The notes under the pieces: model-generated
Seen by the model: the letters and a program-made list of their open reading frames with translations, nothing else
Databases searched by the model: none
Told to the model about the DNA's origin: nothing
Assembly (NCBI GenBank): GCA_951406725.2
Contig: OX597827.1
Coordinates: 41,974,001-42,038,000, forward strand
DNA from: Octopus vulgaris
Taxonomy: Eukaryota
Length of the DNA: 64,000 nt
Reading direction: 5' to 3'
Position numbers and translations under genes: made by a program
Shown: positions 1 to 64,000 of the stretch, in pieces
Layout: the number at the start of each line of letters is the position of its first letter
Position numbering within the stretch: the first letter of the stretch is position 1

Positions 1-52
1 GGTACTGCATCAGGGCATTTATTATTATTATTATTATCATTATTATTATCTA

Positions 53-255
53 AGGCGGTGAGCTGGCAGAATCGTTACCGTGCCACGCAAAATGTTTAGC
101 TGCATTTCATCCGTTTTTTCAAATTCTGCCGAGGTTGACTTTGCCTTTCATCCTCTAGGGGGTCGATAAAATAGGTGCCATTTGAGCACTCGGGTCGATG
201 CAGTTGACTTATCCTCACCCCCGAAATTGCTGGCCTTGTTCCAAATTTTGAAAAA
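53..255 (+). mobile_element. SINE family A (tRNA-derived head, Nin/Deu-like central domain)
   Basis: ggcggtgagctggcagaatcg head, then gcctttcatcct...ggtcgataaaataggtgcca; homologous to about 10 other copies in the window. Confidence 0.75.
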
Positions 256-604
256 ATTATTGTTAGTTTTAATGTTGTTTTTAATATTGTAGTCTTTGTT
301 TTGAGGTGAATGGGTATGTTGTCAAATCGTTCCGTAGTATTTTGATTTCTGCTAAATTTTTTCTAAATTCTACCAAACTCTACGGATTTTTTTTTTTCAT
401 TTTTGATTATTTTGCAAACAGATATAGCTCAGATTGCGTAGATATTTAATTCAACGCTTCAGGAGTAGACGACACAAGTTTTCTTAGACATTCTCGTAAG
501 GTTTCTGAAAAACATTATGGCTTCTGCTAATGGCGCACCCAGACAAATTAGAAGGAAAGAGAAAAGAACTTCACAAAATTTTCCACTGACAAGTAAACAT
601 TTAA

Positions 605-1336
605 CTCTTGAGCATTTAAACTGTCCAGATCCCGTCCAAATACTCTACTTGTTTTATACTCCACCCGACCATATCCAGACTCTCATACCTACCCTACAAT
701 GTCATTCTGAAAATAAACATCATCATCATCGAAATCTGGAAGCTACGAGATAATACGTAACTAAATTCAAATCGATTTAAATAAATAAGCATTATAACTG
801 ACACAGATGGCGCACTGGCCCCGTGGTTAGGGCAGCGGACTCGCGGTTTCAATTCCCAGACCGGGCATTGTGAGTGTTTATTGAGCAAAAACACCTAAAG
901 CTTCACGAGGCTCCGGCAGGGGGTAGTGGTGAACTCTACTGTACTCTTTCACCACAACTGTCTCTCACTCTTTCTTCCTGTTTCTGTTATGCCTGTATTT
1001 CAAAGGGCTAGCCTTGTCACACCCTGTGTCACGCTGAATCTCCTCGAGAACTACGTTAAGGGTACACGTGTCTGTGGAGTGCTCAGCCACTTGAACGTTA
1101 ATAAATGAACTGTAACGTCACTGGTGCCAAGCTGTATCGGTCTTTGCCTTTTCCTTGGATAACATCGGTGGCGTGGAGAGGGGAGGCTGGTATGCATGAG
1201 CGGCTGCTAGTCTTCCATAAACAACCTTGCCCAGACTTGTGCCTCGCAGGTTAACTTTCTAGATGCAATCCCATGGTCATTCATGACCGAAGGTGGTCAC
1301 AACAATAACTGACAGAGTAATCTGAATGCTAAAGGG
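605..1336. mobile_element. piggyBac-type MITE interrupted by a SINE-B insertion
   Basis: TTAA at 601-604 and 1337-1340; imperfect terminal inverted repeats ctcttgagcatt / aatgctaaaggg; no coding capacity. Confidence 0.6.
808..1304 (+). mobile_element. SINE family B copy with an alternative 3' tail
   Basis: tRNA-like head tggcgcactggccccgtggttagggcagcggactcgcgg; body matches 47940-48311; flanked by the duplicated target ataactgaca(c)aga. Confidence 0.8.
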
Positions 1337-1610
1337 TTAAAACACTTCTCTGGTTGAACTATCTTGACAAGGTTGGAGCTATGTTAATTTTAACAGGATA
1401 AGTGCATAGTTTCACTCCAAGAGCTTGGGTCGAGTTGAGAATGTGGTAAAGGTAAAATGTTCAAGAAGTGACACAATAGGATCGAACATTGGCCCAGAAA
1501 CTTCTTAAGCTTTCATGCTTGACACGTATACACAAAAACATATGCAAACACAAACTCACACACGCATATGTATGTAGCTATGTGTGTCTGTGTATATGTG
1601 TATGTGTGTG

Positions 1611-2020
1611 CGAGCTGGCGGAAACGTTAGCACGCCGGGCGAAATGCTTAGTAGTATTTCCTGTGCCACTACGTTCTGAGTTCAAATTCCGCCGAGGTCG
1701 ACATTGCCTTTTATCCTTTCGGGGTCGATTAAATGAGTACCACTTACGCACTGGGGTCGATATAATCGACTCAGTCCGTTTGTCTGTCCTTGTTTGTCGT
1801 CTCTGTGTTTAGCCCCTTGTGGGTAGTAAAGAAATACGTATTTCTTCTGCCGCTACGTTCTGAGTTCAAATTCCGCCGAGGTCGACTTTGCCTTTCATTC
1901 ATTCGGAGTCGATCAAATAAGTACCAGTTACGCAATGGGGTCGATATAATCGATTTGATCCGTTTGTCTGTCCTTGTTTGTCTCCTCTGTGTGTAGCCCC
2001 TTGTGGGTAGTAAAGAAATA
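1611..2020 (+). mobile_element. SINE-A, head plus two tandem ~182-bp body units
   Basis: ctacgttctgagttcaaattccgccgaggtcgac...agccccttgtgggtagtaaagaaata occurs twice. Confidence 0.8.
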
Positions 2021-2303
2021 AGTATGTGTGTGTGTATTATAAATATATAACTGTGCATGTATGTATATTTATATGAATGTGTGAGTGTATGTCATCGTAT
2101 ATGTGTTTGTCCCTCACCACCACTTGATAACCGGTGTTACAGTGTTTACATCACCTTAACCTAACTGTACGGCAAAAGAACCCGATAGAATGAGTACCAG
2201 ACTTAAAAAACTAAATATATATAGGTGTCGATTCACTCGATTAAAAATTCTTCAAAGCGATGCCTTACCATGGCCGCAGTCTAATATCTGAAACAAGTAA
2301 AAG

Positions 2304-2403
<100 letters not shown>

Positions 2404-2692
2404 AATATACATATGCATGCATATACGTATTTATTAATTTACTCAATTGTCTCATTCAATGCGTATGTATGTGTGTATGTATGCATGCATGCCTGTCTAT
2501 CTGTCTTTCTGTCTCTCGATCTATCTATCGACATACATATACACACACACATATATATAAGTACATACATATACCTAGGTATATATATATCTATGTGCGT
2601 GTGTATTCATGCATACGCACGCAAAAATTGAAACACACACACACAAAGATGCACACTGCCACACGCACACACACACACACACAATGTATATT

Positions 2693-2769
<77 letters not shown>

Positions 2770-2858
2770 GAAGAGTTTACGAAAAAAGCAAAAGACGAAG
2801 TCAGGTGGTGTACAAAACAAACAGATGTATCAGTATAACGCTCAGGAATAGAAAAGGT

Positions 2859-2894
2859 CTTTTACGTTTCGAGCCTACGCTCTTCTACAGAAAG
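2859..2894 (-). ncRNA. Degenerate minimal type I hammerhead-like motif (Penelope pLTR remnant)
   Basis: minus strand cttt-CTGTAGA-a-gagc gtag gctc-GAAA-cg-TA-aaag; A6U change and one extra A in the core. Confidence 0.4.
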
Positions 2895-3093
2895 GGACAC
2901 AGAAAAAGCAAGGAGAGAAACAAGGAAAGAAACAAGGAAAGAAAAAAATGTGCGTAGTGACGAACGATCTATCATGGCGACTGACTCGGACATATATATA
3001 TATATATATTAATATGTGTATACCAGAGTAAGCACATAAATACAAAACAAGGTGGAAAAAATAGTACTCGAATACCGGGGGTAGAATAATATG

Positions 3094-3257
3094 CTTTATT
3101 AAAAAGCAGCAAAAATATCACAAAAACTGAACTGTTACTCAGAATTTCCCGAACAAGTTCGCCGGACTGCTTTGTTAAAACAAAATTGTCCGACGAACGG
3201 GAACGTGAAACTCTGAGTAACAGTCCTCGTGACTTATTTTTGCAGCTCTTTAATAAA

Positions 3258-3258
<1 letters not shown>
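3094..3258. repeat. Imperfect inverted repeat in (TA)n with a hammerhead-like motif at 3185-3224
   Basis: ctttattaaaaagcagcaaaaat...ctgttactcaga versus tctgagtaacag...atttttgcagctctttaataaag. Confidence 0.65.
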
Positions 3259-3341
<83 letters not shown>

Positions 3342-3704
3342 ATGTGTGTGTGTGTGTGTGTATAATGACAGGCACAAAATTAAATAGATGGACAATCTGC
3401 CTGGTTACGTCTCGAGATTCGATTAGTCATGTTTATTGCAATGTCAAGTAAGATAGATTCTATCTCTTGCTCCATGTGTCAGTATGATTGATTAGTCAAG
3501 CCTAGCATGCAATTTTTTTTTAAAAAAAGACAATCCTTCCAACTACGTGAGTGGTTATAGACACTAACAAATACAACATATACATACATGCATACATACG
3601 TGTATACAAAAATCCATGCATACATACATATATACATTCATATATATGCGGGCACGCATCTGTGTTTTTGTTTGTGTGTGTGTGTTTGTGTGCGTGTATA
3701 CTCC

Positions 3705-4107
3705 TTTTTTACTTGTTTCAGTCACTTGTGTGTGGCCATGCTGGAGCACCGCCTTTAGTCGAGCAAATCGATCCCAGGACTTATTCTTTGTAAACCTAGT
3801 ACTTATTCTATCGGTATCTTTTTCCGAACTACTACGTTACGGGGACGTATACATACCAGCATCAGTTGTCAAGCGATGTTGGGGGAAGAAACACAGATAC
3901 ACAAACATATACACACACATACATACATATGTATATACATATATACGTCGGGCTTCTTTCAGTTTCCGTCTACCAAATCCACTCGCAAGGCTTTGTTCGG
4001 CCCGAGGCTATAGCAGAAGACACTTGCCCAAAGTGCCACGCAGTGGGACTGAACCCGGAACCATGTGGTTGGTAAGCAAGCTACTTACCACACAGCCACT
4101 CCTACGC
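3705..4107 (-). mobile_element. SINE family C, full length (tRNA head, CORE-like domain, internal microsatellite, LINE-like tail)
   Basis: reverse complement of ggagtggctgtgtggtaagtagcttgctt...ggcggtgctccagcatggcc...gactgaaacaagtaaaa. Confidence 0.85.
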
Positions 4108-4114
4108 TTATATA

Positions 4115-4149
<35 letters not shown>

Positions 4150-4640
4150 GTGTGCGTGTGTATGTGTATACCTTTTATATTTTACTTGTTGCAATTGTCG
4201 TTGAAGTATGACTAAGCTAAGATACCATTTTGAAGGGTTTTGTCGAAAAAGATATTGCTTTTTTATTAGCCTGGTTCTCATGCTGTTGGTCTCTTAATGC
4301 CTAGCTGCTAAGTTTTAGGGACGAAAAAAAGACCAACACCATTTGTCAAGCGATGTGGTTGGGTGGGACAAATACTATACAAGAACACTGACACACGCTC
4401 GCATATAGATACATACATACACACACATATAGTTTCTTATTTCTTTATTGCCCACAATGGGCTAAACATAGAGGGGACAAACAAGGACATACAAAGAGAT
4501 TCTGTCGATTACATCGACCTCAGTGCGTAACTGGTACTTAATTTATCGATCCCGAAAGGATAAAAGGCAATATGTATATATGTGTGTGTGCGTGTGTGTG
4601 TGTATGTATGCATATGTGTGTGAGTGTGTGTATCTATGTA

Positions 4641-4680
<40 letters not shown>

Positions 4681-5289
4681 CACACACAATTTCGATCTTT
4701 TATAGGGTCACAAAAGAAAACATTTCACCTTTGCTATGATCCTGGTCAGGTCCGTTGTTAAACTTTCTGCAACTGTTCCATGTATAGCATTAATAATCGG
4801 ACAAAATCGACAATAATTTGGCTAAGCTTATTGAGTTGCAAAAGTTCATGACCCTGTGTTTGGAAACCATTGGCCTGAAAGCACTAATATATAGAGAATA
4901 TTATTTGTTTGTTCCGAAATATATCCTGTAACAACGGGTAGCAAATCGAATATCGTCTGCTCCGTTAACAGAAAAACAAAATGGCGGAACGTTTGACGGA
5001 TAACTGTTTAATACTTGTGAAATATATTGATTATTGTCTCAAATAATCTTGTGTTTACATATGTTAATAGTGACCGACGTTCTGATACAATGTGTAAACA
5101 CGATATCACATCTCCTTCTCCTGTGATCTATATCCACAGCAGACGAATTCTCAAGTTCCGTTCCTCCACCTCGCTCCAACAAAATCTAACTAATAACGAA
5201 AAACAAAATTGCAATGTACTCACATTGCTTTCAAAATTTGGCAAAAGGCCGGTAAATGCGAGGCAAGTTATCTTGTCGAGTCATACCGA

Positions 5290-5513
5290 CTCATAAGGGC
5301 TGGTTTCCCGGTTTTCATAGTGTACATATTCCCAACCTGGATGGGACGCCAGTCCCTCAAAGGATTACTCACTTTTGCCAGCTGGCTGGACTGGAACAAC
5401 ATGAAATGAAGTCTTTTGATCAAGAATACAACGCATCGCCAGGACCAGGAATCGAAACGACAATCTTACGATCATGTGCCCAACACCCTAACCACTAAGC
5501 CACGCACCTCCAC
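5290..5513 (-). mobile_element. SINE-B-related CORE-type SINE
   Basis: head tggaggtgcgtggcttagtggttagggtg; body related to 37468-37710. Confidence 0.7.
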
Positions 5514-5524
5514 CTAATTGGTGG

Positions 5525-5875
5525 AGGGAATTACATCGACCCTCCTGAGATCAAATGATACTTAATTTTTCGACCCCGTAAAGATGATGGGCAAAATCGA
5601 CGACGGCGGAATTTGAACTCAGAATGTAAAGACGAACTAAACCCAGCTAAACATTATGTCCGGTGCGGAAATGATTCCTACTCATAATGATTTCGAATTT
5701 TGAAACAAGGCCAGCAATTCTGAGGGAATGAGAAAGTCGATTACATCGATCCTAGTGATCAACTCTAATTATTTTATAGCCCCAGAAAATATGAATAGTG
5801 AACTGGACCTCGGTTGGATTTGAATTCAAAACTTAAGTACGAGGAGAAATGTCATTGACCGTTGTTTCCTCTCGC
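5525..5875 (-). mobile_element. Two diverged SINE-A units
   Basis: attacatcgac...ggcggaatttgaactcagaa repeated twice, degenerate. Confidence 0.6.
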
Positions 5876-6708
5876 CATATAATAATGCGCAAGTGCTAGC
5901 TCAGGTGTGTGTTGTGCCATCTCTACAGGTTTTATCGCTTCGTCCTCAGCTTTACATGCTCAACACACAATTCCATGAGCTTTCTGTTAGAGGTATATAT
6001 TTTGCCAATCAATTACGGCAAGGATTTCTGCCGAACTGATAATCTGATGGCCTATACAAGCTCCGCCCATTTTCCTAGTAACACACACAGACACAAACAC
6101 AGACACACAGGCACACACACACAGAATCACGCCTGCACGTATGCATGCATGTATGTATGTATGCATTTATGTTTGTATACATGTATGTATGTATATATGG
6201 AGGCACATGGCCGCGGACGTGTTTATGAGCGAAAGACCTAAGCTCCACGCGGCTCCAGCAGAAGGTATTGGCGAACTTCTGCTGACTCTTTCGCCTTAAC
6301 TTTCTCTCACTCTTTCCTCCTGCATCTTGCAGCTCACCTGCGACGGACCGGCGTCATATTTATATATGACGGGCTTCTACATAGTTTCCTTCTACCAAAC
6401 TCACTCACAAGGTATTGCTTGACCTGGGGCTATAGTAGAAGACATTTGCTCACGATGTTGTGCCATAGGACTGGACCCGAAACCACATGGTTGTGAAGCG
6501 AACTTCTAGACCACATGCCATAAACAGTAATATACATGCATACATAAATACATGCATACATATATACATACATACATACGCACACATGTATGTGTGTGTG
6601 TGTGTGTGGTCACGCGCACGTTTATATGTATTCCTCATTCACTTTGTGTATATATATATATATATGCAAGTCTATCAGTATGTGTTTGAATTTAAATTTG
6701 ACATCCAG

Positions 6709-6809
<101 letters not shown>

Positions 6810-6832
6810 GTGTATATATATATATATACACG

Positions 6833-6868
<36 letters not shown>

Positions 6869-6924
6869 TGTGTGTGTGGGGGGTTGTTTGTTTGTTTGTT
6901 TGTTTGTGTGTGTGTGTGTGTGTG

Positions 6925-7120
6925 TGTGTCCAACATCGCTTGACAACCGATGCTGGTGTGTTTACGTCCCAGTAACTTTAGTGGTTCAGCAAAAGAGACC
7001 GATAGAATAAGTACTAGGCTTACAAAGAATAAGTCCTGGGGTCGATTTTCTCGACTAAGGGCGGTGCCCCAGCATGGCTGCAGTAAAAAATGAGTGATAC
7101 AAGTAAAAGAATAAAAGAAT
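6925..7120 (+). mobile_element. SINE-C 3' half
   Basis: caacatcgcttgacaaccgatgctgg...ggcggtgccccagcatggc. Confidence 0.8.
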
Positions 7121-7339
7121 AATAGAATACAAGAATGAGTTAAAATAATGAAATAAGAACAATTATAAACGAGCGAAGAAAAAATTTATAGTGCGTGTGT
7201 TTATTTGGCAAAAAAAATTACCAACCCGAAATACAACAATATATATATGTATACCTGTGTATGTGTGTGTGTGTGGGTGTGCGTGTGTGTTTGTGCAAGT
7301 GTGTGTGTGTAAACGAAAGAATCAGTGTTTCTCAAAGAG

Positions 7340-7641
7340 CAAATTGACCGATCGATAAAAGTCGATAAAACGAACATCAGAACGTATACGTACTGAAGTC
7401 GCTATCATTGTCGAGAAAGTCCCTCAGAAGGGGTTGCTCCATTATGACCTCAGTTCAATAACTGCAACCATTTCCTCCAAATAGACGCCTTCTTTACAAC
7501 CAGGGCTAAACTAGGTCGAAACTACATGAATAACAGCAACAGCAACAACAACATCAACGGCTCTAAATGCCTCTGGGCATCAGTTCTGACCGTTTAATCG
7601 TTTCTTACGATACCCTCTCTCTCTCTCTCACTCTCTCACTC

Positions 7642-7685
<44 letters not shown>

Positions 7686-7880
7686 TCTCTTATCAATTAA
7701 ATATTGCTGTATCGATCTTTATAGACTATTTTCAGAGAAACCGTGCGAAATGGTTTGTAATTACTTTCAGGTTTCGACATAAGATATTGCAATATAAATT
7801 TCTATCTTTGTATAAACATCATATATAGAGATTCCCAATTCTACACTGCTCGCTGTAATCGCTCAGGGCAAATGGGGTAT
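7340..7880 (+). repeat. Local direct duplication, copy 1 (copy 2 at ~11480-12030)
   Basis: aatattgctgtatcgatctttatagactatt...gctcagggcaaatgg nearly identical at 7700-7875 and 11850-12026. Confidence 0.85.
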
Positions 7881-7908
7881 GCAGAATATATACACACACA
7901 CATATATG

Positions 7909-7975
<67 letters not shown>

Positions 7976-7984
7976 ATATATATG

Positions 7985-8015
<31 letters not shown>

Positions 8016-8049
8016 GTATGTTTATATGCATGTTTGACTCTTTGGTGTA

Positions 8050-8580
8050 TATACTGACGTAATATTCCGGTTATTCTTTGTCGTTCTGTATGTTCGTATT
8101 TAAAAACCTTATTATTCTGGATATTCAATTTTTATTCAGAGTTGCATTTTAAGCCGTTCTTTTGTCTCTCAACTGCCATAAGTATTCCAATCATAGCTAG
8201 TATATCATATTCGTGCCTGCATATTAGGTGTTTTGTTTTGATATTATACTATTTTCAATTGTGGATACATAGAATGCCGGAAACACTAGCCCTAGTGGAG
8301 AATCCATTGCCATTCCATCGGAGTGTTTGTACCTTCTGGCCAGAGAAAAGGCACTTCCGTTGCTTATACCACGCGTAGTTGACATTCTGAAATAAATTTG
8401 CTAATATTGAAGGTGATACTATTTTTCGATGTTTATCTAAGTTCTCTATTATAATTTCTGATGTTTCTGTCATTGGGACGTGAAAAACAAAGGAAGATTT
8501 CGGCAACAACTCTGTACAATAATTTATCATCCGAGATAATGCAAATGAGACCCGTTTACAGACATGTATACAAAGTGTTC
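8050..8580 (-). pseudogene. Decayed Penelope-like element reverse transcriptase fragment
   Basis: manual translation gives SSFVFHVPMTETSEIIIENL and, after a frameshift, DGMAMDSPLGLVFPAFYVSTIENSII, matching PLE RT motifs SLFTNVP..ETI and DGxAMGSPLG. Confidence 0.65.
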
Positions 8581-8899
8581 GAGCTAAATTTGACTAATTT
8601 ATGTCTCTTTTATTCAGGAACAGATTGATGTATTGGTGAACAGGCAACGGTTTTGGAGAGCATTAATAATAAAGTTGTATTTGAGAAAATGTTAGCTGAT
8701 ATGGAGGACTTGAATCCATCTGAAAATATGAAAAGAGTTAACAGTATTATAATGATTCCACCAAGTATCAAAATTCTGACATCAAAATGCAGGTATCAAA
8801 ATGCTGACATCGTGACGACTGCAGAGGTGATGAACACTGCAAAGGCTGTAAGATGTGACGAGGACAGCTGCAACGGAGACTACGAAACACTGTCTGACA

Positions 8900-9113
8900 G
8901 GAAAGCATTACATTATAAAATCCTGGCATATGAATACACACATATAACATATTATACTTAGAGACGTATGGGGATAAACTACGAACAGTTAAGTGCGGAA
9001 CAGACAAAAAACACTTATACATAGATATACACACAGACACTCTCAGATATTGGGTTTTAACAACTGGTTGCCGGGACTGCTATGACTAAGTGAGATCAGT
9101 ATGTGTGTGCGTG
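8900..9113. repeat. Inverted duplication, arm 1 (arm 2 at 12590-12807)
   Basis: ggaaagcattac...gactaagtgagatcagtatgtg is the near-exact reverse complement of 12590-12807. Confidence 0.9.
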
Positions 9114-9138
9114 TGTGTGTTTGTGTGTGTGTGCGTGT

Positions 9139-9192
<54 letters not shown>

Positions 9193-9239
9193 AAACATTC
9201 TGGATGGGTTCGCACGCCAGCATTCGTCCAAAAACTGAT

Positions 9240-9620
9240 GAACAGGGCCATAAGATCAATTCAGCCGTCTATGTGAAATTGCTGGAAGGTGAGCTCAAAC
9301 TCTGTCTGGAGATAGTTGCTGCTTAAAAACCATATGTTTGGCAGCAGGTTTCGGATTCTTGCCATGCTTCCAGAAAGGGACAGAACTGATTGTCAGAGAA
9401 TTCCTACGACTTCACCAGCACCCAGTTTCTGGTTTCTTTATTTAAAATTTCTCCGATTGTAATCTCGTGGATTACTATGTGTGGGGCACAGTTGAGTGAA
9501 ACATTAACAGCTCTGCCTGCAACGCAATTGCCGGAGCAAGTGGCTTGATCAAGGAGGTGTCGAGGATATTCCCCGGGAGGCAGTGAGATAAAGTTTGTAC
9601 CGGATTCTGGAGCCGTAGTA
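9240..9620 (+). pseudogene. Tc1/mariner-superfamily (maT/DD37D-like) transposase catalytic-domain remnant
   Basis: KINSAVYVKLLE...PYVWQQVSDSCHASRKGQN*LSEN...SPDCNLVDYYVWG, compare QQDSAPCH and SPDCNPLDYYVWG; stops and frameshifts. Confidence 0.7.
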
Positions 9621-9775
9621 GGAATGAACACGGAACCACGTGGCTGGTAAGCAAGCTACTTACGACAGCCACATATATATATACGTTTTCGGCATGAATC
9701 ACAGAGGCATGAAAGTGACAAAATACTTCTCTACTGATTCTGATTATGTCATGAAAATGTAATACAACACATCGC

Positions 9776-9818
<43 letters not shown>

Positions 9819-9838
9819 TACATACATACACATACATA

Positions 9839-10222
9839 TGGAAGCACTCCGTCGGTTACGACGATGAGGGTTCTGGTTGATCCGAATCAACGGAACAGCC
9901 TGCTCGTGAAATTAACGTGTAAGTGGCTGAGCACTCCACAGACACGTGTACCCTTAACGTAGTTCTCGGGGATATTCAGCGTGACACAGAGAGTGACAAG
10001 GCCGGCCCTTTGAAATACAGGTACAACAGAAACAGGAAGTAAGAGTGAGAGAAAGTTGTGGTGAAAGAGTACAGCAGGGATCACCACCATCCCCTGCCGG
10101 AGCCTCGTGGAGCTTTAGGTGTTTTCGCTCAATAAACACTCACAACGCCCGGTCTGGGAATCGAAACCGCGATCCTATGACCGCGAGTCCGCTGCCCTAA
10201 CTACTGGGCCATTGCGCCTCCA
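9839..10222 (-). mobile_element. SINE family B, full length
   Basis: reverse complement of tggaggcgcaatggcccagtagttagggcagcgg...accgacggagtgcttcca; near-identical to 47940-48311. Confidence 0.85.
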
Positions 10223-10871
10223 CACAAATGCATATAGGAACAGACACACACAAAGAGGTATAAATGCATATGAATGCATATTCGTTTATTCTTTCACATG
10301 TTTCAGCCATTGGACTGCGGTGATTATGGGACATCACTTTTAAGAGTTCAATGGAAAAAATCGATTCTAGTACTTATTTAAAAAAGCAACAACACTGGTT
10401 GCCAAGCAGTAGAGGACAAAGACAAAAGAAAAAAAAGTGTATGCACACACATGCTTATACCACGTTCACACACACACACACGCACACGCACACATGTACA
10501 CGCACAAAGTCATATACGTATATACAGCATTGGCTTCCGCACAGTTTCTGCCTACCAAATTCAACCACAAGACAATGGCTGGTTCTGGGTCACAGTATAG
10601 GACACTTGCCTCACAGTGGTTCGTAATGGGACCGAACACGAACCAACGTGGTTTGAAAGCTAATTTCTTAACTACATGGGTATGCATGTACATAGATGTA
10701 TCACTCACTCTCCCACTCACTCACGCACTCACTCATTGGCTCACTGCGTGTGTGCATGTGTGTGTACATATGTATGTATATATATCTTTATATATATATA
10801 AATATATATATATATGTATATATATGTATATATATATACATACATATATATATATATATATACATATCTGC

Positions 10872-10916
<45 letters not shown>

Positions 10917-10989
10917 TGTATATGCATGTCTACCACACACATACACATATATCTACAAATAGATAAATATATAGACGCATAGACACACA

Positions 10990-11396
<407 letters not shown>

Positions 11397-11479
11397 CGTA
11401 TTTGTATTTATGTTTGAAAAGCACTCACAAAAATGAGAGAGGAACATACAGAAAATTTTTGTATTGTGTCAAAAGGGTA

Positions 11480-11788
11480 ACTTGGCCAATCGATAATATC
11501 GATCAATAAAGTAAACAACAGCCTGACTAAGTGCTGGGGTCACTATCGTTCACGAGAAAGCCCCAATGAAAGCGTTGTCCCAGTATGGCCGCAGTCCAAT
11601 ATATGAAACCATTAAACAGCAAAAAAAAAAAAGAAGACTGCTCGACGATCAGAACTAAATTAGGTTGAAACAAGAACAACGACAACAACAGCAGCAACAA
11701 CAACAACATCAGTAACAATACTGACTCTAAACGCCGTAGGACATCAGATCTGACCGTTTAATCGTTTCTTCCGACACCCACCTCACTC

Positions 11789-11830
<42 letters not shown>

Positions 11831-12030
11831 TCTCTCTCTCTTAACAATTTAATATTGCTGTATCGATCTTTATAGACTATTTGCAGAGAAACCGTGCGAA
11901 ATGGTTTGTAATTACTTTCAGGTTTCGATATAAGATATTGCAATATAAATTTTTACCTCTATGTAAACATCATATATAGAGATTCCCAATTTTACGCTGT
12001 TCGCTACAATGGCTCAGGGCAAATGGCGTA
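11480..12030 (+). repeat. Local direct duplication, copy 2
   Basis: homologous to 7340-7880. Confidence 0.85.
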
Positions 12031-12367
12031 CGTATGTTAGTATATATGTACGTACGTACGTATGTACTTATGTAAGTATGTACGTACGTACGTATGTATG
12101 TATGTATGTATGTATGTATGTATGTATGTATGTATGTATGTATGTATGTATGTATGTATGTACGTACGTACGTATGTATGTATGTATGTATATATGTATG
12201 TATGTACGTACGTACGTATGAATGTATGTATGCATGTATGTATGTATATATATATATATGCATTATTCAAACACACACGTATAAGTGTAAATATATGTAT
12301 ATGCACTTATACATTTATGTATAGACACACACATATATGTACATATATGTATATATGTATATATATA

Positions 12368-12437
<70 letters not shown>

Positions 12438-12589
12438 ATTTATATATGTATATATAAGTCATATATATACATATATATATGATATATAATATACGCACGT
12501 ATTCGTGTACACATACAAGCACACAAAGCCACATACACACATACACACACACACTTACGCACACACACACATGCACACACAAATACGCA

Positions 12590-12807
12590 CACGCACACAC
12601 ATACTGATCTCACTTAGTCATAGCAGTCCCGGTAACCAGTTGTTAAAACCCAATATCTGAGAGTGTCTGTGTGTGTGTATATCTATGTATAAGTGTTTTT
12701 TGTCTGTTCCGCACTTAACTGTTCGTAGTTTATCCCCATACGTCTCTAAGTATGATATGTTATATGTGTGTATTTATATGCCAGGATTTTATAACGTAAT
12801 GCTTTCC
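12590..12807. repeat. Inverted duplication, arm 2
   Basis: reverse complement of 8900-9113. Confidence 0.9.
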
Positions 12808-12958
12808 GTAATAAAGAAAACTTTTCATTGAAAAAGCGCAAGTATTCAAATCTACGTACATGGTTCCGTATAGCTAATGAGAGTGATTGCGTAACTTGTG
12901 TTCTTTTGTGATTCATTCAAGAACATTTGTGTGTGTTTGCGTGTGTGTGTGTAATACA

Positions 12959-12993
<35 letters not shown>

Positions 12994-13023
12994 GTATATA
13001 TATATATATACATAAGCATATAA

Positions 13024-13085
<62 letters not shown>

Positions 13086-13087
<2 letters not shown>

Positions 13088-13274
13088 TTTATTTTATAGA
13101 AGGAGCTTCTACAGGACTAGAACTGTTTCATTCAAATGAAATCATCAGGAAGCTTATTTGAATGAAACAGTTCTAGTCCTGTAGAAGCTCCTTCTATAAA
13201 ATAAATTAATTTACTCTGCCATGTATTGAGTACCTTATTTACTGTGGTTAACCCCGACTCAACCCGGGACCTAC

Positions 13275-13275
<1 letters not shown>
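13086..13275. mobile_element. Penelope-like pLTR remnant (fold-back) embedded in (TA)n
   Basis: ~50-bp essentially perfect inverted arms at 13087-13137 and 13156-13206; contains a hammerhead; TA tracts on both sides. Confidence 0.6.
13104..13154 (-). ncRNA. Type I hammerhead ribozyme motif
   Basis: agcttc-CTGATGA-tttcatttgaat-GAAA-cag ttctagtc ctg-TA-gaagct: 6-bp stem I, canonical core, stem III; stem II has a closing U-U mismatch. Confidence 0.7.
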
Positions 13276-13349
<74 letters not shown>

Positions 13350-13421
13350 GTTTAAATCTATAGAAAAACAAAGTCCAGGACAACAAGCTTAAGAGTGGCT
13401 GTGGGGTAAGTAGCTTGCTTA

Positions 13422-15404
13422 ATGCTACGAAGTTGTCGCGTTGTTTTTCGTCGCGGTGGAAGTCACGTCGTACTTGAAAAATTGAACATTTGAAGTACGA
13501 CCACAGGTAAAGCATTTGTCTTTTGGGAGCTTAGTGAAGTATGTTGTCCGTATGGTTATTATTTTTTCGAACAACGGTCTCCACTGGGTTCCAGACATTT
13601 GTTTGCCAGTGGTCGTACTAAATTTTGGTGAGAATTGTGTGTGTTTTCGGGAGGCGTGTCACTCCGAAAATTTTTTTGAAATATCTATGACTGTGTTTGT
13701 ACCCTTTCAAGTGGATTTTTACCATAAATGATAGGAGTACAGCCGGAGTTGGACGGAATACTATTTGTGCTTTGAAGGACTACTGGTTTGGATTACCAGA
13801 GTAGCAGAATTGTGTTGTGTTGCCATTTTGGATTATCTTCCTTCGCTCTTTCTTCTCCTGTCTGTCTTTCTGATCTTTTTTGAGTTTCTTTATAGACTTT
13901 CATTTGAACATTTTGATTTTTGTTTGTGAATTTTTATTTTTGTTTTAGCTATCAGCATGGCAACTGTGAAATCCGCTTTGGAGTGGCAAATTGTGGCCTC
14001 CAAAGAATGGATGAAAAATTATACGGAGAGAACGGTGGTATTAAGGACCTATTCCAGGGCCCTTGACACCATCAAGGTCTTCTCTGAGGAAGAAATTGAG
14101 GAGGAGTTGGAAGACTATCTGCTAACTGTTAGGTTTATCCGCAGGGGTGTGAAGTATGGAACTGTATGTGTACTTTTTGACGGCCCTGCGGAAGCTCGTG
14201 ATTTTGCGAGCATACCTTTGGAAGTGGTGGAAGGTAGACACTCAGTATACAGGCCGAGTGGGTAGAAGACACTATCCGTCGTGGCCTGGGTGGCGGCCTT
14301 GCCAGGCTCTTAAAAATATTGCCTGCGGTTGATTGGGTGGGGTCAAAAGCAATTTTGACCCTATGGACCCAATCAACCGATGATCTGGTTTTACCAGATT
14401 TTTTAACAATGGCCGGTTCCAGGTACCCGGTGATGGTTGAGGGACCTCTCCCCAAGTGTTACCTGTCCCTGGAATCGGGCCATATAAAGAAGAGCTGTCG
14501 TCGGGACCAGGCAAGAGTCCTGGAACAGTTAATTGAAAAGGTGTCCTCTGCTCCCCCAATGGAGGAAAAAGTCGAGGTGGAGGTAACCTCCTCGAAAACA
14601 AAGGGGAAGAAAAGAAAGAAGGTGGGCAACAACAGAGAGGGGGAGGGAGAGTCCGCCAGAGATGTCGGAGGAATTCCACCCTCCCGTCGTAAAAGGAAAA
14701 AAGAAGAGAGAAAGAAAAACGGGGCATTGCCGGCGACGGCATGTCCCGAAACCCCTTCGGTGGAATGTGTGCCACCGGAGAGGGGGAAGAAGATAACTTC
14801 GTCAGTGGGATGTGTGCCACCGAGCGAGGGAGTTGAGGCCCCTCCCAGTGAAAGTGGGGAAGAATATATATTCTTCTATCTCAGGGGAGGGGCTATTGAC
14901 GTTTCGTGGAGAATGATATGGATAGTCGAATCCTGAGGGACCCGACTTGTATTAATAGCCCAGAGTGGCCTTCACAGGTGGCTGCTCTGGTGCTGGAAAG
15001 AAAGTACTGTGATCATATAATTGACTCGTGTAAAAACGAGAATTATAGAATTCATTTTTAGAGCCCCAGATTGCGGTTGCAGAAATGCCTTCAAGTTGCA
15101 AGAAAGTTACTCGGGGACGGATTGTAGAGGTTTATCGCCTCTAATTTGTGTATAAATTGTGTTTTATAATTGTACGGACTTTTTGTCCAAATATATTGTA
15201 TTTTAAATTGTAAGAGGAGTGATAACTCTGTATATGATGTTTTTAAAGAAAAATGTCTTAGAGAGCAGAGGGTCGGCGGGCGCTTTCTGTCTTCTCCCAT
15301 GTTTATCATTTTTGTATCATAATCATTCGCCTCATCAATTTCTATCTCCAGCCCGCAAAGCCACCTTATCTATGTGCTGCATACATGGCAAATTTAATGA
15401 ATAA
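13422..15404 (+). mobile_element. ORF1-only non-LTR retroelement (HAL1/Tx1-like), copy 1
   Basis: 14-bp TSD aagtagcttgctta at 13408-13421 and 15405-15418; ~535-bp 5'UTR, one gag-like ORF, ~280-bp 3'UTR ending in aataaa; homologous to 40818-43220. Confidence 0.85.
13957..15126 (+). pseudogene. Frameshifted ORF1p-like protein with degenerate CCHC zinc knuckle
   Basis: MATVKSALEWQIV...ERTVVLRTYS; CYLSLESGHIKKSC; basic, low-complexity C-terminal half; pieces in ORFs 13957-14265 and 14319-14936. Confidence 0.75.
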
Positions 15405-15561
15405 AAGTAGCTTGCTTACCAACCTCATGGTCCTGGGTTCAGTCCCACTGCGTGGCATCTTGGGCAAGTGTCTTCTATTATAGCCTCTGGCCGACAAAAA
15501 CTTTGTGAGTGGATTTGGCAGACGAAAACGGAAAGAAGCTCGTCGTATATATGTATGTATG

Positions 15562-15627
<66 letters not shown>

Positions 15628-15860
15628 TGTGTATGTTTTTGTATGTGTTTGTGTATGTATGTGTGTATGTGTGTGTGTGTATGTTTGTGTGTCTGTGTTT
15701 GTCCCCCCACTCAACAACCGATACTGGTGTGTTTACGTCACCCGTAACTTAGCGGTTCGGCAAAAGACATCGATAGAATAAGTACTAGGCTTACAAAGAA
15801 TAAGTTCAGGGATCGATTTCCTAGCATGGCCGTAGTCAAATGACTGAAACAAGTAAAAGA

Positions 15861-15916
<56 letters not shown>

Positions 15917-16002
15917 CTCTAAAAACTGGAACGAATGAATCCATCTTTGGGATTTATATATACATATAACGGCGTACGTATACTTTTGTTTACCATATAT
16001 AC

Positions 16003-16035
<33 letters not shown>

Positions 16036-16363
16036 CTTACATACATGTATACATATCTATATACATACATATATATGTGTATGTGTGTATACATGTATGT
16101 ATGTATGTATGTATGTATGTATGTATGTACGCATGTATGCATGCATGCATGTATGTATGTATTTATGTATGTATTTATGTATTTATGCATGTATAGATGT
16201 GTTTGCTTTTATGTTTAGTTATAGAATAAGTTTACATTAATCTAATGGATTAACCCGATATTTTTATAACGTACGATTTTATTCTTAAACAAGAATATTG
16301 TCAACAGTGACCCCGAAGTTTCGGCGAGTTAATCCATCATTGGATGACGAAGAATAAACACAC

Positions 16364-16457
<94 letters not shown>

Positions 16458-16769
16458 ACACACACAAATATATAAAGCTATATAAAGTAAGTTGTGATAT
16501 TTAATCCAGGTGTTTACCTTGCGAATCATTTCCACGGATAGCAGATATTTGAAAATTGAAAGAAGGAAACCCTTTCAATATCTCAATAAACCAAAAATCA
16601 ACAAATCCTTCCTCGCTGTAGCAACGTAGATTATATATAATAAACATCAATGAATGAAGTTAACGGTATTAATTTTATTGCTGAGTTCGTAAACTATGTA
16701 ACAAAAGTAATAATGCTTATTCCATTATTCGATGTTTCGCAAATATACGTATGTACTGTCTTCTCTCTT

Positions 16770-16992
16770 TTTACCCTTTTACTTGTTTCAGTCATTTGAA
16801 TGTGGCCATGCTGGAGCACCGCCTTTAGTCGATCAAATCGACCCCAGGACTTATTCTTTGTAAGCCTAGTACTTATTCTATCGGTCTCTTTGCCGAACCG
16901 CTAAGTTACGGGGACGTAAACAAACCAGCATCGGTTGTCAAGCGATGTTGGGGGGACAAACACAGACACACAAACATACACACACACATATT

Positions 16993-17047
<55 letters not shown>

Positions 17048-17208
17048 TACGACGGGCTTCTTTCAGCTTCTGTCTACTAAATCCACTCACAAGGCTTTGG
17101 TCGGCCCGAGGCTATAGTAGAAGACATTTGCCCAAGGTGCAACGCAGTGGGACTGAAACCGGAACCGTGTGGTTCGTAAGCAAGCTACTTACCACACAGC
17201 CACTCCTA
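16770..17208 (-). mobile_element. SINE-C, full length
   Basis: matches the SINE-C consensus including the internal (TA)n. Confidence 0.85.
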
Positions 17209-17318
17209 CATGCATGTTGTGGTATGGAAGCAGGTAATATTTAACTGACGTGATCCGGTTTCGCTGTTTTCAGCATTAAAGCTTTGTGCAGTTTTTCCAA
17301 GTTCAAAACCATGGTTGG

Positions 17319-17398
<80 letters not shown>

Positions 17399-17399
17399 T

Positions 17400-18697
17400 A
17401 CAGAGGTTAGTTGAAAGATGTTTGTCACAACCGGTTGGAATTAATAACTTACAGACCAATGTCTGAAAACCCGTGCCATTTTAGCCCCAAAGAATGTGGA
17501 AGTTGCCACTTCTGGAACAGTTGCCAGGTGAGCGTCACATCTTCAATTCCATTGACACTGTATTCAACATCAATGAAGCTGAGGATTATCCAGTTGAATT
17601 CTTGAATAGTCTAACACCACCTGGCCTTCCACCTTACAGCTTCCACCTCAAGATTGGGGCGCCAGTTATGCTATTTGGAAACCTCGATCCACCAAAGCTT
17701 TGCAATGGCACACAACTTATAATAAAGAAGATGATGCTAACAGTCTTTGAGACAACAATTTTGACTGGTAAACCAAGCAGTGAGCCTGTATACATTCCTA
17801 GAATTCCGCTTATTCCCTCGGATATGCCTTTCCAGTACAAGCGCCTGCAATTCCCGTTGAAACAGCTTTGCAATGGGTATTAACAAGTCCCAGGGGCAGC
17901 CCTTGTATGTGGTAGGTCTGAACCTTGCAGAACCAGTTTTCTCCCATGGCTAACTTTATGTGCGATGCTCAAGAGTAGGCAATCCTAACCATTTCTTTAT
18001 TTATACCCCACAAGGAAAGACCAAAAATGTTGTTTATCAATAAGCTCTGTAGACTTTATAAGATTCACCAAATCATCAGGTATTTATCATTTAACTGTAA
18101 TATCTGTAAGAGTTTAAATATATTGATAATCAACATGTCATTTTATTTTTAAATCTATATATAAATTTATTTGTATGTCTACAGTAAAACTAAAACTCAG
18201 TCTGTTTCTACATTCATTGTAAATCTAAATCAACACTAGCGCCCCTAAGGCTTATATTCTCTGGGAACGCGCAAAGCCCTTTTCAAAGTTATTTACTCTG
18301 AATTGTTACTATTTAATATCTGGTTAGCCTGTTATTACGTTACATGCCTCACGATTTTGGTATACATACCTTATTGATATTTCTTCCTAAGTTCTGTATA
18401 CTCTGGGTATGCATTAAAGCTCTTTTCGGGGCTACTTTATTTCAATTCTTACTATCGGGTAAGTAATTTAATGTTATTATGTAATTGACTTCACGATTTG
18501 GGCATTCATAATTTATTGGGATTTCCTAAAAACAAGATCCTATATAAGACAGTTCGGTATTATCTGTAAATGCACAAAAATCGTTTTAAGGGCCACATAT
18601 TTTGTATTGTTGTTATTTGATTAGCGAAACGATTATGAGAACAAAACCAAGGGATAGGCACCTCTTTTTTCCGGGAATTACCGGGTTCGTCAGCTAA
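17400..18697 (+). mobile_element. Helitron 3' portion
   Basis: helicase remnant followed by a terminal GC hairpin and degenerate CTRR end ccgggaattaccgggttcgtcagctaa|t at 18671-18697. Confidence 0.7.
17460..18052 (+). pseudogene. Helitron PIF1-family helicase C-terminal fragment
   Basis: RAILAPKN, YPVEFLNSLTPPGLPP, NLDPPKLCNGT, IPRIPLIPSDMPFQYKRLQFP, frameshift, INKSQGQ, PVFSHG*LYV..SRV, TKNVVY. Confidence 0.92.
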
Positions 18698-18922
18698 TAT
18701 ATATATTTATATAGTTCAGTTATTGGGATTTCAATCAATAGATTTGTGGGTATTCCATTTCAGATAATGCAAAAAAATATAACGAGTATTTATGATGGAA
18801 GATTCGTGGTATTTATATGCACATCAAGAAATAATACTTGAGGATAAAACCGGTAGAATAACAGGGTATAAGATATACTACCTTAATCAGTCCTTACTTC
18901 AGTTAAAATTATAATTAGAAAA

Positions 18923-19004
18923 GAACTACACGTGTTTCTGTATTCGATGATCGGAATATATGTAATGATCATATTTATAATTCTACCAACACATCTTCAG
19001 GTTC
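18923..19004 (-). ncRNA. Type I hammerhead ribozyme motif with extended stem II
   Basis: gaac-CTGAAGA-tgtgtt...aataca-GAAA-cacgtg-TA-gttc; canonical core, palindromic stem III. Confidence 0.65.
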
Positions 19005-19271
19005 ATTTTTCATATTGTTCAGCTATTTTACATCATCATAAAAATTAAGCGTTAAATTAAAAATAAAAAATAAAAAAGGAACTTTACAAAATTAAGAATT
19101 AACTATATATATGTGTGTATTGAATTGCTTTTCTTCGCATAGTAGTACATTTTCATATATATATTACGTTCCTCGTTTCGCTTCGGATTAAAACATGTGC
19201 TTATCCAACCCATATGTAACGTCATGCACACGCAAATATATATATATATTTATGCATACCTGCATACATGT

Positions 19272-19314
<43 letters not shown>

Positions 19315-19339
19315 AAATTTTAATAAAAGTAATACTGAC

Positions 19340-20150
19340 AAAAATGTTTAACGAAATAATAAGAATAGATCAACGAATATTATATGGTATAATGCTCCAT
19401 TTTCATATTCAATAGCTTCTAATATTCCTCGGGAGTTCTTTTCGGTACTAGTTAGGTATTTTCCACCTTCAAGTAAATATGGGGAAATTATTTAATAGAC
19501 ATAGTATTAAGTTTTCGTATTTAACCACTATAAATTCATCTGAGATTATTGCAGCACAAAATAAACAGAGATTAGAGAATGTCTAAATTCTAAATCTATA
19601 AACAATTGTTGAACTGCTAATATGTATGATGAAATTAACGTTATTGTTGCTCGTTAGGAAGAAGGTTTAGATTCTATAATTGATCAAAATGCTGATAATA
19701 TAGTTAATGTTTTACCTTGTTTCAATATTAATTCTAATAATAATTATTATTCTAATCCAAACTTAATACCTATTTTACAGACGGGTGCTAGTAAAAATTC
19801 TTATAACTATGAGGGCAATTTACAAGTGAACAAATCCATGTTTAATTGTGTACACGAAACTCGATGTCTTTTAGGAAATCAGTGTTGAAACAAGAATTTA
19901 GTATATCAGTGTGAAGTAATAACTATACATTGTAAGGATTGGTATATTGCTTCTAGTTGGAAATCTAGATTTTATGATCATACTAATTCCTTTAAATATA
20001 GAAGAAAATGTATTTCTACTAATTTAAACGAAAAGAATATTAAATGTCACTTAAAGTGGTCCATAATTAGTTATGCATCATCGTGTAATATTAGTGATCT
20101 TTGCCTCGAAGAATTATATTTTATAATTACTTCTAAATTAATTTTATTGA
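19340..20150 (+). pseudogene. Decayed Penelope-like element ORF C-terminus (linker and GIY-YIG endonuclease)
   Basis: manual translation NIIWYNAPFS...FNRHSIKFSY...NCVHETRCLLGNQC*NKNLVYQCEV...WYIASSWKSRFYDHTNSFK...LKWSII...DLCLEE matches the PLE pattern IIWFNPPFS / FNRNTVKVSY / CNC-CPL-C / VY-YIG / RxxNHxxSF / CxLCLxE. Confidence 0.75.
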
Positions 20151-21705
20151 ATTTTAATTGGTACTTAACTTTAAGATATTACCTTAAATTAAAAAGGATA
20201 TTAAAATATTTCAATTATTAATTATAACAATTTTTTACTTAATTATTATATAATAAGACTAATTCCGAATAAAGGGCTTAATATGATGATACGTAATTAA
20301 TTATAACTATGTTAAGTTTCTAAGCCTCGATAATCATATAAATTATTATTAAGTAAAATAATTTTTCAATCATTATATAATAACCTTAATTCCTATAAAG
20401 AGTTATTTATAAAGAATAAATAGGTATTTTGTTGTCTTTTCTGTATTTTTAGAAATCTCTTAATTATCTAGTGTCGGTGGTTGTATATGTTTTGAATATA
20501 ATAATCTTTCAGTTATCATATAAGAAGGTTAATTCCACTAGAAGGGTTTATTATATTAAATAAATAAATAGGTATTTGATTATTGCGACGTAAATTATCT
20601 AAATTTCTATTACGCATTACGTAGAATTAATATCCGCAGCCTTTATTCTTTAGTTATCTATTTAGCATGATAGCGAATTCTTGTTTGCAGTTTTTGTTCT
20701 TTAGATATCCAGTGACGTCATCAATTTTAGTAGAAAAATATACTCATTTTTTATGCTAAGTTTTGTTTTCAATGTAAATTCCAAATAATCAAAAAAATAA
20801 GGCACTAGTATGGTAATTTTTATATTTTATTTTCGTAAAGTAAATTCAGTGACGCCGCTCTTGGTTGAATGAATGAATTTCTAAACCTAAATTTGGTTTC
20901 TGTTTGTTAACATTTTTCAACAGCTAAAATATTTTCAGATATTCACTCAGAATTTCACTAATTTGGATTAACTTGATAATATTGTGATGATACACATCAT
21001 TAATTTTAGTACACACACACACACACACACACACACAAATATATATATTTGTGTGTGTGTGTATGTGTATAAAAATATATATGCATGTATATGTTAATGC
21101 AATTGAAACAACTGTTGAATTTTTAAGAAGTGGTCTAAAATAAAGATAAGATTTACTTCGTCCATATTATTGGTTGGTACATATATATATATATATGTGG
21201 TGTGTGTGTGTATGTATGTATGTATACATATGTATATATATATATGTGTGTGTGTGTATGCATGCGTGTATATTTATATATATATATATGTATGTGTGTG
21301 TATATATATATATATATAGATGGTGCATCTTCCTACGTCTAAGAAGTCTGTATTGGTTCAATCGTTGTAATATGCATCATCATCATCATCATCATCGTTA
21401 TCTTCTGCACGAACACTACCACCGCCACTACCATCACATTACCACCACGACCACCACCACAACCACCGCCGCCGCCGCATCCTCCATCAGCACTACTCGC
21501 AACACGCGTATCAAATTATCCACTTGCTTTTCGTTTGCATCACATGATAACAAAATTAATACGTGACCTCATATTGAATGTGTTTCTCAATGCAACAAAT
21601 TGAAAATGGCGCACGAGAAGAAAACCACCATTGAAAATATTTCTTACATCATTTTGCCTTTCCTTTTTTTCTTCTTCTTATCATCATGTAATAACAACAA
21701 TACAA

Positions 21706-21828
<123 letters not shown>

Positions 21829-21937
21829 CATATAAATAAATAGGTATGTAGGTAGGTAGATAGATAAATAGATAGATAGATAAATAAATAGATAGATAGA
21901 TTAGATAGATAGATAGGTAGGTAGGTAGGTAGGTAGG

Positions 21938-22006
<69 letters not shown>

Positions 22007-22453
22007 GGATAGATAGATGGATGGATAGATAGACAGATAATCGGCAACAAGAACGAACAATCGCATAGTTTTGAATCAAACGGAATACGAGTGAAATAAT
22101 GAATACTGCGGCTAACAACAAAGCGATGGGGTTGAATATTTCCCCATAGAAAACGAGGAGAAAAGGAAAAGACCGGTTTCCACCTGCTCATATTGTTAAA
22201 CTCTGTTTTCATTCCGTCTTCCCTGGATACCTACATATGTGTGTGCATATATATATTTTACATCTATACGTATGTATGTATGTATGTATGTATGTATGTA
22301 TGTATGTATGTATGTATGTATGTATGTATGTATGTATGTATGCATGCATGTATGTATGTATGTATGGATGGATGGATGGATGTATTTATGTATGTATGTA
22401 TGTATGTATGTATGTATGTATGTATTTATGTATGTATGTATCTATGTATGCAA

Positions 22454-22496
<43 letters not shown>

Positions 22497-23284
22497 TATG
22501 TACATATGTATACATATATAGATACATTTATATATACATATACACATATATCCATACATTTATATATATGTATATATATGTATATATACGTATATGTATA
22601 TGGTTATGTACATATGTATATATCTATCTCTATCTATCTATCTATATATATATATATATGTGTGCGTGCGCGCGTGTGTGTGCATGTGTGCGTGTGAATG
22701 TGTGTGCGCGCATGCACGTGTGTGCGTGTGTGCGCGTGTGTGTATGCGCGTGCCTGTTGGCGCGTGTTTATACATGTTCAGCGTCACTGGACGAGATGTG
22801 GGATTGGGAATGTTCTGAAAAGCATAATTACATCTTCGACTTTCGTATTCAGCTCACCTAATCCCGATATTTTTTTATTGATAGGTTCTGAAAGAAGGCT
22901 ACAGAAGTATGGTCATACAGCGCATAGGCATACATCCACGGAAGCCTATGTTGTCCAGTGTATACGCTTGCCCGCTTGCCCGCATGCATATACCTGTTCT
23001 CGCTCGAACACACACATATGCAAAGCACACGCTCGTTTTCTTTAACGAACGTGAAATGAAAGTAGTGATATTCAATAGTTATTGTAGAATTCGCGTGTTA
23101 TAAAAATGTGATATAATTTCAGATAGATTTCTTTATTAGCCACGCAGGGCCGAACACAGAGCGGAGAACACAATGTAGAATTTTTCTTTTCGAAAACGAT
23201 CAAAAGGGATAGAAAAACGTTTTGGGATTTGTAAACAAGGAGATAATCTCGGATATTAATATTATGTTATGTTCATACAAAGGA

Positions 23285-23600
23285 ATACTCCGTTGGATAC
23301 GACGACGAGGGACCCAGCTGATCCGATCAACGGAACAAATAGGTCGTGAAATGAACGTGCAAGTGGCTGAGCACTCCACAGATACGTGTATCCTTAACGT
23401 AGTTCTCAGAGAGATTCACGTGACACAGAGTGTGACAACGCTGGCCCTTTGAAATACAGGTACTACTCATTTTTGCCAGCTGAGTGGACTGGAGCAACGA
23501 AGAAGAATCTTGCTCAAGGACACAACGCGTTGCCGGGAATTGAACTCACGATCTTACGTTCGTTAGTGGAATGCCCTAACAACTAAGCCACGCGCCTTCA
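23285..23600 (-). mobile_element. SINE-B variant with CORE-like domain
   Basis: B-type 3' body plus gctccagtccactcagctggcaaaaatgagta and a tRNA-like head. Confidence 0.75.
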
Positions 23601-23790
23601 CATGTGTTCATATATGTATGTAGTGTAAAATGAAAGTTATGGAATGACAAGGGAAGAGAAATTTCTTAATCGTCTTCATTAGCTCATGTTTCTGCTATAA
23701 AATGCAAAGAACTCGGAGCTGAGTGCTTGCGCAGCATATTATAGCTTCCTCAGAGCTTTTGAAATGAAGTCGCTGTTAATTTGGTATTGT

Positions 23791-23874
<84 letters not shown>

Positions 23875-23894
23875 GCACATAAATATATATATGT

Positions 23895-24131
23895 ATTGAC
23901 CACTTTCCAGCACCCACATAATTTTGGCCGCCATGGGTTTTGCAGTAAATCACTAAATCATCCGTAACTTTTGTATTATCCTCTCAAATTACACCAAAAT
24001 CTCAGACAATAACAATTAATATTGTATTTATTGTCCGTGAAAATTATAGAATATAAAACAACTTTGATAAAAACTTATACCTACTTTTCTGACGAAAACA
24101 ATGCCGTTCTGAACATTTTGGCCGCCACTGT
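23895..24131. mobile_element. Single terminus of a Tc1-like DNA transposon
   Basis: ends ...ttttggccgccactg|ta (TA-CAGTGGCGGCCAAAA on minus); internal direct repeat ttttggccgcca near 23921. Confidence 0.5.
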
Positions 24132-24256
24132 ATATTTCATACATACATATCATACATACATACATACATGTATACATACATACATACATACATACATACA
24201 AAAATACATACATACATACATACATACATACATACATACATACATACATACATACA

Positions 24257-24289
<33 letters not shown>

Positions 24290-24304
24290 TAGATACATGT
24301 CTTT

Positions 24305-24672
24305 TATATTTTACTTGATTTATTCATTTGACGACGGCCATGCTGGAGGGTATCTGCCGAAGTAATCAACCCCAGGAACTAATTTTTTTTCAGCCTAATA
24401 CTTATTCTCTCGGTCTCTTTTGCTGAACAGCTAAGTTACAGGAACATAAACACACCAACACACCGGTTGTTAAGCGGTGGTGGAGGAAAAACACAGATAC
24501 AAAGAAAGAAACACACACACATACGACGGGCTTCTTTCAGTTTCCGTCTACCATATCCATTCACAAGGCTTTATTCGACCCAAGGCTATATTAGAAGGCA
24601 CTTGCTCAAGGTACCACGCAGTGGGACTAAACCCGGACCAAGGTTCTTACCACACAGCCAAGCCTGCGCCTG
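24305..24672 (-). mobile_element. SINE-C, diverged
   Basis: SINE-C body, tail and truncated head. Confidence 0.75.
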
Positions 24673-24779
24673 TATATATACATTATTTTATACGTACTTT
24701 ACATACACGTATGCATACATTTCATTCTTTGTCGTAATAAGTTTTTATTAGGAAACTGCTTTTTACCATAGAGCATAGC

Positions 24780-25870
24780 CACACTTTAAGCAAATTACTA
24801 CTAACCAACAATTATACGCAGTATGATAATGTATAAAATATACACAGTCTTTGTATGTCCTACGCCTATACAATCACAGCGATAGAAGCAATATCACCTC
24901 AGCCTAAGTAATAACTCATAAGAAAGGAATTTGAGATGTGTTGATCAGCTTCTAATTAACTGACAAAACAATGTCAGATATGCGACGGTATGGGAAGAAT
25001 TTTTTTTTTTTTGATGTTTGGCTGGGTTACAAGGAATTACTTGGTTCTGTTCTGCACTCGCGGATTCTCGTACTCCTTCGACTTGATAAAATTGAAAGCT
25101 AGAGAAAGTCCGGATTCGTCAAGGATCACGATTTTTGATTTTAAATGCAAGAAGCGATCGTATTGACTCTGAGAGGGTAAGTTATAGTAGGAATATATTT
25201 TAAAGGAATATTGTATGATGTTATTTATACTTGCAATGGATCCTTGTTGCTGAGGGAATCTGAAGAGAATGCAAATGGCTCACAGGAGGAAAGATGCATC
25301 GACGTATCATAATGTTTTTTTTTTTATGGAACTGAAAATACATTCACTAAAAATATGGGTATGAAGAATCTTGATCTGATTAGAGAATTGCAAAGGATAT
25401 AGGAATAGAGTTTGGCAAAGATAAATGTTTCAAGCAGATTGTAAAACGAGGAAAAACTACAAAGAACTATAAACCAGTGTAGCAGCATCTCCATCAATGG
25501 TCTGATATTTTTCCAGCATGCAACAAGAAACACTGCGCATATCTTGGGCTGGATGCAAATGTATCACATGATGCCATTTGTCAGAAGGAACGCATCACTG
25601 AAGACTGGATAAACGATTAATAAATGTGATATACAAGTGTCCACAAATGTTCTTAGTTTACTATTTAAGTGTGGGGGTCGGATTTGTAGTCAAAACACTA
25701 TGCAAGGAAGTTAGGATTAGGTGTAAACTTGAAGATGAACATAAATAAAGCTGCAATGATGTGGAGTGTATAGTCACTTACAATACGAAAGAATACTGCA
25801 AAGCACAACAGACAAGACATAATAATATGGGACAAAGTGAAACAGAAAATAGTGACAGACTTGAATCGTG
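24780..25870 (+). pseudogene. Highly decayed R4/Dong-like (RLE-type) non-LTR retrotransposon: RT and endonuclease remnants
   Basis: manual translation across frameshifts: MYKIYT, KKGI.GCVDQLLIN, DIGIEFGKDKC..IVKRGK, YLGLDAN, KHNRQDIIIWDK (compare HNRPD). Confidence 0.65.
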
Positions 25871-26389
25871 CGAAAAGAAAAACACACATACATATACTAA
25901 AATGTAGACATAACAAAACAGACGTTACAACGACGGACTAAAAACCAAACCAAACCGAAAATAGCCATTTGTTTATCATATTTAGCGCTAATATATCGTG
26001 GGAGGCAAATTTACTGTGGAATTCGTCCTGAAATAATATCTTATAGACATGCTGTTCTTAAAACATAATATGTATAGGAGGCAAACGAATGTGAGAAGGT
26101 TCGATACATATCTTTCTCATTAGGCTTTGTCAGAGGGTTGTAATCACAGCCGGTCACATGCCAGGAAAAGATCTGTCACCTTCCTTATACGAAAACTGAA
26201 TAAAAATTCCCTTATGTTGCAAATAACCCGCCCCCGACTAATTAAAATTTCGATATATATGAAAATAAAAGTATTGGACTAAAATAGCCATTTGTGGATC
26301 ATACTTAATAATAATGCACCGTTGTAGACAAATATACTGCATTTTTCGTCCAGAGATAATATACTGGCTTAGAAGTGGCTGTGTGCATT

Positions 26390-26772
26390 AGGCGTATGAG
26401 TGGCTGTGTGGTAAGTAGCTTGCTTACGAACCACATGGTTCCGGGTTCAGTCCCACTGTGTGGCACCTTGGGCAAGTGTCTTCTACTATAGCCTTGTGAG
26501 TGGATTTTGTAGACGGAAACTGAAAGAAGCCCGTCGTATATATGTATGTATATGTGTATGTGTGTGTCTGTGTATGTTTATGTGTCTGTGTTTGTACCCC
26601 CAACATCGCTTGACAACCGATACTGGCTTGCTTACGTCCCCGTAACTTAGCAATTCGACAAAAGATACCGATAGTACTAGGCTTACAAAGAATAAGCCCT
26701 GGGGTCGATTTGCTCGACTAAAGGCGGTGCTCCAGCATGGCCACAGTCAAATGACGGAAACAAGTAAAAGCT
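26390..26772 (+). mobile_element. SINE-C
   Basis: head to tail with small internal deletions. Confidence 0.85.
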
Positions 26773-26929
26773 TAAAAGCGATAATATATTGACGTAGTGT
26801 TCTTAGAGTTAAAGACACAGAATATATAGAACGTAGACGAAAATTCTTCTCTGCTGGTTACTACGCTTGATATATTTCGACCTCAGGGGGCCTTACCTGT
26901 AGCACGTACTCACAGGTAATCACATGCCA

Positions 26930-27717
26930 AGGACAAAGAACTACAAGGCTCGAAATTTTGGGGGAGGTGACCAGTCGATTAGATCAACCTCAATACGCAC
27001 CTTGTATTTAATTTATCGATCCCGAAAGGATGAAAGGCAAAGTCGACCTCGGCGAAATTTGAACTCAGAACGTAAACACAGACGAATTAAAACTAAGCAT
27101 TTCGCACGGCGTGCTAACGTTTCTTATTTCTTTATTGCTCACAAGGGGCTAAACATAGAGGGGACAAGCAAGGACAGACAAAGAGATTAAGTCGATTACA
27201 TCGACCCCAGTGCGTAACTGGTACTTAATTTATAGATCCCGAAAGGATGAAAGGCAAAGTTGACCTCGGCGGAATTTGAACTCAGAACGTAAAGACAGAC
27301 GAAGTACCTATTTCTTTACTACCCACAAAGGGCTAAACACAGAGAAGACAAACAAGGACAGACAAACGGATTAAGTCGATTATATTGACCCCAGAGCGTA
27401 ACTGGTACTTAATTTATCGACCCCGAAAAGATGAAAGGCAAAGTCGACCTCGGCGGAATTTGAACTCAGAACGTAGCGGCAGACGAAATACCTATTTCTT
27501 TATTACCCACAAGGGGCTAAACACAGAGGGGACAAACAAGGACAGACATAGGTATTAAGTCGATTACATCGACCCCAGTGCCTAACTGGTACTTAATTTA
27601 TCGACCCCGAAAGGATGAAAGGCAAAGTCGACCTCGGCGGAATTTGAACTCACAACGTAACGCAGACGAAATACCGCTAAGCATTTCACCCGGTGTGCTA
27701 ACGTTTCTGCCAGCTCA
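26930..27717 (-). repeat. Tandem array of SINE-A body units (184-bp period, about 4 units)
   Basis: units begin at ~27125, 27309 and 27493 (tatttcttta...gacctcggcggaatttgaactc); head at 27660-27717. Confidence 0.9.
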
Positions 27718-27751
27718 CATCATTGCTACCACCATAATGTTATAATGATAC

Positions 27752-28072
27752 TGGCACTCCGTCGGTAGCGACGATCAGTGTTCCAGTTGATCCGATCGAC
27801 TGAACAGCCGGCTAATGAAATTAGCATGCAAGTGGCCGAGCATCCAACAGACGCGCGTACCCGTAACATAGTTCTGAGGAAAATTAAGCCTGACACAGAA
27901 TGTGACAAGGCAGGCTCTTTGTAATATGGGTACTACTCGTTTTATTACCAGCTGAGTGGATTGCAGTAAGGTGAAATAAAGTGTCTTGCTCAAGGACACA
28001 ATGCGAGACCGGGCATGACCCTACGTACGATCAAGAGCTGAATACTCTAACCACCAAACCACGAGACATCAC
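27752..28072 (-). mobile_element. SINE-B variant, diverged
   Basis: homologous to 23285-23600. Confidence 0.7.
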
Positions 28073-28074
28073 AA

Positions 28075-28210
28075 TATTGTAAGAAGAGAAAAAGAGAATA
28101 TATCAATTCAGAACTAATGAGAAATATCTACTTACTCCATGCTGGTTACTAGCTATTGGATTATACCAGTAATTATCGGTGCTCTTAGCTATGTGACCAA
28201 CTGCGGTTCA
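28075..28210 (+). pseudogene. C-terminal endonuclease remnant of the R4/Dong-like element
   Basis: ELMRNIYLLHAGY*...IIPVIIGALSYVT, compare RNLQLLYPDY...IPIIVGALGYV. Confidence 0.55.
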
Positions 28211-28804
28211 TTCCACTCCAATCTACTCGACTGATATAGAGTACAAGCCACATCCAGGCGAAGACTTCTCTCACTCCATCCTTAACACGATCGATGTTCG
28301 GAAGGGCGAAAGACTTGGAGGATCACGAGCGAGATTGTGTCAGTCTGCTCATGAATGCACGGCGCGGGAAGCATTTAGAAAAGGATAGATAAATTACCAA
28401 GCATACTCACTCGCTTGTAAGTGACGGCCAGGATTGTATATGTATGTATATATGCATGTATGTATGTTTATGTATGTATGTGAGTGTATATATTTATATA
28501 TATATATATATACGCACACACAAAAATATATATGTATATATCAGTGTAAATTGGAAAACATAAGTATATGCATGTATGTATGTATCTATCTATATATACA
28601 TACATATCTATCTATACATACACACACACACATACACATATATACACACATGGGTGTATGGAAACATTTACATTTATACGCGTTTATGTTAATTGTATAT
28701 ATGTACGTATATATACATTTATATAATGTATGTTTATGTATATATAAGTGTAAACAAATATATATATATACTTGTTTATGCACATATGTATATATGTACT
28801 TATG

Positions 28805-28844
<40 letters not shown>

Positions 28845-28848
<4 letters not shown>

Positions 28849-28909
28849 ATTTTGATTTTGATTTTTCCAGTTTCAGCTCATGAGCTGTGGCCATGCTGGG
28901 GCACCGCCA
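28845..28909 (-). mobile_element. Extremely 5'-truncated 3' end of the CR1-like LINE, in (TA)n
   Basis: agtttcagctcatgagctgtggccatgctggggcaccgcca matches 59452-59492. Confidence 0.8.
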
Positions 28910-28923
28910 TATATATATATATA

Positions 28924-29032
<109 letters not shown>

Positions 29033-29466
29033 AGACATAATATATATATAGACAAATATATATATGCATGTAAGTACAAGCGTATATACATGGCTAAAAC
29101 GTTGGATTACTGCGGCAATCACATCGAGCAAAAGACATGGTTGCATTGGAATCAATTGAAAAATCGATTCGCACTACATTTGCATTTGATGTGCACAGCA
29201 TTTGCACTTGCAATGCACTCTGTACACACATTTTCCTTAGATTTCATGACAATTACGTTCCTAATGTCTGCGAACGAAGTAGTCCTGCTATTAAATATAA
29301 TCATTCCACTCTACAGCCATATCCTCCCCCAAAATCCTGCATTCATAGAATGTGGAGATGGAAACATTTAGATATAATCACATTTATGTACATAGCTATT
29401 TATACGTATTTGTACATTCATAAATATACACATGCATGCACAAACACATCCATGTGTGTTTGTGTG

Positions 29467-29506
<40 letters not shown>

Positions 29507-29898
29507 CACACATATATATATATATGTATGTATATATACACACATATATTTATGTATATGTATATATATGTATGTATGTATGCATGTGTATATATACATA
29601 TGAAAAATAGATTTATGTACGTCCACGTACTTCTCTGTCTCTCTTTCTCCGTGCATAGGCATGTATAATATGTATATATGTGTGTGTATATCTATCTATA
29701 TGTATATATATGTGTGTGTGTATGTGTGTGTACGTATATATGTATATGTATATCTAGATTCAACCATATTAGAACGCAAATATTATTATATATATATGTA
29801 TAACTGTATATATCTCATATATATAGAGAGATATATATATATATAGAGAGAGAGAGAGTATATACCTATATATATAAATAATATATAGATATTTATTA

Positions 29899-29930
<32 letters not shown>

Positions 29931-29956
29931 TTGTGTATGTATCACTTGTATGAATG

Positions 29957-30002
<46 letters not shown>

Positions 30003-30054
30003 CATAATTGGTATGTGTATCTATCTGTTTATCTATCTATCTATCTATCTATCC

Positions 30055-30152
<98 letters not shown>

Positions 30153-30308
30153 ATACACATAGGTATGTATACACATGAATTTCAAACGCATAAATTCATA
30201 TTACAGATTTATGTATGCAATATCATATGATGGATTAATGTTTATGTATGGCTTTTATGTGCGTGTGCGTGCATATACACTCAGAACAATATATATATAT
30301 ATATATAA

Positions 30309-30435
<127 letters not shown>

Positions 30436-30513
30436 TATATATATATAAATATATATGCATGTATATATATATTTCTGTGTGTGTCCGTATGTGTGTATCT
30501 ATCCACCGATCTT

Positions 30514-30586
<73 letters not shown>

Positions 30587-31402
30587 ATCAAAACATACTT
30601 ATATATACATAAATGAATATTTAGACATACATCTATACTTACAAACATATACATTACAGACACACATACATATACACATGCATACATACACACTCACACA
30701 CACGCATACATACATACATACGTACATACGTACACACATACATACATACATACATACATACATACGTACATACGTACACACATACATACATGCATACATA
30801 CATACATACGTACATACGTACACACATACATACATACATACATACATACATACATACATACATACAACATACATACATACATACATACATACATAAACAC
30901 ATACATATGCATCCACTCTGGCAATGTAACTTGTTTACAAGTTTCTAAATTGCGCATTAATAAATCTACTTAACATTATGCTCCCTCGATTCCTTTGTCG
31001 TAGTCGAATTGCTTTCGTTGTTGTTGTTGTTGTAGCTGTTGTTGCTTTTGTTGTTGTTATTGTTATTATATTCTTCAACAATGTTTTGATCCTGCTCTTA
31101 ATTTTTCAAATTTTTTCTTTCTTCCTTTTCTCTCTTCTAAGGCTTGTTGTTTTGATGTCTCTTTTCTGTATTTCATATCAGTAATACTCTGTTTTTGTTA
31201 GGTTGTTTCTCTTATATATATATAAGAGAGTCTGTGTGTATATACACACACAAATATATACATACATATGTGTATATATATAAGCAGATATGTATATATA
31301 TATATACGTGTATATACATAGGTAGATATATATATATACATATGTATATATGTATATGTATATATGAATATATATATGTATTTATATATATATAAATGAA
31401 AA

Positions 31403-31433
<31 letters not shown>

Positions 31434-31598
31434 ATATTTCATTTTCTCATTATTGATGATTGTCCGTTGTTGTTGTTGTTGTTGTTGTTGTTTCTGTTGT
31501 CCCTGCTGTTTTTCGTCTTTCTTGTTCTTTGTACGGGCATTTCCAAACATATCTAACACACACTCGCATACACACATACACACACTCAGACACACACA

Positions 31599-31642
<44 letters not shown>

Positions 31643-31828
31643 CGTGCATTTCTAATATATATATATACATACGTACATTTCTAATATATATATACAAAAC
31701 TGTATTTAAACATTTATACAGATGCATAAATTAAAGTGTGTATATGTAAATAAATGTATATATCTATGTTTTTTATAGGTATATATGTATGTGTATATGT
31801 GTGTGTATATATATATAGACAAACACAT

Positions 31829-31879
<51 letters not shown>

Positions 31880-32162
31880 ATTAGAGACATACACATATAC
31901 GGATATATACACACATGTATATATATTTGCAATTATCCTGCAATATATACGCGCAAGTGAATATATGGAACTACTCTTCAGGGTGTCTGCATACAGCTCT
32001 AATAAGTGTGGACATATCAAAGTATATAAAAGTGAGATGGATGCATATACACATATACACATCCTCACACGCACATTAATGGGTGTGTGAAATCTACACA
32101 CACAAACAACACACACATACACTTTAATATACGCAAACACGCACATATGTATGTGAATGTTT

Positions 32163-32209
<47 letters not shown>

Positions 32210-32558
32210 ATGTATATAACCACATACTTATATATTGATATCGACTGATGGAATTCTCTACTTTTAATGTATACTCTGATTTCTTCCTTCCTTTTTTTTT
32301 TTAGGTTCCTTTATATTTCTTTATTTCTTTCATCCTTTTGTCCTCTTATTCTTTCAATCTCGTTTCCTTTCGTTCTGCTGGTTCCATCATCGTCCCACGT
32401 TTCCTCTGCTCGTTTCTGTACACACAGGCGAAAATACATTCAAACCGACACACAAATGTATGAGCATAGGTATGTGTATAGGTTTATATGCATGTATGCC
32501 TGTATGTAATGTATGTACGTATCCATGTATGTATGTGTGTATGTATATACATTGTGTG

Positions 32559-32607
<49 letters not shown>

Positions 32608-32757
32608 GCGTGCGTGTGTATATACATACATATATATATATAGACAGATAGATATATATATCCACGTATGTATATATACATATACATAGCTACATACATG
32701 CATATACATATATTACATATATAAGCGTATTTAGAAATATACAAATACATATATTCA

Positions 32758-32796
<39 letters not shown>

Positions 32797-32986
32797 TATA
32801 TATATAAATATATATATACAGCTAATATGTATATACAGGTAAATTTATATATATATACATACACACATATATGTATCTATTATGTTTCCACACAAATGCA
32901 CACATGCAACACACACTCACAAGTACATTACCTGTATACATGCATATGTCTGTATATATGCATATATGTACGAATGTATCCATGCC

Positions 32987-33113
<127 letters not shown>

Positions 33114-33401
33114 ACTTATATATGTACATATATGCACGTATATATGTATGTACCTGTGTTTGTATATTTATGTATATATGTATGCATATGATGTGGCACC
33201 CAGTCAAGAATCCGACAACCATTTCCGATAAGTTGTCTTGGATTGAGACGATCAATATTTTCTGCACAATTAACCAAATTTCCTTCACCTCTCCCTCTGC
33301 TCTCCTATTATCCATTTGGTGTCTATCTACCTACCTACCTACCTTCCTGCCTACCTACCTACCTACCTACCTACCTACCTACCTATCTATCTATCTATCT
33401 C

Positions 33402-33444
<43 letters not shown>

Positions 33445-33449
33445 GTCTG

Positions 33450-33544
<95 letters not shown>

Positions 33545-33577
33545 GTCTGTCTATCTATCTATCTATCTATCTATCTG

Positions 33578-33610
<33 letters not shown>

Positions 33611-33742
33611 ATCTCTGCTGCTCAGTCCGTCTACCTGCCTGTTTGCCCGTCTCTACGTATCTGAACGTCTTTAAGTATATCTTTGCCTTTGTCTAATGCT
33701 CTACCACATCCTTGCAGAGACGCACAACGCTTTTATACATTA

Positions 33743-33802
<60 letters not shown>

Positions 33803-34258
33803 TACATATATACACCTTGTTGTACACACATAGATATATACACATTTACAAATTCATGCATGCACATACATAACTCTCTTTTATTCTTCCCTCTGACACT
33901 TTTAGCTTGTTGTGTGCATGTGTGTGTATGTCTGTGTGTGAATGTGTGCGCAAGAGTACTTTTGTAAATCAGGGGGAAAAGAAAATTCTTTCTTCTGCTT
34001 TAGTATGTTAAATGGAAATGGACAAGATTGATCCGTTTGTCTGAATGTCTGCCTCTCATGCTTACTTTCACTATCGGTTCCTTACGCTCCCATATCTCAC
34101 AAATGTTTCTTCCTGTACACACACACACACACACGGACAAATATGTATGTACGTATGTATGCATGTATGTATGTATGTATGTATGTATGTATGTATGTAT
34201 GTTTGTATGTATGTATGTATGTATGTATGTATGTATGTATGTATGTATGTATGTATGT

Positions 34259-34334
<76 letters not shown>

Positions 34335-34625
34335 ATATATATATATATACCTTCGAAACGCGGAGTAGATGAAACAGGGACAACTGAAGAAGGGGAATAT
34401 TCCTTGTGTTGTATGTCTTGTACTCTTTTTTTTTCGCTGTTTGAAAAAAAGTTCGTTTCTATGTTTTTGTCTTTATGTTTTCGTTTCTCATTGTGTTCAG
34501 CGTTATTTTTTATGTCCTGTACCCATGTATGCATGTATAAATACATATATATGTAGGTATGTACATATATGTATATATGCATATATTTATATATCATTTA
34601 TATTATATATAAATATTTATATATA

Positions 34626-34661
<36 letters not shown>

Positions 34662-34674
34662 CATATATATCTGT

Positions 34675-34956
34675 TCTTTTTACTCATTTTACACGTTGCA
34701 ATAATTTGACTTCGACCATGCTGGAGCACCGCCTTTAGTCGAAGAAATCTACCGCTGAACTTATTCTTTGTAAGCTAGTACTTATTCTATCGGTCTTTTT
34801 CACCGAACCGCTAAGTAAAGGGACATAAACAGATTAACATCGGTTGTCAAGCGATGGTTGGTAGGATAAAGAGACACAAAAACTCACACACACATGTGTG
34901 CGTGCGTGTATATATATATATATGTATGTATGTTCGTATGTATGTATGTATGTGTG

Positions 34957-35014
<58 letters not shown>

Positions 35015-35162
35015 TAAATATACATGATAAGCTTCTTTTGCTTTATCACATCCGCCCACGAGGCTTTGGTCGGCCTTAGGCTATAGTAGAAGACACTTGT
35101 CCAAGTACCACGCACCCAGAACCATGTAGTTGGGAAGCAATCTTCTCACCACACAGTCACGC

Positions 35163-35165
<3 letters not shown>
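34675..35165 (-). mobile_element. SINE-C, diverged
   Basis: SINE-C tail, body and head with expanded internal microsatellite. Confidence 0.75.
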
Positions 35166-35212
<47 letters not shown>

Positions 35213-35509
35213 ATGTATGTATACGCAAGCATACATATATTGTACGTGTATATGTATGTGAGTGTGAGATAAGGTGTGGTATATACGTGCGTGGGTGTCA
35301 GCATTAGTAAGTTACAGGGCTTCACGTTTTCAATTTTTTGTTTTATGAAGAGTGAAACTAAATGAAAATAACACGAAGAAACCTTACACGTACAATGTCA
35401 GGTTTTTTTCAATCGTTAACGATTATTCAAATATACACGTATGCAAATATACGTGTATACAATGTATGTATGTATGTATGTATGTTTCTACATGAATGCA
35501 TGTATATGT

Positions 35510-35575
<66 letters not shown>

Positions 35576-36415
35576 GAGAAAAAGAGAGAGTGGAAGAGAG
35601 ACAGAAAAAGAGGAAGGTTTAAAATTGAGACAGACTGACAGGCAATGAGGCATATACACGCAATTATATATATATATATATATATATCGGTGTGAGTAAA
35701 TGAATGTATATATAAGTATGTATATGTATGTGTCTGTGTTTATATACATAAATGTGTATGTATAAGCCTGTATGTCTTGTGCATAGCCTTGTAGGATTTT
35801 TAAATGGTTAAAATTCTCCTTCCTCAATATATTTTAGTTTTAATGCTTGATCGCCGTACATACCTACCTACCTACCTACCTACCTACCTACCTACCTACC
35901 TACCTACCTACCTACCTACATACATACATACATACATACATGCATGCATACATACATACATACATACATGCATACATACATACATACATACATACATACA
36001 TACGTACATACATACATAGGTATGTGTGTGCGCATTTGTGTATCTATTGAGTTGATACTACGAAAATAACTCTGAAATATTTTTTCAATACACTTTTGTG
36101 TGTGGGTATACACTCACACACACGTACACATGTGCATATACATACATACATACACGCATACATACATACATACATACATACATACATACATACATACACA
36201 CATACATATATATGTATGTACGTATGTATGTATGTATATTTATACTTTATAATTTGTATAATTATGAATGGTGATGTAATATCTATTATGTAACTAACAT
36301 GATTATGATACAGCTAGAAACAAACTGAATAAACATATAATCGAACATTGCTTGTCTTATCTGTTCTCGCTCTGCCGTGCTGTCTGTCTTTTCTCTCACT
36401 CACTCTCTTTCAGCC

Positions 36416-36479
<64 letters not shown>

Positions 36480-36536
36480 TATATAAACGGCCTGTTTCTC
36501 TTTCTCTCACCCTGACCACTCACTCTCTTTCAGCTC

Positions 36537-36662
<126 letters not shown>

Positions 36663-36714
36663 AACACACACGCACACACACATACACTTATACTCTTTAC
36701 TATTATTCTCTGTT

Positions 36715-37110
36715 TTACTCTTTTAATTGTTTCAGTCTTTTGGCTGCGGCCAAGCTGGAGCACCGCCTTTAGTCGAGCAAATCGACCCCAGAACTTATTC
36801 TTTGTAAGCCTAGTACTTATTCTATCGGTCTCTTTTGCCGAACCGTTAAGTTACGTGGACATAAACACACCAGCATCGATTGTTAATCGATGTTGGTGGG
36901 GGGGGGGGACAAACACAGACACACAAGCACACACACAAACATATATATATATATAAGACGGGCTTCTTTCTGTTTCCATCTACCAAATCCACTCACAAGG
37001 CTTTGGTCGGCGCGAGGCTACATTAGAAGACACATGCCCAAAGTGCCACGCAGTGGGATTGAAGCCAGAATAATGTGGTTGGTAAACAAGCTACTTACCA
37101 CACAGCCACT
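36715..37110 (-). mobile_element. SINE-C
   Basis: matches the SINE-C consensus. Confidence 0.85.
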
Positions 37111-37467
37111 ATATATATAATATATTACATACATGTATATGTATACACTGTAATGCAACACTTCTTGAAATATAAATTTTAATGAAAATAGCAGCTTCGA
37201 TATTCATTTCACACGTGCTTCATTTTTTTTTTTTTTTTTAGGTTTTTCTCCGGGAGTTTCATGTAGCGTCGTGCAATCATCAATAACTAAAATATTCTGC
37301 CTATCTTCTTACATTCTGTATGCCCGCATTGTGTTATTTCATTCCATATTATCAAATATTCCGCGATGCAAAGGCATAATTCTTGTGTCTCTGCGGAGAC
37401 CATTTTGTGAAGATTTTTTCTCGTGATATATCTAAGAGTCTAATTATGTAACCTTTATATCATTCCA

Positions 37468-38025
37468 TGTGGAGGCTTAGTGGTAAGGGTGTCAGCATCA
37501 TGAGCGTAAGATTGTGGTTTCGATTCCTGGACCGGGCGACGCGGTGTGTTCTTGAACACAAACACTTCATTTCACGTTGCTCCAGTCCACTCAGCTAGCA
37601 AAAATGAGTAACGCTGCGATGGACTGGCGTCCCGTCCAGCTGCGGAACACGTACGCCTTTGAAACCGGGAAACTGGGCCCATGAGCCTAGCTAGGCTTTA
37701 AAAATGGCGCCGTGGAGGCGCAATGGCCCAGTGGTTAGGGCAGCGGACTCGCGGTCGGATGATCGCGGTTTCGATTCCCAGACCGGACGTTGTGTGTGTT
37801 TATTGAGCGAAAACACCTAAAAGCTCCACGAGGCTCCGGCAGGGGGTGGAGTGGCGACCCCTGCTGTACTCTTTTGCCCCAAGTTTCTCTCACTCTTTCT
37901 TCCTGTTACTTGAGTAACACTGCGATGGACTGGCGTCCCGTCAAGCTGGGGGAACACATACGCCATAGAAACCGGGCCCCCGAGCCTGGCTAGGCTTGAA
38001 AAGGGCGCATAAATAATAAAAAAAA
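37468..38025 (+). mobile_element. Head-to-tail pair of SINE-B-type elements sharing a V-domain-like tail
   Basis: tRNA-like heads at 37468 and 37712; both end gagtaac.ctgcgatggactggcgtcccgtc...gagcct.gctaggctt. Confidence 0.8.
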
Positions 38026-38310
38026 CTCATTTCATATATGTATGTATGTATTTGTTTCCATATATAAATCGGTATCTATCAGAACTAGAGACTTCAGTCT
38101 AATATTTCTTTATTCATTTCTTAATATCTGTTTTTACTCTAGTATTAATATTCGTATTTTATGGCTATATTCTTGCTACGTTTGTATTTGATTACATATT
38201 AATAATTTCTACGTTATGGAGTGATCAGTCTGCGTGACTACAAAAGCAATAGATATTTAAATTGATAAAAGAACTATTTCTGTCTATGTATGTGTGCACA
38301 TAAGCATGTA

Positions 38311-38352
<42 letters not shown>

Positions 38353-38496
38353 GAATGTATATCGATGTATGTACGTATCTGTACGTGTATGTATCTATTT
38401 ATGTATGTATGGATACGCTTGCAAGTTTCCGTATATATGTATGTATGCATGTGTTCATGTACGTATGTACATATATATCTATATATTTATGTGTAC

Positions 38497-38554
<58 letters not shown>

Positions 38555-38648
38555 GCGCGTGTGTGTGTGTATTTATAAATGTAGGTGTGTATGTATATGC
38601 GTATGATTATACGTATGTACCTGCTTATGAATGTTTGTATGTACATAT

Positions 38649-39045
38649 AGGCGCAAGCATGGCTGTGTGGTAAGAAGCTTGCTTCCAACCACTTTGTTCC
38701 GGTTTCATTCCCACTGCCTGGCTCCTTCGGTAAATGTCTTCTACTATATACTAGGGCAGGCCAAAGCCTTTGTGAGTGGATTTGGTAGGCGGAAACTGAA
38801 AGAAACCCGTTGTATATACATTTATATGTATGTATATGCGTATGTTTGTGTCTCTGGTTGTCGCCCCACCATCTCTTGAAAACCGATGTTAGTGTCTTTA
38901 AATCACCGTAAGTTAGTGGTTCGGCAAAAGAGGGCGATAGAATAACAACTAGGCTTACAAAGAATAAGTCCCGGTGTCGATTTGTTCTACTAAAGGCGAT
39001 GCTCCAGAATGGCCGCAGTCGAATGACTGAAACAAATACAAGAAT
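38649..39045 (+). mobile_element. SINE-C, diverged
   Basis: head to tail. Confidence 0.8.
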
Positions 39046-39410
39046 ATATAGAATATGTTGGTTCTTCGGTTTGCACGATATGTAGGTATTAATGTATAAG
39101 CCGTATTCGTATACATATATTATCCTTATATGTATCATGAACTTATCCTTTCCCCAATACATCTCCCTGCACAGGACGCCAGTCTATTATACGGTTATTT
39201 CCCCGCTTTTAGTGATGTTCATTTTCAAATAAGCGTAGAATGGTATTCCCTGCTGATAAACACTACACACTGCGCAGTTTGATAATTGAAACATATGGAC
39301 AAACAATTATGAGTCAGACTCCTTAACTACTGGGTTAACGCCTTCACTGTGTATGTATACGTATATATATATATGTATATACACATATATATATATATAT
39401 ATATATATCT

Positions 39411-39480
<70 letters not shown>

Positions 39481-39482
<2 letters not shown>

Positions 39483-39800
39483 GCGCAGGATTGGCTGTGT
39501 GGTAAGTAGCTTGCTTACCAACCACATGGGCAAATGTCTTCTACTATAGCCTCGGGCCGACCAAAGCCTTGTGAGTGGATTTGGTAGACGGAAACCGAGA
39601 GAAGCCTGTAATATATATGTATATATAAATGTATGTGTCTGTGTTTATCCTCTCCCCTAGCATCGGTTCGGCAACAGAGACCAATTTATAAGTACTAGGC
39701 TTGCAAAAAATAAGTCCTGGAGTCGATTTGCTCGACTAAAGGCTGTACTCCAGCATGGCCGCAGTCAAATGACTGAAACAAGTAAAAAGAGTAAAAAAAG
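39481..39800 (+). mobile_element. SINE-C with internal deletions
   Basis: head to tail. Confidence 0.8.
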
Positions 39801-39876
39801 AATATGAGTGTATAGCTGTGTGTTTACGCATGTATGCATGTGTGTATATATGTGTGTATGTATGTATGTATATATA

Positions 39877-40083
39877 TTTACTACCCACAAGGGGCTAAAC
39901 ATAGAGAGGACAAACAAGGACAGACATCGACCCCAGTGCGTAACTGGTACTTAATTTATCGACCCCGAAAGGATGAAAGGCAAAGTCGACCTCGGTGGAA
40001 TTTGAACCCAGAACGTAACGGCAGACGAAATACGGCTACGCATTTCGCCCGGTGTGCTAACGTTTCTGCCAGCTCGTCGCCTT
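39877..40083 (-). mobile_element. SINE-A
   Basis: ends gtttctgccagctcgtcgcctt; Nin-like domain present. Confidence 0.8.
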
Positions 40084-40370
40084 TGTATGTATGTATATAT
40101 ATGTATGTATGTATTATGTACGTAAGTATGTGTGTGTGTTTGTATATATACCAGTTGCCGGATTCGTTATAATCTAGGTATATCAACATGTAGAGCGCTA
40201 GGATTGGCCGGGTACTGAGCATGCCAGTACGTTGAAGCATTTTCTTAGTTGCCGTATGTTGGTAAGTATGGCGGATTTTTGCCCTGATGTAATCTAAGAA
40301 TGCATCAATAACACGTTGCCGAAACAGATGTGCAATTTGAAACCCACTTGTGTTCTTTGTATATACATAC

Positions 40371-40446
<76 letters not shown>

Positions 40447-40953
40447 TTGTTTACACATAAGTATATACTCTTTACTCTTTTACTTGTTTCAGGCATGTGA
40501 CTATGTCCATGCTGCAGCACCGTTTTTAGTCGAGCAAATCGACTCCAGGACTTATTCTTTGTAAGCCTAGTACTTATACCATCGGTCACTTTTGCCGAAC
40601 TGCTAAGTTACGGGGACTTAAACACACCAGCATCGGTTGTCAAGCGATGTTGGGGGGACAAACATAGACACACACAAACACACACATATATATATACGAC
40701 GGGCTTCTTTCAGTTTCCGTCTACCAAATCCACTCACAAGGCTTTGGTCGTCCCGAGGCTATAGTGTCACACAGTGGGACTGAACCCGGAACCATGTGGT
40801 TCATAAGCAAGCTACTTTATGCCATAAAATTTGCCTTTACGGCATTACAAAGAGTAGCTTGCGGGCTGGACAGAAACATTAATGAAAAAAAACGTCCGCC
40901 GATTTTTCGCTTCTCTAATACATTATTCTTCTTTTAAAAAATAAAATGAGGTA

Positions 40954-41342
40954 TAGGCGCAGGAGTGGCTGTGTGGTAAGTAGCTTGCTAACCAACCACA
41001 TGGTTCCGGGTTCAGTCCCACTGCGTGGTATCTTGGGCAAGTGTCTTCTGCTATAGCTCCGGGCCGACCAATGCCTTGTGAGTGGATTTGGTAGACGGAA
41101 ACTGAAAGAAGCCTGTCGTATATATGTATATATATAAGTTTGTGTGTCTGTGTTTGCCCCCCTAGCATTGCTTGACAACCGATGCTGGTGTGTTTACGTC
41201 TTCGTCACCTGGCGGTTCGGCAAATGAGACCGATAGAATAAGTACTGGGCTTACAAAGAATAAGTCCCGGGGTCGATTTGATCGACTAAAGGCGGTGCTC
41301 CATCATGGCCGCAGTCAAATGACTGAAACAAGTAAAAGAGTA
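40954..41342 (+). mobile_element. SINE-C, full length, nested in the copy-2 3'UTR
   Basis: near-consensus head to tail; flanks rejoin into a sequence homologous to the copy-1 3'UTR. Confidence 0.88.
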
Positions 41343-41399
41343 TTAAACCTCTTACTTTGGTTTATTACAAATTTTCCTTTTGTCTTAAAAAAGAACGCA

Positions 41400-42660
41400 C
41401 AACAATGAGGCAATAAACCTTTTAGCCGGACTGAGACACCAAGTCTCTTCAATCATCCCTATCAATTTTCTTGCCGCCTTAAGGCAATCTCTCAGCCGAA
41501 AGTCGGGGCACCAAAAGATATAATTGTAATCTTCCTTCGAACAGGACTCCACTATTCAAAGGAACTCTCTTTCTTTTACCACCAGCGCCGCCACCTGCGA
41601 CGGCCAATGCTGCTGATCAGTACAGGCCGAGATCATTAGGTCCTGACCATCAAGATAGCTCTCAACAGAGTTGTCAACAACCTCTCCCCTAAAATAGAAT
41701 ACCACATATTCTTTACTTTCACTGGGAGGGGCCACAGCTCCCTCTGTTGGTGACACGATTCAAACCGAAGAGGCCTCAGAACATTCCGACAGTACACTGC
41801 ATACCTCCGGCACTGTTCCATTCTTTTTTATCTTTGGTGCGGGAGAGGTTGGCTCCTTCGCCATAACGGCAGGAACCTCGCTTCCTCCCGCAACCCCGGG
41901 ATCCCTCGGAGAGCAACCATTGTTTCTCCCCTTATTCCTTTTTCTTCCCTTTTTTCGAGCGAGGTCACACTCTCCTCCCATCTCTCCTTCCGGAGGAGGG
42001 TAGGGGTTCTTCCACAACTAACTGCTCCAGGAGCCTGATCTGGTCCTTGGGACAGTTCTTCTTAATGTGGCCGGGCTCCAGGCACTGATGACACTGGGTG
42101 AGGGCGTCCCTCAAGAATCACTGGATACCTGGACCCGGCCATCCTCAAAAAATCTGGGAACACCAGATCATCGGTTGATTGGGTCCACAGGGTCAAAACT
42201 GCCTTTGACCCCACCCAATTAGCCGCAGGCATCATTTAACATTCAAGACCTTGGCTCCGCTGTCATCCAGACCCCGGCGGATAGTATCCTCTATCCACTT
42301 GGGCTTTATTCCGGATGGCAGCTCACACATCCAAGCTCTCGTCAATTTCCTCCCATGATATGTGGGCAGAAACAGAATTTCCTCCCCTTCCAGAGACTGG
42401 CTTGCGTTTTTGCGAGTCTGCCCCTCAGGAGTAACAAATAGCAGCCACACTGCTGCATATTTGACACCCCTTGTAATAAACTTGATGGTTGGCAGGTATT
42501 CTGCCAACTCCTTCTCAATATCTACTTGAAAGAACACAGTGATGGTGTCGAAGGTTTTGGAATATGTCCTCAACACCACCGTTCTCTCATTAAGGTCCTT
42601 TACCCACTGATTGGGGGGCATAATTTCCCACTCCAAGACAGTGTTTTTATTTTTTGCTAT
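41400..42660 (-). pseudogene. Disrupted ORF1p-like protein with intact CCHC zinc knuckle
   Basis: start ATG>ATA at 42660; LEWEIM...ERTVVLRTYS...WIEDTIRRGL; CHQCLEPGHIKKNC (CX2CX4HX4C) at ~42052-42093; stops and frameshifts. Confidence 0.8.
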
Positions 42661-43279
42661 GCTTTGCAAAAAAAAAAAAAAAACGCAGGAAAATGTTCAA
42701 CAAAAAAGTTCGAAATATTCAAATAAAAGTCCGAAGAAACACAACGAAAGAACAGAAAGACAGAGCAGAGAAAAGGACGAAGGAAGACATTTCCAGCAGG
42801 GCAACAGAATTCCGCCACTTAGATCCGCAAATAATCCACAGGTAATCCTCCAGAATATTGCTTCACACAGCTACTCCAGTTCAATGTAGTAGCAAAAAAA
42901 AAATTCCTTCACGAATGGGTCGAATTTTTATAAACTTTTCAAAGTTTGGTAGCGAGACACGCCAACCAAAACAAAACAATTATCATCGCTAAGTGAGTTA
43001 CCGAGCGCGACTGCAGCAGACAAACGTTCGAGACCCAGTGGGGATTTCTTATATGAAAAAAGGAAAAACAATGTCATACAAGAAATTCCCCAATAAGTCC
43101 TTAAAAAAAAAGTGCGTACCTTGCAATCACACCTCTTCAACAGTTCTTCGATTCAAAACGGCCATCAACGCACGTCTTGACTGTTCAATCCGATAAGCAA
43201 CTAACAAACACGCATGCGCGTAAGTGAGCTACTTACCACGCAGTCACTCCTACGCCTATATGCGTACATTTATATATTA

Positions 43280-43663
43280 CTAGCAGTATCGCCCGGCGTT
43301 GCTCAGGTTTGTAAGGGAAATAACTATAAAGCATTTTTAGAGAGTTATAGCCAAAAAATAGCAAAAAAATGGAAAAAAAATGATGGTAAATTTTTTTTGA
43401 GAGTTAAAAAAGCTGGAGTTGCGTCCCCATGACGGTCTGTGGTTTGGGTTTCTGATTCTCGACCCCATGTCGAATTTATCGATTTTTTTCAGAACTGGGG
43501 GAACTTTTCAAAATTTTCGCTGCGTTAGTTTTGAATTATGACATTGGGCTATGTGTGTGTCAAGTTTCATCAGAATCGGTTGAAAGCCGTGGTCAGAGTG
43601 AGGGTACGAGAAAACAGACACACAGAAAACGCACAGACAAACTGCCGTTTATATATAGAGAGA
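43280..43663 (-). mobile_element. Non-autonomous Helitron (~384 bp)
   Basis: minus strand A|TCTCTCTATATATAAACGG...cctgagcaacgccgggcgatactgCTAG|T: 5' TC, subterminal hairpin, 3' CTAG, AT target. Confidence 0.85.
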
Positions 43664-44099
43664 TACTGGTGATATACAATACACCATATAATATAGTCGC
43701 AGCGTTTAAAAGCTCAATTATTAAATATATCTTAAAATTGCAACATGTATTTCTGGACATTGTGATAAGGTTTTCTACTTTAGTTACAAGGCTTGCAATT
43801 TTAGTGTAATGGCTTTAATCGATTACATCGACGCCATTAATTGACTAGGGGCATCTAGAGACAAAACTCCAATAGCAATGCGAACATAAATAATTCTTTC
43901 TGTTATAGGCACGAAACCCGAAAGTTTGGGGAAGAATTATTGCCGCGCATGTTTACCGCACAGTGGCATACATCCGCTACACGAATACATGTTGGTACAA
44001 GGGACATGCTCAACTGGCTAAGGTCAAACAACTGACAAGCAAATCTGTGGTATTGTGCAGAATATTTGCTGTAGCCCATCTTTTATAGCAAGACAAAGC

Positions 44100-44115
44100 A
44101 TTATTGTTGTTGTTG

Positions 44116-44162
<47 letters not shown>

Positions 44163-44280
44163 GTTATTGTTATCATTATTATTGTCGTTATTATTATTAT
44201 TGTTGTTTTTGTAGTTGTTTTTATTGTTATTATTATTATTATCATCATCATCATTATTATTATCATGATGATTATTATTA

Positions 44281-44356
<76 letters not shown>

Positions 44357-44370
44357 CATCATTATTATTA
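44100..44370. repeat. (ATT)n/(GTT)n trinucleotide microsatellite
   Basis: directly visible. Confidence 0.95.
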
Positions 44371-44560
44371 AGTCGAAGAGCTGGCAGAATCGATAACTCG
44401 CCGGAGAAAATGCTTTGCATCATTTCTTCTGGCACTTTAGGTTCTAAGTTCAAATGATGCCAAGATCAACTTTTGTCTTTCACCCTTTCAGGATCGAGAA
44501 GAATATGTACCAGTCGAACGCCCCCCCAAATTTCAAGCTTTGTGCCTATAGTACAAAGTG
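44370..44560 (+). mobile_element. SINE-A, diverged
   Basis: gagctggcagaatcg...ctttcaccctttcaggatcgag...gtaccagt. Confidence 0.65.
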
Positions 44561-44683
44561 TATTTTGAAATAAGCAGAATTCACATGGATTTCTTTATAC
44601 ACTTATAGTTAGTACTTAGTAACCACTTTAGAAATTAGTGAGGTCTCCTTCTCTCTGTCTCTGTCTCTGTCTGTCTGTCTCTT

Positions 44684-44759
<76 letters not shown>

Positions 44760-45485
44760 GCACACGTACCGACTGAAACGAAGCACTACTCCCACGTCTA
44801 TTGTGCATAACAATGAATAATTTTTTGAATATTCATTTTTCTTTAACGTTGAAATTTTCTGAGATTCACTTGTCTAGGTAAATGGACAATAGCATACGTG
44901 ATTATTATTTTGTATTAAACTAAGAAACGTTTAATTAATTAATTAATATTATTACATTATTACCGTCTCTAGTATTAAGAAGAACGCCTTTCTTCTAAGT
45001 GATCAATACTGGACAAAAACAAAGCGGATGGCAACACCGAAATTAGATTACACATACACGTGCATACAAACATACAGATTTACGCACACGTGTATACGTA
45101 TATATGTCTATATATTCATGTATGTACGTGTGTGTATATATATATGTATGCGTGTATATATTCATGTATGTACGTGTATGTGTGTATATATATGTGTATA
45201 CATATATATATATATATACACATATATATATATAAAAGTGCATACATATACGTATGTATGTATATATGTATGTATGTATGTATGTATACACACACGCACA
45301 TATATATGAGCTTATATTCATCTATATATTTTTGTTTCTCTATATACATGCACGTATACCATCACACAGGCACTCAAATATACATATGTATATACACATA
45401 TAGATATATATATATTTATATATATACATATCCATCCAAACATATGTATATATATATATAAATATATACATATGTATGTATACAT

Positions 45486-45517
<32 letters not shown>

Positions 45518-46295
45518 GTATATATATGTGTGTGTATGTATATATATGTGTGTGGATGTAGCATATACGAAGCTATGTAATCTCCATTAATATTACACAC
45601 CCAGGAATGAGAACAATAATTTTCTAAATGACAAATTTTGATCAAAGGCTGTGGAAAACAGTTTAATTTGTTGAAAATATAATTCAAGTAATTAGAATTA
45701 ATTAACTATAAAACGTAATAGAAAAAGAGTCTGTTGTTTAGCATTGCAGTCAAAATTGTGTACACGTTTCAGTTTTATTGTAGCTTTTCAGTAAAGAATA
45801 CTTTTGTCGATATATCAGATTTTAGATTTACAAAAATAAGAAAAAAATTCATGTATAGTAAACCCTTTGATAAACAGTGATATGACCAGGGAAACTATCC
45901 AGGGAAGTCCACTGAGCGGAAACGTAATAGTAAAGTGCGTGCTATCCTACTTAACGCACTAAATTAAATTGTTTCTGAATAATTAATGTTTTAGACCGTC
46001 TGTAGAATATTAGTGTGTGACCTAATTAGTAGATTATATCGAGTATCTGACAATGTCCCTGATACATGATGCCCAACTTTGGCCTGACTTCACCCAAGTG
46101 TGCTGCTTAGTGCAACAGGATCTGTGTCACATGAACGGCGATTATACACACACACGTACATACATATACATACGTTCGTTCATACATACATACATACATA
46201 CATACATACATACATACACACACACATACATACATACATACATACATACATACATACATACATACATACATACATACATACATACATACATACAT

Positions 46296-46843
46296 GGTGG
46301 CTGACCCCTCGTTATCGAGTATGGCCATTGCACGAAGTTTAATCAATGTTGTTATCGTGCAATGCCTATGCAAGACTTTTTTTAAAGTAAGAAAGACTGT
46401 GCACTGAATCAATCTCACTCACTAAGCAACAGCAGTCATAATCCGAAAAGAAGAACAAGTCAACATCATCGGTAACCACTGAGCCGTAGGTTTTATGTCG
46501 GAGTTATTCCAGTTACCTGAGTTAGCATCTCCTAGAAGGATGCCCTAACAAAGGCTAGGAGTCCTTCACTCCCAATGGTTTAACCGCGCGATCGAGTATT
46601 CAGCCCGATTATTTCTATATCCCCACGCATGATACAGCCTTAAGACATTTATTGGATGGCCGTTGACTCTCAAGAGTTCCTCCGCCCTTTAATGGGTTTT
46701 GTTTTTCATCCTGCAGGGTGTCCAATAAACACCTCCTCACCAAGCAAGCTAGGTGGGGTTACCGGTTTAGTCGCCGACGACCCGACCATGCAACAGGTTG
46801 TACTGGGTTACATGTTACCAGTAGCACTCGAAAGTGACCTAAC
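46296..46843 (-). mobile_element. Probable RTE-like LINE 5'UTR fragment within (CATA)n
   Basis: higher-GC ~550-bp block flanked by (CATA)n; motifs such as cgactaaaccggtaaccccacc and ttctaggagatg recall RTE 5' regions (recollection only). Confidence 0.35.
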
Positions 46844-47256
46844 ATACATACATACATACATAGATATATACATACATACGTACATACATACATACATACA
46901 TACATACATACATACATACATACATACATACATACATACATACATACACTGAAACGATACAGCCTCTGAAATCATTACTAAAAGCACTGGCATTGAGGAA
47001 CTCTGCCAAGTACTGAGCATCGATGTTGTGGACAGTTTTTGTTAATGCAAGTAGGTCAAAGTTCCCCCGAAGTCAGGTTTTAGTGACCACTCTTTTTCCA
47101 ATGGATCGCCCGAAGTTGAAGTTGTCGTAGAAAGCTATTCTGCGAATTAGTAAAGCTTTGCGTGCTGCTGAGCCTAAAAGTGAAGACAGAATCCAATCAT
47201 CTAATCTCTTTGCGTGCATTTTGGCCAAAATCTGATAGTAAACATTCAGCAAGGCC

Positions 47257-47515
47257 GTGGAGATGCGTGGCTTAGTGGATAGTGAGTGGGATGCATGATC
47301 TTTAGATAACAGTTTCGATTCCTGGACCAGGTGACGCGTTGTATTCTTGAGCGAAATACTATATAAAACGTTGTTCCAGTCCATTCAGCAGGCAAAAATG
47401 AGTATTCCTACCACGGACCGGCGTCCTGTCCAGGTGAGGCATTTATACGTCATGAAACCGACAAGCCAGCCCTCATGAGTCGGTATGATTCGAGATGGTA
47501 ATTTTACCTTTACCT
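47257..47515 (+). mobile_element. CORE-type SINE related to 37468-37710
   Basis: gtggagatgcgtggcttagtgg...ggaccggcgtcctgtccagg. Confidence 0.7.
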
Positions 47516-47939
47516 TTGCCAGGCAACGCGTTTTCTGGAGCAAAACACTGTTTGAGGTTTCTCCGGTCTAGTTACCTGGTAAAAACGTGTTATCCTGCGA
47601 CGGGTTGGCTTTCCTTCAAGGGGTGAATATATGCGTCATGGAAACCGGGAAACGAACCCTATGAGTTTATAAGACTCGGAAAAGATTTTTATCCCATTTA
47701 TCCTTCTTCAGACAGGACGGAAGTGTTGATGCTATTTCTTAGTTCGCGTATTTGTCCCCTTGCATAACCACCTCCTAGTTAACATCTTGGAATATTTTTC
47801 CTTTGCTGTTTTGAGAGACGTCTTCCATGATTGAAGCGAATGGGTCTGACATGCATCCTAAATCTCAAACCATCCAATCTATGCATGAAATCTTACAGTC
47901 AATCATATTCCTGATGTTATGGTTATTATTACTGCTTTT

Positions 47940-48311
47940 GTGGAGGCGCAATGGCCCAGTGGTTAGGGCAGCGGACTCGCGGTTTCGATTCCCAGACCTG
48001 GCGTTGTGAGTGATTATTGAGCGAAAACACCTAAAAGCTTCACGAGGCTCCGGCAGGGGATGGTGGTGATCCCTGCTGTACTCTTTCACCACAACTTTCT
48101 CTCACTCTCACTTCCTGTTTCTGTTGTACCTGTATTTCAAGGGACCGGCCTTGTCACTCTCTGTGTCACGCTGAATATCCCCGAGAACTACGTTAAGAGT
48201 GTACGTGTCTGTGGAGTGCTCAGCCACTTACACGTTAATTTCACGAGCAGGCTGTTCCGTTGATTCGGATCAACCGGAACCCTCATCGTCGTAACCGACG
48301 GAGTGCTTCCA
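47940..48311 (+). mobile_element. SINE family B, full length
   Basis: tggaggcgcaatggcccagtggttaggg...accgacggagtgcttcca. Confidence 0.85.
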
Positions 48312-48667
48312 CATATTACTGCTTTTGTTGCCGTTTTTGGTTTCGTTGTAATGCACATGTTGCTTCTGTCGAGTTGATGTTGTTGCTATGCTTGCGGCAT
48401 TGATAATAATGTGACACGAAACTGTCTTGACTCCTGTGGCAGGAGAACAAAAAAGGCTGTCAGGGGACAAGTGCTACCTCATGTGTGACATTTAGTCCTA
48501 CTCTCAACTCTAACGTGCATCTGGGTGAGGTTTGGAGGAAATCTGTATTAAAAGGGATCTTGGGCAAATATTCCATTTGTACATGGATAAGAACTTCCAC
48601 GCCATCTCCGAAAGTTCTTCTGATGCTATTTTTTTACATCGAGGCTTGACTTCCCCTATCATAACAC

Positions 48668-48845
48668 ATGATCTAGTCACATATTTCAAAAAATATATTT
48701 TATTTATGATTTGGTTTATGTCTATCATTGTTTGAATTAGATAATAGTGGTTTTTCTCTAATTTATATATATTATATATTCATATTGTGAAATTTGATTT
48801 AATACTAAATTGAATTTTTCCCTGTAAGTTTGGAGTTATACTCCC

Positions 48846-48879
<34 letters not shown>

Positions 48880-49267
48880 GCTGTGTGGTAAGTAGCTTGT
48901 TTACCAACCACATGGTTCCGGGTTCAGTCCCACTGCGTGGCACCTTGGGCAAGTGTCTTCTACTATAGCCTCGGGCCGACCAAAGCCTTGTGAGTGGATT
49001 TGGTAGACGGAAACTGAAAGAAGCCCGTCGTATATATGTATATATATGTACGTGCGTGTATGTTTGTGTGTCTGTGTTTGTCCCCCTAGCATTGCTTGAC
49101 AACCGATGCTGGTGTGTTTATGTCCCATCACTTAGCGGTTCGGCAAAAGAAACCGATAGAATAAGTACTGGTCTTACAAAGAATAAGTCCCGGGGTCGAG
49201 TTGCTCGATTAAAGGCGGTGCTCCAGCATGGCCGCAGTCATAATGACTGAAACAAGTAAAAAGAGAA

Positions 49268-49300
<33 letters not shown>

Positions 49301-49315
49301 ATTTAGGGTAGCTAC
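48668..49315 (+). repeat. AT-rich dispersed repeat (also at 56027-56430) containing a SINE-C at 48878-49265
   Basis: ttggtttatgtctatcattg...cctgtaagtttggagttatactc and taaaattataa.ttagggtagctac are shared with 56027-56430. Confidence 0.8.
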
Positions 49316-50040
49316 TTCAGGTGACACATCCAGCACCTTCCTCTTCTTCAGGGAACTGTGCAATGATTCTGTGTATGTTCTTGGAAACAGATCTTTCTCC
49401 AACTGTCCCACATTGCATCGCACGAGTGACAAATCTCCAATCTGGAGTCATCGATAGCTGCAGATTCCTCGTAAACATTTCGTTAAATGAATGTACGTAT
49501 CTGTATGTGAGAGGACGAAAGAAAGATAAAAACAGAAAGAGGGTGGTAGAGAGCCGAAGTAAGAGGGTCAGAGAAAGAGAGGAATGTAGATTTCTCTATA
49601 TATGGCTGTGTTTATATAAATAACGAGTGGTTATCTGCGTGAGTGCGTTTGTAAATGTGGCTGTGTATGTGGTATGTAGGCGTGCGAGTGTATACAAAAT
49701 GAATGTAAAGTGCTGATAGAATGATTTAGTATTCACAGTGCATCACTTAACGTTTTAATGAGGTTAATATTCTGTCAGCTCTGAATATTAGGTTAAATAC
49801 AGACATATCAAACCACAGACAAGCATACATACCATAATATTTTTCTCGCTGACACACGCACTTACATACACACACACATACACACACACACACACAAACA
49901 GATGCGCATACATACATACACACACGCGTGCACACAAACACCCGCAGGTTGCCACGCACACTCACACACACACACACACATGTATATGCAAACTCGCCAC
50001 GTAAACATTTGTATCTATATCTCTCGCTTTCTCCCCACCC

Positions 50041-50072
<32 letters not shown>

Positions 50073-50247
50073 GTGCGTGTGTGTGTAAGTATGTGTGTGT
50101 GTTATCTATAGGCGTGTATGATGCATACATACATATACATGCGTATTTATATATAAATACACACACATATATATAAATGTATATATATATATACACAGAT
50201 ATACACATATATGTGTATATACATAGATATACATATATATGTATATA

Positions 50248-50303
<56 letters not shown>

Positions 50304-50475
50304 TATATGTACATATACATACATATATATACATATGTATGTATGTATATACATATATATGTGTGTATGCGAATAAATATATGCGTATATGTAAATACTT
50401 GCATACATACTCAGAAACATACATATAAACTACTTATATGAACTTGAATATCTATCTATATATAATATAGTATGA

Positions 50476-50540
<65 letters not shown>

Positions 50541-50558
50541 TATATATATGTTTGTATA

Positions 50559-50589
<31 letters not shown>

Positions 50590-50673
50590 CTATACGTATG
50601 TGTATGTGTAGGAAATTGTTATTCTTTCAATGTTTGTTGAACTTCTTATTAATTCTGAAGTAGTAGTAGTAGT

Positions 50674-50740
<67 letters not shown>

Positions 50741-51364
50741 ATGCCGGCTGTTGTTGTTGTTGTTATTGTTGCTTCCATTTTGCTTTGTTGATTCTCCTCT
50801 TGTTAGCGATTCAGTTAATACTGCTGCTGATGCTGATGCTGTTGCTGTTGTTGCTGATGCACGCTCCTGCCACCCCTGCTGTACCTGCTGCTGTTGATGG
50901 CAATGCTGTTGTTATTGCTATCGTTATTGTTGTCGTTGTTGTTGTTGCTAATAACTGAATTACATCCGCATCAACATAAACCTCAACTTGAAGTAGAAAT
51001 ATGGAAAGGTTATTAACATTGAAATAATAAAACGCACTCCACTCTCCTTTCTCTCTTCTCTCTCTCTCCTTCCTCTCCCCTTATCTCCTTCCTCTCCCCT
51101 TCTCCCTCCTCCTCCTCGTCCCCCACCTCCAACTTTCCCTTTTGTCTTCATTTATTTTTTGTATATTTTTCTGTATTTATTTCTTGAAAATTATTTATAT
51201 TAATTCTTCTCGCATGATGTTTGTTTTTGTGTTTTCCAAAATTTTATTAATATTATTTTATATTATTTATTTTTGCCGTTTTTTTGGGGTGTTTTCTTCA
51301 TTTTATTGTCGTCATTATTAATCAGGTCTTCGTGCAGTCACGTTTTAATTATATATTTATATAC

Positions 51365-51400
<36 letters not shown>

Positions 51401-51454
51401 GCACGTATATATGCATATATATATACATATATATGTATATACGAATATATATTT

Positions 51455-51495
<41 letters not shown>

Positions 51496-51628
51496 AACAC
51501 ACATACATATATATATGTATGTATGTGTCTATATATTTATATGCATACATACATACTTATATATTTATATATATATATGTACAATATATACATACACATA
51601 AATAAATATATTTAGATTTATGTATTTT

Positions 51629-51693
<65 letters not shown>

Positions 51694-52070
51694 GTGCACT
51701 CCTGTACACATACACATACGCTCGCGTGCACACACAAATACACGCAGACACACACACGCACGCACGCATATATATATATATATATGTTTCCATATGTACT
51801 TACTTATCTATTTATTCATGTACTTAAATCTTCATATCTGTGTGTAATTAATAATTCATTCTGATACAGTAATTTACGTTCGACTGTACCGAAGATCACA
51901 TTCTTTTAGATCTTAATTAGATCTCTAAGAGTTATATGTAGGTGTCAAACCGAGATTGGTTCTTCTATTGTTGTCAATTGTCAAGTCACAATCTCCAGAT
52001 ACTGAACGTATGGGGGAGCATAAAGAAGATTTATGTGTGTACGTACTATGCACTTATGCTTGCATGTATG

Positions 52071-52102
<32 letters not shown>

Positions 52103-52230
52103 TGTATGTATGTATGTATGTATGTATGTATGTATATGCGTGTATATACGTATGTATGTATGTGTGTATGTATGTATGTATGTATGTATGTATGTATGTA
52201 TGTATGTATGTATGTATGTATGTATGTATG

Positions 52231-52264
<34 letters not shown>

Positions 52265-52268
<4 letters not shown>

Positions 52269-52456
52269 GTTTCAGTAATTTGTTTGCGGCCATGCCGGAG
52301 CGCCGCCTCCCAGGCTTTTAGTCAAAGAAATCGACTACAGATTTTTTCTTAGCCTAGTACTTATTCTATCGGGTCCTTTTGCCGAACCGCTAAGTTACGA
52401 AATTTTAAGCACACCAGCATTGATTGTCAGGCGATAGCGCGGGTACACACACACAC

Positions 52457-52504
<48 letters not shown>

Positions 52505-52668
52505 TTTACACGAGGGGCCTTCATCTAGTTCCCGTCTACCAAAGCCACTCACAAGGGTTTCGTCGGACCGAGGCTATAGCGAAAGGCACTTGCTCAAGGT
52601 GCCACAGAGTAAGACTGAACTCGGAACAATCTGGTTGGGAAGCAAGCTTCTTGCCACACAGCCACGTC
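52265..52668 (-). mobile_element. SINE-C, diverged
   Basis: tail, body and head. Confidence 0.75.
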
Positions 52669-52819
52669 TGTTTGCATGTCAGAGCCAACGTGATTTTACA
52701 GAATGTACTCTTTCAAACATTAAACAATTAAGCAATTTTAATGACTAAATTCAAGCTATCTGCGTTCCGAAAAATTGTTCTCCCGTACATCCCGTAGTTA
52801 GGCATCTTCGAATATAAAT

Positions 52820-53236
52820 ACTCTTTACTCTTCTCTTTTACTTGGTTCAGTTATTTGGCTGTGGCCATGCTGGAGCACCGCCTTTAGTCGAGCAAATCCA
52901 CCCCAGGACTTATTCTTTGTAAGCTTAGTACTTATTCTGTCGGTGTCTTTTGCCGAACCGCTAAGTTACGGGGACGTAAACACACCAGCATCGGTTGTCA
53001 AGCGATGTTGTGGGGGACAAACACAGGCACACAAACATGTACACACATACATACATATATGCATATATATACATATATACAACAGGCCTCTTTCAGTTTC
53101 CGTCTACCAAATCCACTCACAAGGCTTTGGTTGGCCCGAGGCTTTAGTAGAAGATACTTGTCCAAGGTGCCACGCAGTGGGACTGAACCCGGAGCCATAT
53201 GGTTCGCAAGCAAGCTACTTACCACACAGCCACTCC
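52820..53236 (-). mobile_element. SINE-C, full length
   Basis: near consensus. Confidence 0.85.
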
Positions 53237-53661
53237 AAAATAAAAAAGAGAGAAAAACAAATGGCTATGCCATGAAGTACCATGCATACTTAATCCATAT
53301 GAACACATGTATACATTCTAAGAGTATTTTGAATTCGTCGTGTTGCCAATAGAAGAAACTCTAGAGTCAACAATTTTCTGTTATCTGCCCTACACACACA
53401 CACACACACACGCCGGCACGCACACACATTTATAAATATATATGTGTGTGTGTGTTCGAATATCCCCCAAGCATGTACGAACTGCTAATAAGTTTGTATT
53501 TATACAAATGATTGCTTAGCGCTGTGATATATATATATATATATATATATCTATATATATATATATATATATTAACATTTAATGTAGGATAAATTTTTCG
53601 AAAAAAATTCTACCAATGGCCAGCATATTAAAAAATACCTTTAAAGGTTAAATTTATAAAC

Positions 53662-54013
53662 AATTTATAAGTAAGGGCAAAAGAAAAAATTTCTAATGCC
53701 AAAATATGCCGAAAATAGACAACGTCAATAACCATGCAAATTATCACTACAAGCACGCGTCTCGAAGAAAGCCGTCAGAAATTTCTAAAAAATCCCGTTA
53801 ATACCATATCGGACTCGATTTCAGAGTTAGTAGGGAAGGTTCTTATGAACTAACTCTGAAACCGGGTCCGATATGGTAATAACGGGATATTTTAGAAATT
53901 TCTGACGGCTTTCTTCGAGACGCGTGCTTGTAGTGATAATTTGCATGGTTATTGACGTTGTGTCTATTTTCGGCATATTTTGGCATTAGAAATTTTTTCT
54001 TTTGCCCTTACCT

Positions 54014-54020
<7 letters not shown>
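53662..54020. repeat. Long near-perfect inverted repeat (~170-bp arms, 17-nt loop) between (TA)n tracts
   Basis: 53662-53831 is the reverse complement of 53849-54020. Confidence 0.92.
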
Positions 54021-54096
<76 letters not shown>

Positions 54097-54198
54097 GGAG
54101 AAATGGCAAGACAACAAAAGAATGAAAGAGACCTTGATATTATGTAAATAGAGGAATTTATCTGCAAATATAATACGCGACAATTATTCCGTAGCCAT

Positions 54199-54259
54199 GA
54201 TAAAACTCCGAGTTTCGGATGTCGGGGCGGAAACCCACGCCACCATCTCTTCAGTTATC
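54199..54259 (-). ncRNA. Hammerhead-like motif (slightly degenerate)
   Basis: gataa-CTGAAGA-gatg...catc-c-GAAA-ctcggag-TT-ttatc. Confidence 0.5.
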
Positions 54260-55437
54260 GGGCCATCAAAAAGAATACTATGAAAATGACCATTAAAACA
54301 AAGGGAAATTTCTGTGCGATTGACCGTTATTAAGACAAAAGAGATATTAATATGATCGCTAAATGAGGGGAGGAAGTAAAGGTAAGGGAGTAAAAATTTT
54401 CATATTAATCGCGATTACTACGAACATTTTATATATATATGAATGTTTACGTATTTGTGACTGTATTTTTGTGTGTAATTAATAATTCATTTTGCTATAA
54501 TGATTTGCTTTCGACTGAAGGCCACAAGTATGCAGCTCTTAATCAGATAAGTTCTATAAAGGGTAATGCGTAGGTGTCAAAGAGATATTGATAATTCTAT
54601 TGTTGTTAATAGTAAATAAACAACTTCAAGCTGTGCTGGGTGTACACACACACACACACATATATACACATACGCACACGTATGTATACACATACATACT
54701 TAGAGCACATTTATTGATGCTTGCATATATATATATATATATTTGTGTGCAGGTATATACACAAGTACATACATGGTACATTGCCGCACATACATATACA
54801 TACATGAATATATCCCTACACGTACACATATATACTAATATGACACTTCCATTGATGCATGCGTATATACACACTTATGTATACATATGTATATATATAT
54901 ATATATATCTTAAAGTTATTACGTGTATATATATGTATGTATATAAATATGTATATTTTTGTAATTATATGTGATGCATTCGCACGCACACATACACATA
55001 CGCATACGCATACACATACACACGCTCACACATTTTTACTCACATATACTTACACAAACACATGCATATATATTGTTGATGTCATAAGAATTCATAAATC
55101 TTCGAGAAAACGAGGAATAATTCTATTTTGGGAATTGGTTCTCGAAGTACAGATATATATTATTCTTAAGCATAAACGCAAGTACATATAACTCTACAAC
55201 AAAAACAGCTTGAATATATTAGGCTGAAAATCCCTTTTGGATAGAAAATGTCTATTCTGCTTTGTATCCCACCGGCAGTCTTCAATTTTTTCGATCCAAA
55301 ATGGTTTCTCAACCTAATATTTACGTGCTGTTATTATTTATAACTTTATGCTATGGACTTCGAGAAACAATTCCACAAGGGAATCACACGCATCTTACAC
55401 ACACACACACACACACGTACACACACACACATACACA

Positions 55438-55521
<84 letters not shown>

Positions 55522-55697
55522 CATATACATAGTAAATAAGTAACAAAGATGTCCAGGTTTTAGTGCGGCTCCATTTAATCGACGAATGCAAGTATTACAT
55601 CAATTTGAAATAACCTGGACATCCTTGTTACTTATTTGCTTTTTATATGTATACGTACATATATATTTATATATATATGTATGTATCTATCTATATA

Positions 55698-56137
55698 TAT
55701 AATATGTAGATTAAAGAAAAACCACTATTATGCAATTCAAACAATGATAGACATAAACCAAATCATAAATAGAAAATAAAATATATATTTTAAAACATAT
55801 AAGTAGATCACAAAAAGTGCAAAAATGAATAAATAATATATTATAAGTAAAAAGACTACGTACATTTCATGGCTATAATTCAAATTCAAATTACAATTAA
55901 AGTTAAATTTAAATTCGAATTACAATTAAATTTAAATTTAAATTTAATCACAATTTAAATTTAACTACAATCAAATTTAGATTAAATTTTTTTCTTACAT
56001 ATTGTTTATTCATTTTTGTACTTTTTGTGATCTAGTTATATATTTTTAAAAATATATTTTTTATTTATGAGTTGGTTTATGTCTATCATTGCTTGAATTG
56101 CACAATAGTGGTTTTTCTCTAATTTATATATTATATA
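55698..56137. repeat. Diverged AT-rich inverted repeat (~150-bp arms)
   Basis: gaaaaaccactatt.tgcaattcaa.caatgatagacataaaccaa versus its reverse complement at ~56070-56120. Confidence 0.85.
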
Positions 56138-56275
56138 TTTATATTGTGAAATTTGATTTAGCACTAAATTGAATTTTTTCCTGTAAGTTTGGAGTTATAC
56201 TCACTCAGCGGTGGTGCGCCAGAATGGTCGCGGCCTTCGGACTAAAACATTTTTAAGGATTTAAGGATTTAATAT

Positions 56276-56402
<127 letters not shown>

Positions 56403-56627
56403 ATATAAAATTATAAATTAGGGTAGCTACGTGATACCACCACGCTGAAAATAGCAGCCATGATCCGACTCTAAAACCACCTTAAGTGTTCATATAGCAG
56501 CATGGAGAGAAGATAAAGAGACAAGATGAAACTAGTAAAAAATTACTGGATAATTCTAGATCCTGGATTACTGGCTTTCCATTTAGGAATGTTTTGCCCC
56601 GTCAGTGGAATACACACAGAAAGAAGC

Positions 56628-56658
<31 letters not shown>

Positions 56659-57201
56659 CAACATACGAATACATACATATACGAACGTATACATATATAT
56701 GCACGTATGCATCAAGACCAATTCAAAATGCCCGCCTAATTCCATGTGGTGGGTGGGTGGTACTCACTATTAAAAACATTCAAAGTAATTTTTCATTAGG
56801 CGTGCTATTCAGAAAGTCTCGCGGACCACAGTTTGCCCTTGACTGGCCTCGATATTGACTACCTAAACCAATGTGCAGATATCGACTGACTGGTTAGCAA
56901 TGTCTACTTGTTGACAAAAGACACAGTTACCTTATATCAAATGTTAATTGCATAGATAGGTACTTTATGTAGATATTGTCTGTCTAGATTAATCACAGTC
57001 TCTAATTTAAAACTCTATAGACATAAACGGTCTTGAGGTGTTGATCAGAAACAAGCAGACACAAACTGAATAGACAGACACAATCTATAGAAGTTGACAG
57101 GATCGATAGCGATAATGTTTCGATTTTAAAGTGGTTTGGGAGTTACTCTGACTAATTAGACACGCATCTTAGATGCTGACTGCATAAATTGACACGGTTT
57201 G

Positions 57202-57315
57202 TACGAGAGGTGTGCTGAGCAGTTCCTGGCTTTGGGTAAAGGAAAATATACAGGCGGTTCAGTTAATTATGACTTTTATCAACATATTGCTTACACCTTC
57301 CACATGGTTCCAGGT
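57202..57315. mobile_element. Possible mariner-like terminal fragment
   Basis: tacgagaggtgtgctgagcagttcctggcttt resembles TA-CGAGGG...AAAAGT mariner termini; partner end not found. Confidence 0.35.
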
Positions 57316-57325
57316 GGCCACCCTC

Positions 57326-57387
<62 letters not shown>

Positions 57388-57389
57388 GT

Positions 57390-57940
<551 letters not shown>

Positions 57941-58437
57941 AAAATTTCTGCAACTTTGGAGCTCTGAGCTGGTAACGCCATAATAACTTTCTCTGTTATA
58001 GTCAATGTGACAATCACACATCACATACGTTTCTTCCAAGCACTGATATACGCAGTGGAAGTGAGCTGGAATGCTAAAACTTAGGTCAATCTGTGCCAAG
58101 CCCCTTCATTCTACATGCTTCCGCTTCGTTACTACGGCAACAGTCCAGATACTTATTGATTAGAACTTGTATACAGTTTGTGTATCAAATAGCTAACTTA
58201 AGGCGATGGCCTCATGGAGCTAATAAGCGGACAGCTTTATTCTTATTTTTATAAGAATGCCATATTAGTATGGCGATAACTATTATTTTCCGGGAACGCT
58301 GCCGCTGTTCTCTTTTAGAGAGACTTAGTAATTTTAATATTTCTATTATTGAAAACAAGTGGATGTATTCCACCGAAACTAGGTAAATAAAACCATCGAA
58401 CAGAGATTGTCAGAAGCGACACCTACTGGCTGGCTAC

Positions 58438-58479
58438 GCTGCATTGAAAAGGGGCAATACCCCGAAACGCGTCTGTAGC
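58438..58479 (+). ncRNA. Minimal type I hammerhead ribozyme, U3-A8 variant (unit 1)
   Basis: gctgca-TTGAAAA-gggg caata cccc-GAAA-c gc g-TC-tgtagc; predicted cleavage after 58473. Confidence 0.75.
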
Positions 58480-58797
58480 TGCCGGTCAAGTACTGTGGAG
58501 CGACTGACCTCCCTTGTTCGAAGGTTATATGGATACAGTTTGTGCATCAAATAGCTAACTTAAGGCGAAGGCCTCATGGAGCTAATAAGCGGACAGCTTT
58601 ATTCTTATTTTTATAAGAATGCCATATTAGTATGGCGATAACTATTATTTTCCGGGATCGCTGCCGCTGTTCTCTTTTAGAGACTTAGTAATTTTAATAT
58701 TTCTATTATTGAAAACAAGTGGATGTATTCCACCGAAACTAGGTAAATAAAACCATCGAACAGAGATTGTCAGAAGCGACACCTACTGGCTGGCTAC

Positions 58798-58839
58798 GCT
58801 GCATTGAAAAGGGGCAATACCCCGAAACGCGTCTGTAGC
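58798..58839 (+). ncRNA. Minimal type I hammerhead ribozyme, U3-A8 variant (unit 2)
   Basis: identical to unit 1. Confidence 0.75.
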
Positions 58840-59159
58840 AGCCGGTCAAGTAGTGTGGAGCGACTGACCTCCCTTGTTCGAAGGTTATATGGATACAGTT
58901 TGTGCATCAAATAGCTAACTTAAGGCGAAGGCCTCATGGAGCTAATAAGCGGACAGCTTTATTCTTATTTTTATAAGAATGCCATATTAGTATGGCGATA
59001 ACTATTATTTTCCGGGAACGCTGCCGCTGTTCTCTTTTAGAGAGACTTAGTAATTTTAATATTTCTATTATTGAAAACAAGTGGATGTATTCCACCGAAA
59101 CTAGGTAAATAAAACCATCGAACAGAGATTGTCAGAAGCGACACCTACTGGCTGGCTAC

Positions 59160-59201
59160 GCTGCATTGAAAAGGGGCAATACCCCGAAACGCGTCTGTAG
59201 C
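59160..59201 (+). ncRNA. Minimal type I hammerhead ribozyme, U3-A8 variant (unit 3)
   Basis: identical to unit 1. Confidence 0.75.
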
Positions 59202-59364
59202 TGCCGGTCAAGTAGTGTGGAGCGACTGACCTCCCTTGTTCGAAGGTTATATGGATACAGTTTGTGTATCAAATAGCTAACTTAAGGCGATGGCCTCATG
59301 GAGCTAATAAGCGGACAGCTTTATTCTTATTTTTATAAGAATGCCATATTAGTATGGCGATAAC

Positions 59365-59402
<38 letters not shown>

Positions 59403-59436
59403 ATATATATGTATATATATATATTTTTAAAAATGT

Positions 59437-61081
59437 ATTTTTTATTTATCTAGTTTCAGCTCACAAGCTGTGGCCATGCTGGGGCACCGCCACTTGGTGT
59501 TGCTACATGATTTTACTTCACGAATGATTTTTAGCAATTGCCATTTGGTGCATGAGAGAGTTCGATGCAGCTGCCCTCATCTGCACCTCCTGCCGTGAAG
59601 TTGGTTCATCTGGGATACCTGACAAGAAGAGATCCAGTTTCATTTTAAAGGCATCTGCATCCACCCCATGCAGGTCTCTTAGGTTCTTTGGGAGGATATT
59701 GAAGAGCTGCGGGCCTCGGAAGCCCAGGCTATCACAGTATCTTGTCCTACATCTTGATGGCAAATTTGGAGTCCTTGGCACTATTCAGTGGCGCCCAGTT
59801 CTGGCATTTGTGTAACTCTCGATGCCAAAGTTTGGGACAAGTCCTTCTAGGATCTTCCAGATGTATATTATGGCATATCTTTCTCGCCTACGCTCTAAGG
59901 AATAGAGTCTCAATCTCCTGAGTCTTTCCCAATAGCTTATATGCTGCACAGAGGCTATCTTCTTCGTGTAGCTTCGTTGGATCGCCTCAAGTTCTGTGAT
60001 TAACTTGACACTGGATGGTGACCATAGCTGAGGGCAATAGTCAAAGTGGCTTAGAACAAGTGTCCTCCAGAGGACCATCATGATTTCCTGGTCTCTTGTT
60101 CTGAAGGTTCTAAGAATCCATCCGGTCAGCCGCCTACATTTCATTGCCAAGTTAGCAACATGCACATGAAAGGTTGCATCATCACTCATGTAAATACCCA
60201 GGACTCGCACTGATTGTGCCTCTGGGATTGCAATCCCTCCAGGTCCAGTGTATTTATTGGGTATTGCATTTAGTTTTGCGTGCTGATAGCATAGAGCTTG
60301 AAACTTTTCAGCCTGAACTGCATGCTATTCTTTTCAGCTCACTTGTATATTTTGTCCAGCTCACATTGCAGGTGCTTAGTGTCTTCAGGGTTCTGTATTG
60401 CCTGTGAAACTTTTGTATCATCTGCATAACTTGTGATCGTGGCTCTCTGCGTGGCTGAGGGCATGTCTGAGAGGGCCATTATGAACAGTAGTGGTCCCAA
60501 AATAGTGCCCTGTGGAACACCGCTCACTATTTACGTGTTAGTGGAAGTGGCCCCATTGGCTACTACCACCTGACTTCTATCTTTCAGAAAGTCATGAAGC
60601 TACTCTCCCAATTTTCCAACTATGCCAAGATCACGCAGTTTGTGACATAGCATTCCATGATCAACTTTATCAAAGGCCTTTGCAAAGTCGAGATATATGA
60701 CTTCCACATTTGAGTGGTTGAGCAGTCGTTTCGGCACCCAGTCATAGTGTTGTAGGAGCTGAGTTAAGCAGCTTCTTCTTGATAGGAAAACATTTTGAGT
60801 GTCAGGCAGCAAGTCATTTTCTTCAAGGAAGGTGATTAGTTTCCTTCTGATTATTCGTTCCATGACCTTGCTGATGTGTGAGGTCAGAGAGATAGGTCTG
60901 TAGTTCTTGGCCTCCGCTCTGCTACCTCCTTTATGAATAGGGTATATTTTACCTTCCTTCAGTTTTTTTGGAAGTTTGGCAGTTGCAAGGAAGCTCTGAA
61001 AGAGGAACTGCAGTGGTCTTGCTAGGACTCTCTTACATACTTTTAGAAGGATTGCTGGGAATCCATCTGGGCTAGTAGCTG
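59437..61081 (-). mobile_element. 5'-truncated CR1-clade LINE flanked by (TA)n
   Basis: RT coding remnant plus short 3'UTR ending ggcggtgccccagcatggccacagcttgtgagctgaaactagataaataaaa. Confidence 0.9.
59518..61080 (-). pseudogene. LINE ORF2 reverse transcriptase, disrupted
   Basis: NYRPISLTS, YLDFAKAFDKVDH, SGVPQGTILGPLLF, YADD, LGI, YWERL..L.LYSLERRRER; in-frame stops near 60600 and 60339 and frameshifts. Confidence 0.93.
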
Positions 61082-61136
<55 letters not shown>

Positions 61137-61176
61137 CACACACACACACATCCATTTTTCAATTTTTCATTATTTA

Positions 61177-61392
61177 AGGCGGCGAGCTGGCAGAAACGTT
61201 AGCACACCAGGCGAAATGCGTAGCCGTATTTCGTCTGTCTTTATGTTCTGAGTTCAAATTCAGCCGAGGTCGACTTTGCTTTTCATCCTTTTGGGGCCGA
61301 TAAATTAAGTACCAGTTGCATATTGGGGTCGATCTAATCGACTATCCCGCACCACGAAAAATTTTTGAGAATTGTCTTTAGAGTAGAAAAGA
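61177..61392 (+). mobile_element. SINE-A
   Basis: ggcggcgagctggcagaaacgttagcac...gataaattaagtaccagt. Confidence 0.8.
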
Positions 61393-61604
61393 AATATTTT
61401 TCATTATTTATTTCTTAATTTTGTTTCGTATTATTCATATTTTTATTTTTCGTAATTTATACTTTTCACTATTCTCCTGTTCTAGAAAGCATTTTCTCTT
61501 CATTCCTACTTCCGGTCATTTACTTCAAAAATGTAACCACATGTGATTGTTAGCAATTTTGTTTCTTTTTTCCTCCTTCGTCTTGGACTTTCCTGTTTCT
61601 TACT

Positions 61605-61639
61605 GTTTCCGAAGAAGAGCTATGCTCGAAACGTAAAAC
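61605..61639 (+). ncRNA. Degenerate minimal hammerhead-like motif related to 2859-2894
   Basis: gttt-CCGAAGA-a-gagc tat gctc-GAAA-cg-TA-aaac. Confidence 0.4.
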
Positions 61640-61729
61640 TACTACTCCTTTCCTTCTCTGGGCGTCTTATTAATACATTGCTTGTGCCACGTCCAAACGC
61701 TTGTTTGTGTTTTTCCTTTTTTATATATG

Positions 61730-61914
61730 TACTCCTTCGTCACAACTTTCTCTCATTCTTTCTTCCTGTTTCTGTTGTACCTGTATTTCAAGGGACCACC
61801 CTTGTCACACTCTGTCATGCTGAATCTCCGCCACAACTACGTTAATGGTACACGTGTCTGTGGAGTGCTCAGCCACTTGCACGTTAATTACATGAGCAGG
61901 CTGTTCCGTTGATT

Positions 61915-61918
<4 letters not shown>
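61730..61918 (+). mobile_element. SINE-B 3' half
   Basis: cacaactttctctca...gagcaggctgttccgttgatt. Confidence 0.75.
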
Positions 61919-62012
<94 letters not shown>

Positions 62013-62132
62013 GGAGCGGAATAGGTAGAATTTAGGGAACATATGTTTCTTAACTAGCTGAAGTTGCTTATGACATTAGGTGGATTGCCTGGCGAATCAC
62101 GTGTTGTTTATTTCTTACGGCGTTGTCAACTT

Positions 62133-62170
<38 letters not shown>

Positions 62171-62748
62171 GCTGTTGCTGCTGCTGCTTTTCTAGTGTTG
62201 TTGCTCCTGCTGCTGCTGCTGCTGCTACCAAAATGTCGCTTCATTGAGCTTCTTTGAACCAATGGAATGAGCAAGAAATAGCAGTCAAATCTCCACCAAA
62301 CTGGTCATAATCAGAAACACGTTGGACGAAATGCCGCTTAGCATCTTGCCAGACGTGCTAACGATTCTGCCAGCTCGCCGCCTTAATGTAATCCTACATT
62401 CCTGTCAGAATGACAGGATTGTCATGGCTGGGATGCCTTTGAACATAGATCTGCACACTCATGGCTGACACGTGACAACTACACAACAAACATTACCACC
62501 ATCACCACCACCAAAACGACGAGGACGGCGATGACGACGACCACCATCACCGTCACCACCACTGCCGCCACCGCCACCACCACTACCACCAACACTACAT
62601 TAAATAGTATTAATGAGGAAAAAAATAACTAATTTTCAAAATTAATTGATCAATTAATTAAGATCATTAAATATGTCAGACACTGGTGGTAGTGATAATC
62701 ACCTGGCGGTAGTTATAGCAACGGTGCCAGTGCTAGTATAGGAGGTAA

Positions 62749-62801
<53 letters not shown>

Positions 62802-63397
62802 AGAATGTTGGTATTATATTCATTATTGAAGGCGCGTATTTTTTCTTCCATTATCCAATCTACTTTCGCATATTCGGTTTCTTGGCAAAGGACCGTACAC
62901 CGAATCCACTTATATAACAATAATATAACCATTATGTTACATCATTATTATAATCTGTTATAAGATTATAATAATCTTGAAGAGATTATCATAATCTTGC
63001 TGATTGAGCCGTTGAACCGTTATCTTGCTGGTTGAACCGTTATCACGCCGGAGTAAATGCTCAGCGACCCGTTTTTACGTTCTGAGTTCAAATTCCACCG
63101 AGGTTGACTTTGTCTTTCATCCCTTCAAGATCAAAGAAACATGTGAGTTTGATGCAATCGACTCACACCCACCCCAAAAGTTTCTGCCTTGTGCCTCTAG
63201 TAGAGAGGATTGTTATAACCTGTTTCTTCATAAAGAGTGAAGTGGCTGTGTGGTAAGTAGCTTGCGTACGAACCACATGGTTCCGGGTCCAGTCCCACTG
63301 CGTAGCACCTTGGACAAGTGTCTTCTGCTATAGCCTCAGGCCAACCAAAGCCTTTTGAGTGGATTTAATAGACGGAAACTGAAAGAAGCCCGTCGTA

Positions 63398-63423
<26 letters not shown>

Positions 63424-63428
<5 letters not shown>

Positions 63429-63662
63429 TAGAAGAAATGAGGTACTCAGAAAATCGGATGGTTTATATTTACAGATATTTATTTGTATATTACATTTTTT
63501 ATACATCATATAGGTGAAGTTTGATTTGAAAACCCCACTAGAATGGGAGAAAGCGCTAATACTTGATCTAAGTGATATGATGTATAAAAAATGTAATATA
63601 CGAATAAATATCTGTAAATATAAACCATCCGATTTTCTGAGTACCTCATTTCTTCTAATATA
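63424..63662. repeat. Near-perfect inverted repeat (~88-bp arms)
   Basis: 63424-63511 is the reverse complement of 63575-63662. Confidence 0.92.
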
Positions 63663-63689
63663 AAATACATGTACATCATCTCCAAACTT

Positions 63690-63733
63690 TGCCCCAGCAT
63701 GGCCACAGCTCATGAGCTGAAACTAGAATCAAT

Positions 63734-63737
<4 letters not shown>
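63690..63737 (+). mobile_element. Extremely truncated CR1-like LINE 3' end
   Basis: gccccagcatggccacagctcatgagctgaaactag followed by (aatc)n. Confidence 0.75.
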
Positions 63738-63771
<34 letters not shown>

Positions 63772-64000
63772 TTCATATATACATAAAGAGACCGATAGAA
63801 TAAGTGCTGGGCTACGATTTGCTCGACTAAAGGCGGTGCTCCAGCACGGCCACAGTCAAGTGACTGAAACAAGTAAAAGAGTAAAAGACGCCACAGTTTG
63901 AAGCGTTTCAGTTTCTTCCTTAGAGCTTGAAATTAGATTGCATTCCGTTTGTGTTGCTTTTCATTCTTCGCATATTTTGGATACTTTAGCTAATTCTGAC

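Follow-up and report, generated by a model that had tools for sequence, protein, structure and literature searches.

Among LINEs of the Tx1 clade, which also includes Mutsu, Dewa targets tRNA spacers. The described systems closest to the octopus family analysed here are Tx1L (into Tx1D), Tx1-Mar (into Mariner-N4_AMi), Keno (into U2 snRNA), and Kibi and Koshi (into microsatellites), which are likewise APE-RT LINEs with two ORFs; the accessible sections of their survey name DNA transposons, LTR elements, microsatellites, satellites, and U2, U5, and 5S genes as targets of the Tx1 clade, and no SINE (PMC4494074). According to the same sections, sequence-specific Tx1-clade LINEs share with the octopus family a constant 3′ junction in a multicopy sequence and tandem insertion, and Tx1-Mar also has non-autonomous riders on the same target, SINEU (PMC4494074). 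The octopus family differs from the known Tx1-clade systems in its SINE-head target, in its ORF1-encoding riders, and in an antisense copy of the target within its 3′UTR. Partial parallels occur elsewhere: i) HAL1 (half-L1) of mammals is likewise a non-autonomous L1 derivative encoding ORF1p only, according to the available part of its description (PMC5753468); ii) NeSL-1_TV, LIN15_SM, and LIN25_SM also target tRNA-type Pol III units, but these are real tRNA genes, and the available text places the elements among NeSL-related families with a restriction-like endonuclease (PMC4640811); and iii) R1Bm and SART1Bm are APE-type and site-specific, and target-like RNA located at or past their 3′ end pairs with the bottom strand once this is nicked, but they belong to another clade (R1), target 28S rDNA and the telomere, and carry their target-like words on the sense strand, and no antisense copy covarying with the target was found in the accessible portions of their description (PMC7265360).

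For O. vulgaris itself, 80 L1-Tx1 families have been reported, 13 of which are recently active and account for 421 insertions (PMC13282606). The SINE-targeting elements may well be among these annotated families; that survey mentions neither a preferred target nor nesting nor elements with ORF1 only, and the words "target", "nested", and "site-specific" occur zero times in its supplement (PMC13282606). Among the openly available papers searched, none describes a LINE that targets a SINE, nor the octopus family itself.

The window, by which we mean the whole 64,000-nucleotide stretch analysed (Octopus vulgaris contig OX597827.1, positions 41,974,001 to 42,038,000), contains two copies (Table 1). 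The earlier note had copy 1 split a SINE between its A-box-like and B-box-like motifs; the split stands, and the A-box-like motif reads tggctgtgggg, one base different from the quotation given there. The host SINE head lacks its first few bases, the SINE body picks up again at 15405, and the B-box-like ggttcagtccc occupies 15436-15446. The 14-mer AAGTAGCTTGCTTA is found on both sides of copy 1, so that the perfect match described in the earlier note holds, but not its reading as a pure target site duplication, the 5′ copy being partly the element's own 5′ end. ORF1 of copy 1 is disrupted by two frame changes, aligns with the intact sister protein P0001 at 72-81% identity in three frames (tblastn), and has lost one Cys of its CCHC knuckle (14457-14498). 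Copy 2, 27 kb away, sits at the identical SINE nucleotide in the identical relative orientation, as had been claimed. Its duplication is imperfect (aagtagctcactta on the 5′ side vs aagtagcttgctta on the 3′ side), and its ORF1 is 47% identical to P0001 at the amino-acid level (residues 6-212), the nearest relative among the loci compared being L223 (85%).

Table 1. Features of the two window copies and their host SINEs (positions within the window).
Feature	Position	Strand	Basis
Host SINE 5′ head, with A-box-like motif at 13396-13406	13393..13407	+	Sequence; same head before most other copies
14-nt target, 5′ copy, partly element-encoded where the element is full-length	13408..13421	+	Sequence
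Copy 1, non-autonomous ORF1-only L1/Tx1-type retroelement, 1,983 bp, decayed	13422..15404	+	Sequence comparison
ORF1 of copy 1: two RRM-like domains, CCHC knuckle, low-complexity C-terminus; end approximate	13957..15080	+	
3′UTR motif antisense to target, one base decayed in copy 1	15355..15368	+	
Terminal hairpin TGCC-N5-GGCA, common to autonomous partner; one base decayed in copy 1	15378..15390	+	
AATAAA spanning 3′ junction of copy 1, without poly(A) tract	15400..15405	+	Sequence
14-nt target, 3′ copy	15405..15418	+	Sequence
Remaining host SINE: B-box-like motif, CORE/Ceph-like CTTGGG, microsatellite, tail	15419..15862	+	Self-BLAST within window
SINE head of copy 2	43235..43256	-	
Copy 2, target on 5′ side, 2 mismatches vs 3′ side	43221..43234	-	
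Copy 2, different ORF1-only subfamily	40818..43220	-	
Antisense motif of copy 2, perfect 10-nt complement of target (AGTAGCTTGC on + at 40853)	40853..40862	-	
Younger intact SINE inside 3′ part of copy 2, ends approximate	40956..41342	+	
Copy 2, target on 3′ side; SINE body onward to about 40462	40804..40817	-	

The earlier note allowed that the two loci might derive from one insertion duplicated with its flanks. The outer flanks of copies 1 and 2 give no alignment; the inserts align in three blocks (70-74% over 969 columns) and the host SINE bodies are 75-77% alike, and since insert and host are about equally diverged, the comparison of divergences is undecisive for this pair and the genome-wide data decide.

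Tabulating the flanks of many copies supports, across the genome, the sequence-specific insertion into the SINE head that the earlier note proposed. Among 30 copies picked solely by resemblance to the terminal 150 nt of copy 1 (itself included), 22 have the target after the element end, up to 3 mismatches over 12 nt being allowed, and a 23rd adjoins the SINE body past a short deletion. AAGTAGC directly follows exact autonomous-family tails in 98/104 cases, and all seven of the imperfect junctions fetched are still SINE. By the accessible text of the Tx1-clade survey, elements count as sequence-specific when more than 20% of their flanks are of one sequence type (PMC4494074); here the proportions are 22/30 and 98/104. 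One tail pattern yields 582 exact tail-target junctions (reversed-pattern control, 0), and random insertion at the target base in the target orientation has a probability below 2e-4 even with a million SINE copies. The junction sequences show the target to be one bond in a tRNA-like SINE head, that between GGT and AAGWAGCTTGC, where W (position 4) is T or A; autonomous and ORF1-only elements insert there independently and often with 5′ truncation. Off-target copies L032, L049, and L051 have duplications of their own, of roughly 10-20 nt, and the signatures of target-primed reverse transcription (TPRT) are present: a constant 3′ end, varying 5′ truncation, and target duplications.

It is very improbable that nothing is targeted and that the SINE and its insert were copied as a composite unit or by segmental duplication. 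The roughly equal divergence of insert and host in the window copies would suit such copying, as would a 5′ target copy that moves with the element; but eight 5′-truncated copies join the intact SINE head at seven distinct breakpoints, one subfamily occurs in both T and A hosts (L040, L041), the outer flanks are unrelated, and the autonomous element and unrelated subfamilies are stacked at the same SINE bond. One tandem stack has nine ORF1 starts from several subfamilies in 17 kb between a single SINE head and a single SINE body; such tandem insertions arise because every insertion regenerates the target. Truncated and tandem copies therefore refute the composite-unit reading.

The host is an abundant SINE with 59,010 exact intact target sites in the genome, and the junctions counted for the one tail pattern come to about 1 per 100 of these, so that the SINE population as a whole is probably little affected. 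Insertions drive the A- and B-box-like motifs 2-17 kb apart; the SINE may act as a "safe harbour", and its promoter would be broken, as the earlier note proposed. Octopus SINEs with published names include OK and OR1. In the available text of PMC4758252, OR2 counts as a CORE SINE, and CCTTGGG, the conserved CORE/Ceph word (PMC5786205), stands downstream of the head in many copies of the host SINE, a 7-nt word being weak evidence. The head has no tRNA match in Rfam up to E 10, ARAGORN predicts no tRNA in the window, and the head aligns loosely to tRNA-Lys and tRNA-Ala, neither clearly best, the A and B boxes having been assigned by eye. The host looks like a CORE/Ceph-like SINE with a tRNA-like head. 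That a real tRNA gene might carry the target, as the earlier note raised, found no support: none of 34 examined genes, a partial sample of only 9 anticodons with 15 Lys(TTT) genes, comes within 5 mismatches of the 16-nt target.

The anticipated APE+RT element with the same tail and target exists. It was located via the tail-plus-target pattern and is 5.4 kb long, with an ORF1 and an APE-RT-zf ORF2; in the partner L180 these are 467 aa and about 1,130 aa, and ORF2 contains Exo_endo_phos, RVT_1, and zf-RVT above the Pfam cut-off (PF03372, PF00078, PF13966). The N-terminal APE, RT, and C-terminal CCHC-type zinc motif are the anatomy of the L1 group, and the nearest solved structure to ORF2 is human L1 ORF2p (E 1e-66), with R2 at E 6e-20. 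Tx1-clade membership is likely from domain anatomy. In the RT tree the elements form a radiation confined to this genome; its sister group consists of unnamed proteins, limpet and fish elements branch outside, and cluster look-up named no protein Tx1. A zf-RVT search for the partner turned up, at its 30 best and 20 extended loci, other L1/Tx1-like families with different flanks.

The ORF1-only units are 2.0-2.3 kb long and have one 400-440-aa frame and, in full-length copies, no ORF2. Their ORF1 is under purifying selection, as shown by dN/dS of 0.11-0.25 (about 0.2) in 27/28 ORF1 pairs, and the elements are shown to be a long-lived radiation of which both window copies are decayed members, the ORF1 tree being a quick one from which most truncated A-type copies are missing. 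A model of a sister ORF1 (pLDDT 81) matches tandem RRMs (best E 5e-5, TM about 0.3), and zf-CCHC is found in 5/6 ORF1 members just below cut-off. With the single ORF1 P0001, Pfam gives nothing above cut-off and a protein search returns an uncharacterised O. sinensis protein (64%) as the sole relative; profile comparison of ORF1 with a fish ORF1-ORF2 protein is weak (probability 4.8). ORF1 is of the RRM/CCHC type, not Transposase_22. This type is consistent with Tx1 in non-mammalian animals (PMC5203782); it is not exclusive to Tx1. Identity of the ORF1-only proteins to every autonomous ORF1 tested is 23-38% (29% to the partner's), and trans-mobilisation by the partner therefore rests solely on the common tail and target. 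The elements are not HAL1 proper, their ORF1 fold and Pfam content differing from the mammalian type; they have an RRM-RRM-CCHC ORF1, are site-specific, and lack a poly(A) tail. HAL1 is not known to insert with such site specificity. We conclude that the octopus riders work like HAL1 but are not HAL1 members.

TPRT is established for L1-group elements, and provides the basis for supposing a nick and copying in trans. We think it rather probable that this is a targeted L1/Tx1-type LINE in which an endonuclease nick is combined with a read-through RNA that pairs with the 3′UTR motif and then with the nicked target. Specifically, the partner endonuclease would nick the bottom strand between TT and A, opposite the GGT-AAG bond, and its RT would copy either its own RNA or, in trans, an ORF1-only RNA; the RNA would start with the target copy, letting the finished cDNA anneal to the top strand, and full-length copies would thereby show a 14-16-nt duplication of the element type. 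The RNA is further predicted to extend past the 3′ junction into SINE sequence; the target copy read through there would fold back onto the antisense motif, a tail structure closed in on-target copies only, and would then be passed to the nicked bottom strand as priming site. R1Bm and SART1Bm are described cases in which RNA of the downstream target anneals (accessible portions of PMC7265360). Junctions would then lack poly(A), and a preference for the SINE variant housing the parent copy would be inherited. Equally, the motif may have the RNA's own 5′ leader or top-strand DNA as its partner. Only tentatively do we suggest that the aim is partly written in RNA, motif and read-through target switching partners with both strands of the target DNA; such an RNA switch would make site choice heritable and re-tunable by base changes as the host SINE evolves, and autonomous and ORF1-only lineages would track SINE subfamilies in step.

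The junctions bear on both ends of this scheme. (False junctions L080_2782, L083_2740, L148_9519, and L200_1501 were excluded from the ancestry, head-tail, and junction counts.) Among 67 head-tail pairs, some of them false pairings (L172, L186), target position 9 is C on the 5′ side vs T on the 3′ side in eight and never the reverse, and none of the first 100 listed intact SINE sites has C there. On its 5′ side the 14-mer tracks element family, not host variant, and the off-target L002 still starts with a target copy. By these comparisons, the 5′ target copy in full-length elements is partly element-encoded. The motif might serve to pair with the target copy at the RNA 5′ end, circularising the RNA for stability, translation, or full-length insertion, and would follow the target only via the leader. 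Full-length elements do begin with a target copy of their own T/A type, position 4 being identical on both sides in 63/67 pairs; but the leader of the copy 1 subfamily often has a C, which makes this pairing weaker, and the motif still fits the true target; we consider circularisation quite unlikely. At the 3′ end, AATAAA is completed only by flank bases at 130/142 junctions (placement being ambiguous by 1-3 A), and none of 30 unselected junctions has an A-run longer than 5. The terminal hairpin is paired in 99.3% of 144 cells over 36 rows, in which no compensatory change occurs and the pairs are nearly invariant. At a single locus, L173, the tail is inverted and includes 10 nt of target past the element end, which is what a read-through template would give; a genome-wide pattern found no further reverse-primed structures of this kind.

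The antisense motif itself is a 6-10-nt copy of the target. Counted by hand in the first 100 of 315 listed junctions, motif and target agree at the T/A base in 89 (69 TAC with T, 20 TTC with A), the discordant cases being 8 TAC with A and 3 TTC with T. L180 and L185 (T) and L187 (A) carry the motif, each with a shuffle p of 0.02-0.035, and antisense-to-flank pairing is found in 0/12 rows of other L1/Tx1-like families of the genome (p at least 0.08). Among 39 folded tails, hand-picked largely for carrying the motif, minimum-energy folds pair motif with read-through target in 30, the 3′UTR binds its own target variant better in 34, and only 17 individually beat dinucleotide shuffles at p 0.05. 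An ancestry-aware test (17/112 rows left out as too short; L075 entered as T-motif, A-type by eye) left 3 independent pairs on well-supported branches, 2.4 concordant and 0 opposite (sign test p 0.25-1). Covariation of motif and target is thus seen in several lineages and is not significant once ancestry is counted. One discordant subfamily has a T-type motif within A-type SINEs in 8/8 listed rows, and one ORF1-only lineage (units in L092 and L208), with no motif in its last 230 nt, is still on target.

The non-significant sign test, the discordant subfamily, and the motif-less lineage all suit a reading in which the endonuclease alone sets specificity, the motif either being the remnant of an inverted capture long ago or belonging to a structure that ORF2p binds, and the T/A match reflecting ancestry plus the then-common variant. 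Off-target sites, too, are target-like near the nick (AAGTGA, AAGCAT, TATG repeats), and Kojima 2015, in its accessible sections, has the endonuclease mainly setting target choice (PMC4494074). We regard this as possible though doubtful: the base at which the motif differs is precisely the complementary one, both within the autonomous branch (L187 vs L180/L185) and in two or more separate ORF1-only clades, with no case running the other way; G motif variants, which can wobble only with a T target, occur solely with T (5 rows, two single decayed copies); and the junctions lack poly(A). Alternatively, the motif could be a guide, pairing with the top strand across or beside the nick, with the read-through RNA on the bottom strand; holding both strands, the RNA would help choose the site. 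The preference of 3′UTR-target duplexes for their own variant would fit, and in the three autonomous-type tails the motif is followed (by eye) by CA(C/T), bases able to pair, over a 2-nt bulge, with the GTG on the upstream side of the nick, a context absent from the 3′ read-through; but that context is possibly also in the RNA 5′ leader, 6-10 bp is short for strand invasion, the T-type motif of the discordant subfamily took A-type sites, and the motif-less lineage is on target, and we consider a guide unlikely. 

The family adds the promoter region of a SINE as a target class for sequence-specific LINEs, within a system of three tiers: the SINE as host, the autonomous LINE, and the ORF1-only riders, a radiation both old and under selection. 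The target being a mobile element with datable variants, the genome therefore records a site-specific retrotransposon following a moving target, a record that would be impossible with conserved rDNA or snRNA targets. Motif and T/A variant together offer a single-base test of how far RNA, and not just the endonuclease, determines where LINEs insert; the answer matters for site-specific gene insertion by retrotransposons. Nested units of this kind will mislead octopus repeat and gene annotation. One such ORF1 is annotated as an O. sinensis gene.

A site-specific L1/Tx1-type LINE that has a SINE as its target, the ORF1-only elements that ride on it, and a target-complementary motif in the 3′UTR together make up a real, genome-wide, multi-family system. 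In the window, an element does interrupt a SINE, separating the A-box-like motif from the B-box-like one, as the earlier note had claimed, and the second element it described proves to sit in another SINE in the matching way; copy 2 has 2 mismatches in its 5′ target copy and a younger SINE nested within its 3′ part. The two copies are 70-74% identical in three blocks and show no likeness outside their host SINEs, which are 75-77% alike; the comparison of insert with host divergence proposed earlier thus gives about equal values, and by itself leaves targeting and old duplication undecided.

Features in the window and in loci fetched from the genome
Feature	Location	Strand	Description
Copy 1 insert	window 13422-15404	+	flanked by two exact copies of AAGTAGCTTGCTTA starting 13408 and 15405
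Copy 2	window 43220-40818	-	in another SINE copy; nucleotide of insertion and relative orientation identical to copy 1
Intact target	window 13404-13422		quasi-palindrome (GGTAAG, 7 nt, CTTACC), also in every intact SINE head
GCGCATG(C/T)G word	window 43211-43219	-	just inside 5′ end
Tandem repeat	window 58168-59370		unit ~362 bp, copies 98-99% identical
Further ORF1-only lineage	16968-18414 of oriented L091-L093 stretch (in L092); L208 1-273		on target
Inverted tail duplication	L173 1443-1535		short, within SINE head

The flanks of genome-wide copies are not random. Specifically, i) among 30 loci picked solely by likeness to the final 150 nt of copy 1 (30 of 40 scored, from 1,217 candidates), the target lies next to the tail in 22, allowing ≤3 mismatches over 12 nt, and the SINE body continues beyond it in 17 of the 22, while one locus joins the SINE body directly across a short deletion, one agrees with the target over its first 7 nt alone, and six lie off target, in TATG repeats or at words resembling the target; ii) eight 5′-truncated copies meet the SINE head at seven element positions (L040, L041, L043, L052, L053, L056, L057, and L060); iii) subfamilies with only 41-70% ORF1 identity use the same bond and are stacked head to tail, the longest array holding nine ORF1 starts in 17 kb with a SINE head at one end and a SINE body at the other; and iv) one tail pattern yields 582 exact tail-target junctions and its reversed control 0, in a genome with 59,010 exact intact 33-nt target sites. 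We regard it as virtually certain that site-specific targeting exists, and a composite or duplicated unit in its place as hardly credible. In a run labelled as a second species, one contig reaches from the autonomous element across its 5′ junction into 35 nt of the SINE head, which hints that other genomes share this arrangement. The left half of the intact target resembles a 5′ splice-donor consensus. The target word occurs in 0 of 34 tRNA genes examined, a partial set, which bears on the earlier question of whether a real tRNA gene carries it; among the tRNA-like matches (L239-L262), Lys(TTT) with eroded ends makes up 15 of 34 fetched, which may represent a repeat derived from tRNA-Lys or a large set of pseudogenes.

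The search for an APE- and RT-encoding element with matching 3′ end and target was successful. ORF2 lies upstream of the shared tail in 7 of 30 loci from a tail-plus-target pattern, and L180 is complete, running from SINE head and target copy through a 5.44 kb element to target copy and SINE body, with an ORF1 of 467 aa and an ORF2 (APE, RT, zf-RVT) for which human L1 ORF2p is the best match of known structure. In this autonomous family AAGTAGC directly follows 98 of 104 exact tails, which together with the tail-picked loci and the seven truncation breakpoints bears out the proposal that the lineage targets an abundant SINE; the 7 imperfect autonomous junctions retrieved from the two largest contigs all lead into SINE sequence. 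L185, a second family at T-type sites, groups with L180 (support 99), and L187 is a relative of A type with an internal deletion; the three fall within a genome-wide radiation of L1/Tx1-like families (RT identity 66-76%) whose other members have other flanks. No similarity of the SINE to the partner was seen, so the SINE is presumably mobilised by a different LINE. Recurring 3′ flanks, different from family to family, are also seen in other L1/Tx1-like families (L132, L133; L135, L136, L138; L134, L149; L116, L128, L139), which suggests a radiation of target preferences; some of these flanks look like 5′ ends of other repeats, and that of L132/L133 may resemble a Penelope-type hammerhead region. 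At L110/L148, within an array, a member of another such family has inserted immediately upstream of an ORF1-only unit whose 5′ end is target-like.

In copy 1, two frame changes interrupt the only reading frame; an intact sister encodes 404 aa (P0001), many young ORF1-only subfamilies have open frames of 400-440 aa, and no ORF2 lies between ORF1 and tail. The predicted structure of one young ORF1 (pLDDT 81) resembles those of proteins with tandem RRMs, and a CCHC knuckle lies downstream; on this predicted fold ORF1 is of type I, a kind that PMC5203782 regards as fitting the Tx1 clade in animals other than mammals. Comparison over the first 200 aligned codons of 8 intact ORFs gives a dN/dS of 0.42 for one close pair and 0.11-0.25 for the remaining 27 of the 28 pairs; as judged from these codon comparisons, purifying selection is shown to act on rider ORF1, which is thus in use. 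The sole relative in a protein search is an uncharacterised O. sinensis protein (P0002, gene LOC115225585), 64% identical to an ORF1 of the ORF1-only family and probably an element annotated as a gene; this single hit suggests that the DNA is from an octopus. Rider ORF1 is 23-38% identical to all autonomous ORF1s tested, indicating an old lineage with only tail and target in common with its partner. In a further lineage (L092/L208), ORF1 is much more diverged, the tail is nearer the autonomous type, and the antisense motif is absent.

The system works like sequence-specific Tx1 elements, to whose clade it probably belongs. Known Tx1 targets include DNA transposons, LTR elements, microsatellites, satellites, U2, U5, and 5S, and SINEU rides on Tx1-Mar; whereas the target here is a SINE, none is named among Tx1 targets in the text examined (PMC4494074). 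The riders resemble HAL1, described in PMC5753468 as ORF1-only derivatives. A curated 2026 O. vulgaris repeat annotation has 80 L1-Tx1 families, 13 recently active, and its main text and supplement, as far as available, contain nothing on their target preference (PMC13282606). Neither this family nor any SINE-targeting LINE is described in the literature searched, a scope that excludes Repbase, Dfam, and several subscription papers.

The 14-mers described as a perfect target site duplication are indeed exact on both sides of copy 1, but the 5′ duplication is partly the element’s own. Both sides are identical in only 21 of 67 head-to-body pairs; in 8 pairs position 9 reads C in the 5′ copy and T in the 3′ copy, in none the reverse, and the C form is absent among the first 100 intact SINE sites listed; position 13 often tracks element family. 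The off-target locus L002 still has the target word at its start, inside its own duplication of flank, and 5′-truncated copies have duplications of 4-14 nt or a deletion. These element-type copies and L002 indicate that the RNA probably starts with a target copy that would aid 5′ junction closure. The GCGCATG(C/T)G word, which resembles an NRF1-type Pol II promoter element, recurs in the otherwise unalignable 5′UTRs of L074, L081, and L097.

No poly(A) tract is present at any of 30 unselected 3′ junctions; flank bases complete AATAAA in 130 of 142 collected junctions, whose placement is ambiguous by a few A. An antisense target copy of 6-10 nt (a perfect 10 nt in copy 2) lies upstream of a TGCC-N5-GGCA hairpin. 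Target position 4 is T or A, the A variant accounting for 16 of the first 100 listed sites, and in 89 of the first 100 of 315 listed junctions the motif complements the variant present (69 TAC/T, 20 TTC/A, 8 TAC/A, 3 TTC/T; Fisher p 8e-12, ancestry ignored). A tree of 95 rows, built with the motif left out, has 3 well-supported independent motif/target pairs and 0 in the opposite direction, too few for significance; the autonomous branch adds one contrast (L187 versus L180 and L185). When the final 90 nt are folded in silico together with 16 nt of flank, the motif is predicted to pair with the flank in 30 of 39 hand-picked tails; such pairing is seen in none of 12 rows from other L1/Tx1-like families. 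Evidence against a decisive role for the motif comes from the 8 TAC/A rows, all of one subfamily confined to A-type sites, from a lineage that has no such motif, and from the 3′UTRs themselves, of which only 17 of 39 individually beat shuffles. That motif and read-through RNA set the target is unlikely in our estimate; that the endonuclease alone does so we doubt to the same degree.

To the demonstrated family, partner, site, independence of insertions, and selection on ORF1 we would add a mechanism that we favour with moderate confidence: following established TPRT, ORF2p used in trans would nick the bottom strand at TT|A and prime cDNA there; transcription would run through the 3′ junction into the SINE, the read-through target would fold back onto the antisense motif and then be handed over to the nicked strand, and the 5′ junction would be closed via the target copy in the RNA leader. 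Target-like RNA anneals to the nicked strand in R1Bm and SART1Bm (PMC7265360). The motif might instead guide on the top DNA strand, which we consider improbable, or pair with the 5′ leader of the RNA, which we consider very improbable. At a single locus, L173, the inverted arm of a duplicated element tail holds 10 nt of target past the element’s end, as a read-through template would produce.

What the first reader, a model, noticed from the sequence alone, without database searches (positions are those of the whole stretch)
40468..43258. Second insertion at the identical SINE-C nucleotide (copy 2), itself invaded by SINE-C
Seen: minus-strand host SINE-C (head 43221-43258, body 40468-40817) is interrupted with TSD taagCAagctactt / taagTGagctactt. 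The inserts of copies 1 and 2 look far more diverged from each other than their host SINEs do, and outer flanks are unrelated, which favours independent insertions by different subfamilies. A near-consensus SINE-C then inserted into the 3'UTR (40954-41342), so the two families were active over overlapping periods. Inference: the CA versus TG difference fits opposite-strand decay of one ancestral CpG.
Basis: partly seen in the sequence, partly recalled or inferred. Interest (0 to 1): 0.85.

Follow-up and report, generated by a model that had tools for sequence, protein, structure and literature searches.

The report
Octopus LINE family targeting SINE heads
This is an old, broken copy of a one-gene jumping element that, together with a still-active full-size partner element, inserts almost always at one exact base inside an abundant short repeat of an octopus genome, so one genomic parasite uses another as its landing pad.

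Summary
Observation confirmed at the stated coordinates. The insert is a decayed ORF1-only non-LTR retroelement, one of about 2000 search candidates in G000. A partner family turned up at the same site: a 5.44-kb L1/Tx1-group LINE (zinc-knuckle ORF1; endonuclease-RT ORF2) whose copies differ by about 1% and which shares the element's 3' tail. Copies selected on element sequence alone end at SINE position 25 in 30/30 (young LINE), 30/30 (young ORF1-only subfamily) and 19/29 (copy-1 subfamily). Near-identical elements sit in SINEs about 8% apart, and 5'-truncated and tandem copies use the same site, so these are independent targeted insertions, not a co-amplified composite. Part of the 5' 'TSD' is element-borne (13/13 informative young copies). 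The ancestral-CpG inference is unlikely: TG is the SINE consensus. Against: 12 of 30 junction-selected, mostly older copies lack the head; Tx1 placement and endonuclease specificity are untested. Closest known: Tx1L/Tx1D, Tx1-Mar/SINEU, HAL1. Ten literature searches listed no SINE-head-targeting LINE; this scan noted two similar two-copy cases in other genomes. New variant of a known kind.

The parts
43221..43258 (-). Host SINE head (positions 1-38), including the A-box-like motif and the 5' copy of the 14-bp duplication (43221-43234)
40818..43220 (-). Copy 2: full-length decayed ORF1-only non-autonomous non-LTR retroelement (about 2.0 kb without the nested SINE)
41517..42660 (-). ORF1 remnant with frameshifts and stops; 53% and 34% identical to the intact 414-aa ORF1 of a young subfamily; zinc knuckle near 42050-42090
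40954..41342 (+). Young SINE (TAAC subfamily) nested in the element's 3' UTR, opposite to the host; duplication of a few nt at most
40818..40870 (-). 3' tail with TGCC-loop-GGCA motif, shared with the autonomous LINE
40468..40817 (-). Host SINE body from position 25 (3' copy of the duplication 40804-40817; B-box-like motif; 21-nt deletion); older TTACG subfamily
13393..13421 (+). Copy 1 host SINE head remnant with the 5' duplication (13408-13421)
13422..15404 (+). Copy 1: ORF1-only element of a different subfamily
15405..15863 (+). Copy 1 host SINE body from position 25

Best explanation
The insert is an ORF1-only non-autonomous retroelement mobilised in trans by an L1/Tx1-group LINE that inserts at one site in the tRNA-like head of an abundant SINE. 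Shown: a fixed 3' junction at SINE position 24/25 in both families; duplications of 8-17 bp in 5'-truncated copies; tandem copies sandwiching one duplication; a shared 3' tail; open ORF2 with endonuclease, RT and zf-RVT domains in young LINE copies; insertion into pre-existing SINEs of different ages; a target-like 5' leader carried by full-length copies. Inferred: the APE endonuclease nicks the bottom strand at 5'-GCTACTT/ACCA-3'; ORF2 recognises the shared tail and primes reverse transcription there; the cDNA end pairs with the target top strand through the leader, replacing positions 35-40 of the host; each insertion separates the host SINE's A and B boxes and disables its promoter. Copy 2 is one such event, roughly 20 My old on a borrowed rate, later hit by a young SINE.
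For: 3' junction at position 25 in 30/30 young LINE loci (one is the query's locus), 20/20 and 30/30 young ORF1-only loci (sets overlap), 18 of 19 copy-2-subfamily loci with an intact 3' end, 19/29 copy-1-subfamily loci (read by eye). Young LINE: element p 0.003 vs host p 0.084 over 28 loci; 69 of 78 identical-element pairs have hosts at least 5% apart. Young ORF1-only: 0.005 vs 0.067, 19 loci. Older copies: Mantel r -0.21, p 0.87, 23 loci. Truncated copies joined to a head: L047, L056, L059, L060, L094, L099, L108, L140. Host-private changes on both sides of the duplication: L140, L196. Tandems in both orders: L131/L160, L155, L158/L159, L190. ORF2 domains, best solved match human L1 ORF2p E 9e-67 vs R2 1e-19, catalytic motifs aligned. 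Shared tail. ORF1 homology 29% over 196 aa, E 8e-24; codon-position differences 0.30/0.22/0.41 between copies 1 and 2.
Against: 12 of 30 junction-selected loci are 5'-truncated with no SINE head at the break, and 5 more were not followed to their 5' end. 10 of 29 copy-1-subfamily loci are off the canonical site. The young LINE has no DNA similarity to the ORF1-only elements outside the tail, so the driver of copy 2 was an older relative that I did not reconstruct. No locus-specific empty allele was obtained. No endonuclease or retrotransposition assay exists.
Confidence: 0.9

Rival explanations
1. Composite co-amplification: SINE head, element and SINE body are copied as one unit from a few master loci.
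For: Both junctions are uniform in full-length copies; 12 of 30 junction-selected loci have element 3' end plus SINE body without a head, as a truncated read-through product would.
Against: Identical elements in hosts 5-25% apart; no distance correlation; truncated copies keep the head; no duplication brackets the 12 headless composites (best match 4-8 nt vs control mean 6.1); in the young subfamily only 1 of 30 is headless within 1.5 kb, so the class looks like later decay.
Confidence: 0.03
2. Targeting is set mainly by RNA-DNA pairing (read-through transcript carrying SINE sequence at its 3' end anneals to the nick) with a loosely specific L1-like endonuclease, rather than by endonuclease specificity.
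For: The first 9 nt after the junction are nearly invariant in young copies; the 5' leader shows that target-like sequence travels with the element; off-target copy-1 insertions often begin with AAG; PMC6895275 (passage) notes target sequence in the RNA matters for several site-specific LINEs.
Against: Host-private changes occur within the 3' repeat from position 26-35 (L196, L199, L143, L149), so that DNA is host-derived; Tx1L endonuclease is sequence-specific by itself (PMC1950540, passages). This differs from the best explanation in one step only, and both could act.
Confidence: 0.3
3. The ORF1-only elements use a different autonomous driver than this LINE lineage.
For: ORF1s are only 29% identical and the 5' UTRs are unrelated; another LINE family 65% similar exists (L169); not all LINE families of G000 were surveyed.
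Against: Same junction base, same tail, same 5' leader, both young at once, interleaved tandems; older LINE copies match copy-2-type tails closely.
Confidence: 0.1

Closest known systems
Tx1-Mar LINEs and their SINEU passengers, crocodilians (PMC4494074; passages and section 15 read)
   Same: Tx1 LINE prefers a site in another, abundant transposon; non-autonomous passenger shares the target; tandem insertions sandwich one TSD.
   Different: Target there is a Mariner DNA transposon, here a tRNA-type SINE head; passenger there is a non-coding snRNA-derived SINE, here a 2.0-2.2-kb ORF1-coding element; young families here hit one base in 30/30.
Tx1L of Xenopus in Tx1D (PMC4494074, PMC1950540; passages)
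   Same: APE-type LINE that inserts at a fixed site of another mobile element through a specific endonuclease.
   Different: Target is a DNA transposon; the grafted Tx1L hairpin loop in PDB 2V0R is two residues longer than the aligned loop here; specificity here is not assayed.
HAL1, HeT-A, Ag-Sponge: ORF1-present non-autonomous LINEs (PMC5753468, PMC5786205; passages)
   Same: Encodes ORF1 only, keeps the LINE 3' end, needs ORF2 in trans.
   Different: Those passages describe internal-deletion derivatives; here ORF1 is 29% identical and the 5' UTR unrelated to the current partner, there is no long poly(A) tail, and the element is site-specific.
R2 5'-junction formation with co-transcribed target sequence (PMC6895275; passages)
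   Same: Target-like sequence at the RNA 5' end is thought to let the cDNA pair with the upstream target.
   Different: R2 is an RLE element in 28S rDNA retaining 27 nt after ribozyme cleavage; here an APE element with a leader of about 6-9 nt; no ribozyme was looked for.

Membership tests
Tx1 clade (partner LINE) | ORF2 with APE endonuclease, RT and C-terminal zinc knuckle, L1-group affinity | tested here: met
   Pfam Exo_endo_phos, RVT_1, zf-RVT; best PDB match L1 ORF2p E 9e-67
Tx1 clade (partner LINE) | Type I ORF1 (RRM plus CCHC), not Transposase_22 | tested here: inconclusive
   zf-CCHC E 2e-5, no Transposase_22, no RRM hit in Pfam; Atlas look-alikes of the related ORF1 are CCHC and ZCCHC3-RBD clusters at 0.91-0.93; fold model unusable; PMC5203782 passages link type I variants to Tx1
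Tx1 clade (partner LINE) | Target specificity (over 20% of flanks of one repeat type, criterion of PMC4494074) | tested here: met
   30/30
Tx1 clade (partner LINE) | RT phylogeny inside Tx1 rather than L1 proper | not testable with these tools
   Homologue hits carried no clade names; no Repbase set held
HAL1-type ORF1-only non-autonomous LINE (the insert) | ORF1 present and conserved | tested here: met
   Open 414-aa ORF in 8 of 20 young copies; third-position bias between copies 1 and 2
HAL1-type ORF1-only non-autonomous LINE (the insert) | No ORF2 | tested here: met
   No ORF2 tblastn hit inside either window insert; young copies are 2.2 kb between head and body
HAL1-type ORF1-only non-autonomous LINE (the insert) | 3' end shared with an autonomous LINE | tested here: met
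HAL1-type ORF1-only non-autonomous LINE (the insert) | Recognisable internal-deletion derivative of its partner (5' part shared at DNA level) | tested here: not met
   No DNA similarity outside the tail to the young LINE; ORF1 29% identical. It works like HAL1 but is not filed as HAL1.
tRNA-derived (CORE-type) SINE (the target) | A and B boxes, tRNA-like head, CORE motif | tested here: inconclusive
   Box-like motifs at 13 and 56 (box consensus recalled); CCTTGGG follows the head, a CORE motif per PMC5786205 passage; no tRNA call by ARAGORN or Rfam; identity with published octopus SINEs not tested
Target-primed reverse transcription product | TSD, fixed 3' end, variable 5' truncation | tested here: met
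   12 headless copies unexplained in detail

The most novel reading that the evidence does not exclude
A long-lived three-party system: an active LINE specialised on the promoter region of the genome's dominant SINE disables every copy it hits; an ORF1-only lineage has ridden it for tens of millions of years under selection on its own ORF1; and both refresh a short target-mimicking 5' leader from their host SINEs, so 5' joining has tracked SINE subfamily turnover (TTAC leaders in old subfamilies, TAAC in both young families).
Probability: 0.4. Interest if true: 0.72.

Novelty: new variant of a known kind. Interest (0 to 1): 0.56.

Why it matters
Known target-specific Tx1 elements use RNA genes, microsatellites, DNA transposons or LTR elements (PMC4494074). 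A SINE head is a different kind of target: tens of thousands of dispersed, evolving, dispensable sites. With young open-frame copies, old copies and three datable SINE subfamilies in one genome, one can test how an APE endonuclease tracks a moving target, how full-length 5' junctions form, and what an ORF1-only passenger contributes. It also explains a recurring split-SINE pattern that automated octopus repeat annotation would fragment.

Tried and rejected
Empty-allele test: contigs of four runs laid on a young LINE locus; head-to-body joints appeared in all four but had only 18-26 nt sides and come from paralogous SINEs, so inconclusive; the run did show the LINE at high identity in organisms A-D. 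No RNA holder was listed, which says nothing about expression. Single-sequence fold of ORF1 gave pLDDT 39.9 and was not searched. Pfam found nothing on 3 of 4 old ORF1 pieces nor on copy 1's piece. ARAGORN and Rfam found no tRNA in the SINE. Named Tx1 references could not be obtained. Outer duplications around 12 headless composites were sought and not found. The global alignment identity of 77% between copies 1 and 2 was discarded as gap-inflated. The tree of young LINE copies only partly groups the 5' leader variants (one clade of three, two of them tandem neighbours), so inheritance of single leader variants is not established. PMC8869645 (Dada) has no SINE mention. Scan note e1-3914074 was a chance word match.

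Full report
Observation. The structure is as described. On the minus strand a SINE head (43221-43258) is separated from its body (40468-40817) by an insert (40818-43220) bounded by 14-bp repeats at 43221-43234 and 40804-40817. Copy 1 (13422-15404) has the same junctions, SINE positions 25 and 38 when numbered on the nested copy 40954-41342. The inserts differ at 27.6% of ORF-core sites, the host SINEs at 14.2% of their first 140 nt, an ordinary SINE-to-SINE distance in this window. Outer flanks are unrelated. The nested SINE is 1.5% from the youngest SINE subfamily, and the host belongs to an older one (3.5% over 115 sites). The genome G000 is octopus-type, inferred from protein relatives in Octopus sinensis and Argonauta hians.

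What the insert is. An ORF piece of copy 2 has 1933 first-look candidates in G000. Of the 29 best other loci, 23 have a SINE head at the 5' end, 2 follow another copy in tandem and 4 have neither; 18 continue into SINE position 25, 1 into position 51 after a deletion, 1 into non-SINE DNA, and 9 have lost the 3' end. A young subfamily exists (37 of 40 listed hits at 99-100% over the whole query): 2.2 kb, with an open 414-aa ORF in 8 of 20 copies. That protein has a zinc knuckle (E 0.008, below cut-off) and resembles CCHC and ZCCHC3-type RNA-binding clusters. Copy 2's remnant (41517-42660) is 53% and 34% identical to it, and neither window insert has ORF2. Differences between copies 1 and 2 by codon position are 0.30, 0.22 and 0.41 over 272 codons, the order expected from purifying selection while the subfamilies diverged.

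The partner. A pattern for the 3' junction has 335 exact matches and 0 reversed-control matches. Seven of the first 30 had a different body, and two of those seven were 5.44-kb LINEs in the same site. ORF1 has zf-CCHC; ORF2 has endonuclease, RT and zf-RVT domains, matches human L1 ORF2p best (E 9e-67; R2 1e-19) and keeps the endonuclease catalytic motifs. Full-length copies differ by 1.0% on average, and 7 of 20 have an ORF2 frame over 1100 codons. It shares only the last 35-50 nt with the ORF1-only elements at DNA level, plus distant ORF1 homology (29% over 196 aa). Contigs of four runs from organisms A-D hold it at high identity.

Targeting. Queries made of element sequence only gave these 3' junctions at SINE position 25: 30 of 30 young LINE loci (28 with SINE body; 2 with the duplication followed by another element; one locus is the query's own); 20 of 20 young ORF1-only loci chosen by ORF; 30 of 30 chosen in genome order from 190 exact tail matches (this set overlaps the previous one); and 19 of 29 for the older copy-1 subfamily (read by eye). 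Of the 10 misses, 2 are at other AAG-like places in the SINE and 3 show clear 13-15-bp duplications elsewhere. At the 5' end, 17 of 20 young LINE loci have a head, 2 are tandem and 1 has lost its 5' part. Chance is 1e-5 to 1e-4 per insertion.

Independent insertion versus composite. Young LINE tails differ by 0.3% while their hosts differ by 8.4% (1.4-25%); 69 of 78 identical pairs have hosts at least 5% apart (28 loci, two tandem loci left out). Young ORF1-only copies give 0.5% against 6.7% (19 of 20 loci). Older copies show no correlation (23 loci with both core and body). Truncated copies of about 0.1-1.6 kb join a head with 8-17-bp duplications. L140 and L196 carry host-private changes on both sides. 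Each family has inserted at the duplication of the other (L131/L160, L155). Against this, 12 of 30 junction-selected loci are truncated with no head, 5 were not followed to the 5' end, and 2 are complex. No duplication brackets the 12, and only 1 of 30 young copies is headless within 1.5 kb, so later deletion or insertion is the likelier cause (inference).

The 5' junction. In 19 of 20 full-length young LINE rows the 5' junction ends in CTAACC whatever the host has at the 3' side (L151 and L156 were left out). All 8 LINE hosts and all 5 ORF1-only hosts with a different 3' sequence still show TAAC at the 5' side. L196 shows host sequence through position 31, and L143 and L149 show element sequence from position 35. 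Old subfamilies, copies 1 and 2 included, have TTAC leaders like older SINEs. Pairing of the cDNA end with the target, as proposed for R2 (PMC6895275, passages), is my inference. The ancestral-CpG idea needs a 0.45% host variant plus two decays; one-sided TG to CG to CA is simpler.

Age. Copy 2 has a terminal branch of 0.072 in a star-like subfamily. At the rate of 0.0036 per My used in PMC13282606 this is about 20 My; the rate is borrowed and the figure rough.

Comparison and novelty. Tx1 elements that target other transposons, with passengers sharing the target, are described (PMC4494074: passages and section 15; PMC1950540: passages). ORF1-only non-autonomous LINEs are a named class (PMC5753468, PMC5786205: passages). 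The Octopus vulgaris annotation (PMC13282606: parts 1 and 2 of 3, and its one supplement searched) lists 13 recently active L1-Tx1 families and says nothing on targets; PMC8967140, PMC4758252 and PMC5203782 (passages) and PMC8869645 (term search) add none. Ten searches listed no SINE-head-targeting LINE, but subscription journals, Repbase Reports and the Zenodo library were not searchable. Two unchecked notes of this scan report two-copy LINE-in-SINE cases in other genomes; they did not match this family by sequence. Placement in Tx1 proper was not testable.

Verdict. Real, genome-wide and still young: a SINE-targeting L1/Tx1-group LINE with an ORF1-only passenger, of which this finding is one old copy. 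New variant of a known kind; interest 0.56.

Noticed in passing
L158/L159 (G000:C9:2664000-2682900): Three young LINE copies in direct tandem inside one SINE, each separated by the duplication.
   Followed up: partly
L215, L218, L219, L225: A mosaic ORF1-only subfamily: 3' 600 nt about 90% and 5' part about 70% identical to the young subfamily; several subfamilies seem active at once.
   Followed up: no
L190, L191, L200, L059: A further ORF1-only subfamily (about 30% identical in the C-terminal half) sits in tandem upstream of young copies; L059 is a short piece of it.
   Followed up: partly
L066 (L050) near the junction: SINE positions 3-124 precede a 209-nt LINE piece followed by SINE position 25 onward: an apparent 100-bp duplication.
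   Followed up: no
L169:6722-8323: Another LINE family 65-70% similar to the partner's ORF2 region; its target was not examined.
   Followed up: no
L083 and L109: Copy-1-subfamily insertions at secondary AAG-like sites within the SINE (about position 150, and the tail).
   Followed up: partly
window 58168-59370: Tandem repeat of about 360 bp, 98-99% identical between units.
   Followed up: no
window 60471-61067 and 46944-47264: Decayed RT fragments of unrelated LINEs on the minus strand.
   Followed up: no
P0218 (Octopus sinensis LOC115225585): An annotated 'uncharacterized protein' 64% identical to the ORF1 of the ORF1-only element; probably a transposon ORF annotated as a gene.
   Followed up: no
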